This document shows positions 1-36,273 of a stretch of 36,273 nt of DNA, piece by piece. Numbering within the stretch: position 1 is the first letter of the stretch; every line of letters starts with the position of its first letter. Both the position numbers and the translations under genes were made by a program. The stretch lies in IMG/VR virus record IMGVR_UViG_3300031912_000001, one strand, 5' to 3'. The DNA comes from an uncultured virus (IMG/VR IMGVR_UViG_3300031912_000001) (lineage: Duplodnaviria > Heunggongvirae > Uroviricota > Caudoviricetes). The notes under the pieces were generated by a model, which saw nothing but the letters and a program-made list of their open reading frames with translations, had not been told where the DNA came from and searched no databases.

Positions 1-6
1 CGAGGG

Positions 7-498
7 ATGGGAGATCGACTACCGATGATGACCCGCTTCGAACGGCTTGTGGTCATCGTGATCCTCGCCAACACCGCCATGCTGGCGGTAAGCCTGTTCG
101 ACCATGACCACGAGAACTTCATCGAAGCCAGTCATGTTGGTTTCCTGACATTTTTCGGCGTCGAACTTGTCGTACGTCTCGGAGCCTGTGGTTGGAATCC
201 GTGCCGTTTTCTCCGCGAATCATGGTGGAACGGATTCGACGCTGTTGTGATCGTACTGTCGCTACTGCCGGTTATCGGTGCGAATCTCACTATTTTGCGC
301 GTCGCACGAGCGGCTCGGCTGCTGCATTTATTGCGTCACGTCGGGCATCTGAGATTAGCGACGGTGGTAGCTGTGCTGCGTCGCCGAGGAGCGACCTTAC
401 CTTGCCCTGCCTGGCCGAACCCTGGCGTTTCCAATCCTACGATTACCAGCACCGCTGTGACATCTGTCACACCCGATTCCACTACAGCACCGCTGTGA
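7..498 (+). CDS. Ion-transport family voltage-sensor-like domain (S1-S4 only, no pore); frame is open to the window edge so the start is uncertain
   Basis: Four hydrophobic helices with channel signatures: S2 FFGVELVVRL, S3 WNGFDAVVIVLS, S4 LRVARAARLLHLLRH (basic residue every third position). Confidence 0.75.
   Translation: MGDRLPMMTRFERLVVIVILANTAMLAVSLFDHDHENFIEASHVGFLTFFGVELVVRLGACGWNPCRFLRESWWNGFDAVVIVLSLLPVIGANLTILRVARAARLLHLLRHVGHLRLATVVAVLRRRGATLPCPAWPNPGVSNPTITSTAVTSVTPDSTTAPL
456..471. promoter_or_regulatory. Perfect CRP-family consensus palindrome TGTGA-N6-TCACA upstream of ku
   Basis: TGTGA catctg TCACA read directly; overlaps a CAGCACCGCTG dyad at 447-457. Confidence 0.45.
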
Positions 499-524
499 TA
501 CTCTGGTCTCACCCACGAGAAAGG
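485..524 (+). promoter_or_regulatory. Phage promoter motif (CAGCACCGCTG + TGn-TACTCT) followed by CCCACGAGAAAGG start-associated motif
   Basis: Same architecture recurs at 2245-2285 and 6269-6326; the promoter part alone recurs at 28986-29005. Confidence 0.75.
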
Positions 525-529
525 CAATC

Positions 530-1366
530 ATGAGAAGCATCAAGAAAGGCCCGATCCGATTCGGCCTGGTCGGCGTCGGCGTACGCATGTACACCGCCAC
601 CGAATCCCACGACATCGAATTCCACACCCACCACGCCGGCTGCCTGGGCGCGATCCGCCAGCTCCGCAAATGCGAAACCTGCGGCGAAATCGTGGAATAC
701 CACGACATCGTCTCCGGGCGCGAAGTCAACGGCCGGCTGGTCACCGTCACCAAAGACGAGCAGACCGCGCTCGAAGAGGAAGCCGGCAGCGGATTCGAGG
801 TGCTCGAATTCGTGCATCGCTCCGAGATTGATCCGATCATGTTCGAGGCGACGTACTACCTCGAACCTGAAGACCCGAAATCCAAGGCCAACGTCGAAGG
901 GTACGCCCTGCTGCGCACCGTGCTGGCCGAGTCCGACCGGGTCGGCATCGTGGAGTTCACCTACCGGCAGCGCACCCGCACCGGCGTGCTGCGCGTGCTG
1001 GGCGACGACACGCTCGCGATCCACACCATGCGCTGGATCGATGAGGTGCGTCCCACCGACGAGCTCAAGGGTGTCCACGAGAAAGTGGAGCTCAACCCGA
1101 AATTCGTCAAGACGGCCCACGCGGTGCTGGAGTCCATGCTCGGCGAGTTCGAGCCCGAGCAGTACGTCGACACCTACCGCGATCGGCTCTCGGCGCTGCT
1201 CGACGCGAAGGCCGCCGACGCCCCTTACGTCGCGGCGCCCGCCGAGCAGGCCACCGAGGATGTGTCTGATCTGCTGGCCGCGCTCGAAGCGTCAATCAAG
1301 CGTCACCCGGCCGGCAAGAAGCGCGCCCGCAAGGCGCCGGCGAAGAAGAAAGTAGGTGCGGCATGA
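530..1366 (+). CDS. ku: Ku DNA end-binding protein (NHEJ)
   Basis: MRSIKKGPIRFGLV..V.MYTATE start, EIDPIMFEATYYLEP, GYALLRTVL, FEPEQYVDTYR, VSDLLAALEAS and a basic C-terminal tail typical of prokaryotic Ku. Confidence 0.96.
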   Translation: MRSIKKGPIRFGLVGVGVRMYTATESHDIEFHTHHAGCLGAIRQLRKCETCGEIVEYHDIVSGREVNGRLVTVTKDEQTALEEEAGSGFEVLEFVHRSEIDPIMFEATYYLEPEDPKSKANVEGYALLRTVLAESDRVGIVEFTYRQRTRTGVLRVLGDDTLAIHTMRWIDEVRPTDELKGVHEKVELNPKFVKTAHAVLESMLGEFEPEQYVDTYRDRLSALLDAKAADAPYVAAPAEQATEDVSDLLAALEASIKRHPAGKKRARKAPAKKKVGAA

Positions 1367-1665
1367 GCATGGTTGGAACGTCCGTGCAGACCCCGGACGG
1401 TGTCGGCACGGTCATCGACCACGACTGGTGCGACGGCGACACCGGCGTGGGCATCAAGCAGTCCTGGGTCTATGACTGCGTGACGGTCCGCTTCCCCGAC
1501 GGCTCCGAGGACGTCTACGACGTCGAAGACGTCAGTGAAGTGCCCGAAATCCCGATGGCCGAACTGGTCACCGACCTGATCGTGAAACTGGACGCCGCTG
1601 GGCTGCTCGCCGAGCTGGAAGCCGTCGTCGAGCGTGCCCACAGCGCGAGGCAGCGCCGTGGCTAA
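1363..1665 (+). CDS. Hypothetical phage protein
   Basis: ATGA overlap with ku, GC3-rich codons. Confidence 0.7.
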   Translation: MSMVGTSVQTPDGVGTVIDHDWCDGDTGVGIKQSWVYDCVTVRFPDGSEDVYDVEDVSEVPEIPMAELVTDLIVKLDAAGLLAELEAVVERAHSARQRRG

Positions 1666-2044
1666 GGTCAAGGCCGGCGAACTGAAGCTCGGCGACTGGA
1701 TCGCCGGATACGGGATGGTCACCCGGATCACCAAAGGCAAGGACGCCGACTGGCTTGAGATCCGGCTGCTCGGCGCCCGCGTCAAAACGATCGCGCGGCG
1801 CATCGACACTGACGTTGAAGTCGGCGCCGACACGGTGGTCGTTGAGGTGATGCCAGCGTACCTGCGCGAGTCGCACCGCCAGGCCCGCAACTGGGGCGCC
1901 TACCCACACAACGGGGCGCGCCGCTACCTCGCCGAGCGCCTGTGGGCCGAGGAGCTCACCGTCGCCGCCGAGTACGACCACATCGTGCGCGACGCCACCG
2001 CGACTGACCTCGCTCAGTACGACGAGCTGCCGGAGTCATGGTGA
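1658..2044 (+). CDS. Hypothetical phage protein
   Basis: GTG start behind GAGG, overlaps the upstream stop. Confidence 0.65.
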   Translation: MAKVKAGELKLGDWIAGYGMVTRITKGKDADWLEIRLLGARVKTIARRIDTDVEVGADTVVVEVMPAYLRESHRQARNWGAYPHNGARRYLAERLWAEELTVAAEYDHIVRDATATDLAQYDELPESW

Positions 2045-2235
2045 GCCGGCGGCTGCAGTCGGTGGACACGCAGATCCTCATGGCGATCAGCGTGCTCGAA
2101 TCCCACCAGCGGCAGCGCCGCGCGCACCGCGCCGAGCTCGACCGGATTATCGCCGTGCGGCAACGCGAAATCGACAATCTCAGGGCGCAGCTCGCGGATT
2201 CCCGGGAAGGGGGAAACCCCGAATCCGAAAACTAA
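2038..2235 (+). CDS. Small coiled-coil hypothetical protein
   Basis: Coupled to the upstream gene; heptad-like helix. Confidence 0.6.
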   Translation: MVSRRLQSVDTQILMAISVLESHQRQRRAHRAELDRIIAVRQREIDNLRAQLADSREGGNPESEN

Positions 2236-2244
2236 CCCGACCAA

Positions 2245-2285
2245 CAGCACTGCTGTGATATGATTTGAACATCCCACGAGAAAGG
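2245..2285 (+). promoter_or_regulatory. Phage promoter motif (CAGCACTGCTG + TGa-TATGAT) plus CCCACGAGAAAGG
   Basis: Near-consensus extended -10 in an intergenic gap; repeat of the 485-524 architecture. Confidence 0.8.
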
Positions 2286-2292
2286 CAACCCA

Positions 2293-2388
2293 ATGATCGT
2301 CATGCTCCTCGCCCTGGCCGGCGTCTCCATCAGCGTCGGCGCCGTCGGTATCGGCCTCGCAGCCTGGGCACGCAAAGCCGGCCGCTGA
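2293..2388 (+). CDS. 31-aa single-TM peptide MIVMLLALAGVSISVGAVGIGLAAWARKAGR (not in ORF track)
   Basis: ATG 7 nt after CCCACGAGAAAGG; TGATG coupling to the next gene. Confidence 0.7.
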   Translation: MIVMLLALAGVSISVGAVGIGLAAWARKAGR

Positions 2389-2735
2389 TGACCGACATCC
2401 AGACCCGCTGGCCCCGCTCCAGCGCGGAGTGGCGCGAACGGCTGGTCGACCTCGTCCCCTGGTCCGACCCGGTGTACACCACCGAGGCCAGCGACAGCAT
2501 GCTCACCGTCATTCGCGTCGTCGCCGACGGGCTTGTCTCCCATCAGGTTTACGCTGTCGCCGACCACACCTGGGAGCTCATCGCGGTGCATGGGCTGTTC
2601 GTGGATGCGCTGCTAGCGGTGCGGGACTTCAAGACCTATCTGGCCGGCGGCGCCACGATCGCCGACTGGAGAGCCGCGCATCCGCACGGCATCGCACCCA
2701 GCCAACCGCTGTTCACGATCGAAAGGACACCGTGA
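2388..2735 (+). CDS. Hypothetical phage protein
   Basis: TGATG coupling; true start probably ATG 2388. Confidence 0.65.
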   Translation: MTDIQTRWPRSSAEWRERLVDLVPWSDPVYTTEASDSMLTVIRVVADGLVSHQVYAVADHTWELIAVHGLFVDALLAVRDFKTYLAGGATIADWRAAHPHGIAPSQPLFTIERTP

Positions 2736-2952
2736 TCTGTGACATGAACGGCTGGCTGCGTGATGAGATCCGCTTCGCCGAGAATGAGCGCGACCGCGCC
2801 GCGAATGCCGAGAATGAGCGCGACCGCGCCGCGAATGATCTCGACCGCGTGTACTGGGCGGGCTACTTGCGCGCTTTGCAAAGAGTCATGGATCACGTGT
2901 CCACCAAACGGACCCAACCAACCGCTGTTCACGATCGAAAGGACACCGTGAT
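2702..2952 (+). repeat. 35-bp exact direct repeat (2702-2736, 2918-2952) containing an RBS and start; 30-bp tandem duplication inside (2777-2836)
   Basis: CCAACCGCTGTTCACGATCGAAAGGACACCGTGAT x2; GCCGAGAATGAGCGCGACCGCGCCGCGAAT x2. Confidence 0.95.
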
Positions 2953-3241
2953 GACACCCGAAACCGCGGAGCTGGTGTGCGACAAGGCGCGCGCCGCGTT
3001 CGCGCGCAGCGACGGCGCACACGTCGATGACGCCGAGCTGGTCGACTTCAAGGACCACCGCTACGGCGGCAAGTACGTGCTGCTGCGTCGGGGCGGTGAG
3101 GTTGTGGCCATCTACAAGACGGTGGTCCGCATGGGGCCAGACAGAGCTGTTCGCCGCGACGGCGACATCGCATTCGAAGTCAACAGCATTTCTGTTGGCG
3201 TCAAGCGCATCAAACGCGCACCGAAAGGATTGATCAAATGA
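2732..3241 (+). CDS. Hypothetical protein with a second internal start at 2948/2951
   Basis: GTG 2732 and GTG/ATG 2948/2951 each follow an identical AAAGGA in the same frame. Confidence 0.6.
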   Translation: MICDMNGWLRDEIRFAENERDRAANAENERDRAANDLDRVYWAGYLRALQRVMDHVSTKRTQPTAVHDRKDTVMTPETAELVCDKARAAFARSDGAHVDDAELVDFKDHRYGGKYVLLRRGGEVVAIYKTVVRMGPDRAVRRDGDIAFEVNSISVGVKRIKRAPKGLIK

Positions 3242-3441
3242 AAACGCCGCTGTTCGACGTGATCATCACGGCCTACGTCGACACCGAAACCGGGCGACCT
3301 TCCCACACCATCCGCGCGGTGGCCCGCTACCGCGAGCACGACGGCGAGTTGATCGGGGAAGGCGGATTCGGTCCGCTCGATGAGGCGCTGGAATTCGCCC
3401 GCGAGAAGGTCACCGAGTTTCTGAAAGGAACCCAGGCATGA
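3238..3441 (+). CDS. Hypothetical phage protein
   Basis: AAAGGA RBS, ATGA overlap. Confidence 0.7.
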   Translation: MKTPLFDVIITAYVDTETGRPSHTIRAVARYREHDGELIGEGGFGPLDEALEFAREKVTEFLKGTQA

Positions 3442-3737
3442 TCACCGCGACCATCACCCTCGACATCGCCACATATGAGGGCAAAACATGGTTGGCCCGG
3501 ATCAGCGGGTATCCCGGCGGCAAATTCGGGTTCGATCGCGAGTTCGTCAACGCGATCAACCGCCACACCAGCCGCTCCGGGGCCACCGGCAGCGTCCAGT
3601 ACGAGGTCGAACCGGGCCTGTACGAATCCAACGAGGGCCGGCGCCGGCTCGGGCGCCGTTACTGGATCGTCGACGCGCAAGGCGACATCAGCGAGATCGA
3701 TCAGCATGAGGCCATCGAGAAAGCGAAAGCGCTATGA
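3438..3737 (+). CDS. Hypothetical protein
   Basis: AAAGGA RBS, ATGA overlap; WLARI...KFGFDREFV motif seen in mobile-element proteins. Confidence 0.75.
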   Translation: MITATITLDIATYEGKTWLARISGYPGGKFGFDREFVNAINRHTSRSGATGSVQYEVEPGLYESNEGRRRLGRRYWIVDAQGDISEIDQHEAIEKAKAL

Positions 3738-4072
3738 CCGCCGTACGTGATGAGGCCGCGTTCCTCGACGCCTGGCGCAAAGGTGTCGCGGTCGCCGGCT
3801 GGGAATTTTTCGGCGACGGGACCGGCGCCGGCACCTCCAAATGGGACTTCGCGCCGCGCATCGATGACATCGAACGCCGCATCGGTGTCCTGTCGTCGAC
3901 CGAAGCGATCTTCCTGGCGGCGATGGTGTCGTTCTACAACGACCGCATCGGCGGCGAAATGCTCGCCGACCTTGAGGGCCATCCCGCCGGCCTGGTCGCT
4001 GTGACCGCCGGTCTGGACGGCGCGCGGCGCCACATCATCGCCGACCTACTAATCGCCTACCCAGGATGGTGA
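3734..4072 (+). CDS. Hypothetical protein
   Basis: ATGA overlap, GC3-rich. Confidence 0.75.
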   Translation: MTAVRDEAAFLDAWRKGVAVAGWEFFGDGTGAGTSKWDFAPRIDDIERRIGVLSSTEAIFLAAMVSFYNDRIGGEMLADLEGHPAGLVAVTAGLDGARRHIIADLLIAYPGW

Positions 4073-4560
4073 CCGTGAAGATTACCGTGCGCGACGAAGC
4101 CTACGGCGACCGCCGCATCACCGTCTACGACGGCGCCTACGACGGCGAACCGCAACGCCGACAGCATCGCCGCGACGACCGTTTCGTCGGTGTCGCGCTT
4201 GAACCGGGCGAGTTGCACGACCTGGTCTCGACCGGCGACACGTACCGGGGCATGCTGCTGCGGCCCCGCACGATTCACATCCACTGGCACCGCGGTGACC
4301 AGCAATACGAAGGCGGAGCCTGGAGGAATCCCTACACCAGCACGCTCGGCCGTGAGATCCCGGCGCAGCGAAACGAGCAGTGGACGCTGGTCCGCGTCTA
4401 CGCCGAGGGGCTGAACATCAAGAAAAACGGTGAGCCCGGACAGATCCCCCTGATCGCCGGATTCGTGCACAGCAATGACCGCCCGGAGTTGATCGCTCGG
4501 CTGCTGGCCGAGCATGATCCGGCGGCGCACGGCTGGCCGCTGGACCGGCTGGAAATCTGA
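4066..4560 (+). CDS. Hypothetical phage protein
   Basis: Coupled ORF in the operon. Confidence 0.65.
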   Translation: MVTVKITVRDEAYGDRRITVYDGAYDGEPQRRQHRRDDRFVGVALEPGELHDLVSTGDTYRGMLLRPRTIHIHWHRGDQQYEGGAWRNPYTSTLGREIPAQRNEQWTLVRVYAEGLNIKKNGEPGQIPLIAGFVHSNDRPELIARLLAEHDPAAHGWPLDRLEI

Positions 4561-4916
4561 TGACCACCCCTATTCCCGTGAAGGTGCTGCTGCAACTGAA
4601 CCCGACGTTCCTGCCCTACGAGCCGGGGGATCAGATGGTGCTTGCGGTCACGTTCGACTGGCACTGCGGCGAAGACCGGCCGCAGCCCCACCGAGTCGGG
4701 ACGCTGCTTGAGGTGATCTTTCGGGAGCTGAACCTGGATGAGCATCACTGGCACTGGGCGGTGGAGTACCGCCGGCGCGGGCACCGCAGCCTGTCGGTGG
4801 GTGACGTGGTGCTCGTCGGCGAGCAGGCGTGGGCGGTTGAGCCGGTCGGCTGGAAGCAGATCAGAGTCGCCGCCGATCAGGTCTGGTACGACATGGGGAG
4901 GCTGGCCGATGGCTGA
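4560..4916 (+). CDS. Hypothetical phage protein (RSLSVGDVV motif)
   Basis: TGATG coupling; RSLSVGDVV resembles YodL-like motifs. Confidence 0.7.
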   Translation: MTTPIPVKVLLQLNPTFLPYEPGDQMVLAVTFDWHCGEDRPQPHRVGTLLEVIFRELNLDEHHWHWAVEYRRRGHRSLSVGDVVLVGEQAWAVEPVGWKQIRVAADQVWYDMGRLADG

Positions 4917-5229
4917 CGAGGTCAGATTCACCGATGGCTACATCATTCTCAAGCTTGTCGAACGCGCGAAGTGGCTCGATGAGCAGATCCGCCCGCTCGG
5001 CGGGATGCTGGGCCGATCGCGCCGTCACGGCTATACCCGCGTGGATCTGAAGACGGCGCGGGACGGGCTGCGCGGCGTGTTCGATTTCGTGGCTTGGGAT
5101 CTTATCGAGCGGCGCTGGCCCGACGACAGCGCGCGCCAGTACGTCCTCGACGTCATCGACAGAGCCGACCAACGACTCAACGAAAGGAATACTTCCGCGG
5201 CGGCTGCCCCGACTGCGGCGCCGACATGA
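4909..5229 (+). CDS. Hypothetical phage protein
   Basis: GGAGG RBS before ATG 4909. Confidence 0.6.
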   Translation: MADEVRFTDGYIILKLVERAKWLDEQIRPLGGMLGRSRRHGYTRVDLKTARDGLRGVFDFVAWDLIERRWPDDSARQYVLDVIDRADQRLNERNTSAAAAPTAAPT

Positions 5230-5465
5230 TGCGCCACGGGAGCCCCGCCGTGCGGATGGTCAAAGGCGACCGGGTGCGGGTGCTGCCGATGACCAACCGC
5301 ACTGGCTACGCCTACCTGGACGCCGACCGCGCCGAATACGACGGCGCCACCGGCACCGTGGACCGGCTCGTCGTCGACGATCAGGTCATCGTCTACGCGG
5401 TCGACGTCGACGGCTGCGCACACCAGATGCACTTCGACGCGAATGAACTGGAGGAACTCCGATGA
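5226..5465 (+). CDS. Small SH3/KOW-like hypothetical protein
   Basis: KGDRVRV...GTVDRL pattern; ATGA overlap. Confidence 0.55.
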   Translation: MMRHGSPAVRMVKGDRVRVLPMTNRTGYAYLDADRAEYDGATGTVDRLVVDDQVIVYAVDVDGCAHQMHFDANELEELR

Positions 5466-6130
5466 GCAACGCCGTGGTGAACTGGCTCGACACGATCGTC
5501 CGCGCGCAGAAAGCGTTGCAGGACGCCCGCAACGCGGTGTTCGTGCTGGACCGCATCGCCAACCGCTACAGCGACCCGGAAAGCGCTGACTACTCCAGCG
5601 ACGCCGAGGTCGCGTTCGACCGCGACGGGCTGGGATTCCGCATCGCCGCGCTGCGGGCGCGCAACATCCGGCTGGCCGCGCAACTAGTCGAGGCGACCGA
5701 GAACGGCGAGGGCGTCGGCATGATCATCGGCCACCTTGAAAGCATCACCGCCGCCGCGCGCAGCCTACTGGTCGACGCCGAAGCGCTCGTCGGTGAGAAG
5801 GCGGGGTCGCGGTCCGCGCCGACGGCAACATCGTGTGCGGCGCCTACGACGGCTACGGCCGCCTCCACGACGACAACGGTGTCATCGTCGCCGGCGAACG
5901 CGGCTACACCGAACCCGACGAACACGGCCACATCACCATGTACACCATCACCGAGCCGGTGTGCGCGTGGACCGAAAACAACGACGGCCCCACCGTGTGG
6001 CACCACACCTGCTGGCTGCTCGCCGGTTCACCCGGCGACTACCGGGGCCAGTCCGCGAACGCGGCCGACCAGGGCCACTTCTTCGAAGAGGGCACCTACG
6101 ACATCCCTGAACCGTCATGAACCTGCGTGA
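5462..6130 (+). CDS. Hypothetical protein whose C-terminal half is off-frame read-through
   Basis: GGAGG RBS; after ~5800 the translation becomes T/A/P/S-rich, typical of an off-frame read. Confidence 0.5.
   Translation: MSNAVVNWLDTIVRAQKALQDARNAVFVLDRIANRYSDPESADYSSDAEVAFDRDGLGFRIAALRARNIRLAAQLVEATENGEGVGMIIGHLESITAAARSLLVDAEALVGEKAGSRSAPTATSCAAPTTATAASTTTTVSSSPANAATPNPTNTATSPCTPSPSRCARGPKTTTAPPCGTTPAGCSPVHPATTGASPRTRPTRATSSKRAPTTSLNRHEPA
5797..6120 (+). pseudogene. N-terminally truncated phage gene (G.YDGYGR...DQGHF protein)
   Basis: GC3-rich frame begins after TGA 5794 with no RBS-linked start. Confidence 0.5.
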
Positions 6131-6135
6131 ATAGA

Positions 6136-6174
6136 AACGGCCCCGGTTGGGGGAATCGCCACACCGGGGCCGTT
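6136..6174. terminator. Intergenic hairpin, probable intrinsic terminator
   Basis: AACGGCCCCGGT...ACCGGGGCCGTT 12-bp perfect stem after the operon end. Confidence 0.75.
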
Positions 6175-6268
6175 AGTGAATTTGAAATCTCACCCCGCTC
6201 TGCGCGGGGCTCCCACGAGAAAACGAATTCGTCTGAAGCGTAGCACCGGCATACCATGTCCAACACAT

Positions 6269-6326
6269 CAGCAGTGCTGTGTTACAGTCCCGGTGGTGGC
6301 TCCGGCCCCGTTCCCACGAGAAGGAG
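6269..6326 (+). promoter_or_regulatory. Phage promoter motif (CAGCAGTGCTG + TGt-TACAGT) plus CCCACGAGAAGGAG
   Basis: Third copy of the conserved architecture. Confidence 0.75.
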
Positions 6327-6332
6327 ATGTTG

Positions 6333-6653
6333 ATGGCCCGCACAGTGCGGCCGTTCTTCGCTGCCCTGCCCGCCGAGTACCGCGAGTGCCGCGTCACCAT
6401 GCGGCACCGCTACGACTCCCACAACGTGATCGAACACAAGAAGGACAAGGAGCTCGAAGTGATCGAAGTGTGTTCGGTCTGCGGGGCGCAGCGCACCCAG
6501 ATACTCGACCTGCGTGACCGCTTCTACGGGCAGATCAAACCCAGCCGCACCCGGATGCGTCACCCGCAGGGATATTTGGCGCCGGCCCACAGCGGCGGCT
6601 GGATGACCGTCGAAGAACGCGGGGTGCTGCGCATGGCGAGGCTGGGCTACTGA
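6333..6653 (+). CDS. Hypothetical Zn-binding phage protein
   Basis: AAGGAG RBS; C-x5-H...CxxC. Confidence 0.7.
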   Translation: MARTVRPFFAALPAEYRECRVTMRHRYDSHNVIEHKKDKELEVIEVCSVCGAQRTQILDLRDRFYGQIKPSRTRMRHPQGYLAPAHSGGWMTVEERGVLRMARLGY

Positions 6654-6826
6654 TGAACATCGGAGACCGGGTCACCGTCGACGCTCGAAACAGAAACAGC
6701 CACGGCTGGCACGGCGTGGTCGACGGGTTCAACCACATACCGGGCCAGATGCGTGTGCGGGTCCGCTTCGCCGACAAGGGCGGCATGATGATGACCTATC
6801 TAGCGTCGGAGCTGGTGATCGCGTGA
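6653..6826 (+). CDS. 57-aa SH3/KOW-like protein MNIGDRVTV... (not in ORF track)
   Basis: TGATG and GTGA couplings fill the gap exactly. Confidence 0.7.
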   Translation: MNIGDRVTVDARNRNSHGWHGVVDGFNHIPGQMRVRVRFADKGGMMMTYLASELVIA

Positions 6827-7272
6827 GCAAGGAAATCCTCATCCGGCTGCGCGACGACCTCGACGGCAGCATGGGCGACGATGTGGAAACGATCCCGTTC
6901 GCCTACCGTGGTGTCGCCTACGAGATTGAACTGTCGCCGGCCAACGCCGCCTACATGGACTCGCGGATAGCGCCGTTCATCGACGCCGGGCGCAAAGCAC
7001 CGCCGCCGCCGAAGAAAGCCAAGAAGAAACCTGTCCCAGCGCCGGCGCCGGTGATGCCCGCCAACGGCGGCGCCAAGGTTTACAGCAAGGCCCAGCGTGA
7101 CGCGATCCGCGCCTGGGCCAACGAGAACGGCATCCCCGTCGCCGAGAAAGGCTATCTACCGCGGGCCGCCATCGACGCCTACGAACGGGGCTGCACCCAC
7201 CCCCGCATCTACAAGAGCGGTGCCCGCCAGGGCGAATGCAGAACATGTCACCAGCAGGTAGAGGAGAAATGA
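6823..7272 (+). CDS. lsr2: Lsr2-like nucleoid-associated protein
   Basis: DDLDG...FAYRGVAYEIELS..NA dimerisation domain; AIRAWA.ENG..V..KGYLP..AIDAY DNA-binding domain. Confidence 0.92.
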   Translation: MSKEILIRLRDDLDGSMGDDVETIPFAYRGVAYEIELSPANAAYMDSRIAPFIDAGRKAPPPPKKAKKKPVPAPAPVMPANGGAKVYSKAQRDAIRAWANENGIPVAEKGYLPRAAIDAYERGCTHPRIYKSGARQGECRTCHQQVEEK

Positions 7273-7321
7273 TGGTCACGATGACACGCCGGCGGCCTGG
7301 CTGGAGGAAGAGGAACAACTG

Positions 7322-7555
7322 ATGCGTATCAACAAAGAGCGAATCGCCCGCGCCGCCGTCGACCTCGAGATGACCGGGCACGATTCCCACATAACCATGC
7401 CCGACCTCGAGAAGGAAGCCACCGACGCCACCGACAAGGAGTTCGATGACGCGCTTGAGGGTGCATGGATCGACTTGGACGACGCGCATAACAAGCGGAC
7501 GAAGGCCCACCTCGACATCGCTCAGTGGAAAGAAGAACTGGCGGCCGCGAAATGA
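7322..7555 (+). CDS. Hypothetical helical protein
   Basis: GGAGG/GAGG upstream. Confidence 0.6.
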   Translation: MRINKERIARAAVDLEMTGHDSHITMPDLEKEATDATDKEFDDALEGAWIDLDDAHNKRTKAHLDIAQWKEELAAAK

Positions 7556-7917
7556 GGATCAAAGCCAAGAATCCGCGGCGCACCACCGCCTATTACGACG
7601 AGCCCTATACTGTCCAGCACTTCGTGGATTGGGCCTGGGAGCTGATAGCCGACATCCCCCGGTTCTTCTGGTTCAGCTTCCGGTACTGGACCAGCAAGTC
7701 GTTTCGCATCGAGCGGGCCCGCGAGTACAACCGCGCGTTTTTCGGCGAGATCCCCACGTCGCAGATCTACGAACGCCACTACAGCCGTGACCCCGCCCGG
7801 CTCTACGAGGCGCTCGCCCGTCAGGCCGAGCGTGAGCAACCGCGTGAAGACGACAAGTTCAGCGATCACGGCAACGTGCGCCAACTGCGCCCAGAGGAAA
7901 GGACGTGGCCCGAATGA
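7552..7917 (+). CDS. Hypothetical phage protein
   Basis: ATGA overlap. Confidence 0.65.
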   Translation: MRIKAKNPRRTTAYYDEPYTVQHFVDWAWELIADIPRFFWFSFRYWTSKSFRIERAREYNRAFFGEIPTSQIYERHYSRDPARLYEALARQAEREQPREDDKFSDHGNVRQLRPEERTWPE

Positions 7918-8090
7918 GCGGCGTACGGTTCGGACCCTTAGAGGTCTTCGTGAACTGCGACCGGGCCGGCTGCCGCGCGGAGGGGCTGATCTGGTCCGGT
8001 CAGCCCGAGGATGAGATCGGCGAGCCACCGCTGCCGCCGGCATGGACACGCGACGGCGGCAAGACCTACTGCCCGAGGCACTCCCGATGA
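7914..8090 (+). CDS. Small Zn-ribbon protein
   Basis: CDRAGC...W...YCPRH; AAAGGA RBS. Confidence 0.65.
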   Translation: MSGVRFGPLEVFVNCDRAGCRAEGLIWSGQPEDEIGEPPLPPAWTRDGGKTYCPRHSR

Positions 8091-8329
8091 GCTTTATCAA
8101 CGAGCTCTTCGACAAGATCGGGAAAGACCGCTACGAGCTCGTCGGGCTTCCTGAGCTGCCTGAGGGCGACTGGGAATGGCTCCTGTACCGCGAGGACGAT
8201 TGTGTCCATGTAGAGCTGTACGGCCCCACCGTGTGGGAGTGCTTGCCCGTCACGGTGCAGTCCCTGGACCCCGATGAGGTGCTCGCCGTGGCACGCGCCG
8301 TCTACGACGAGAGGATCGGCGATGGCTAG
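8087..8329 (+). CDS. Hypothetical phage protein
   Basis: ATGA overlap. Confidence 0.65.
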   Translation: MSFINELFDKIGKDRYELVGLPELPEGDWEWLLYREDDCVHVELYGPTVWECLPVTVQSLDPDEVLAVARAVYDERIGDG

Positions 8330-9038
8330 GCACCGCCGCGAAGACGCGCCGCTGGACCCCGACTGGGAGGCCGAGAACACCTACAGCGACGGCACCGAGG
8401 TGACCGATATCCACCCGGTGCGCGACGTGGTGGAGGTGGACATGCCGCTGGTGCAGCCCGGTGATCACATCGAGATTGGTACGTACAAGATCACGGTGTC
8501 ACCGCCGCCGCCAGAGATGGGCGAAACGTCGAGCGGGCGCGGCTATGAGAGCCTCATGCATCCGCCGATAACCGTGCCGCCCGATCCGCCGCCGCTGCAT
8601 GAAAGATTCCAACCCATGTATGCGGGCGGTCAGAATCCGCACGAGACCGCGCCGATCGCCAAGCCGATCGAGTTCACGGAGGCCGACCGGGACAGGCTGC
8701 GCCAAGAATTTGCCAAGTCCGTGGCGAAACACTCACCACTGGCGGCCAACCTGAACCCGGAGAGTCCCTCCCGCGCAGCGACCGGGAGGGACTCTTCCAA
8801 GCGTTCCAAGCGTAGCCCGACACGCATCGCGCAGGACGCCGCCGATGACATCGCTCCCGAGCTGGAGCGCAAGCACACCGGATTCTTCTGGGCGCTAACA
8901 GGTTTCCTCGTCATGGCGGCCGCGCTGGCGCTGGCGCTGTGGCTGGTGCGCGTCATCGACGGACCCAGACTATGCCACTGCCCGGCCCCGCCGACCATGA
9001 CCCAGCTTGTCCCGATCCCCAGCGGTGGTGGTCCGTGA
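8322..9038 (+). CDS. Membrane-anchored protein, Pro-rich
   Basis: GAGGA RBS; C-terminal TM helix FFWALTGFLVMAAALALALWLV. Confidence 0.7.
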   Translation: MARHRREDAPLDPDWEAENTYSDGTEVTDIHPVRDVVEVDMPLVQPGDHIEIGTYKITVSPPPPEMGETSSGRGYESLMHPPITVPPDPPPLHERFQPMYAGGQNPHETAPIAKPIEFTEADRDRLRQEFAKSVAKHSPLAANLNPESPSRAATGRDSSKRSKRSPTRIAQDAADDIAPELERKHTGFFWALTGFLVMAAALALALWLVRVIDGPRLCHCPAPPTMTQLVPIPSGGGP

Positions 9039-9196
9039 CCCTCAACGACGCCGGTAAGCCGGTGATCCTCTACATCGCGGTCTGCACCGAGTGCGGTGCG
9101 AGCGGCACCCTCAACCAGGTCGGCGGCACGATGGGCCAGCACGGGCCGACCTGCCCGGAGTATCCGCACCGCATCACCGAGGAGCCGCCGCGATGA
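9035..9196 (+). CDS. Small Cys/His protein
   Basis: GTGA overlap; CTEC...HGPTC. Confidence 0.55.
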   Translation: MTLNDAGKPVILYIAVCTECGASGTLNQVGGTMGQHGPTCPEYPHRITEEPPR

Positions 9197-9274
9197 GCCA
9201 GCACGCGACGAACGTCACGATCCTCGCTCTGAGGTCGAACCGAGGAGTTATCGGCGTGCTTTCGCAGGCATCTG

Positions 9275-9445
9275 ATGGGTATTGAGGCGTGGTGCGAGTG
9301 CAGCCACCATGAAAGGTGGCACTTCAAGGGTGGCCCATGCGCCTACGTGACCACCGTGTTGGACGACAACGGCGAATGGCAAATCGACAGCAAGGACTGC
9401 ACATGCACCCACCTTCGACTACAACACGTCGAAGTCACAGGTTAA
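9275..9445 (+). CDS. 56-aa Cys/His-rich protein MGIEAWCECSHHERWH... (not in ORF track)
   Basis: CxCxH-x4-H...C...CxC pattern; fills the gap. Confidence 0.65.
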   Translation: MGIEAWCECSHHERWHFKGGPCAYVTTVLDDNGEWQIDSKDCTCTHLRLQHVEVTG

Positions 9446-9479
9446 CGGAACGCGGCGTTATCGGCGCAGAGAGGACAGC

Positions 9480-9953
9480 ATGACAGACCTAGTACCGACC
9501 GAGGATATTGAGCGCATCGTCGGCGTAGCCCGACACTCTATTGAGCATTGGGGCCGAGCCGTTTCAGCCGAGCAGACCGTCTACATCCTGCACTCAAAAG
9601 CATGCCTGGCCAGAGGCGGGGACTTGTGCGGATGTCCCTATTCGGAAGCCCTCGACAAAGGGATCGAGATGGCACGCTGGAATGGTTATGTGGACATGGC
9701 CGTTCCGCTGTGGGTGTCAGCAGGAACCGGGCGGTTACTGCCGCTAATGGCGAATCCACGAGTAGGCACTGACGAAGACGGCACGCTAGATGACTTCCTG
9801 GCGACCGACGTGCAGATGATCCACTTTGAGGCGTTGGACGATTCGCAGTGGTACGCCACCGTCAAGCTCGCCAACGGCGAGCTTTGGCAACTTAACTTCG
9901 GCGCGATCAACACCCGCGCCAGGGGCTACGCCCGAGCCGAGCAAGTGTCATGA
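9480..9953 (+). CDS. Hypothetical phage protein, possibly two modules fused at Met 9748
   Basis: GAGAGGA RBS; two compositionally distinct halves. Confidence 0.7.
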   Translation: MTDLVPTEDIERIVGVARHSIEHWGRAVSAEQTVYILHSKACLARGGDLCGCPYSEALDKGIEMARWNGYVDMAVPLWVSAGTGRLLPLMANPRVGTDEDGTLDDFLATDVQMIHFEALDDSQWYATVKLANGELWQLNFGAINTRARGYARAEQVS

Positions 9954-10114
9954 TGCGGTAGCGGCCCCTCGTGCTCGCGATTCAGGCTTTCATCTGCGTG
10001 CAGGTCGGCAGGATTCGCCTCGACCAGCTCGTCATCCGAGGCTGGATCGGCCACGAACTCAAGCGGCGCCGCGACCAGCAGTCACGAAGCGGCGGTCGTT
10101 GGGGTTCACCGTGA
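9950..10114 (+). pseudogene. Small ORF with an in-frame TAG at codon 4
   Basis: ATG ATG CGG TAG CGG CCC CTC GTG... with ATGA and GTGA couplings at both ends. Confidence 0.45.
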
Positions 10115-10347
10115 CCGACGAGGAGAAATACGCGAAAGCGCAGGACTTTATAGACAGGATGATCGCCGACTACTGCGACGATGAACACCGATGGGCCAGA
10201 AGTGAGAAGCCCCCGCGTCCCAAGCACGTTGACGCCGCCGAAATCGCCGCCGGCTTATATGGACTCATGACCGACCAGCCCGACCTGTCCTCCTGGCTGA
10301 TGGCGGTGGCGATCATGCGGTTGGGCGAGGATTGGGCGCGGCGATGA
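10111..10347 (+). CDS. Hypothetical phage protein
   Basis: GTGA overlap start (MTDEEKY...). Confidence 0.6.
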   Translation: MTDEEKYAKAQDFIDRMIADYCDDEHRWARSEKPPRPKHVDAAEIAAGLYGLMTDQPDLSSWLMAVAIMRLGEDWARR

Positions 10348-10466
10348 AGATCTGCGCGTTCTGCGGGCGCACCGGCCGCAAACAGTTCCGGTTCATTCCT
10401 ACGATCGGCTGGATCTGCACCGGCGCCTATGCCTGCCAGCGCCGCATCAGGGTGGGTGGGCGATGA
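10344..10466 (+). CDS. 40-aa Zn-finger microprotein MKICAFCGR...CTGAYAC (not in ORF track)
   Basis: GAGGA RBS, ATGA couplings at both ends. Confidence 0.65.
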   Translation: MKICAFCGRTGRKQFRFIPTIGWICTGAYACQRRIRVGGR

Positions 10467-10693
10467 GCACGTTCACCTGCGCGTCCTGCGGCGAAGAGTT
10501 CGACACACCGGAGGGCTGGACCGACGCCGACGCCCGCGCCGAATACGAACGCGATTTCGGCAGGCCGGCCCGGCCCGGCGAGGCCGACGGCACGGTGTGC
10601 GACGACTGCTACGTCAAGATCATCAGGTGGGCGCGGGCCACGGGGCGGCTTCCGGCGCGTGAAACACCGGAAACGGGACCCGCCGGACCATAA
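10463..10693 (+). CDS. Small Zn-finger protein
   Basis: CASC...VCDDC. Confidence 0.7.
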   Translation: MSTFTCASCGEEFDTPEGWTDADARAEYERDFGRPARPGEADGTVCDDCYVKIIRWARATGRLPARETPETGPAGP

Positions 10694-10889
10694 TCAACCC
10701 GTGAAGATGCGGATTCACAGCCCAGGCACCATCCACTGCTGCATCTGCCTCAACCGCGGCGAATGGATCGCTGCGACCACCACGGTCAAGGGCTATTCGG
10801 TGTGCCCAGAGCACGTCGAGCTGGTGTCACGGCCTAATTTCGACATCTTCGATCTTCTGCCCCGCAAGCATGGGAGCCACCAGGTATGA
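10659..10889 (+). CDS. Small Zn-finger protein (start uncertain)
   Basis: CCIC...VCPEH. Confidence 0.6.
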   Translation: MKHRKRDPPDHNQPVKMRIHSPGTIHCCICLNRGEWIAATTTVKGYSVCPEHVELVSRPNFDIFDLLPRKHGSHQV

Positions 10890-11326
10890 CCGAAACCGAA
10901 ACGCCGCTGCCCGAGGGTGCCACCGTGCAGATCGTCGGCGACCCGTCCGTGCCGACCGGGGTGTGGCACCTGGTCGAATTCGGCACCTGGCAGATCAGCA
11001 TCGGCCCCGACGGACTCATCCAGCTGCCGAGATCGCTGCTGGCCCGCGAGGTCACAGATTTCGTCGGGGCGATCACCGCGGCCGCGCAGGTCGCCGCCCG
11101 TGTCGTCGCCGACAACGAAGCCAGAGCCGCCGGCGACAACCGTGCTCTGCCGCCCGGACGCGCGATCGTCACCGAGGGACCCCCGCCGGCCGGGGCGACG
11201 CCGATGGTCGTCACCGCCGGCCCCGGCAAGCTGCCACCGAACCAGCTACCGCAGGCCGCCAGGGCCACCATCGGGCGTCCCAGACGCGGCGAGCGGCGCA
11301 TCGCACCACCGGGAGCACGGGTATGA
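10886..11326 (+). CDS. Hypothetical phage protein
   Basis: ATGA overlap, GC3-rich. Confidence 0.7.
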   Translation: MTETETPLPEGATVQIVGDPSVPTGVWHLVEFGTWQISIGPDGLIQLPRSLLAREVTDFVGAITAAAQVAARVVADNEARAAGDNRALPPGRAIVTEGPPPAGATPMVVTAGPGKLPPNQLPQAARATIGRPRRGERRIAPPGARV

Positions 11327-11475
11327 CCGAACAGTTCGACATCACGATCCACCGCAGCCAACTGATCCCCGGCGGGCACGGCGCACGCATCGGCTTCTCC
11401 GACGACTTCCCCGACAGACAGTTCCTCATCATCCCCGAAAGGCCAGACGATGCCGTGGAACATCGTGAAATCTGA
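11323..11475 (+). CDS. Small hypothetical protein
   Basis: GGAG RBS, ATGA overlap. Confidence 0.5.
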   Translation: MTEQFDITIHRSQLIPGGHGARIGFSDDFPDRQFLIIPERPDDAVEHREI

Positions 11476-11659
11476 CGAGCGTTGCCCCGCCTCCAAGCCG
11501 TATGCCGTGGTAGGCGGGCGTTCCGGCAATGCCCTGTTCGGCTGCCACGACACCAAGGAGTCTGCCCAGAACCAACAGAAGGCACTTTATTCACAAGCCG
11601 ATGATGAACGCGCCGATCCACCCGTGTGCTACACCGTCCCGTCCAGTGTCGCCTGGTGA
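11450..11659 (+). CDS. Small protein with MPW...AVV...GCH.T...A..Q..ALY motif (seen in phage head-associated proteins)
   Basis: GAAAGG RBS; motif recognition. Confidence 0.6.
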   Translation: MPWNIVKSDERCPASKPYAVVGGRSGNALFGCHDTKESAQNQQKALYSQADDERADPPVCYTVPSSVAW

Positions 11660-11694
11660 CCGGAATCGCCGCCCCCTACCCGAAGGACAGCTCG

Positions 11695-12057
11695 ATGCCC
11701 ACCGCCAAGAAAGCCCCCGCCAAGAAGACCGCACCGTCACGCCAGCAGGTCGTCAAGTCCCAACCCAGGAACGTCGAGATCCGCATCGACGGGAAGATCC
11801 GGTTCGCCAACCTGTGCTACGATCCGACCTTCGAGATCGCCGACGACGGCAGCAGTATCTGGTTCCGCGCGGACCTCGAGCCGACCTGGGTCGAACAGAC
11901 ACTGCCCCCACCGACCCGGTTCGTCACCCGTGAAGATCCCCGCGACGGCGACGAAATCATCATGCGGGTGCATTCCGGGCGCCGCGACATCGTCGAACCC
12001 GGCGACACCGCCCTGGACGACGAGGCCGGTGTGGAACCCGAAACCGAGGAGCTATGA
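11695..12057 (+). CDS. Hypothetical protein with histone-like AKKAPAKK N-terminus and acidic C-terminus
   Basis: GAAGGA RBS before ATG 11695. Confidence 0.75.
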   Translation: MPTAKKAPAKKTAPSRQQVVKSQPRNVEIRIDGKIRFANLCYDPTFEIADDGSSIWFRADLEPTWVEQTLPPPTRFVTREDPRDGDEIIMRVHSGRRDIVEPGDTALDDEAGVEPETEEL

Positions 12058-13226
12058 CCTACCCCGTCGCAGCTGCGTTCACCGGCGACGGCCACTTCTG
12101 CAGCCAGCTGCCCGCGATCCCGCCGGGTCCACCGCCGCCGACCTGTCAGGTCGAGGCCATCGTGTTCGTCACCGCCGCGTTTTCGGGCGGCAGCGCCCTG
12201 TGCAGCGGCTGCGAACCACCACCACCACCGCCGCCGCCGGGCTGCGCCTGCAACGTCGCGATCGGCCTGGCGCCGCAGCTCGCCAGCGTCGGCACCGCCG
12301 CCGCGCTGGTTGGCCCCTACAGCGTCCAACTGTTCGAGGTCACCGGCACCTTCTACGCCATCGCCGACCCGTCGGTCTCCGGCACCATCAACGACCCAAT
12401 GATCCAGCCGATCAACGCGCTGTGCTCCTTCACACCGCGCCTGCCGGCCGGCTATCAAGCGTTCATCGCCGACTACCTGGTGTCCAACGCGTACAACGCC
12501 CAGCAGATCGTCTCCATGATCGGCAACCCGATCATGGGTGTGTGGTGGCTGAACTTCTACGGCCAGATCACCGGGGAAATGCCGTTCGACGTGTCCCCCG
12601 CCGCGCTGCAGATCGAGCTTGAGTCGCTGTCCAACATCGGCACCGGCAACGTCAACGTGGTCGCCGGCATCAACCCGCAAAGCTATGACATTGAGTGGAC
12701 CGGCACGCTGGGCAACACCGCGATGCTGCCGCTGGTGCCGACCTGGAGCGATTTGATCGACGTCAACGGTTACGATTGCACCATCACGGTGGTCACCACC
12801 GCGGTCGGTTCACCTCAGATCACCGCTCCGACAAGCATTTCCATCCCCACCCGGCAAGCCCGCATCATGGCCGGCGTGCTTTCCACGATTGATTACGTCG
12901 ACACCCCGGGTGTGCAGTTGGTGTCCAACAGTCCGCTGCTCGCGCTGCCCAGCCCCTGGTATCCGCTCATCTATGACGTCGCGTTCTCGGCGGTCACGTT
13001 CAACGACGCCAACCAGGTCATGGCTAATTTCGCGTTCGTCGCCCCACCCGACAACACCACCGTGTGCATCAGCGACCCGGCGCTGGAGAAGCTGAACTAC
13101 GCCGCGCCGATCACCGACCTGTGGGTGCCGCAGGCCGAGGAGCCCTACGAGATGCCCGGCGCGCAGGTGGTGACGCTGTCCGGCTGGCGTCAACGCGCCG
13201 CCCAACAAAAGGTACGCCTCGGGTGA
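12054..13226 (+). CDS. Virion structural / minor-tail-like protein
   Basis: NAQQIV...LNFYGQITGEMPFD...LQIELESLSNIGTGNVNV...YDIEWTGTL beta-rich module typical of actinophage tail proteins; poly-Pro linkers. Confidence 0.6.
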   Translation: MTYPVAAAFTGDGHFCSQLPAIPPGPPPPTCQVEAIVFVTAAFSGGSALCSGCEPPPPPPPPGCACNVAIGLAPQLASVGTAAALVGPYSVQLFEVTGTFYAIADPSVSGTINDPMIQPINALCSFTPRLPAGYQAFIADYLVSNAYNAQQIVSMIGNPIMGVWWLNFYGQITGEMPFDVSPAALQIELESLSNIGTGNVNVVAGINPQSYDIEWTGTLGNTAMLPLVPTWSDLIDVNGYDCTITVVTTAVGSPQITAPTSISIPTRQARIMAGVLSTIDYVDTPGVQLVSNSPLLALPSPWYPLIYDVAFSAVTFNDANQVMANFAFVAPPDNTTVCISDPALEKLNYAAPITDLWVPQAEEPYEMPGAQVVTLSGWRQRAAQQKVRLG

Positions 13227-13606
13227 TGAGCGACGACCTCTACAACGACACCGTCGAAACCGACGCGTCGATCAAGTGGGTGCGCCGCCCAACCAACACC
13301 CGCACCGTGCGCTCCAACCACGAATACAAGACCGCCCGCGACGCCTACCGCGCGCAGTGCGCGGTGCGCCGCCAGCCCGACGGCACCGCCGGCGACCCGT
13401 GCATCATCTGCTCGGAGCCGATCAACTATTCGCTGCAGTATCCGCATCCGTTCTCGTGGTCGCTCGAGCATCTCGTCACCGTGAAGGAGCGGCCCGAATT
13501 GTTGCTGGACAAAAACAACTGGGGCAGTTCGCATTTCGGCTGCAATTCGATGCGCGGGCCCGAGGAGCTGGTGCCCGACACCGGCGAACCCAGCGAGGAG
13601 TGGTAA
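13226..13606 (+). CDS. HNH endonuclease (packaging-associated type)
   Basis: CIIC.EPINY...SLEH...PELLLD..N...SHFGCN..RG. Confidence 0.85.
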   Translation: MSDDLYNDTVETDASIKWVRRPTNTRTVRSNHEYKTARDAYRAQCAVRRQPDGTAGDPCIICSEPINYSLQYPHPFSWSLEHLVTVKERPELLLDKNNWGSSHFGCNSMRGPEELVPDTGEPSEEW

Positions 13607-13809
13607 TGACCGACGACTGGCAGGAGCGGCTGCGCCGCGAGTTCACCGAACTGGGCGAGCGGGTTGAAAAGCTGCGCGCGTTCATCGGCAGCCCGGGGTT
13701 CTTCGCGCTGTCCGAGGTCGAGCGCAACGACCTGACCGAGCAGGAGACGCACATGACCCGCTACGGTCATGTGCTGCTGCGCCGCGTGATCCGCGCTGAT
13801 GTTCATTGA
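13606..13809 (+). CDS. crAss001_48-like small helical phage protein
   Basis: QERL..E..EL.ERVEKL.AFI....F..L...E...L..Q...M..Y..VL..R pattern. Confidence 0.7.
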   Translation: MTDDWQERLRREFTELGERVEKLRAFIGSPGFFALSEVERNDLTEQETHMTRYGHVLLRRVIRADVH

Positions 13810-13969
13810 GACCCAACTCAACACGCGGCGGCTGCGTGAAGGGGACACCATCAAACTGGTCGCCGGCGGCCTGATGCGGGTCATGAAGATCGCCCGCATC
13901 GAGGAGGCCCCCGGGGTGCCGGTCAGCGCGCTGACCACCTTCACGATCCACTGCGTCGACGACGTGTAG
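13799..13969 (+). CDS. 56-aa hypothetical protein MFIETQLNTRRLREGD... (not in ORF track)
   Basis: GC3-rich frame filling the gap. Confidence 0.55.
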   Translation: MFIETQLNTRRLREGDTIKLVAGGLMRVMKIARIEEAPGVPVSALTTFTIHCVDDV

Positions 13970-14024
13970 CGACACACCCCACCGATAAGGTAACGGCAAA
14001 CCGCGTGCGGGTTAGCCTTATCGG

Positions 14025-14411
14025 GTGCTCGAACACTGGCGTCCCGTGCTGGACCCACGTTTCAGCCGCGCCTACCAAGCATCCGACCACGGCCGTATCC
14101 GGTCGATACCACGTCAGGTCGCCGGGCGCATCGGCCGTGACGGTGTGTACTCGACGCGCACCGTGCAGGGCAAGATCCTCTCGCCGCGCGTGCGGCGCGA
14201 CGGCACCCGCAGCGTTCATCTGTGGCTGGAGAACGAGTACGTCGAGATCCCGGTCAGGCGGCTGATTCTCGAGGCGTTCACCGGGCGCCCGCAGCCGCTG
14301 GGCTACGACGCCCGCAACATCGACAATGATCCCGCCAACAACGCGTTAACGAATCTGCGGTGGGTGCCCGTCGGTGGGCTCGCGCTGCTGCACCAGCAGC
14401 TCAACCGCTGA
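14025..14411 (+). CDS. NUMOD4/HNH homing-endonuclease-like protein, catalytically degenerate
   Basis: EHWRPV...YQASDHGRIRS (NUMOD4); VRRLILEAF...RNIDNDPANNALTNLRW lacks the usual His residues. Confidence 0.8.
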   Translation: MLEHWRPVLDPRFSRAYQASDHGRIRSIPRQVAGRIGRDGVYSTRTVQGKILSPRVRRDGTRSVHLWLENEYVEIPVRRLILEAFTGRPQPLGYDARNIDNDPANNALTNLRWVPVGGLALLHQQLNR

Positions 14412-14435
14412 CCTCCCACGAGAACGGAACCGGGT

Positions 14436-15248
14436 ATGCAACATATCGTGATGTTTTCGGGTGGTATCGGGTCGTGGTGCGCCGCCAAACGCGTCGCCGA
14501 AACGTATGGCACCGAGCAGATGACGCTGTTGTTCGCCGACGTGAAGGGCGACACCGACGAGCCCCACGTCGGTGAGGACGAGGACACCTACCGGTTCCTT
14601 ACCGAGGCCGCCGCCAATGTCGGCGCGCCGCTGGTGCGCGTCGCCGACGGGCGCAACATTTGGCAGATCTTCCACGACAAGCGATACCTCGGTAACTCGA
14701 GGCAGGCCAACTGCAGCCATCTGCTCAAGCAGATGCCGTGCCGGCGGTGGATCGAAGCCAACTACCCCGACCCGAGCACCGCGACCATCTACGTCGGCAT
14801 CGACTGGTCCGAATATCACCGGCTGCCCGCCATCGAAGAAGGCCACCGGCCCTATGTGGCGAAGGCGCCGCTGTGCGACCCGCCGTATCTGGACAAGCGG
14901 CACATGCTGAACTGGTGCCGCTACGAGGGCATCAAACCGCCCCGCGCGTATGCGCTGGGGATGCCGCACAACAACTGCGGCGGCGGCTGCGTGCGCGCCG
15001 GCCAAGCCCAATTCGAGAAACTGCTCACGGTGATGCCCGAGCGTTACGCGGTGTGGGAAGCCAAGGAGCAGGAGCTGCGCGACTATCTCGGCAAGGACGT
15101 GGCGATCCTGCGGGACTGGGCCGGCGGCGGCGGACCCATCACCTTGAAGGAGTTTCGGGAACGCGTGCAGGTGCAGCCGTCGCTGTTCGACGAGTTCGAT
15201 TTCGGCGGCTGCGGCTGTTTCACCGCGTCCTTCGAGGAACCGTCCTGA
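14436..15248 (+). CDS. PAPS-reductase-like / PP-loop adenine-nucleotide alpha-hydrolase protein
   Basis: N-terminal MFSGGIGS PP-loop, EDEDTYRFL, CS..LK, HNNCGGGCVRAG, C-terminal GGCGCF. Confidence 0.8.
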   Translation: MQHIVMFSGGIGSWCAAKRVAETYGTEQMTLLFADVKGDTDEPHVGEDEDTYRFLTEAAANVGAPLVRVADGRNIWQIFHDKRYLGNSRQANCSHLLKQMPCRRWIEANYPDPSTATIYVGIDWSEYHRLPAIEEGHRPYVAKAPLCDPPYLDKRHMLNWCRYEGIKPPRAYALGMPHNNCGGGCVRAGQAQFEKLLTVMPERYAVWEAKEQELRDYLGKDVAILRDWAGGGGPITLKEFRERVQVQPSLFDEFDFGGCGCFTASFEEPS

Positions 15249-15478
15249 TGGCCGGCGGGATTGAGATCACCGCCCGTTACCGGATCAAATGCGATCGCTG
15301 CGAGGTGTTCGCCGAAAACCAGGACGTCGAGTACCGCCGGCTCGCCGCCGCTTTGGACGCGCGGGAACGCATCGCGAAGTTCGAGGGCTGGCTGCTGCGC
15401 TGGGATGGGCCGTTCCCCACCCTGCTGTGCCCCGAGTGTGCCGCCGACGAACCCGTAGATGTCGGACGCCGGTTCTAG
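15248..15478 (+). CDS. Small Zn-ribbon protein
   Basis: CDRC...GW...LCPEC; TGATG coupling. Confidence 0.65.
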   Translation: MAGGIEITARYRIKCDRCEVFAENQDVEYRRLAAALDARERIAKFEGWLLRWDGPFPTLLCPECAADEPVDVGRRF

Positions 15479-15518
15479 TATCTGCAGTGCCATGTGAAAC
15501 CCACGAGAAAGGAAACCG

Positions 15519-15911
15519 ATGAGCGAAATCAGCCTGTCCGGCGCGCTTCCCCGCGGCGACGCCAACGGTTTGGGAATCATCGTCAAAAGCTTGATCCGCG
15601 ACCCCGAACGCATCCACGCGCTGCTGGTGTTGGTGGACACCACGAAGCTGGTGACTCATGTCGACACCGGCGAATGTGTGCCGGTGATGCGGATACGGCG
15701 CGCGGAGGTGATCCGCGACGACGACCTCAAGGAAGCGCAGCGGCTGATCCGCCGGTCCTGGGAGCAACGCAACGGTGAACAGGTGTTGCCGCTCGAGATG
15801 GAGGACGACCTCAAAGCCATCTTCGATTCCGTTGTCGAGCCCGAACCCGAAGTCCCCGAGGAGCCCGCCGGCCCCGACGAGGACGAGGGCGACGGCGATG
15901 CGCAGCTATGA
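15519..15911 (+). CDS. Hypothetical phage protein with acidic tail
   Basis: CCCACGAGAAAGG before ATG. Confidence 0.8.
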   Translation: MSEISLSGALPRGDANGLGIIVKSLIRDPERIHALLVLVDTTKLVTHVDTGECVPVMRIRRAEVIRDDDLKEAQRLIRRSWEQRNGEQVLPLEMEDDLKAIFDSVVEPEPEVPEEPAGPDEDEGDGDAQL

Positions 15912-16332
15912 CGAGATCTACGAAACCGCCCGCGACATACCGCCGTTCAGCAATGGCACCGAGTGGGAGTTGTGGTCGGTGAATTGGTGCTTCGCTCCCT
16001 GCCACAATCCGGTGGAGGTGGCGTGGCAACGCTACGAAGAGGGCAAGCGCAAGACCGTGCCCAAGGACTTCCCTGGCGGCTGCCCGTTGATCCAGTGCGC
16101 GATGATGGGCCGCACTCCGACCGAGTGGCTCGAGCAGCCCGATGGATACCCACGCGACTATCACTGTCTCGAATTCCGCGGCCCCGATGACGGTGATGAT
16201 CCGTTCGATTCGCCGGCTCCGCGGCCGCCGCGCGCCAAACGTGAACCTAAAGATATGGACGGGTTGTTTGAGCGCCCACAGCGGCGCCGGCGGATGCTCA
16301 AACAACCCGAGCCGCAGGAGATCCTCGTATGA
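15898..16332 (+). CDS. Hypothetical Cys-containing phage protein
   Basis: FSNGTE...W...WC...C...GCP...C.EF pattern. Confidence 0.7.
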   Translation: MRSYDEIYETARDIPPFSNGTEWELWSVNWCFAPCHNPVEVAWQRYEEGKRKTVPKDFPGGCPLIQCAMMGRTPTEWLEQPDGYPRDYHCLEFRGPDDGDDPFDSPAPRPPRAKREPKDMDGLFERPQRRRRMLKQPEPQEILV

Positions 16333-16808
16333 CCTGCCCCACCTGCCCGCACGCACCGCACGAGGGCTGGTGCCAGTCCTCGTCGTGCCGCTGTTTCGCG
16401 CACGCATCGTTCGCGCCGCCCCGCGCCCACCGCGACGACGTGGAAACCAGCCACTACGCCGCCGCCACCAACATCACCAGCGACACCCATCAATGGATGA
16501 TCCTGGTGGCGCACGGCGACGCAAAGCGTGACGAGCCCGGCTATCGGGGATTCACCGACGAGCAATCCGGGCTTCGCACCGGGTTGGAAACGGTGGAAGC
16601 TCGGCGCCGCTGCAACAACCTGCGTGACTGGGGATACCTCGAGTTCACCGAGGAAATTCGGATGGGAATTGCCTATCCCACCAAGCCTCAGAAGGTCTCG
16701 ATCATCACCGCGGCCGGGCTGGCGCAGCTTGGACGCCAACCGGTCCCAACGCTCGTTCGGGTGGCCCAGGCCGAGTGGGATGACGCCGAGCAGGGCGAGC
16801 TCTGGTGA
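16329..16808 (+). CDS. Winged-helix DNA-binding protein with N-terminal Cys/His cluster
   Basis: GFTDEQ...ARRRCNNLRDWGYLE...IT.AG; CPTCPH..H...C....C.C. Confidence 0.65.
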   Translation: MTCPTCPHAPHEGWCQSSSCRCFAHASFAPPRAHRDDVETSHYAAATNITSDTHQWMILVAHGDAKRDEPGYRGFTDEQSGLRTGLETVEARRRCNNLRDWGYLEFTEEIRMGIAYPTKPQKVSIITAAGLAQLGRQPVPTLVRVAQAEWDDAEQGELW

Positions 16809-16842
16809 GCATCAGCGTGTCAACACCAAAATGCATCACCAG

Positions 16843-16879
16843 CAGCAGCACTGGTGTAGTGTTGGGTTTACCGTTACCG
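16843..16879 (+). promoter_or_regulatory. Variant phage promoter motif (CAGCAGCACTG-GTG-TAGTGT) followed by GTTTACCGTTACC box
   Basis: Same dyad-to--10 spacing as the other copies; intergenic. Confidence 0.5.
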
Positions 16880-16961
16880 GGGCGCACAGCGCGGGCATCT
16901 AGCTCGACAGCGCGAGCCTAGCTCGATGCGATGCCCCACCGGCACCGAGAGGAAAAGTTAA

Positions 16962-17432
16962 TTGTCTACTGATATTGAGCGCCCGTGGGTGCCCGATGAG
17001 CTACCCGCTTCCAAGCAGCGCAAATCCATCTTGGACGCGATCGGTGAGGTCTTAGAACCGCTGTTCAACAGCAACACGGACAACGCCCGTATCAAGGCGA
17101 CCTCAACCTGCAAAGAGGACTCCGACGAGGGCACCGTGACCGTCGACAAAGTCCTGTTGGCCAGGCTGATCAAGGTTGCGGCTCCAGAAGGTCTGATGTT
17201 CTGGGATAACAAAACTGACTCTTGGCAGGCATTAGCCAAGACCGACGTGGCCGAGATCAACAGCCACATGGGTTGGGTCCAGAAGCGTTTCGGTATCGAC
17301 CGCCTTTCGATGGCCCTCAAAAAGGCCGAACACCTCGCGCTACAGAACTCGACGCCGGCCGAGCCGGTCGAGGAACCCGGCCCCAACACTCGCCGTCCCG
17401 TCGACGGGGACCCGTTTCCGTCGGACAGCTAG
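16962..17432 (+). CDS. Hypothetical protein (lower GC)
   Basis: TTG start after GAGAGGA. Confidence 0.65.
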   Translation: MSTDIERPWVPDELPASKQRKSILDAIGEVLEPLFNSNTDNARIKATSTCKEDSDEGTVTVDKVLLARLIKVAAPEGLMFWDNKTDSWQALAKTDVAEINSHMGWVQKRFGIDRLSMALKKAEHLALQNSTPAEPVEEPGPNTRRPVDGDPFPSDS

Positions 17433-17443
17433 AGTCGCCAATC

Positions 17444-17476
17444 GGGTGGGCGCGGGCCGATCGCCCGCGCCCACCC
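17444..17476. terminator. 14-bp GC hairpin between genes (terminator or processing site)
   Basis: GGGTGGGCGCGGGC-CGATC-GCCCGCGCCCACCC; no U-tract. Confidence 0.6.
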
Positions 17477-17498
17477 CGGCATCTGTAGAAGGAAAAAT

Positions 17499-18416
17499 AT
17501 GGACATCGACAACATCATTCAGATCGAGAAGCGCATCACCGCCGCCATCGACCGTCAGACCGACGCGGACGCGGCGAGGGCTGAGGCTGTCCGTGATGAG
17601 TTGCGCGCTCGCTGGGAGTCGGGAAAGCAAATGTTGGCCGAGAGAACGAAGCCGAAGGGACGCGGCCGGCCAGGAGTGCCCGCTAAACGGATGGCAGAAC
17701 TAGTTGAGGCTACAAGGAGTGGTAGAGCCGATCTCTCGTACCGGATGCAGTTTGCTGAGCAGTATCCAACCGAAGATGATTTATCCACGGCCCTGGATAA
17801 ATTCACCTCTTGGACGCAGGTGAAAAAGAGTTTGCCAAAGCCGCCTCGATCAGAGCATGGCGCACCCCACAAACCCATTCCACACCCCAAACACGATGAG
17901 GTTGTCGAGCTTCACGAGCAGGGTGCGAAACGTCAAGACATCGCCGATGCGGTCGGGATCAACCCGCGCTCCGTTGACCGTATTGTGCGCGAGGAACGCA
18001 TCGAGGAGACGACCGCCCCCATCGACTGGAACACCGCCCCGGGCACCGCTAAGCAGAAGATCGAATCAGCGACCCGCCGGATACGCAAAGAACTGCAGAA
18101 GGAATTCCGCACCCGGCTACTAGCCGAACTCGACCAACACCGCGCAAAACTCAACGCCGACTACGCCGCCCACAAGGCCGCCTACGACGCGCAGAACGCG
18201 AAGATCAACGCGCTGCGCGACGAGGAACGCCGCCGCTACCAGCTCGGCATCGAAGTCGACCGCGCGAAAGGATTGATCGCGCTGGCTGATTACAAGCTGA
18301 TGTTGTCATGCCTGCATCCCGACAGCCGCGCGTCGGCATCCGACGAGAAGCTGGCGAAAGCGTTTCGGCTGTTCAACGACGAGCGGATCAAGACCTTGCT
18401 TGTCAAAGAAATCTAA
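17499..18416 (+). CDS. Multidomain HTH protein with coiled coil and C-terminal HPD (J-domain-like) segment
   Basis: GAAGGA RBS; GAKRQDIADAVGINPRSVDRIVR HTH; YKLMLSCLHPD...AKAFRLFN. Confidence 0.7.
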   Translation: MDIDNIIQIEKRITAAIDRQTDADAARAEAVRDELRARWESGKQMLAERTKPKGRGRPGVPAKRMAELVEATRSGRADLSYRMQFAEQYPTEDDLSTALDKFTSWTQVKKSLPKPPRSEHGAPHKPIPHPKHDEVVELHEQGAKRQDIADAVGINPRSVDRIVREERIEETTAPIDWNTAPGTAKQKIESATRRIRKELQKEFRTRLLAELDQHRAKLNADYAAHKAAYDAQNAKINALRDEERRRYQLGIEVDRAKGLIALADYKLMLSCLHPDSRASASDEKLAKAFRLFNDERIKTLLVKEI

Positions 18417-18430
18417 GAAAGGGAATCACC

Positions 18431-18742
18431 ATGTCCGATAGGCCCCCCGACGACTCCCCCGACAACGACAAACCCTCCGACGACTCCCCAAACAACTCGT
18501 TGACCGACGAAATTCAGGAGGTGGTGCGAGAGCTCTACAACACCGACACATCATTCAGCGCGTTAATAGCTGGCCCCACCCCCGAGGGTGCCGTCACCCT
18601 CGGGCTGATCGCGGCGGCGCATCTGATCCGCAAGGCCGCACCCAAGGAGTCGTGCCTCGCCGTGGCGGACTTGCCGCAGGTCTACCGAGCACTGCGGATT
18701 GTCCTGCGCCGTTACGGCCTGCCGCCGGGCAAGTCGGCGTGA
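18431..18742 (+). CDS. Hypothetical protein
   Basis: AGAAAGGG RBS before ATG 18431. Confidence 0.7.
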   Translation: MSDRPPDDSPDNDKPSDDSPNNSLTDEIQEVVRELYNTDTSFSALIAGPTPEGAVTLGLIAAAHLIRKAAPKESCLAVADLPQVYRALRIVLRRYGLPPGKSA

Positions 18743-18743
18743 G

Positions 18744-18920
18744 TCATCGCCCGCCGATCGCGTAGCTGCCGGCACGTTCCCCGCAATACGGGCTGCAGTA
18801 AATCCCCGATGTATACACCTCGTCACCGTTATCAAGCTCCGCGGTGAAACACCAGATGATCGTCGCCCGCGAAAGCGGGTTGTGGGTGCCGCAATAGTCG
18901 CAGCGGAAGACGTCCGCCAT
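18744..18920 (-). CDS. 58-aa Zn-finger protein MADVFRCDYCG...YCSPYCGER (TRASH/FCS-like; not in ORF track)
   Basis: Fills the gap exactly; preceded on the - strand by TAGCAT and CCCACGAGAACAGGA. Confidence 0.7.
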   Translation of the reverse strand: MADVFRCDYCGTHNPLSRATIIWCFTAELDNGDEVYTSGIYCSPYCGERAGSYAIGGR

Positions 18921-18999
18921 GTTGGGTTCCTGTTCTCGTGGGAGCTTCCATGCTACGACGCGCGATCCTGTCGGGTCCCTGGTTTACCGTTACCACATG
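18915..18999. repeat. Copy 1 of an ~80-bp divergent promoter/RBS cassette
   Basis: Shares CGCCATGTT, TTCTCGTGGG.GCTTCCATGCTACG, CCTGTCGG and TTTACCGTTACC..CATGAC blocks with 20508-20586. Confidence 0.85.
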
Positions 19000-19026
19000 A
19001 CTGTTACCCACGAGCGGAGGAGGGTC

Positions 19027-19422
19027 ATGAGAGGCAAGTACGCCGCACGCGCCGCCAACCGGGAGGTGGCCCGTGACAATGAGCTCATCACCGAAAAGAT
19101 GCGCCAGATAGACGAGCTGAACGCGACGATCGAGACGCTGAAGGCCGAGCTGGCCCATGAGCGCGCCGAGCGCAGCAATCTGGTGGTCCGGCGCACCAAG
19201 GAGATGATCGCCCGCGAGGTCGCGATCCCGCTCGCCGAGATCGAAGAACTCAAACGCCACCACAAGGCACAGATGCGCAAGGTCGCCGACCTGCTCGGCA
19301 GCACATTCAAGAGGCGCTCCGGTGCGCCGCGCAATTACTTCACCGAGATCGTGCCGCTGCTGATCCCCGAACCCAAGGAACAGTCCGAATACATCGACAG
19401 GTGGCTCAACGACAATGAGTAA
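19027..19422 (+). CDS. Coiled-coil hypothetical protein (alternative in-frame start 18997)
   Basis: GGAGGAGG RBS. Confidence 0.75.
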   Translation: MRGKYAARAANREVARDNELITEKMRQIDELNATIETLKAELAHERAERSNLVVRRTKEMIAREVAIPLAEIEELKRHHKAQMRKVADLLGSTFKRRSGAPRNYFTEIVPLLIPEPKEQSEYIDRWLNDNE

Positions 19423-19732
19423 AGGCGGGAAGAGACGCAACAAGCTTCAGTTCGGTGGCCGGCTGCATGTCGGGTCGCGGGTGATCCCGTGCTACTGGGA
19501 TCGCGTGTCGCAGGCGATGAGATATCCCGGGGCGTTCGGGTTACGCGCCGCCCAGAACCGAAACGCGCGCCGCCACGGTGCCCGCGCCATCAAACGCAAC
19601 CAGGCCGACCGCGCCGCGGCCGACAACTACATCGACAGGCTGATCGAACTCGAACGCCAGGTCGAATCCGAAGGCACCGGCGAACGGGTCGGCGACAAGT
19701 TCCGAATCTTCGACAAGGACGCCGATGAGTAA
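19415..19732 (+). CDS. Basic hypothetical protein
   Basis: Overlapping coupled ORF. Confidence 0.65.
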   Translation: MSKGGKRRNKLQFGGRLHVGSRVIPCYWDRVSQAMRYPGAFGLRAAQNRNARRHGARAIKRNQADRAAADNYIDRLIELERQVESEGTGERVGDKFRIFDKDADE

Positions 19733-20468
19733 GAAGCCTAAGCAGTCTCGTCACCGCATCCCGGCCTGCGCGCTGGGGTTGAAGTCCGACCCGATCGACG
19801 AGCGTTACCAGATGGAAGTCGACATGTCGACGCACCGGCTCGAGCGCGCCTACGCCAAGGCGCAGAAGGCTCTGGCCGCGGCCGAGGCTAGAGCCGAACG
19901 GGCGCGCCAGGCGATGCTGGACGCCGAGGCCCGCCGGCGGCTGCGTGAGGCGGATCTGCTCGCCGAACAGGCGCGCCAGCAGCAGACCGCGCAACACGCA
20001 CGTGAAGACCTGGAGCGCGTGAAGGAGGCCGCCAAGCGTCAGCGCCTGGCGATCGCGCGCCAGCGTCAGCTCACCGAATGGGAGCGGGTGCGCCGCGCGC
20101 AGCAGGCCAGAGAACGGGCGCGTCAGGCCGAGCTGGACCGGGCCCGCCGCCAGGCCGTGGAGGAGGCGCGCCGGCGCTCACAGGAGTACGACCGGCTGCT
20201 GCTCCTGGTCGAGGACCGCCGCCGCGAGCTTCGCGAGATCGAGAAGCTGATGATGCCCGAAGGTTACGGGCGTGATTCCAGGCTGCGGGTCGCGCGCCAC
20301 GAGTCCGGGGCCATCACAATCCCGTTGGGTGCCACCACCGGCGAGCCGCTGAAGAAAGAATCCATCCCCGTTTTCCCGGTGACCGTCAAGCACATGCCCG
20401 ACACCGAGCCGACCTATGACACCGACTTCTCCGACATCTACGACGAGGTCTACGACTATGAGACCTAG
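19725..20468 (+). CDS. Long coiled-coil protein
   Basis: AAGGA RBS; R/E/A/Q-rich helix. Confidence 0.7.
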   Translation: MSKKPKQSRHRIPACALGLKSDPIDERYQMEVDMSTHRLERAYAKAQKALAAAEARAERARQAMLDAEARRRLREADLLAEQARQQQTAQHAREDLERVKEAAKRQRLAIARQRQLTEWERVRRAQQARERARQAELDRARRQAVEEARRRSQEYDRLLLLVEDRRRELREIEKLMMPEGYGRDSRLRVARHESGAITIPLGATTGEPLKKESIPVFPVTVKHMPDTEPTYDTDFSDIYDEVYDYET

Positions 20469-20507
20469 ATTAACCATCAGCACCGCTTGACAAGCGGTAA
20501 CGGCAAA

Positions 20508-20586
20508 CGCCATGTTCGGTTTCTCGTGGGGGCTTCCATGCTACGCGGACGACCTGTCGGACCCATGTTTTACCGTTACCGTCATG
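20508..20586. repeat. Copy 2 of the ~80-bp divergent cassette
   Basis: See 18915-18999; flanked by inverted GGTAACGGCAAA / TTTACCGTTACC. Confidence 0.85.
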
Positions 20587-22506
20587 ACCACCGACACCCA
20601 CCAGACCACCCGCCCCTACGAAACCATCGACGTCCCCGAAGCCGGCCAGGACGACGCCCATTTCTTCAGTGTCACAACGATTCTGAAAGCCCTGTCCAGC
20701 CCGGCGCTGGAATACTGGGCGATCAAACGATGCGCCCAAGACGCTATCGACCGCCAGGCCACCTGGAACGCGATGCTGTCCGAAGAGGGCCCCGCCGAGA
20801 CGATCAAATGGCTGTGCAAAGCCCGCTACCGCAGCCCCAAACTCGAGCTCGCCAGCGAGAAACTGGGCACCGTCGTACACAAGGCATGCGAATACTATGC
20901 GCTGTCCGGGGAGAAACCCGACCGCGAATGGGTCGCCGACCTGGTCCGCGCTCACGGCGCCCCCACCATCGAGCTGGACTCCGAGGTCAACGTCGTCGGA
21001 CGGATGCTCAACCAGTTCGACGGCTGGCTGCAACGCTTCACCCCGGAGTACACGGCGGCCGAGATGCCGGTGTTCAACGAACGGTTCGGCTACGCGGGCA
21101 GCCTCGACGCGATTCTGACGATCGGCGGGGTGCGGCTGTTGACCGATTACAAAGGGTTAGATCTAACCACGCCACTGGCAACACCCGACGGTTGGACCAC
21201 AATGGGTGCGGTTCGGATCGGTGACCAGGTGTTCGGCATCGACGGCACGCCGGTGGTCGTCATCGCCAAATCTGACGTGCATCTCAACCGCTGCTACCGG
21301 GTCACGTTCGATGACACCACGTCGATCATCTGCGACGACGAACACCTGTGGCAGATCCGGTCGGGGTATCCGAACCATCCGGCACGCGCCGGTGCGGTAT
21401 TGCGGACCGATCAATTGGCCAACGAAGTCCGCAGCCGAGTAACCGGCCAGCATCATTGGCAGATCGTGATGCCTGAGCCGCTACAGCTACCGATGCAGAT
21501 GCTGCCTATCGATCCGTATGTCTATGGATGCTGGCTGGGTGACGGCTACCGCAACGGCGGAACCATCACGGGTATCGATAATGAGCTGTTCGACCTTATT
21601 CAGGCACGGGGTTATCACGTCGGCGAACCGCATGGCACCGATCCACACAAGACTGCGACCCGCAACGTGTTCGGATTACGCCGGCAGCTGCGCGCCGCCG
21701 GACTGCTAGGGCATCGGGAGATCCCGCAGATTTACCTCCGTGGCTCGATCGAACAGCGAATCGATCTGCTGCATGGATTGATGGATACCGACGGCTCATG
21801 GAATGCCACTCGAAACCAGGCGGTGCTGAGCACGGTTAATAAAGCGACGATGACCACTGTGTACGAGCTGGTCGTCAGTCTCGGTGAGCGGCCTTTGATT
21901 AACACCGTGCAGGGGCATGGGTTTGGCAAGGATCTCACCGTCTATCAGTTGACGTGGCATCCACGCCTGCATAATCCGTTCGCGTTGTCTCGTAAAGCCG
22001 ATCGGGTGCATCTTTCAAGAGGACGCGTATGGCGGCGGATGATCGTCGATATCGAACCCACCCTGACCGTACCCACACAATGCATCACGGTGGACGCCGA
22101 AGACGGCTGCTATCTCGCTGGCACGCAGATGATCCCTACGCACAACACGCGCCGCGAACCGCTGACCGCGAGGGGTGAGGTTCAAACACCGTATGGGGAA
22201 ACAGCTTTACAGCTCGCCGCGTATCGGCACGCTGAGCTCGCCGCCTACTTCCGGGCGCGGCGCGCCGAGAAGTATCAGCGTCGCTATTACTTACTCAGCC
22301 CCGACGAAAAGGGGATGGCCGCCAAGATGCCCGGGGTGGACGGCGGGTTGTGCATCATTCTGACGCCGCAGTCCTGCGAGGCATACCCGATCCGCTGCGA
22401 TCAGGAGGTGTTCGATTTCTTCTTGTACTGCTACGAGAGCTGGCGGTGGCTCGAGGATGTCAGCAAGCGCGTCATCGGCGACGCCCTGATCGCACCCTGC
22501 GAATAA
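20584..22506 (+). CDS. PD-(D/E)XK (Cas4/RecB-like) exonuclease interrupted by an intein
   Basis: SVTTIL, GTVVH, E...YAGSLD...DYK|T...LQLAAY motifs; start probably ATG 20584 (20512 possible). Confidence 0.9.
   Translation: MTTDTHQTTRPYETIDVPEAGQDDAHFFSVTTILKALSSPALEYWAIKRCAQDAIDRQATWNAMLSEEGPAETIKWLCKARYRSPKLELASEKLGTVVHKACEYYALSGEKPDREWVADLVRAHGAPTIELDSEVNVVGRMLNQFDGWLQRFTPEYTAAEMPVFNERFGYAGSLDAILTIGGVRLLTDYKGLDLTTPLATPDGWTTMGAVRIGDQVFGIDGTPVVVIAKSDVHLNRCYRVTFDDTTSIICDDEHLWQIRSGYPNHPARAGAVLRTDQLANEVRSRVTGQHHWQIVMPEPLQLPMQMLPIDPYVYGCWLGDGYRNGGTITGIDNELFDLIQARGYHVGEPHGTDPHKTATRNVFGLRRQLRAAGLLGHREIPQIYLRGSIEQRIDLLHGLMDTDGSWNATRNQAVLSTVNKATMTTVYELVVSLGERPLINTVQGHGFGKDLTVYQLTWHPRLHNPFALSRKADRVHLSRGRVWRRMIVDIEPTLTVPTQCITVDAEDGCYLAGTQMIPTHNTRREPLTARGEVQTPYGETALQLAAYRHAELAAYFRARRAEKYQRRYYLLSPDEKGMAAKMPGVDGGLCIILTPQSCEAYPIRCDQEVFDFFLYCYESWRWLEDVSKRVIGDALIAPCE
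21154..22146 (+). mobile_element. Class 3 intein with LAGLIDADG homing endonuclease (331 aa)
   Basis: Block A GLDLTTPLATPDGWTTMG, block B EHLW, LAGLIDADG-like GCWLGDG and GLMDTDG, block F TQCITV, block G PTHN followed by T(+1). Confidence 0.93.
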
Positions 22507-22528
22507 CCCCACGAGAAAGGAATCCATC

Positions 22529-23938
22529 ATGCCCATCATCGATGATCAACGCCGCCTGGCCGAGGTCGGGCGTATCCGGCTGGGACGCCAGTTGCAGACC
22601 CGCAGCGGCAAGAAGTATCCCGCCGCGCTGGACGCGTTCCGGTTGACCAGCCGCGACCGCAGCCGCATCGAAGACGCCGCGAAGCTTTACGGCGGCACCA
22701 TGACCAAGTGGGATGAAAGCCCGTCGGGCATACCGGAATGGGAGGTCTACACCGAAGCCGACCGGCTGCCGGTGATCGTGCCGCCGTCGGCGATGGCGTT
22801 CTCCCAGAACTATGAGCTGTGGTCGGGTGGGGGATGTCAACGCCGCTGCGACGGTGTCACCGAGTACATCAGCGAGCAGCCCTGCCTGTGCGACCCGGAG
22901 AACCGCCAATGTGAGCCGCACACCCGGCTGAGCGTGATGCTGCGCGATCTCAAGGGGCTCGGGGTGTGGCGGGTGGATACGACGGGGTATTACGCGAAGC
23001 TCGAGCTCAAGGGCCAGGTTGAGACGATCGAGTTTTTCGCCGGCCGCGGCATGATGCTGCCCGCGATCCTGCGGCTGGATCAGCGCAGCATCAAACGCCC
23101 CAACGAGCCTTTGAAGCGGTTTGTGGTGCCGGTGTTGGATGTGGACGTCACGCCCGGGGAACTGTTGATGGGCACCGTGGCGGTGGCGCCCGAGGTTGGT
23201 ATCACGTTGACGCAGCCGGCGTTGACTCCGGTGCCTGACAATGGGATACGCCCGAAGAGTATCGCTGATCAGGTCAAGGCGTCCGAGGCGATCCCGTCGC
23301 GCCGGCGTGCCACGCCGATTCCGGCGACGGGGATCGCGCCGCGCACCGCCGCCCAGGCCCACCAGCAGCCACCGCACGGACGCGCGATCGAGGATGCTGT
23401 CGAGGAGGATCGCGAGCAGCGCGGCGATCCCGCCGACGGCGCCGGCTTCGACGAGACACGAGCCTACGACGACGCGGTCGACGCGGCCCGCGAAGCGCAG
23501 AAGCAGGCCGCCGCCACCCAGGACCCGCCGCGGATGTCGACGCGTAACCAGTTGACGAAGCTGAACATCCTGCTCAACGAGATGGATTTCAAAAACACCA
23601 AGGAAGGCAAGCGGGAGAAGCTGGACTGGTGCATGGCCGCGGTCCGCACCTACGCGCCGTCGCCGTGGGCGGACCGGACGATCGACTCGAGCGCGGAGCT
23701 GACGTTCCATGAAGCCGCCACCCTGATCGAAGTCCTTGAGTCCGACAAGGATTCAGGTAACACCCAGGAGCAGAAATCTAGCGACGCTGAACCTGACGGC
23801 CAGCAAACAAACCAGGAGGAACACGACGATCCCGGCGCCGCCCAACTCATCGCGGGACTGGACCCCGAACCGGACGACTCCGATGGCGATGCTCATCTGA
23901 GCCGTGAACCCGGACCCGGCCAAATGAACCTCATATAA
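22529..23938 (+). CDS. Gp3-like / recombination-directionality-factor-like protein with long acidic C-terminal extension
   Basis: GRIRLG...FRLTS...LYGG...YELW..GG..RRCDG...CLC...C.P.TRLSV.L...GVWR motifs; follows the exonuclease. Confidence 0.7.
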   Translation: MPIIDDQRRLAEVGRIRLGRQLQTRSGKKYPAALDAFRLTSRDRSRIEDAAKLYGGTMTKWDESPSGIPEWEVYTEADRLPVIVPPSAMAFSQNYELWSGGGCQRRCDGVTEYISEQPCLCDPENRQCEPHTRLSVMLRDLKGLGVWRVDTTGYYAKLELKGQVETIEFFAGRGMMLPAILRLDQRSIKRPNEPLKRFVVPVLDVDVTPGELLMGTVAVAPEVGITLTQPALTPVPDNGIRPKSIADQVKASEAIPSRRRATPIPATGIAPRTAAQAHQQPPHGRAIEDAVEEDREQRGDPADGAGFDETRAYDDAVDAAREAQKQAAATQDPPRMSTRNQLTKLNILLNEMDFKNTKEGKREKLDWCMAAVRTYAPSPWADRTIDSSAELTFHEAATLIEVLESDKDSGNTQEQKSSDAEPDGQQTNQEEHDDPGAAQLIAGLDPEPDDSDGDAHLSREPGPGQMNLI

Positions 23939-24092
23939 CGTGACTGTTGCTGTCCTGTAATGCATTAGCGCACCGACAGTCCCAGATGTTGCGTCATGCT
24001 GTGAGATTCGTTCAACCCCGTGACACCATCACGTAACGCGGAGTATGGTTCGCCGCAGCGCCGATCCGATCGAATCGGAGCCCCGCTCGAAA

Positions 24093-24329
24093 ATGCTGAA
24101 GCCAGGGATGGGGAGGATGACAGCGGCGCGAATACCACCAGCATCACCCCCGCGGGATATCCCTGCCCGCGCCGCCGCCGCCTCCGCGATCCGCGCGATC
24201 AGCCCCGACCCGAACCGGATCATGATCCTCTACTGGACGTCGTATCAGCTCGGGAGACTTTTTGCTGCGGTGGACCGTCGGGTCACCGCGCACATCCAGG
24301 CGTTACTGGGGGTCACGGCCGAACGATGA
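24093..24329 (+). CDS. Hypothetical protein
   Basis: ORF between intergenic gaps, followed by a hairpin; start uncertain. Confidence 0.45.
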   Translation: MLKPGMGRMTAARIPPASPPRDIPARAAAASAIRAISPDPNRIMILYWTSYQLGRLFAAVDRRVTAHIQALLGVTAER

Positions 24330-24333
24330 AGTG

Positions 24334-24367
24334 ATGCAGCCCCGGTGCGCGACTACCGGGGCTGCAT
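24334..24367. terminator. 13-bp hairpin upstream of the replication gene
   Basis: ATGCAGCCCCGGT...ACCGGGGCTGCAT. Confidence 0.65.
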
Positions 24368-24437
24368 TCGGATACCAGCGAGAGACAGGATACCAGCAAA
24401 TGTCTTCGGCAGACAGTCGTCAGGATGACGTCTCGTA

Positions 24438-25379
24438 ATGACCGACACTCGTCTTCCTGACCGTTGGCTGACTGATCGGCGCATCCAGCGCCTCACCGAC
24501 CGTGCCTATCGCGCGTTCTTCAACGCGCTCATGTGGTCAGTCGCCAACAGGACCGACGGCATCATCGAACCAGAAGATCTGGCACTGATTCCGGGCTTCA
24601 CGCCATGCGTCGAGGACGAGTTGGTGGCGGCTGGAGTATGGATTGAACGCAACGAAGGGTGGCTGATCGCCGATTTCGGTGGCACACAGACCACTCGTGC
24701 TGAGCATCAATTGCTTGAACATATGCGGACGAAGGCTCGGGAAAAAAAGGCACGTCAACGGGCTGTTGCGGCCGGAGTGGGAACTGTCCCCGGGGACGGT
24801 CCCATCGGGACTGTCCCCGGGGACAGGAATAGGGACCAGACAGGACAGGACAGGACAGGAGAAGTACGAAGTACTTCTTCTGTCACTAACCAAGGTAACC
24901 AAGAGTCGTTACGTAACTTGGGTACGGAACTAGCGCGTCCACGCGATCACATGAATCGGCCGAGCATGTCGATCACCGCGCAAGTGAGCGGCGCGTCCGA
25001 ACGAGCGCCCGAGCCGCCGCCACGCGATCATCACGTATCGCAGCGGGCTCGAGACTTGGTCAAGGCGGGGTTAACTGATCGGCTCTGGCGCGTGCGCGAA
25101 GTTCGCGCCGGACTTGAGTTGCATGTCGATCGGGCGCTCGATAACGGCACGGATGTCGCGGATATCGCCAAGACGCTCAGTGCCTGGAAGGGCAAGAAAG
25201 CCGCTGGCGAGGAGATCTATCCCGGCCATTTCCCGCACTTGCTCTCCGGGGTCATCGCCGAGCAGGACGCGACCCCGCAGGACATCCGCAACGGTCGGCC
25301 GATGGCAACCAGCGATAGGAACTTTCTGGCTTCCCAAGCCCTGAAACGACAATCTCCCACGAGAAAGGAACTCACATGA
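24438..25379 (+). CDS. Phage replication initiator (RepA/O-like)
   Basis: N-terminal RL.D...LTD.AYR.....LMWS..N.TDG.I winged-helix-type domain, REKKARQR helix, repeat-rich linker. Confidence 0.75.
   Translation: MTDTRLPDRWLTDRRIQRLTDRAYRAFFNALMWSVANRTDGIIEPEDLALIPGFTPCVEDELVAAGVWIERNEGWLIADFGGTQTTRAEHQLLEHMRTKAREKKARQRAVAAGVGTVPGDGPIGTVPGDRNRDQTGQDRTGEVRSTSSVTNQGNQESLRNLGTELARPRDHMNRPSMSITAQVSGASERAPEPPPRDHHVSQRARDLVKAGLTDRLWRVREVRAGLELHVDRALDNGTDVADIAKTLSAWKGKKAAGEEIYPGHFPHLLSGVIAEQDATPQDIRNGRPMATSDRNFLASQALKRQSPTRKELT
24783..24860. repeat. Candidate replication origin iterons inside the initiator gene
   Basis: ACTGTCCCCGGGGAC x2 (24783, 24810; palindromic core), (ACAGG)x4 at 24840-24859, followed by an AT-richer stretch. 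Confidence 0.7.
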
Positions 25380-26302
25380 TGGATCGCGACATCGTCGTCA
25401 ATCTGCTGACGATTGCGCAGGCGAATGACCACCGGACGTTCGGCGTTGTCGACATTGAGCTCTGGTGCCGTGTGCTGGGAAATATCACCGAGACCGAAGC
25501 CGTTGACGCGATCTTGGCTCATCTCAAGGAGCGGCCTGGTGTGTGGCTTGAGCCGGGTCATGTTGTCGAGCGAGTTAAAGCGGCGCGACGTGACGCCTAT
25601 CAGCGGATGGACCCCGATGAGCGGCCCTACGCCCAGCTCGGTGGTGGGCCAGTGATTCCGCCTGGTGTGCCGCGCGACCGCTTCGGTTTGGTCGATAAGT
25701 CCGCGCCCGATGACGAGGATTACCCGGCGGATTGGACGCCCGATCAGCGCAAGGCGGCATACTGGGCGAAGATCAACAGGCTGCGCGACGAGCACGAGCG
25801 TGAGCAGGCCGCCAGCAGGTTCGGCAGCCTGTTGAAGGCGCCGCCGGCCACCGCGGTGCAGAGGCACCAGGCGATTGAGTCGTTCCTGAACAGCCAGCGC
25901 GCGTTCGACGACCCTGACGACGATGAGATCCCGTACGTCAACGTGTTGACCGTGCCGTGCGGGTTCTGCAAGTCCGCGGTCGGCGAACAGTGCACGGTGT
26001 GGGGACTACCCGGCCGGCCGCGGGAGAAGCTCAAGAAGATCCCCGGGCATCCAATGCGGATCAGAGCCGCGGCGATCGAGGCGGGCTTTGACGCCGCGCG
26101 CGCCGAGCTGATCGTTGACGCGATGATGGCGCGGCAGGCCCGGCGGGCCCGCAACGGCTGGACACCCGCCGACATCCCGAAGCCGCCGCCCGAGCGCCGT
26201 TCTGACGGCGCAGCGGAGCCGCCCAAGGGGGATGACACCACCGAACCCCCCCGCGGCGATTACGCGCCCGATGCGACGGCAGGAAAGGGCATCCAGGCAT
26301 GA
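25376..26302 (+). CDS. Helicase loader/inhibitor-like protein with C-terminal Zn finger
   Basis: Follows rep; LL......D.R......I..W...L......A..A...H......W..PGHV pattern; CGFCKSAVGEQC...H..R. Confidence 0.6.
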   Translation: MMDRDIVVNLLTIAQANDHRTFGVVDIELWCRVLGNITETEAVDAILAHLKERPGVWLEPGHVVERVKAARRDAYQRMDPDERPYAQLGGGPVIPPGVPRDRFGLVDKSAPDDEDYPADWTPDQRKAAYWAKINRLRDEHEREQAASRFGSLLKAPPATAVQRHQAIESFLNSQRAFDDPDDDEIPYVNVLTVPCGFCKSAVGEQCTVWGLPGRPREKLKKIPGHPMRIRAAAIEAGFDAARAELIVDAMMARQARRARNGWTPADIPKPPPERRSDGAAEPPKGDDTTEPPRGDYAPDATAGKGIQA

Positions 26303-26562
26303 GCGCGAAAGTCTACGTTCCTGAATGGGTCACCTGCGGCGGGTGCGACAGCCGCTGGACCGGGCTGGGGGTCTGCCACTGCAGTGCCTGCCATCGCACG
26401 TTCACCAGCATCAGCGCCTTCGATCAGCACCGCAGCGGTTCTCATGCGCTGGGCGCCCGGCACTGCCTGGACCCCGGGTCGGTGGGGCTGGTCCCGGTGA
26501 CCAAACGCCACTGGAGCGGATGGGCCAACCCCGGTGAGAACCCCAGGTTCGCCGATGACTGA
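26299..26562 (+). CDS. FDXHR-type phage Zn-binding protein
   Basis: CGGC...HCSACHRTF....AFDQHR...CLDP. Confidence 0.8.
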   Translation: MSAKVYVPEWVTCGGCDSRWTGLGVCHCSACHRTFTSISAFDQHRSGSHALGARHCLDPGSVGLVPVTKRHWSGWANPGENPRFADD

Positions 26563-26821
26563 GCGTCCCGACTCCGACGCGCCGCGCTGCGGCTGCGGCT
26601 GTGCGCAGCTGTGGTCGGACCGCTACCACATGTGGCTCTGTGTTCATTGCGACAACATCGTTCAACTTCAGCAAACCGTTCAGCAAAGTGTCGAGGAGAG
26701 GCGCCATGATGAATTGCTGCATATGTCAACACCATTCCGGGCGGATGGAAATCTGCCCGACGTGCGCCCCGATGCTGTGGCCGCACCGGGTCGTGAACCA
26801 CGGCGCGAAGAAGTTAGCTAG
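26555..26821 (+). CDS. Small Zn-ribbon protein
   Basis: CGCG...WLCVHCD. Confidence 0.5.
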   Translation: MTERPDSDAPRCGCGCAQLWSDRYHMWLCVHCDNIVQLQQTVQQSVEERRHDELLHMSTPFRADGNLPDVRPDAVAAPGREPRREEVS

Positions 26822-26986
26822 GACGATCATGCCGGTGCCCGCGCCGCTGGCCGTCGTGCCTTGAGCCGGCGTGTCCGGTTGCCACCGGGCGCCGGGTCGA
26901 GTTGTAATGGCACAGGCCCCCCGTCGGACACTCCCCCCTCGCCCGGCGGGGCCGGCCGACTCCCACGAGACCATCTGGAGATGCTG

Positions 26987-27142
26987 ATGGATGTGCGTCG
27001 CGCACCCGCCGAACACTACGACAAAGCCGTCGAGATTCTCGAGCGCGCCGTCGAGCGTGGCGAGCCCGTGCAGTCGTATCTTGAAGCGATCGCGCATGCA
27101 CTGCTCGGTCTGCTGCGCCACCAAATGAACCAAACCCGATAG
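26987..27142 (+). CDS. Small hypothetical protein
   Basis: GGAG RBS, CCCACGAGA upstream, TTGCCA-18-TGTAAT promoter at 26879-26908. Confidence 0.65.
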   Translation: MDVRRAPAEHYDKAVEILERAVERGEPVQSYLEAIAHALLGLLRHQMNQTR

Positions 27143-27162
27143 CAATTCACAGGAGGACCACA

Positions 27163-27528
27163 GTGAGCGCAGCCGTCGAAATCACCATCACCGACGTCCA
27201 CTTCCACCCCGACGAGGGCGAGCTGCACGGGCGCTCCGCGGACGGACAAACCCTGTACGTGCTCAAGCTAGCAAACGAACACGAAGTGGACGCGATGCGT
27301 GAGAACGGCTGCACCGTCGACGAGGCGTGCTGTCCGCGCTGCGATTTCGAGGACGCCATCAACGTGCTGGTGTACGCCGGGGAGTTCATCCGCGACAAGT
27401 TCGACCCGGACGCTCTCGGTCAACTCACGGCCGCGGAAGTGGAGCTTGTCGACGCCGGCCGCGCGTGGCTGGCCGAGGACGCGATCGCCCGCTGCCTGGA
27501 CGAAAGCAGCGACCGTGACGAGCGTTAA
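27163..27528 (+). CDS. Hypothetical phage protein
   Basis: AGGAGG RBS, GTG start. Confidence 0.75.
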   Translation: MSAAVEITITDVHFHPDEGELHGRSADGQTLYVLKLANEHEVDAMRENGCTVDEACCPRCDFEDAINVLVYAGEFIRDKFDPDALGQLTAAEVELVDAGRAWLAEDAIARCLDESSDRDER

Positions 27529-27709
27529 CGGCGAACCCAACGAATTCGAAAGCCTCGACGCCGAACAGCTGTCCAACAGCGCCTGGGTGTGGGTGTGGAC
27601 GTCGATGGGCGGGGCGTGTCACCAAGGCGCCAAACAGTATCGGCGCCGCGCTGACGCGATCCGCGCCGGCCGCGAATGGCTCGCGAAACTGAAACTGGGT
27701 GTCGGATGA
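27515..27709 (+). CDS. Small hypothetical protein
   Basis: Coupled GTG start. Confidence 0.55.
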   Translation: MTSVNGEPNEFESLDAEQLSNSAWVWVWTSMGGACHQGAKQYRRRADAIRAGREWLAKLKLGVG

Positions 27710-28128
27710 GCGACGACATCTGGGATTCGATCGACCCCCACGGCTACGGGCCGATGTACTTCGACAAGGCCGGTAATCCGATTTCGATGCGCCGCTGGGG
27801 CGAGCTGCGTGAGCGCAAGGACGGCACCACGATCAGTGACTACGCCCGGATCGGGCTCACCGACTTCGAGGGCGGCGTGTGGGTGTCCACCGTGTGGCTG
27901 GGCATGGACCACGGCTTCCACATCGGGCCCGGCCCGCGTAAACCGGTGATCTTCGAAACGATGGTGTTCTCCAATAACGACGCCTACCCCTACAACGAGG
28001 CGCAGATGCGCTATCACACCGAAGCCGAAGCGATAGAAGGCCATCGCCGCACCTGCGACGACATCGAACACGGCCGCCGGCCGTGGTTCCTTGAAGACAA
28101 TGATGCTTTGTCCGATATGTCTGGCTGA
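27706..28128 (+). CDS. Conserved phage hypothetical protein
   Basis: VSTVWLG.DH...P.IFETMVF...RY.T..EA..GH motif. Confidence 0.8.
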   Translation: MSDDIWDSIDPHGYGPMYFDKAGNPISMRRWGELRERKDGTTISDYARIGLTDFEGGVWVSTVWLGMDHGFHIGPGPRKPVIFETMVFSNNDAYPYNEAQMRYHTEAEAIEGHRRTCDDIEHGRRPWFLEDNDALSDMSG

Positions 28129-28537
28129 CGTGACCGCCGACTCCAGCGTGGTCGACCGCCACCTCAACAGCCTCACCGACGTCTGCCCGATGTCGGGACG
28201 AGAACCATTCACCTGGGACGAGCGCTCAACACGCGCCGCGGTCCCCAACCGTTCCGGCGGGCGCTGCGAAATGTGCGGGCAACGCGCGACCAACATGCAT
28301 CACCGCAAGAACCGCAGCCAGGGTGGCCGCTGGTCACCAGCCAACATCTTGCATCTATGCGGATCGGGAGTCGTTGGCTGCCACGGCTATTTCACCAGCC
28401 ACCCGAGCGTGGCCTATCTCATGGGTGTGAGCGTGCGCCGCGGTGATGAACCCGCCGACATCGCGGTGCAAACCCCGGCCGGTCTGCTGTGGCTGTCCGA
28501 CGATATCGCGCCGCCGCTGCCGGGATGGGCGCGCTGA
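28100..28537 (+). CDS. HNH endonuclease
   Basis: RSGGRCEMC...HHRKNRSQGG.W...N...LCG....GCHG. Confidence 0.88.
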   Translation: MMLCPICLADVTADSSVVDRHLNSLTDVCPMSGREPFTWDERSTRAAVPNRSGGRCEMCGQRATNMHHRKNRSQGGRWSPANILHLCGSGVVGCHGYFTSHPSVAYLMGVSVRRGDEPADIAVQTPAGLLWLSDDIAPPLPGWAR

Positions 28538-28758
28538 TGGGCGCTATCCGGCGGGTGACGATGGCGGGCGGCCCGAAAGACGGCCGCACATATCCGTTCC
28601 CCGAGCCGCTGCCTCGAGTGTTCTGCTTTCAGCAGTTCACGATCGAAACCGGTTGGCTGGTCCACGAATACGGACGGGCGGATCGCCTCGTGTACAGCTT
28701 CCTGCGATCGCGCCGCGCCGCGGCCGCCGCGGAAGAGTTCATGGCCGCTACACCTTGA
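28537..28758 (+). CDS. Small hypothetical protein
   Basis: GGPKDG motif; TGATG coupling. Confidence 0.6.
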   Translation: MGAIRRVTMAGGPKDGRTYPFPEPLPRVFCFQQFTIETGWLVHEYGRADRLVYSFLRSRRAAAAAEEFMAATP

Positions 28759-28799
28759 CTGGTTGCTAATCAAGCCTGACACGCCGAATAATTACATTC

Positions 28800-28979
28800 A
28801 TGGCACCTGGTGATGTGTACGCCGATATTGTCGGCAGTCTCGAGCGCCGCTGGCCGCCCAGCTACAACACGGTCATCACCAAGCCGTGCCCGAACTGCGG
28901 CGCCGCCCCCGGCGATGTGTGCACGTATGCGCCGGCCGCGCGGACACGCCGGGCGCCATGTGTCGCACGCACCAAGTAA
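28800..28979 (+). CDS. 59-aa Zn-finger protein (CPNCGAAPGDVC...PCVAR), probably leaderless (not in ORF track)
   Basis: AT-rich promoter-like stretch ending 7 nt before ATG; same finger type as in 25376-26302. Confidence 0.65.
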   Translation: MAPGDVYADIVGSLERRWPPSYNTVITKPCPNCGAAPGDVCTYAPAARTRRAPCVARTK

Positions 28980-28985
28980 ACTATC

Positions 28986-29005
28986 CAGCGCCGCTGTGAT
29001 ACACT
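28986..29005 (+). promoter_or_regulatory. Phage promoter motif (CAGCGCCGCTG + TGa-TACACT)
   Basis: Conserved motif 8 nt before ATG 29014. Confidence 0.75.
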
Positions 29006-29013
29006 TGTGTGTT

Positions 29014-29247
29014 ATGGCAGGAAAAGGCTGGCAACCCCCAGAGCTGATCCAAGAATGGATGACCAAGCTCAAGCAAGCACGCATCGACCTGGAGAAAGCC
29101 CGCCTGGACCACGTCGAGGCCGAGGAAACCTTCAAACGAGCCGTGCGGGCCGCGTTCGAAGCCGGCTTGTCGGTGACACCGATCAAAGCCGCAACAGGTT
29201 TGACAACAAGTCGCGTGTATCAAATAAAAGCAGGTAGACGCTCGTAA
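29014..29247 (+). CDS. Small HTH DNA-binding protein
   Basis: AVRAAFEAGLSVTPIKAATGLTTSRVYQIK. Confidence 0.8.
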   Translation: MAGKGWQPPELIQEWMTKLKQARIDLEKARLDHVEAEETFKRAVRAAFEAGLSVTPIKAATGLTTSRVYQIKAGRRS

Positions 29248-29270
29248 CGAGCATATCTAAGGAACTTGCT

Positions 29271-30305
29271 GTGACACAGATCGTGTTGCATCCCCATTTT
29301 CTGCCCCGCTGCGGCCCCTACGTGTGGCTCCCGGCGCCGTGGGCGTGGTGGGAGACCCGCACGACGACCGATTTGGTGGTGCGCCATTACCCGGACGCGA
29401 TCGACATCCGCGAGTACACGGTGACGTTCGGCGAGGACGGGGAGCGGGTGATGCTGACCGACCCGCCAGCGATGATCCTGCTGCACCTGCGGACCTACCA
29501 AGACCTCTGGGAGGATGTTCCGCGCACGTTGCTGATGAGCGATTCTTTGTCGGCGCGGGTGGTGTGGTGGCAGTCGCCGGGCGAGCGTTGGCGTCAGGTG
29601 CCCTACGTGCCGATGTGCCGGCCCGGCGAGTACCGCCACGACTCGTTCACGGGTACCAGCATGGAGGTTCAGCGCCGCGCCGCAGCCGAGTGGGGCGACG
29701 GGGAGATCCGGTTCGGGGCCGACATTCCTGTGCTGCAGTGGCCGATGCAGCCAATGATCGTCGACGGCCAGTCAATCGGACCGCCCAGCGTGCAGATCGG
29801 CACCGCCGCGCACGAGGCCGCCGAGGTGTACGAAGGTCCGCTCGATGATGTGAGCCTCGTGCAGCAGCACATGATCAGGCGCCGTGAGATCGCCCACATC
29901 TACGACATACCCGAGGAATTCCTGCCCGCCAACCCGGCGCTGGGCAGGATACGGGACCGCTACGAGCGCATCCAGACCACTTGGCGGGCTATGCAGGATC
30001 AAGTGGGCGCCGCCGAGGTGCGGGTGCCGCAGGAAACCTACCGGCGCGGCTGGCGTGAACCCATCGGTGATCGGATCACCTTCGATGAGCTGCGTGCGCG
30101 CCGCGCTCGGTACGGCCCGGCGGTGCTGCCCGAGCGGGACGTGGTCGACGAGATCGACCGGCTCGTCAACGAGGAGCTGCGGCCCGGCCCGGTCGATGAC
30201 TATGAGACAAATCGGTATCCGAAATGCAAGCACTGCGGCTGTGATTGGCACGGACTGCTGTGCGCGCACTGCGCCTGCCTAGGCGAACTGGAGGACCCGG
30301 TATGA
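29271..30305 (+). CDS. Hypothetical mosaic protein with C-terminal Cys cluster
   Basis: AAGGA RBS; DEIDRLV...CKHCGCDWHGL.C..C.C. Confidence 0.7.
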   Translation: MTQIVLHPHFLPRCGPYVWLPAPWAWWETRTTTDLVVRHYPDAIDIREYTVTFGEDGERVMLTDPPAMILLHLRTYQDLWEDVPRTLLMSDSLSARVVWWQSPGERWRQVPYVPMCRPGEYRHDSFTGTSMEVQRRAAAEWGDGEIRFGADIPVLQWPMQPMIVDGQSIGPPSVQIGTAAHEAAEVYEGPLDDVSLVQQHMIRRREIAHIYDIPEEFLPANPALGRIRDRYERIQTTWRAMQDQVGAAEVRVPQETYRRGWREPIGDRITFDELRARRARYGPAVLPERDVVDEIDRLVNEELRPGPVDDYETNRYPKCKHCGCDWHGLLCAHCACLGELEDPV

Positions 30306-30454
30306 GTTTCATCGATGACATGGCGCAGTGGGCCAACTGCACCGAATGCGGACGGCCGCGTGAAAGACGCGCGCTCAACGCGGACGGGGTGTGCCCGTGG
30401 TGTCTGCTGACGGTGATCAAGGTGCCGCCCAATCCGCTACTGGAGGAGCAGTGA
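30302..30454 (+). CDS. Small Zn-finger protein
   Basis: GGAGG RBS; CTEC...CPWC. Confidence 0.65.
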   Translation: MSFIDDMAQWANCTECGRPRERRALNADGVCPWCLLTVIKVPPNPLLEEQ

Positions 30455-31134
30455 TGGGATTCGTCGAAGAGCAAGCCAACGCCTGGTCCGAAATCCACCA
30501 GCTGTTCAAGGACTCACGGCTGTTCGACCGGCCACTCGAGACACCCGACGGACCGGGCGCCACCGTGGAATCCACTGAGGCGCTGCGCGAGTGGCTGCCC
30601 AAACTATTTAGGAAATACAAAGTCACCACAATGCTCGACGCGGCGTGCGGGGACTGGAACTGGATGCGCCTGGTGGATCTCGGGGACATCGCGTACACGG
30701 GGTGGGATGTGGACGCCGAACGCATCCTGCGCGCCCAGTCTCATGTCGCCAGGGGTGAGGCCATCTGGAATCCGCACACCTGGTTCGAGGTGCGCAATCT
30801 GCTGACCGTCAAGACCGTTCCGCGGTTCGATCTGATTATGTGTCGGCATTTTCTTCAGCATCTGCCGGTCAACGATCTAGTCGAGTTCGTTCTCATGAAA
30901 TTCAGGCTCTCCGAGAGCCGCTATCTGCTGGTGACCACGTTTCCCGACGCGGACAACACCTTTGAGTGGGACCCGCGCGGTTCCGACCACGCGTGGACGG
31001 GCTATTTCGAGCGTCCCTACGACCTTTCGGCGCCACCGTTCGACATGGGTACGCCGTTGGAGTCGTTCAGCGAGCGGCTCGGGCCGGGCGGGATTCTGAC
31101 AGTGCCCCACGAGCTTGCGCTGTACCGGTTATGA
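30454..31134 (+). CDS. Class I SAM-dependent methyltransferase
   Basis: MLDAACGD motif I, YTGWDV motif II, DLIMCRHFLQHL. Confidence 0.88.
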   Translation: MGFVEEQANAWSEIHQLFKDSRLFDRPLETPDGPGATVESTEALREWLPKLFRKYKVTTMLDAACGDWNWMRLVDLGDIAYTGWDVDAERILRAQSHVARGEAIWNPHTWFEVRNLLTVKTVPRFDLIMCRHFLQHLPVNDLVEFVLMKFRLSESRYLLVTTFPDADNTFEWDPRGSDHAWTGYFERPYDLSAPPFDMGTPLESFSERLGPGGILTVPHELALYRL

Positions 31135-31298
31135 CACCGGAAATGGATGAGACATGGAAGCGGTCTAAGTGCAGACTCTGCGGCCAACGTATCGGTGCAC
31201 CCACTGCGGAGGCGAACGTTCGCATGATGGAGGAGCATCTGCGTATCTACCATCCCGATGAGTTTCGCGAGTACCTTACCGAGCTGCGCAACCTATGA
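31131..31298 (+). CDS. Small C2H2-like Zn-finger protein
   Basis: CRLC...HLRIYH. Confidence 0.6.
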   Translation: MTPEMDETWKRSKCRLCGQRIGAPTAEANVRMMEEHLRIYHPDEFREYLTELRNL

Positions 31299-31669
31299 CG
31301 CTGGGGATGATTCACCCGCCGGGATCGTCCGGTCCGTTTCAGGACGCTCCGCGGCTGTACTTCAGTGAGCAGTTTTTGTCGCAGCCACCGAAGTGGTGTC
31401 AGGTGGCGCTGCCGATCGAAGACGAGGCGCACGCCTATCTGTCCGAGATGGCCGAATGGGACGACGAGTGGCACCACAAAGAGTTGCATGACGCCTACGA
31501 GGCGATCCGGTTCGACCGGCGCGACAGCTGGGTGGGCTGGTTTCTGTGGCCGCGCGGCACGCTGATCACCCACGAGTTCCCATATCACCGCAAAGTGATT
31601 TGGCGGTTGACCGGGCTGTACTTCCCGCTGACCACCAGCACGGTCTACGAAGGTAAGTGGCCGGATTAG
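31295..31669 (+). CDS. Hypothetical phage protein (last gene of the + arm)
   Basis: ATGA overlap; stop overlaps the convergent - strand stop. Confidence 0.65.
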   Translation: MTLGMIHPPGSSGPFQDAPRLYFSEQFLSQPPKWCQVALPIEDEAHAYLSEMAEWDDEWHHKELHDAYEAIRFDRRDSWVGWFLWPRGTLITHEFPYHRKVIWRLTGLYFPLTTSTVYEGKWPD

Positions 31670-31749
31670 CGGTGCAGGTAGTACCAGCGCACGGCCGACA
31701 CGGCGATGACGATCGTGGCGATCAGCAGCAGAAATTCGGCGCCCATCAT
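31666..31749 (-). CDS. 27-aa single-TM peptide MMGAEFLLLIATIVIAVSAVRWYYLHR
   Basis: ATGA coupling with the upstream gene; hydrophobic helix. Confidence 0.6.
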   Translation of the reverse strand: MMGAEFLLLIATIVIAVSAVRWYYLHR

Positions 31750-32138
31750 GGGTAGCCGGTGGCGGTCGCCGACAGCGCGCCGTCGCCGGCGAAAGGCACA
31801 TCGCTCGGTGTCGACAGCTCCGCGATCAGTGCCCCGAACCCGAACATGTTCGCCGCGCGCTGCGATATCGGCATCGGGTTCACCGCGGCCGCCAGAATCC
31901 CCTCGCTGCTCAATGCCGGCGACAGCGCCGTCGGCCCGACCGCGACCGCGCTCAACGCCCCCTGACCCGACAGCACCGGATACAGCACCGTCGGCCACAC
32001 CAGCGCCGACAAGATGCCCTCACCGCCGACCTGCGCCGGCAGCTGCGCGTAACGCAGCGGCGGCCCCGTCGGCTTGGTCGGCGTGTAATCAATGACACCG
32101 GGGACCCAGATGCTGAACGTCACAGGCGGGCGCGTCAT
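31746..32138 (-). CDS. Protein with repeated G.G.LSA motifs (virion-associated?)
   Basis: GGEGILSA, SGQGALSA, SSEGILAA, GFGALIA, AGDGALSA at ~20-aa spacing. Confidence 0.65.
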   Translation of the reverse strand: MTRPPVTFSIWVPGVIDYTPTKPTGPPLRYAQLPAQVGGEGILSALVWPTVLYPVLSGQGALSAVAVGPTALSPALSSEGILAAAVNPMPISQRAANMFGFGALIAELSTPSDVPFAGDGALSATATGYP

Positions 32139-32599
32139 TCGCCACCGTCCTGCTCACTCTCGGGGGCCGGGTCTACCCGATGCGCCCGGTAGGGAAGCTC
32201 GGGTTCGGCGGCCGGCTTCTCGAGCTCGTCGGGGTCGGGCAGCGGCGGCGGCTTCTTGCGCGCGCGTTTCTTCGGCTGCTTCTTCGCCTCCTCCTCGGCG
32301 CGGATTTTTTCGCGCCACGCCGCGACGCGGCGCACCATCGGCAGCCGGTCCTTGAGGATCAGCGCCCCGGCGGCCACCCACGCCAGCACCGCGTTGATCC
32401 ATTTCTCGGCGATCAGGTCGATACCGGGCATCGTGACGATCGTGTTGAGCAGCACCAGTGCGCCGGTGGTGATCGCCAGGATGAAGTTCCAATGCTCGGC
32501 CAGCCAATACGGCCGCGGCCCTTTCAGCGCGAACCAGCGCGGCAGCACATGGTTGCCGTTCAGCCCGTTGCCGTTGGGCTTAGCCGGCGGGGACACCAT
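32135..32599 (-). CDS. Putative holin (2 TM helices, charged C-tail)
   Basis: Directly downstream of lysB; two hydrophobic helices then a K/R/E-rich tail. Confidence 0.65.
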   Translation of the reverse strand: MVSPPAKPNGNGLNGNHVLPRWFALKGPRPYWLAEHWNFILAITTGALVLLNTIVTMPGIDLIAEKWINAVLAWVAAGALILKDRLPMVRRVAAWREKIRAEEEAKKQPKKRARKKPPPLPDPDELEKPAAEPELPYRAHRVDPAPESEQDGGE

Positions 32600-33524
32600 G
32601 ACTGGAGTGATCGCGGACGTGCTGAATCCCCAACGCCACGTACGTCATCCCGGGCAGCGCCTCACGGATGTGGTATTCGATGTGCGGCGCGGTGGGGGGC
32701 TGCCAGCAGATGAACTGGATACCCAGGACAGCGGCCTGGATCGCCGCGGCGATGCCCTTCACCGACAGCTTGTCACCCAGCGGCATGATCAGCTTCTCCA
32801 TCGGGAAGATGGTGGCCTGGCTCAGGTCGATGTTGTGGCGCTCCACCCCGCGCAGCATGTCGTCGTAGGCGTCCCCGTCGAGGTTCTGGATCACCTCCAG
32901 GCAATTGCCGGCCAGATCGATCGCGAACTGCCCGAAGTCGTGCAGCTGCAGCTCGGTGCAGCACGTATACACATCCCGCATGATCTCGCCGGTCAAAGTG
33001 GGCGGGACGCCGCCGTACATGTCATAGGTGTCGACCAGCTCGCACCACTCGAAGCCCATCTGCGGCAGCCGGAACTGGGCGATGCCCTCCCCGTCGGTCA
33101 GTGGCCCCAGGTAGAACGTGTGCTCGAGATGGCGGCTGGGGTTGCCGAAACAGATGCCGCCCAGGAACTTCGAACGCAGCTGCGTCAACCGGCCGCCTTC
33201 GAACTCCATCCGGTAGCGTGACGCGGCCTCCCCACCCTGGCTGTAACCGCCGGTGATGATCCGCCGATCAGGATTGGCCAGCGTCCAGTCCACAGCCCAG
33301 TCCACGGCCATGTGGACTGATTCCTGGTAGGAGGGCGCCGTGATCTGGCCCGGGGGGATAGGGCCGAACGACCACGGCGCCTGCACGGGGATCTCCTCGA
33401 CCACGTCTGCGCAGCCGTGCGCCACATCGGAGGGGTAGCCGGTGCCCGGCGCGGCCCAGGTGCCGGCGAACGTCAGGTAGGCGGGCGGCTCTTCACCACC
33501 GCCGCCGTCAGGCGGGATAAAGGG
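32580..33524 (-). CDS. lysB: Lysin B (mycolylarabinogalactan esterase, cutinase-like); frame lacks a start codon upstream of the conserved first strand
   Basis: GYSQG nucleophile, FGNP motif, D(MY) and PHIEY; upstream in-frame LTFAGTWAAPGTGYPSDVA; frame is open from 33527. Confidence 0.88.
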   Translation of the reverse strand, partial: PFIPPDGGGGEEPPAYLTFAGTWAAPGTGYPSDVAHGCADVVEEIPVQAPWSFGPIPPGQITAPSYQESVHMAVDWAVDWTLANPDRRIITGGYSQGGEAASRYRMEFEGGRLTQLRSKFLGGICFGNPSRHLEHTFYLGPLTDGEGIAQFRLPQMGFEWCELVDTYDMYGGVPPTLTGEIMRDVYTCCTELQLHDFGQFAIDLAGNCLEVIQNLDGDAYDDMLRGVERHNIDLSQATIFPMEKLIMPLGDKLSVKGIAAAIQAAVLGIQFICWQPPTAPHIEYHIREALPGMTYVALGIQHVRDHSSHGVPAG

Positions 33525-34888
33525 GGCTCACCACCCTCCAGGGTCGCCTTAATGTGCGCGATCGCGTCGGTGAGCGTGCGGTTGCCGAGCTGCGCCCAGC
33601 CGTGCCGGACCCCGTCGGACCCCTTTGGCCCGGCGAGTTGATCCAGGGTCAGGGCGGGGTAGTCCAGCGCCGTCTGCGGCCCGACCGACGGCTGCTCCTC
33701 GATCGCCGGGGCCTCCCGGTTCTCGACCATCGCGAGGATCTTGCCGACGGCGTCCACGACGTAGAGGTACTGGCCGTGCTCGTTGGTGCCCAGCTGCGGC
33801 CATCCGGTGCCATATCCGGTCTCGACGTTGACCGGCCCGCACAGCTGCTCATAGTTCTGCTTGCCGATATCGTCCACAATCTCTGCCTCCTCCGGTGGGG
33901 TGAGCGCGCTGTAGGTGTAGCCCTTCGGCGGGATCAGCGTCGCGACCTGATCGAACGCGCACCAGTACCCATACGGCGAAAACCCGCTATCGGCGATCCA
34001 CACCGCCCGCAATGAGGGGTCGGAGTCGTAACCCATAGCGGCGACATAGTGGTAGACGGTCCCACCGCCGTAGGCCGGTGACGTAGATCCCTTCACGCCG
34101 CGCGGATAGTTCGACGGCGGCGCAACCCAGTTGCAGACCACACCCCAGCCGCAGTCGATGCTGTTGACCAGGTGATCCCACAAATCCTCCTTCTGCTCCG
34201 GTGTCGGCGGATCGATGTGCAGATAAACCTCCGCGAACTGGGCATCGGGCACGTAGCGGTCCAGGGTGTCCTCGATCAGCCCGACATGATCGGTGCCGCC
34301 CTCGTCAGTGCCCATGCTGTTGGCGAGCTCCTGCTCGGACACGATGATCCCGGCGCTGTTGAGCACGATCTGCGTCGACGCCGGGCCGCAGTTGAAATAC
34401 GTTTCCTGGACCACGATGCCACGGTCGTACGGCAGCATTTTCTCCACTGGCGGCTCTCCTGTCGCTTGGCCCTTCAGACGGTGATAGATGTCGCATGCCT
34501 CCGGGTAACGCTCGTCATACCTGTCCGGGTAGGCGCTCTGCTGAACCTGCTGTGCGTACCAGCCAGGGGAGTGAGCATCACTGTTGTAATCCTGCTTTAT
34601 CAGCTCCGCGAAGAACATTTCGGCGGAAGGTTCCACGTGCATCCGGTCGTAACACGTGCCCCACCAGGGGTGACGCTGCTGAAAGACACCGACACTGTTG
34701 GCATCCGATCCGATGGCATCGTGGGGATAGTTAAGACTTTCAGGGTCGGCGTGGTTGGCGTACATGACGAGATTGGTTTCGACAAGCCCGGTTGATATTG
34801 CAATGCAGATCCCTTTCTCGGTGACGCCCCGGCGCTCACCCTCCGCGATGATGCCCAGCGCGATCGAGTCCGGCGTGTAGTGCGGCAC
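33473..34888 (-). CDS. lysA: Lysin A endolysin: lysozyme/transglycosylase-like domain + C39-like Cys peptidase + two GW.QLG cell-wall-binding repeats
   Basis: LVET...SVGVFQQR...WWG...AQQVQQSAYPDRY; QET..NCGPAS...HYVA..GY...IADS; GWPQLG and GWAQLG. Confidence 0.9.
   Translation of the reverse strand: MPHYTPDSIALGIIAEGERRGVTEKGICIAISTGLVETNLVMYANHADPESLNYPHDAIGSDANSVGVFQQRHPWWGTCYDRMHVEPSAEMFFAELIKQDYNSDAHSPGWYAQQVQQSAYPDRYDERYPEACDIYHRLKGQATGEPPVEKMLPYDRGIVVQETYFNCGPASTQIVLNSAGIIVSEQELANSMGTDEGGTDHVGLIEDTLDRYVPDAQFAEVYLHIDPPTPEQKEDLWDHLVNSIDCGWGVVCNWVAPPSNYPRGVKGSTSPAYGGGTVYHYVAAMGYDSDPSLRAVWIADSGFSPYGYWCAFDQVATLIPPKGYTYSALTPPEEAEIVDDIGKQNYEQLCGPVNVETGYGTGWPQLGTNEHGQYLYVVDAVGKILAMVENREAPAIEEQPSVGPQTALDYPALTLDQLAGPKGSDGVRHGWAQLGNRTLTDAIAHIKATLEGGEPPLSRLTAAVVKSRPPT
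33518..33539 (-). promoter_or_regulatory. Candidate programmed -1 frameshift signal (GGAGG-10 nt-C CCT TTA)
   Basis: X XXY YYZ heptamer in the lysA phase; the -1 frame is lysB. Confidence 0.65.
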
Positions 34889-34944
34889 GGCGCAATCGTG
34901 GCATGCGGCGATGAACGCCCGGTGCTCCTAGCCCGGCGTGTCGG

Positions 34945-35169
34945 CTACGGGGGGACCGGCACCTCAGAGCGGATCTGGGTCACCTCCACCACCAGCACAC
35001 TGCCGATCGTGTCCACCCCCTGCAAACCGACCCGGATACCGTGCGCCACATCCTCGGCGATCCCACCCAACCCGAACTGCGTCGGCAACCCCGTCTCCGT
35101 CGTCACATAACTGAACTCGAAGCTGCGCGGCTCCGGCGGATCAGGACCCCCAGGCGGCGTGTCGGTCAC
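34945..35169 (-). CDS. Small hypothetical protein
   Basis: GTGA coupling (MTDTPPGG...). Confidence 0.55.
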   Translation of the reverse strand: MTDTPPGGPDPPEPRSFEFSYVTTETGLPTQFGLGGIAEDVAHGIRVGLQGVDTIGSVLVVEVTQIRSEVPVPP

Positions 35170-35399
35170 TGCTGCCCGCCCATCAACTGGCCCAGGATGG
35201 TCTGCTGCACCTGCGGCTGCGCCATCTGCGCCATGATCGCCGACAACGCCATCGCCATCCGCGCAATCTTCTGGTCCTGCTCGGCGTGCAACCACGCCAG
35301 CGTCGCCACGGCCTGCTGCAGGTTCGCGATTGCCAGCGCCTGCATGTCACCGTTCGTGGTGGTCTCGTGGGTCACCCGCGCGACCGGTTCATCCATCAT
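35166..35399 (-). CDS. Small coiled-coil protein
   Basis: GAGGAG RBS. Confidence 0.7.
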   Translation of the reverse strand: MMDEPVARVTHETTTNGDMQALAIANLQQAVATLAWLHAEQDQKIARMAMALSAIMAQMAQPQVQQTILGQLMGGQQ

Positions 35400-35406
35400 C
35401 TGCTCC

Positions 35407-35622
35407 TCACGCCAAGTCGATCCACGCCGCTACCTCGTCGTAAGCCGCGTAATGCCCACCCCGGTCCACCGTCATAACCCCCCAGTCATGATTGGAATCC
35501 GGGTCGGGAATGTTGGTCCGCACCGCGACCGCCAACGAATCAGGGTCACGCTTCACCGCACCCGTCGCGTACTGCGGCGGTGTCGGCGTCTTGGGCGGCG
35601 GCTGCCAATCCCCAGTCACCAT
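35407..35622 (-). CDS. Small late-region protein
   Basis: AAGGAGG RBS; G.VKRDP....VAVRT motif. Confidence 0.7.
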   Translation of the reverse strand: MVTGDWQPPPKTPTPPQYATGAVKRDPDSLAVAVRTNIPDPDSNHDWGVMTVDRGGHYAAYDEVAAWIDLA

Positions 35623-35634
35623 CGGCTGTCCTCC

Positions 35635-36024
35635 TTAGTCGTGCAGCACCGGATCAGGATTCAACGGCCGCACCTCATCCTCGGTGATCTGCGTCAAATC
35701 GATCGTCCCCGGCTCATCCAGAATCAGCGGATGCGCCAACTTCTGCGCCGTCACAAACCCAGGACGGAACGCATTGTGGCAGTAAATGATCCAGCACCAC
35801 TTCCCCGCCGGGACGGTAATCGTCGCGCGGCCCCGCAACTGACCGTCACCGTTGACCTCCCAAGTGATCTGCCCACGCTGGTAATCCAGCCCGAACATCG
35901 GCTCCTCACCTCTGCGGTTGACCGCCCCCGCGTGGGTCGGCCACACCACGAACGACAGGACACCATCACCGCCGCCGAGACCGGGAGCGGGAGGCATGCT
36001 CGGGACACCGCTGGGCGTTGTCAC
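35635..36024 (-). CDS. Late-region (tail-associated?) protein
   Basis: GTGA coupling; YQRGQITW...ITVPAG beta-rich pattern. Confidence 0.65.
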   Translation of the reverse strand: MTTPSGVPSMPPAPGLGGGDGVLSFVVWPTHAGAVNRRGEEPMFGLDYQRGQITWEVNGDGQLRGRATITVPAGKWCWIIYCHNAFRPGFVTAQKLAHPLILDEPGTIDLTQITEDEVRPLNPDPVLHD

Positions 36025-36273
36025 GTCAGCGTTATACCGTAGGCGGACGATCGAGCAGGACGATCCACGTCCTGCTTCACTCTGTAGACGTCGTCTTCCA
36101 AAAGCATTCCCCCGGCAACGACGGCCTTGGTCTCGTCGGCACCGTTGAGGCAGTCCAGCGCCCTGTTGACGGCCTTCAGGTCGATCTCGGCCCGCTCCAA
36201 CGCCATCTTCAGCTCGGTGCGCCGCATGTCCAGCTCGTTCGCCTCGCTGCGGGCCTTCTCGATGAATCCTGTG
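36021..36273 (-). CDS. Partial coiled-coil hypothetical protein (start probably outside the window)
   Basis: Frame continues toward the window end. Confidence 0.55.
   Translation of the reverse strand, partial: TGFIEKARSEANELDMRRTELKMALERAEIDLKAVNRALDCLNGADETKAVVAGGMLLEDDVYRVKQDVDRPARSSAYGITLT

Follow-up and report, generated by a model that had tools for sequence, protein, structure and literature searches.

How can a phage make its lysin B when the reading frame of the enzyme contains no start codon ahead of its first core strand? This question is raised by the lysis genes of an uncultured tailed soil phage, carried on the minus strand of a 36,273-nt stretch of DNA that was analysed as a whole (hereafter the window). 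An earlier note on this DNA had proposed that ribosomes slip back one base at the end of lysA and continue into lysB. The comparisons reported below make it probable that a LysA-LysB fusion arises by a programmed -1 ribosomal frameshift at the lysA 3' end.

Organization of the lysis genes

On the minus strand lysA ends ...CTG GAG GGT GGT GAG CCC CCT TTA TCC ... ACC TGA, with its stop codon at 33475-33473. The lysB frame lies at -1 relative to lysA, is open from 33527 and reads APFIPPDGGGGEEPPAYLTFAGTWAAPGTGYPSDVAHG; the two genes overlap from 33527 to 33473. A slippery heptamer, C CCT TTA, is found inside this overlap in the phase of the zero frame (Table 1). The coordinates and frames of both genes, GTG 33425, the phase of the heptamer, the GGAGG and the downstream stems, all given by the earlier note, hold when rechecked against the sequence, the ORF list and the translations.

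The upstream gene is a lysin A. Its product is composed of an N-terminal lysin domain, a C39-like cysteine peptidase domain (Pfam Peptidase_C39_2 at residues 160-301, E 2.8e-11) and two C-terminal repeats, which read ..YEQLCGP..GYGTGWPQLG.. and ..LDQLAGP..GVRHGWAQLG.. in the translation, and it matches the PHROG endolysin families 1519 (E 1e-108), 6007 and 700. The order of the lysis cassette is lysA, lysB and then a 154-aa hydrophobic ORF. The PHROG search returned no match for this last ORF; its position and its hydrophobic stretches make it a holin-like candidate that may complete the cassette.

Table 1. Features of the lysA-lysB junction and its surroundings in the window
Feature	Coordinates	Strand	Remarks
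154-aa ORF with hydrophobic segments	32135..32599	(-)	3' of lysB; 20-nt overlap with the end of lysB
LysB catalytic domain, cutinase-like alpha/beta hydrolase (predicted)	32580..33476	(-)	-1 frame; from strand LTFAGTW to the stop at 32582-32580
First canonical start in the lysB frame, GTG	33423..33425	(-)	from the ORF list; rejected as true start
lysA	33473..34888	(-)	from the ORF list; zero frame, GTG start, 471 aa, 51.5 kDa
Putative Pro/Gly-rich linker	33477..33518	(-)	translation of the -1 frame after the slip: IPPDGGGGEEPPAY
Two predicted RNA hairpins	33484..33515	(-)	minimum-energy fold; candidate stimulators, 3' of the heptamer
Slippery heptamer C CCT TTA (X XXY YYZ)	33518..33524	(-)	proposed -1 frameshift site; in phase with lysA
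TGA closing the -1 (lysB) frame	33528..33530	(-)	immediately 5' of the slippery run
GGAGG, Shine-Dalgarno-like	33535..33539	(-)	ends 10 nt 5' of the heptamer

The predicted LysB fold begins upstream of the first start codon

A tblastn search with LysB matched 1148 phage records, and the 40 listed are annotated as lysin B or endolysin; the best match among those listed is the phage CELFI (45.7%). In the matches listed, the extended lysB ORF is homologous to phage lysin B from residue 16-18 onward, and PHROG 102 covers residues 13-309 of this ORF (E 1.2e-66). The AlphaFold model (mean pLDDT 72.3) places strand 1 at residues 16-20 (AYLTF), in a block with a pLDDT of 87. The top Foldseek match of the model is the lysin B of D29 (3HC7, E 3.2e-07), followed by MSMEG_6394, Rv3802c and cutinases. 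The nucleophile motif GYSQG (Y95, S96, Q97, G98) is invariant in 19 aligned sequences. By homology and predicted fold, the product of lysB would be a LysB-type esterase.

Neither ATG, GTG nor TTG occurs in the lysB frame of the window between 33527 and the LTFAGTW strand. The first canonical start, GTG 33425, encodes V35, which falls downstream of strand 1 in the model, and initiation at this codon would leave out strand 1, the loop after it and a portion of helix 1. We reject it as the start of LysB, in agreement with the earlier note, because the homology, the PHROG 102 match and strand 1 of the model all begin upstream of it. Ordinary separate lysB genes (prophi62-1, L037) start 1-4 codons before the first strand. 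A gene caller applied to the window would report a 281-aa LysB, cut short and without its first strand.

The heptamer is invariant at the junction of diverged relatives

The TTA of the heptamer is the sole TTA codon of lysA and lysB (0 among the 52 other Leu codons), and CCT represents 10% of the Pro codons in these two genes of the window (0-23% across the genes of the 14 loci described below). With uniform bases, the chance of finding some X XXY YYZ heptamer in the overlap is about 7% (about 18 codon positions x 1/256). The heptamer site holds the single copy of the 9-mer CCCCCTTTH in the 36-kb window, for 0.34 expected, and 31 of 100 shuffled windows had at least one copy. Judged on the window alone, the heptamer is weakly beyond chance; it rises above chance because the same CCC CCT TTN, in the same phase and at the same junction, is present in 14 out of 14 distinct sequences.

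Heptamers of the C_CC.U_UU.N class have been measured to slip in E. coli: in Sharma et al. 2014 (PMC4066793), C_CC.U_UU.A gives more than 0.10% frameshifting without stimulators and is under-represented in genes, and C_CC.U_UU.C gives high-level frameshifting. These measurements support the slippery character that had been attributed to the heptamer.

The junction set comprises 14 distinct metagenomic sequences including the window, with a LysB identity of 56-73% and a locus GC of 46-69%. Twelve of them have lysB in the -1 frame (the window, i.e. L007, and L006, L008, L009=L021, L010, L011=L012, L013, L017=L018, L019, L023, L024 and L025), two are in-frame (L004 and L005) and none is in +1. 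None of the 14 departs from CCC CCT TT(A/C/T) or from its phase, whereas the flanking linkers have diverged to the point of being unalignable; between these diverged relatives conservation extends to the nucleotides of the site. Between 33 and 93 nt separate the heptamer from the strand. The relatives are all metagenome assemblies and, because the sequences are related by descent, the agreement of the 14 loci does not represent 14 independent events.

The lysB ORF is intact in the 12 -1 loci (mean column identity of 79% in A1 and 56% in A2). A canonical lysB start upstream of the strand is absent from 11 of them. The exception is L017, in which a TTG lies four codons ahead of the strand and forms a TTGA overlap with the lysA stop, so independent initiation of LysB is possible in this locus. 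The window has an analogous CTGA overlap.

Elements flanking the heptamer

A TGA is found at the position equivalent to that of the window in 9 of the 12 -1 loci (it is absent from L017, L019 and L025), and its GTGAGCC context is conserved (GGTGAGCC in 8 loci, AGTGAGCC in L011).

The earlier note had also pointed to the GGAGG and to the 3' stems as stimulators, and neither is supported as a conserved stimulator. The GGAGG 10 nt upstream, looked for in the junction relatives, is not conserved and occurs in the window only. The comparison of homologous junctions which that note had called for retains the heptamer and the -1 overlap as conserved features but not the Shine-Dalgarno element at 10 nt. 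Considering the upstream 24 nt as a whole, pairing with the anti-SD tail is in the top 1.6-17% of blocks in 14/14 loci. This enrichment in SD-like pairing is weak, has a spacing of 3-15 nt and is confounded by Gly-Gly-Glu codons; as a sign of a stimulator it is suggestive only.

On the 3' side, the minimum-energy fold predicts a first hairpin, CCGCC-TGAC-GGCGG, at 33515-33502 and a second one at 33500-33484. The 60 nt following the heptamer of the window have an MFE of -20.9 kcal/mol, a stability that is not above that of dinucleotide-preserving shuffles (z +0.34; 124 of 200 equal or better). Over the 14 loci the z-scores extend from +1.23 to -3.59, and the fold clearly beats the shuffles in just three of them (L010, z -3.6; L013, -2.6; L011, -2.0).

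The composition of the linker differs between the two frames. In the window Pro and Gly make up 57% of the residues in the -1 frame versus 14% in the lysA frame, and the pooled linkers of the 12 -1 loci give 57% (n=227) versus 16%. The corresponding value for the linkers of in-frame fusions is 52% (n=260).

In-frame LysA-LysB fusions and the LysB tree

Eleven in-frame LysA(C39)-LysB proteins (P0001-P0011, 771-852 aa) are present in a database of 5.8 billion proteins. The linker of P0006, LEGGTPPPFIPPPEGGG, compares with LEGGEPP(L/F)IPPDGGGG in the shifted reading of the window; the linkers of the in-frame fusions match the -1 reading as homologous Pro/Gly linkers. The window itself is without a single uninterrupted LysA-LysB ORF, and a -1 shift is needed for that architecture.

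A LysB tree of 33 rows groups the 12 -1 rows with the 11 in-frame rows in a single clade (SH-aLRT 97). Within this clade the two states are intermixed and require at least three changes from one to the other: L025 (-1) branches inside a group of in-frame forms, and the in-frame P0001, L004 and L005 are the sister group of L019 (-1). The nearest relative of the window on the tree is L017. The proposal of a -1 slip producing a LysA-LysB fusion is strengthened by 12 lineages with the same layout and heptamer and by in-frame fusions in their sisters and in the protein database.

According to the earlier note, relatives with one extra base, i.e. with a single in-frame fusion gene, would speak against frameshifting. 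L004 and L005 literally have this form but belong to different lineages; as far as their sequences go, they show that the fusion would be the functional product, and they give no sign that the window is misassembled. In both, the -1 frame stops two codons past the heptamer, and this stop, a TGA in one locus and a TAA in the second, is thus kept despite an Asp/Asn change.

Proposed mechanism and alternative explanations

Ribosomes translating lysA would reach CCC CCU UUA, where some fraction would slip back one base, either by a joint movement of both tRNAs (CCU to CCC, UUA to UUU) or by slippage of the P-site tRNA-Pro on its own, with the rare UUA still unread in the A site. Slipped ribosomes would read the lysB frame through the Pro/Gly linker into the LysB esterase domain and make a fusion computed at 769 aa and 83.9 kDa, in accordance with the approximately 770 aa and 84 kDa estimated before. 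Ribosomes that do not slip would terminate 14 codons on and release free LysA, of 471 aa. We infer from the sequences that slipping occurs, at whatever efficiency; the earlier description of the fusion as a minority product was a guess. As LysB has no start of its own upstream of the first core strand, it is probably produced as the fusion and in no other form. The esterase could in this way gain the C-terminal repeats and the export route of LysA, and the ratio of the products could be fixed.

The same layout could derive from the splitting of an ancestral fusion by a 1-nt deletion, LysB being now reinitiated separately at a near-cognate codon and the heptamer being a coding relic. In the window the near-cognate candidate is CTG-A at 33476-33473, and the relic would be Pro-Pro-Phe/Leu coding. 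In favour of such a split, five of the 12 -1 loci (window, L006, L019, L024 and L025) have a lysA stop that shares bases with the Leu-Thr codons of the first strand, L017 carries a real TTG in its TTGA overlap four codons before the strand, and separate Mycobacterium prophage lysB genes start 1-4 codons before the strand, some with an ATGA overlap. However, the lysA-frame stop of 6 of the 12 loci is 106-148 nt past the heptamer and 52-73 nt beyond the start of the strand, so reinitiation in these loci would lose the strand; and the Leu codon is CTC in six and CTA in two of the 12, thus no near-cognate start is conserved. A split also leaves unexplained the invariance of CCC CCT TTN at synonymous sites over 46-69% GC, the constant -1 offset, the opening of the lysB frame back to the heptamer and the fusion-type Pro/Gly linker in that stretch. 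We consider it unlikely. Polymerase slippage on C5 or T3, adding a base to some transcripts which would then give the fusion by ordinary translation, is less likely still: the site does consist of two homopolymer runs and the fusion would likewise appear in part of the products, but the productive transcriptional slippage sites that are known have at least about 7-9 A or T in a row, beside which C5 and T3 are short. Moreover, the strict codon phase of the heptamer in 14/14 loci matters to ribosomal and not to polymerase slippage.

That the frame change sits in a C5T3 run, and that L004 has C5T4 and is in frame, raises the question of a sequencing or assembly error in the homopolymer, the true sequence being an in-frame fusion (T4) or a separate lysB with the GTG of GGTGAGC as its start codon (C4). 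Against this, the -1 state with C5T3 is common to 12 distinct sequences that differ in contig and GC class. Logan contigs assembled separately for three runs agree with the window at the junction: each covers the stretch with no difference and no gap (word depth 13.6-22.7). The three runs, from different coded samples, may share a campaign or count the source sample among them. The L007 record is identical to the window over 3941 nt, though it may not be independent. An assembly error at the window junction is unlikely, and a homopolymer error as the explanation of the whole set is very hard to credit. Equally implausible is decay, in which lysB would be a frameshifted pseudogene of a degenerating or defective phage. 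Its missing start codon and a frame disrupted relative to the in-frame relatives would fit, but each of the 12 -1 lineages retains an uninterrupted ORF of about 300 codons, conserved down to 56% identity and with an invariant GYSQG motif, and the presence of the full sequence in 18 soil runs also argues against it.

With programmed frameshifting as the preferred reading, it is conceivable, though rather doubtful, that the heptamer acts as a two-way recoding switch setting the LysA : LysA-LysB ratio across a clade of soil actinophages. In -1 lineages the slip would make the fusion, LysB existing solely in this form; in L004 and L005 it would meet a stop two codons later and release free LysA; and 1-nt indels would flip lineages between the two settings, inverting the major product each time.

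Discussion

Among tailed phages, the textbook case of programmed frameshifting is that of the tail assembly chaperones, and a few capsid genes are also known to use it. The -1 frameshift of the tail assembly chaperones (lambda G/GT) was reportedly found by Xu, Hendrix and Duda in 2004 to be conserved in tailed phages. The lysA-lysB pair would share with G/GT a late gene pair whose downstream ORF is in -1 without its own start and whose upstream ORF has an X XXY YYZ heptamer at its end, a short protein accompanied by a C-terminally extended fusion, and a product ratio fixed by translation. It differs from G/GT in that the proteins are lysis enzymes and not virion assembly chaperones, that the heptamer is of the C CCU UUA/C type and that sister lineages carry a plain in-frame fusion. 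In E. coli dnaX (tau/gamma) a -1 slip on a heptamer also gives two products, the classic stimulators being an upstream SD-like element and a 3' hairpin. The dnaX slip gives the shorter product whereas that of the window would give the longer one, and a dnaX-style SD at -10 with a strong hairpin is not conserved at the lysA-lysB junctions. The in-frame L004 and L005 would be dnaX-like candidates because of the early stop in their -1 frame.

Overlapping ORFs joined by -1 slippage are likewise described, in PMC13313380, for the OrfA/OrfAB transposases of the IS3 family, which slip on X XXZ ZZN; these are mobile-element transposases, typically with a strong pseudoknot or hairpin, and the window concerns a phage lysis function. 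The lysA of mycobacteriophage Ms6 is reported to contain a second endolysin embedded in frame (PMC3111421). There too a lysis gene region of an actinobacteriophage gives two lysin products by a translational device, but Ms6 uses an internal in-frame start, and in the window a frameshift would link a peptidoglycan hydrolase to a mycolyl-arabinogalactan esterase. A LysB with its own N-terminal peptidoglycan-binding domain is reported for Ms6 (PMC8309991) and in PMC13578437, and the LysB of phage CELFI has a long N-terminal extension. A wall-directed module N-terminal to the esterase domain would be common to these enzymes and to the fusion; the module of the fusion would be the whole LysA with its C-terminal repeats, attached by recoding and not through a separate lysB gene that has its own start. 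In the open-access and bioRxiv literature we found no report of a recoded lysis cassette or of a natural LysA-LysB fusion enzyme.

If the frameshift proposed here is real, the lysA-lysB junction would be a recoding site that annotation pipelines overlook, and phages of mycolic-acid bacteria would be able to deliver their outer-layer esterase tethered to the peptidoglycan hydrolase. Such tethering would bear on how LysB gets to its substrate. The fusions would also provide natural designs for bifunctional anti-mycobacterial lysins, with linkers pre-tested by evolution.

Organization of the lysA-lysB junction

On the minus strand (34888..32580) lysA ends with CTG GAG GGT GGT GAG CCC CCT TTA TCC CGC CTG ACG ... 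ACC TGA. The lysB frame, open from 33527, reads APFIPPDGGGGEEPPAYLTFAGTWAAPGTGYPSDVAHG... and is stop-free through 32583; the earliest ATG, GTG or TTG in it is GTG 33425. The TTA of the C CCT TTA heptamer is the sole TTA of the window's lysA and lysB, with 0 among the 52 other Leu codons. The earlier note, made from the sequence alone, proposed a programmed -1 frameshift joining LysA to LysB; its sequence statements on the junction were all borne out on checking the sequence, the ORFs and their translation.

Features of the lysA-lysB region and other genes in the window
Feature	Position	Strand	Remark
lysA	GTG 34888 to TGA 33475-33473	minus	471 aa
GGAGG	33539-33535	minus	10 nt 5' of heptamer
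TGA closing the lysB frame	33530-33528	minus	one base back from lysA frame
X XXY YYZ heptamer C CCT TTA	33524-33518	minus	in lysA phase
Predicted hairpin CCGCC-UGAC-GGCGG	33515-33502	minus	second predicted hairpin 3' of it
Hydrophobic 154-aa ORF	32599..32135	minus	3' of lysB
Ku-like DNA end-binding protein	530-1366	+	PHROG 4873, E 4e-71
PAPS-reductase-like protein	14436-15248	+	PHROG 424, E 3e-52
664-aa protein	20512-22506	+	exonuclease-like N-terminal match, residues 25-214
Methyltransferase	30391-31134	+	PHROG 3382, E 5e-41

Pfam identifies a C39-like peptidase domain in LysA (E 2.8e-11), and PHROG endolysin families match it as well. The -1 ORF matches PHROG 102 (E 1.2e-66) and, by tblastn, 1148 phage records (best identity 45.7%), the matches listed being nearly all Mycobacterium phages with a lysin B annotation. 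An AlphaFold model of LysB (mean pLDDT 72.3), built on a 19-sequence alignment in which GYSQG is invariant, has D29 LysB (3HC7) as its top match in a fold search, followed by mycobacterial cutinase-like esterases; a PDB search by sequence gave only the lipase 8yzn (E 2e-4) and did not recover D29 LysB. In the Pfam copy scanned the window's LysB had only a sub-threshold Cutinase match; PF27131, precomputed on the LysB part of database relatives, is possibly absent from that copy. Given these identities and the neighbouring hydrophobic ORF, the region is a phage lysis cassette.

Elsewhere the window encodes proteins of phage replication type, including the Ku-like and PAPS-reductase-like ones. 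In the 664-aa protein a P-loop region (residues 212-546) matches PHROGs of the terminase-large, primase and helicase-loader kinds; the protein probably acts in replication or recombination, not as a terminase. Megablast of the lysis region against 50,697 GenBank phage records gave no match, i.e. no close isolated phage, and the nearest record (G001) contains nothing matching the region.

LysB lacks a conventional start ahead of its first strand

GTG 33425 had been doubted as the LysB start in the earlier note, rightly so: it encodes residue 35 of the extended ORF (the lysB frame from 33527), past the first strand. Homology to other LysB proteins begins at residue 16-18, and in the model strand 1 spans residues 16-20 (AYLTF) and helix 1 residues 30-38, residues 1-10 being disordered. 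Separate lysB genes of the ordinary type (prophi62-1 and the metagenomic locus L037) start 1-4 codons ahead of this strand. The GTG within GGTGAGC is no better a candidate, since it lies in the third frame and meets a stop after 7 codons.

The junction is conserved among relatives

Relatives gathered from IMG/VR and JGI metagenome contigs provided 14 distinct sequences with the junction (LysB identity to the window 56-73%, locus GC 46-69%). In 12 of them lysB lies one frame back from lysA (the window, identical to L007; L006, L008, L009=L021, L010, L011=L012, L013, L017=L018, L019, L023, L024 and L025). In the other two, L004 (822 aa) and L005 (771 aa), LysA and LysB form a single ORF; a +1 arrangement occurs in none of the 14. 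All 14 junctions contain CCC CCT TT(A/C/T), with its phase relative to lysA unchanged; among Pro codons of these genes the share of CCT is just 0-23%. The surroundings have diverged although CCC CCT TTN is constant, and the linkers are not alignable. The heptamer stands 33-93 nt from the strand encoding LTFAGTW, and the lysA-frame stop 22-148 nt 3' of the heptamer. A canonical lysB-frame start 5' of the strand is absent in 11 of the 12 -1 loci, and nine of these loci have a TGA, set within GTGAGCC, that shuts the lysB frame immediately before the run. After the heptamer, Pro plus Gly content is 57% in the -1 frame, 52% in the in-frame fusion linkers and 16% in the lysA frame.

A scan of viral contigs with the fusion alignment A3 gave 47 loci; LysB was counted in the seven found by a motif script, all duplicates of loci already among these relatives, the other 40 (L036-L072, L074-L076) lying outside the motif-script scoring. 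L037, inspected by hand, has ordinary separate lysA and lysB genes with an ATG start. A scan of genome contigs with LysB gave 66 pattern matches, none of them confirmed.

In-frame fusions and phylogeny

Among database proteins, in a search limited to longer ones, 11 in-frame fusions of 771-852 aa are 48-69% identical to the window's LysB, a count skewed towards in-frame forms because -1 fusions are invisible to gene callers. They carry precomputed Pfam PF13529 (C39_2) and PF27131. Their junctions, for example LEGGTPPPFIPPPEGGGQPADRHALLTFSGTW in P0006, align with what the window encodes after the shift, LEGGEPP(L/F)IPPDGGGGEEPPAYLTFAGTW. As judged from these sequences, the in-frame LysA-LysB fusion is a genuine architecture.

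A quickly built IQ-TREE phylogeny covered 33 LysB domains, with P0011 (length filter), the partial loci L014 and L015, and duplicates left out. Its 12 -1 rows and 11 in-frame rows fall into a single clade (SH-aLRT 97) distinct from the separate-gene LysBs. On this tree the -1 and in-frame states must have interchanged at least three times: L025 (-1) is nested among in-frame proteins, and the sisters of L019 (-1) are in-frame P0001, L004 and L005. The two states thus look interchangeable, as expected if both yield a fusion. Two further database proteins, P0012 and P0013 (568 and 586 aa), have another N-terminal domain of ~290 aa, with no Pfam on record, directly joined to LysB, and are placed with the separate-gene LysBs.

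Proposed slippage and candidate stimulators

The shift could proceed by tandem slippage, CCU to CCC plus UUA or UUC to UUU; with UUA, a very rare codon, in the A site, P-site slippage followed by decoding of Phe would be a second route, so that the junction residue would be Leu or Phe depending on the route. Two products are predicted, LysA (471 aa, 51.5 kDa) and LysA-LysB (769 aa, 83.9 kDa). According to Sharma et al. 2014 (PMC4066793), C_CC.U_UU.A shifts >0.10% in E. coli without stimulators and is under-represented in genes, and high-level frameshifting is described for C_CC.U_UU.C.

Of the elements whose conservation the earlier note had put forward for comparison across homologous junctions, the heptamer is conserved in all 14 loci and the -1 overlap in 12; GGAGG at -10 is present in the window only and was rejected as a conserved stimulator. 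SD-like pairing, scored with an anti-SD motif and at a spacing that varies between loci, is mildly enriched upstream in all 14 (top 1.6-17% of blocks, median 7%), an enrichment confounded by Gly-Gly-Glu codons. As for the 3' stems, also proposed as stimulators, the window's 3' fold is no better than shuffles (z +0.34), likewise at most loci, and only L010, L013 and L011 stand out; a conserved 3' RNA structure is not supported as a general feature.

L008, L010, L011 and L013 form a sub-clade with tandem RPPGG-coding repeats (GACCGCCAGGYGG-like) 3' of the heptamer, and three of these four loci beat shuffles in folding (z -2.0 to -3.6). On these predicted folds, the sub-clade could possess a structured stimulator.

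Alternative explanations

Split genes with near-cognate reinitiation, assembly error, transcriptional slippage and pseudogene decay are, even taken jointly, an improbable account of the junction. Reinitiation at a near-cognate codon fits the window's CTGA and the TTGA of L017, but it fails in six loci, where the lysA stop lies past the strand, and leaves the invariant heptamer unaccounted for. As for assembly, contigs spanning the 32580-34888 stretch from three runs of differently coded samples, possibly of one campaign or including the source sample, have 0 differences and 0 gaps (word depth 13.6-22.7), and L007, of uncertain independence, equals the window over 3941 nt. An assembly error at the junction is unlikely, the stronger argument being one shared state in 12 different sequences. 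All sampled words of the stretch (100%) occur in 18 soil metagenome runs (15 coded samples); the phage or prophage is therefore widespread in that soil set. No RNA run is listed among those that contain the stretch; run X19, labelled metatranscriptomic and probably DNA, gave three lysA pieces, none over the junction.

In L017 (2574-2610; identical to L018), the window's nearest relative, CCCCCCTTTA is kept in phase and a TTG four codons 5' of the LysB strand overlaps the lysA stop as TTGA. From its sequence, L017 may additionally initiate LysB on its own via this TTG.

Relation to known frameshift systems

With a -1 slip that would create a fusion, the window's site is like phage G/GT and IS3 OrfAB. 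L004 (2955-2975) and L005 (2958-2978) retain the heptamer as C CCT TTT and C CCT TTC. Their -1 frame ends two codons past it, at TGA in the former and TAA in the latter, even though the codon concerned differs (Asp/Asn). Slipping back one base at these loci would free LysA, the mirror of the window, and because of that early stop they could resemble dnaX.

No recoded lysis cassette or natural LysA-LysB fusion was found in the literature searched, which reached few subscription journals; excerpts of PMC12859696, PMC5764923, PMC13313380, PMC5506516 and PMC9671378 contain nothing beyond frameshifts of tail chaperones and IS elements, and fusions made by engineering. Within that literature the natural bifunctional lysin would be an undescribed architecture, and a known mechanism, -1 frameshifting, would act in a new functional setting, that of lysis.
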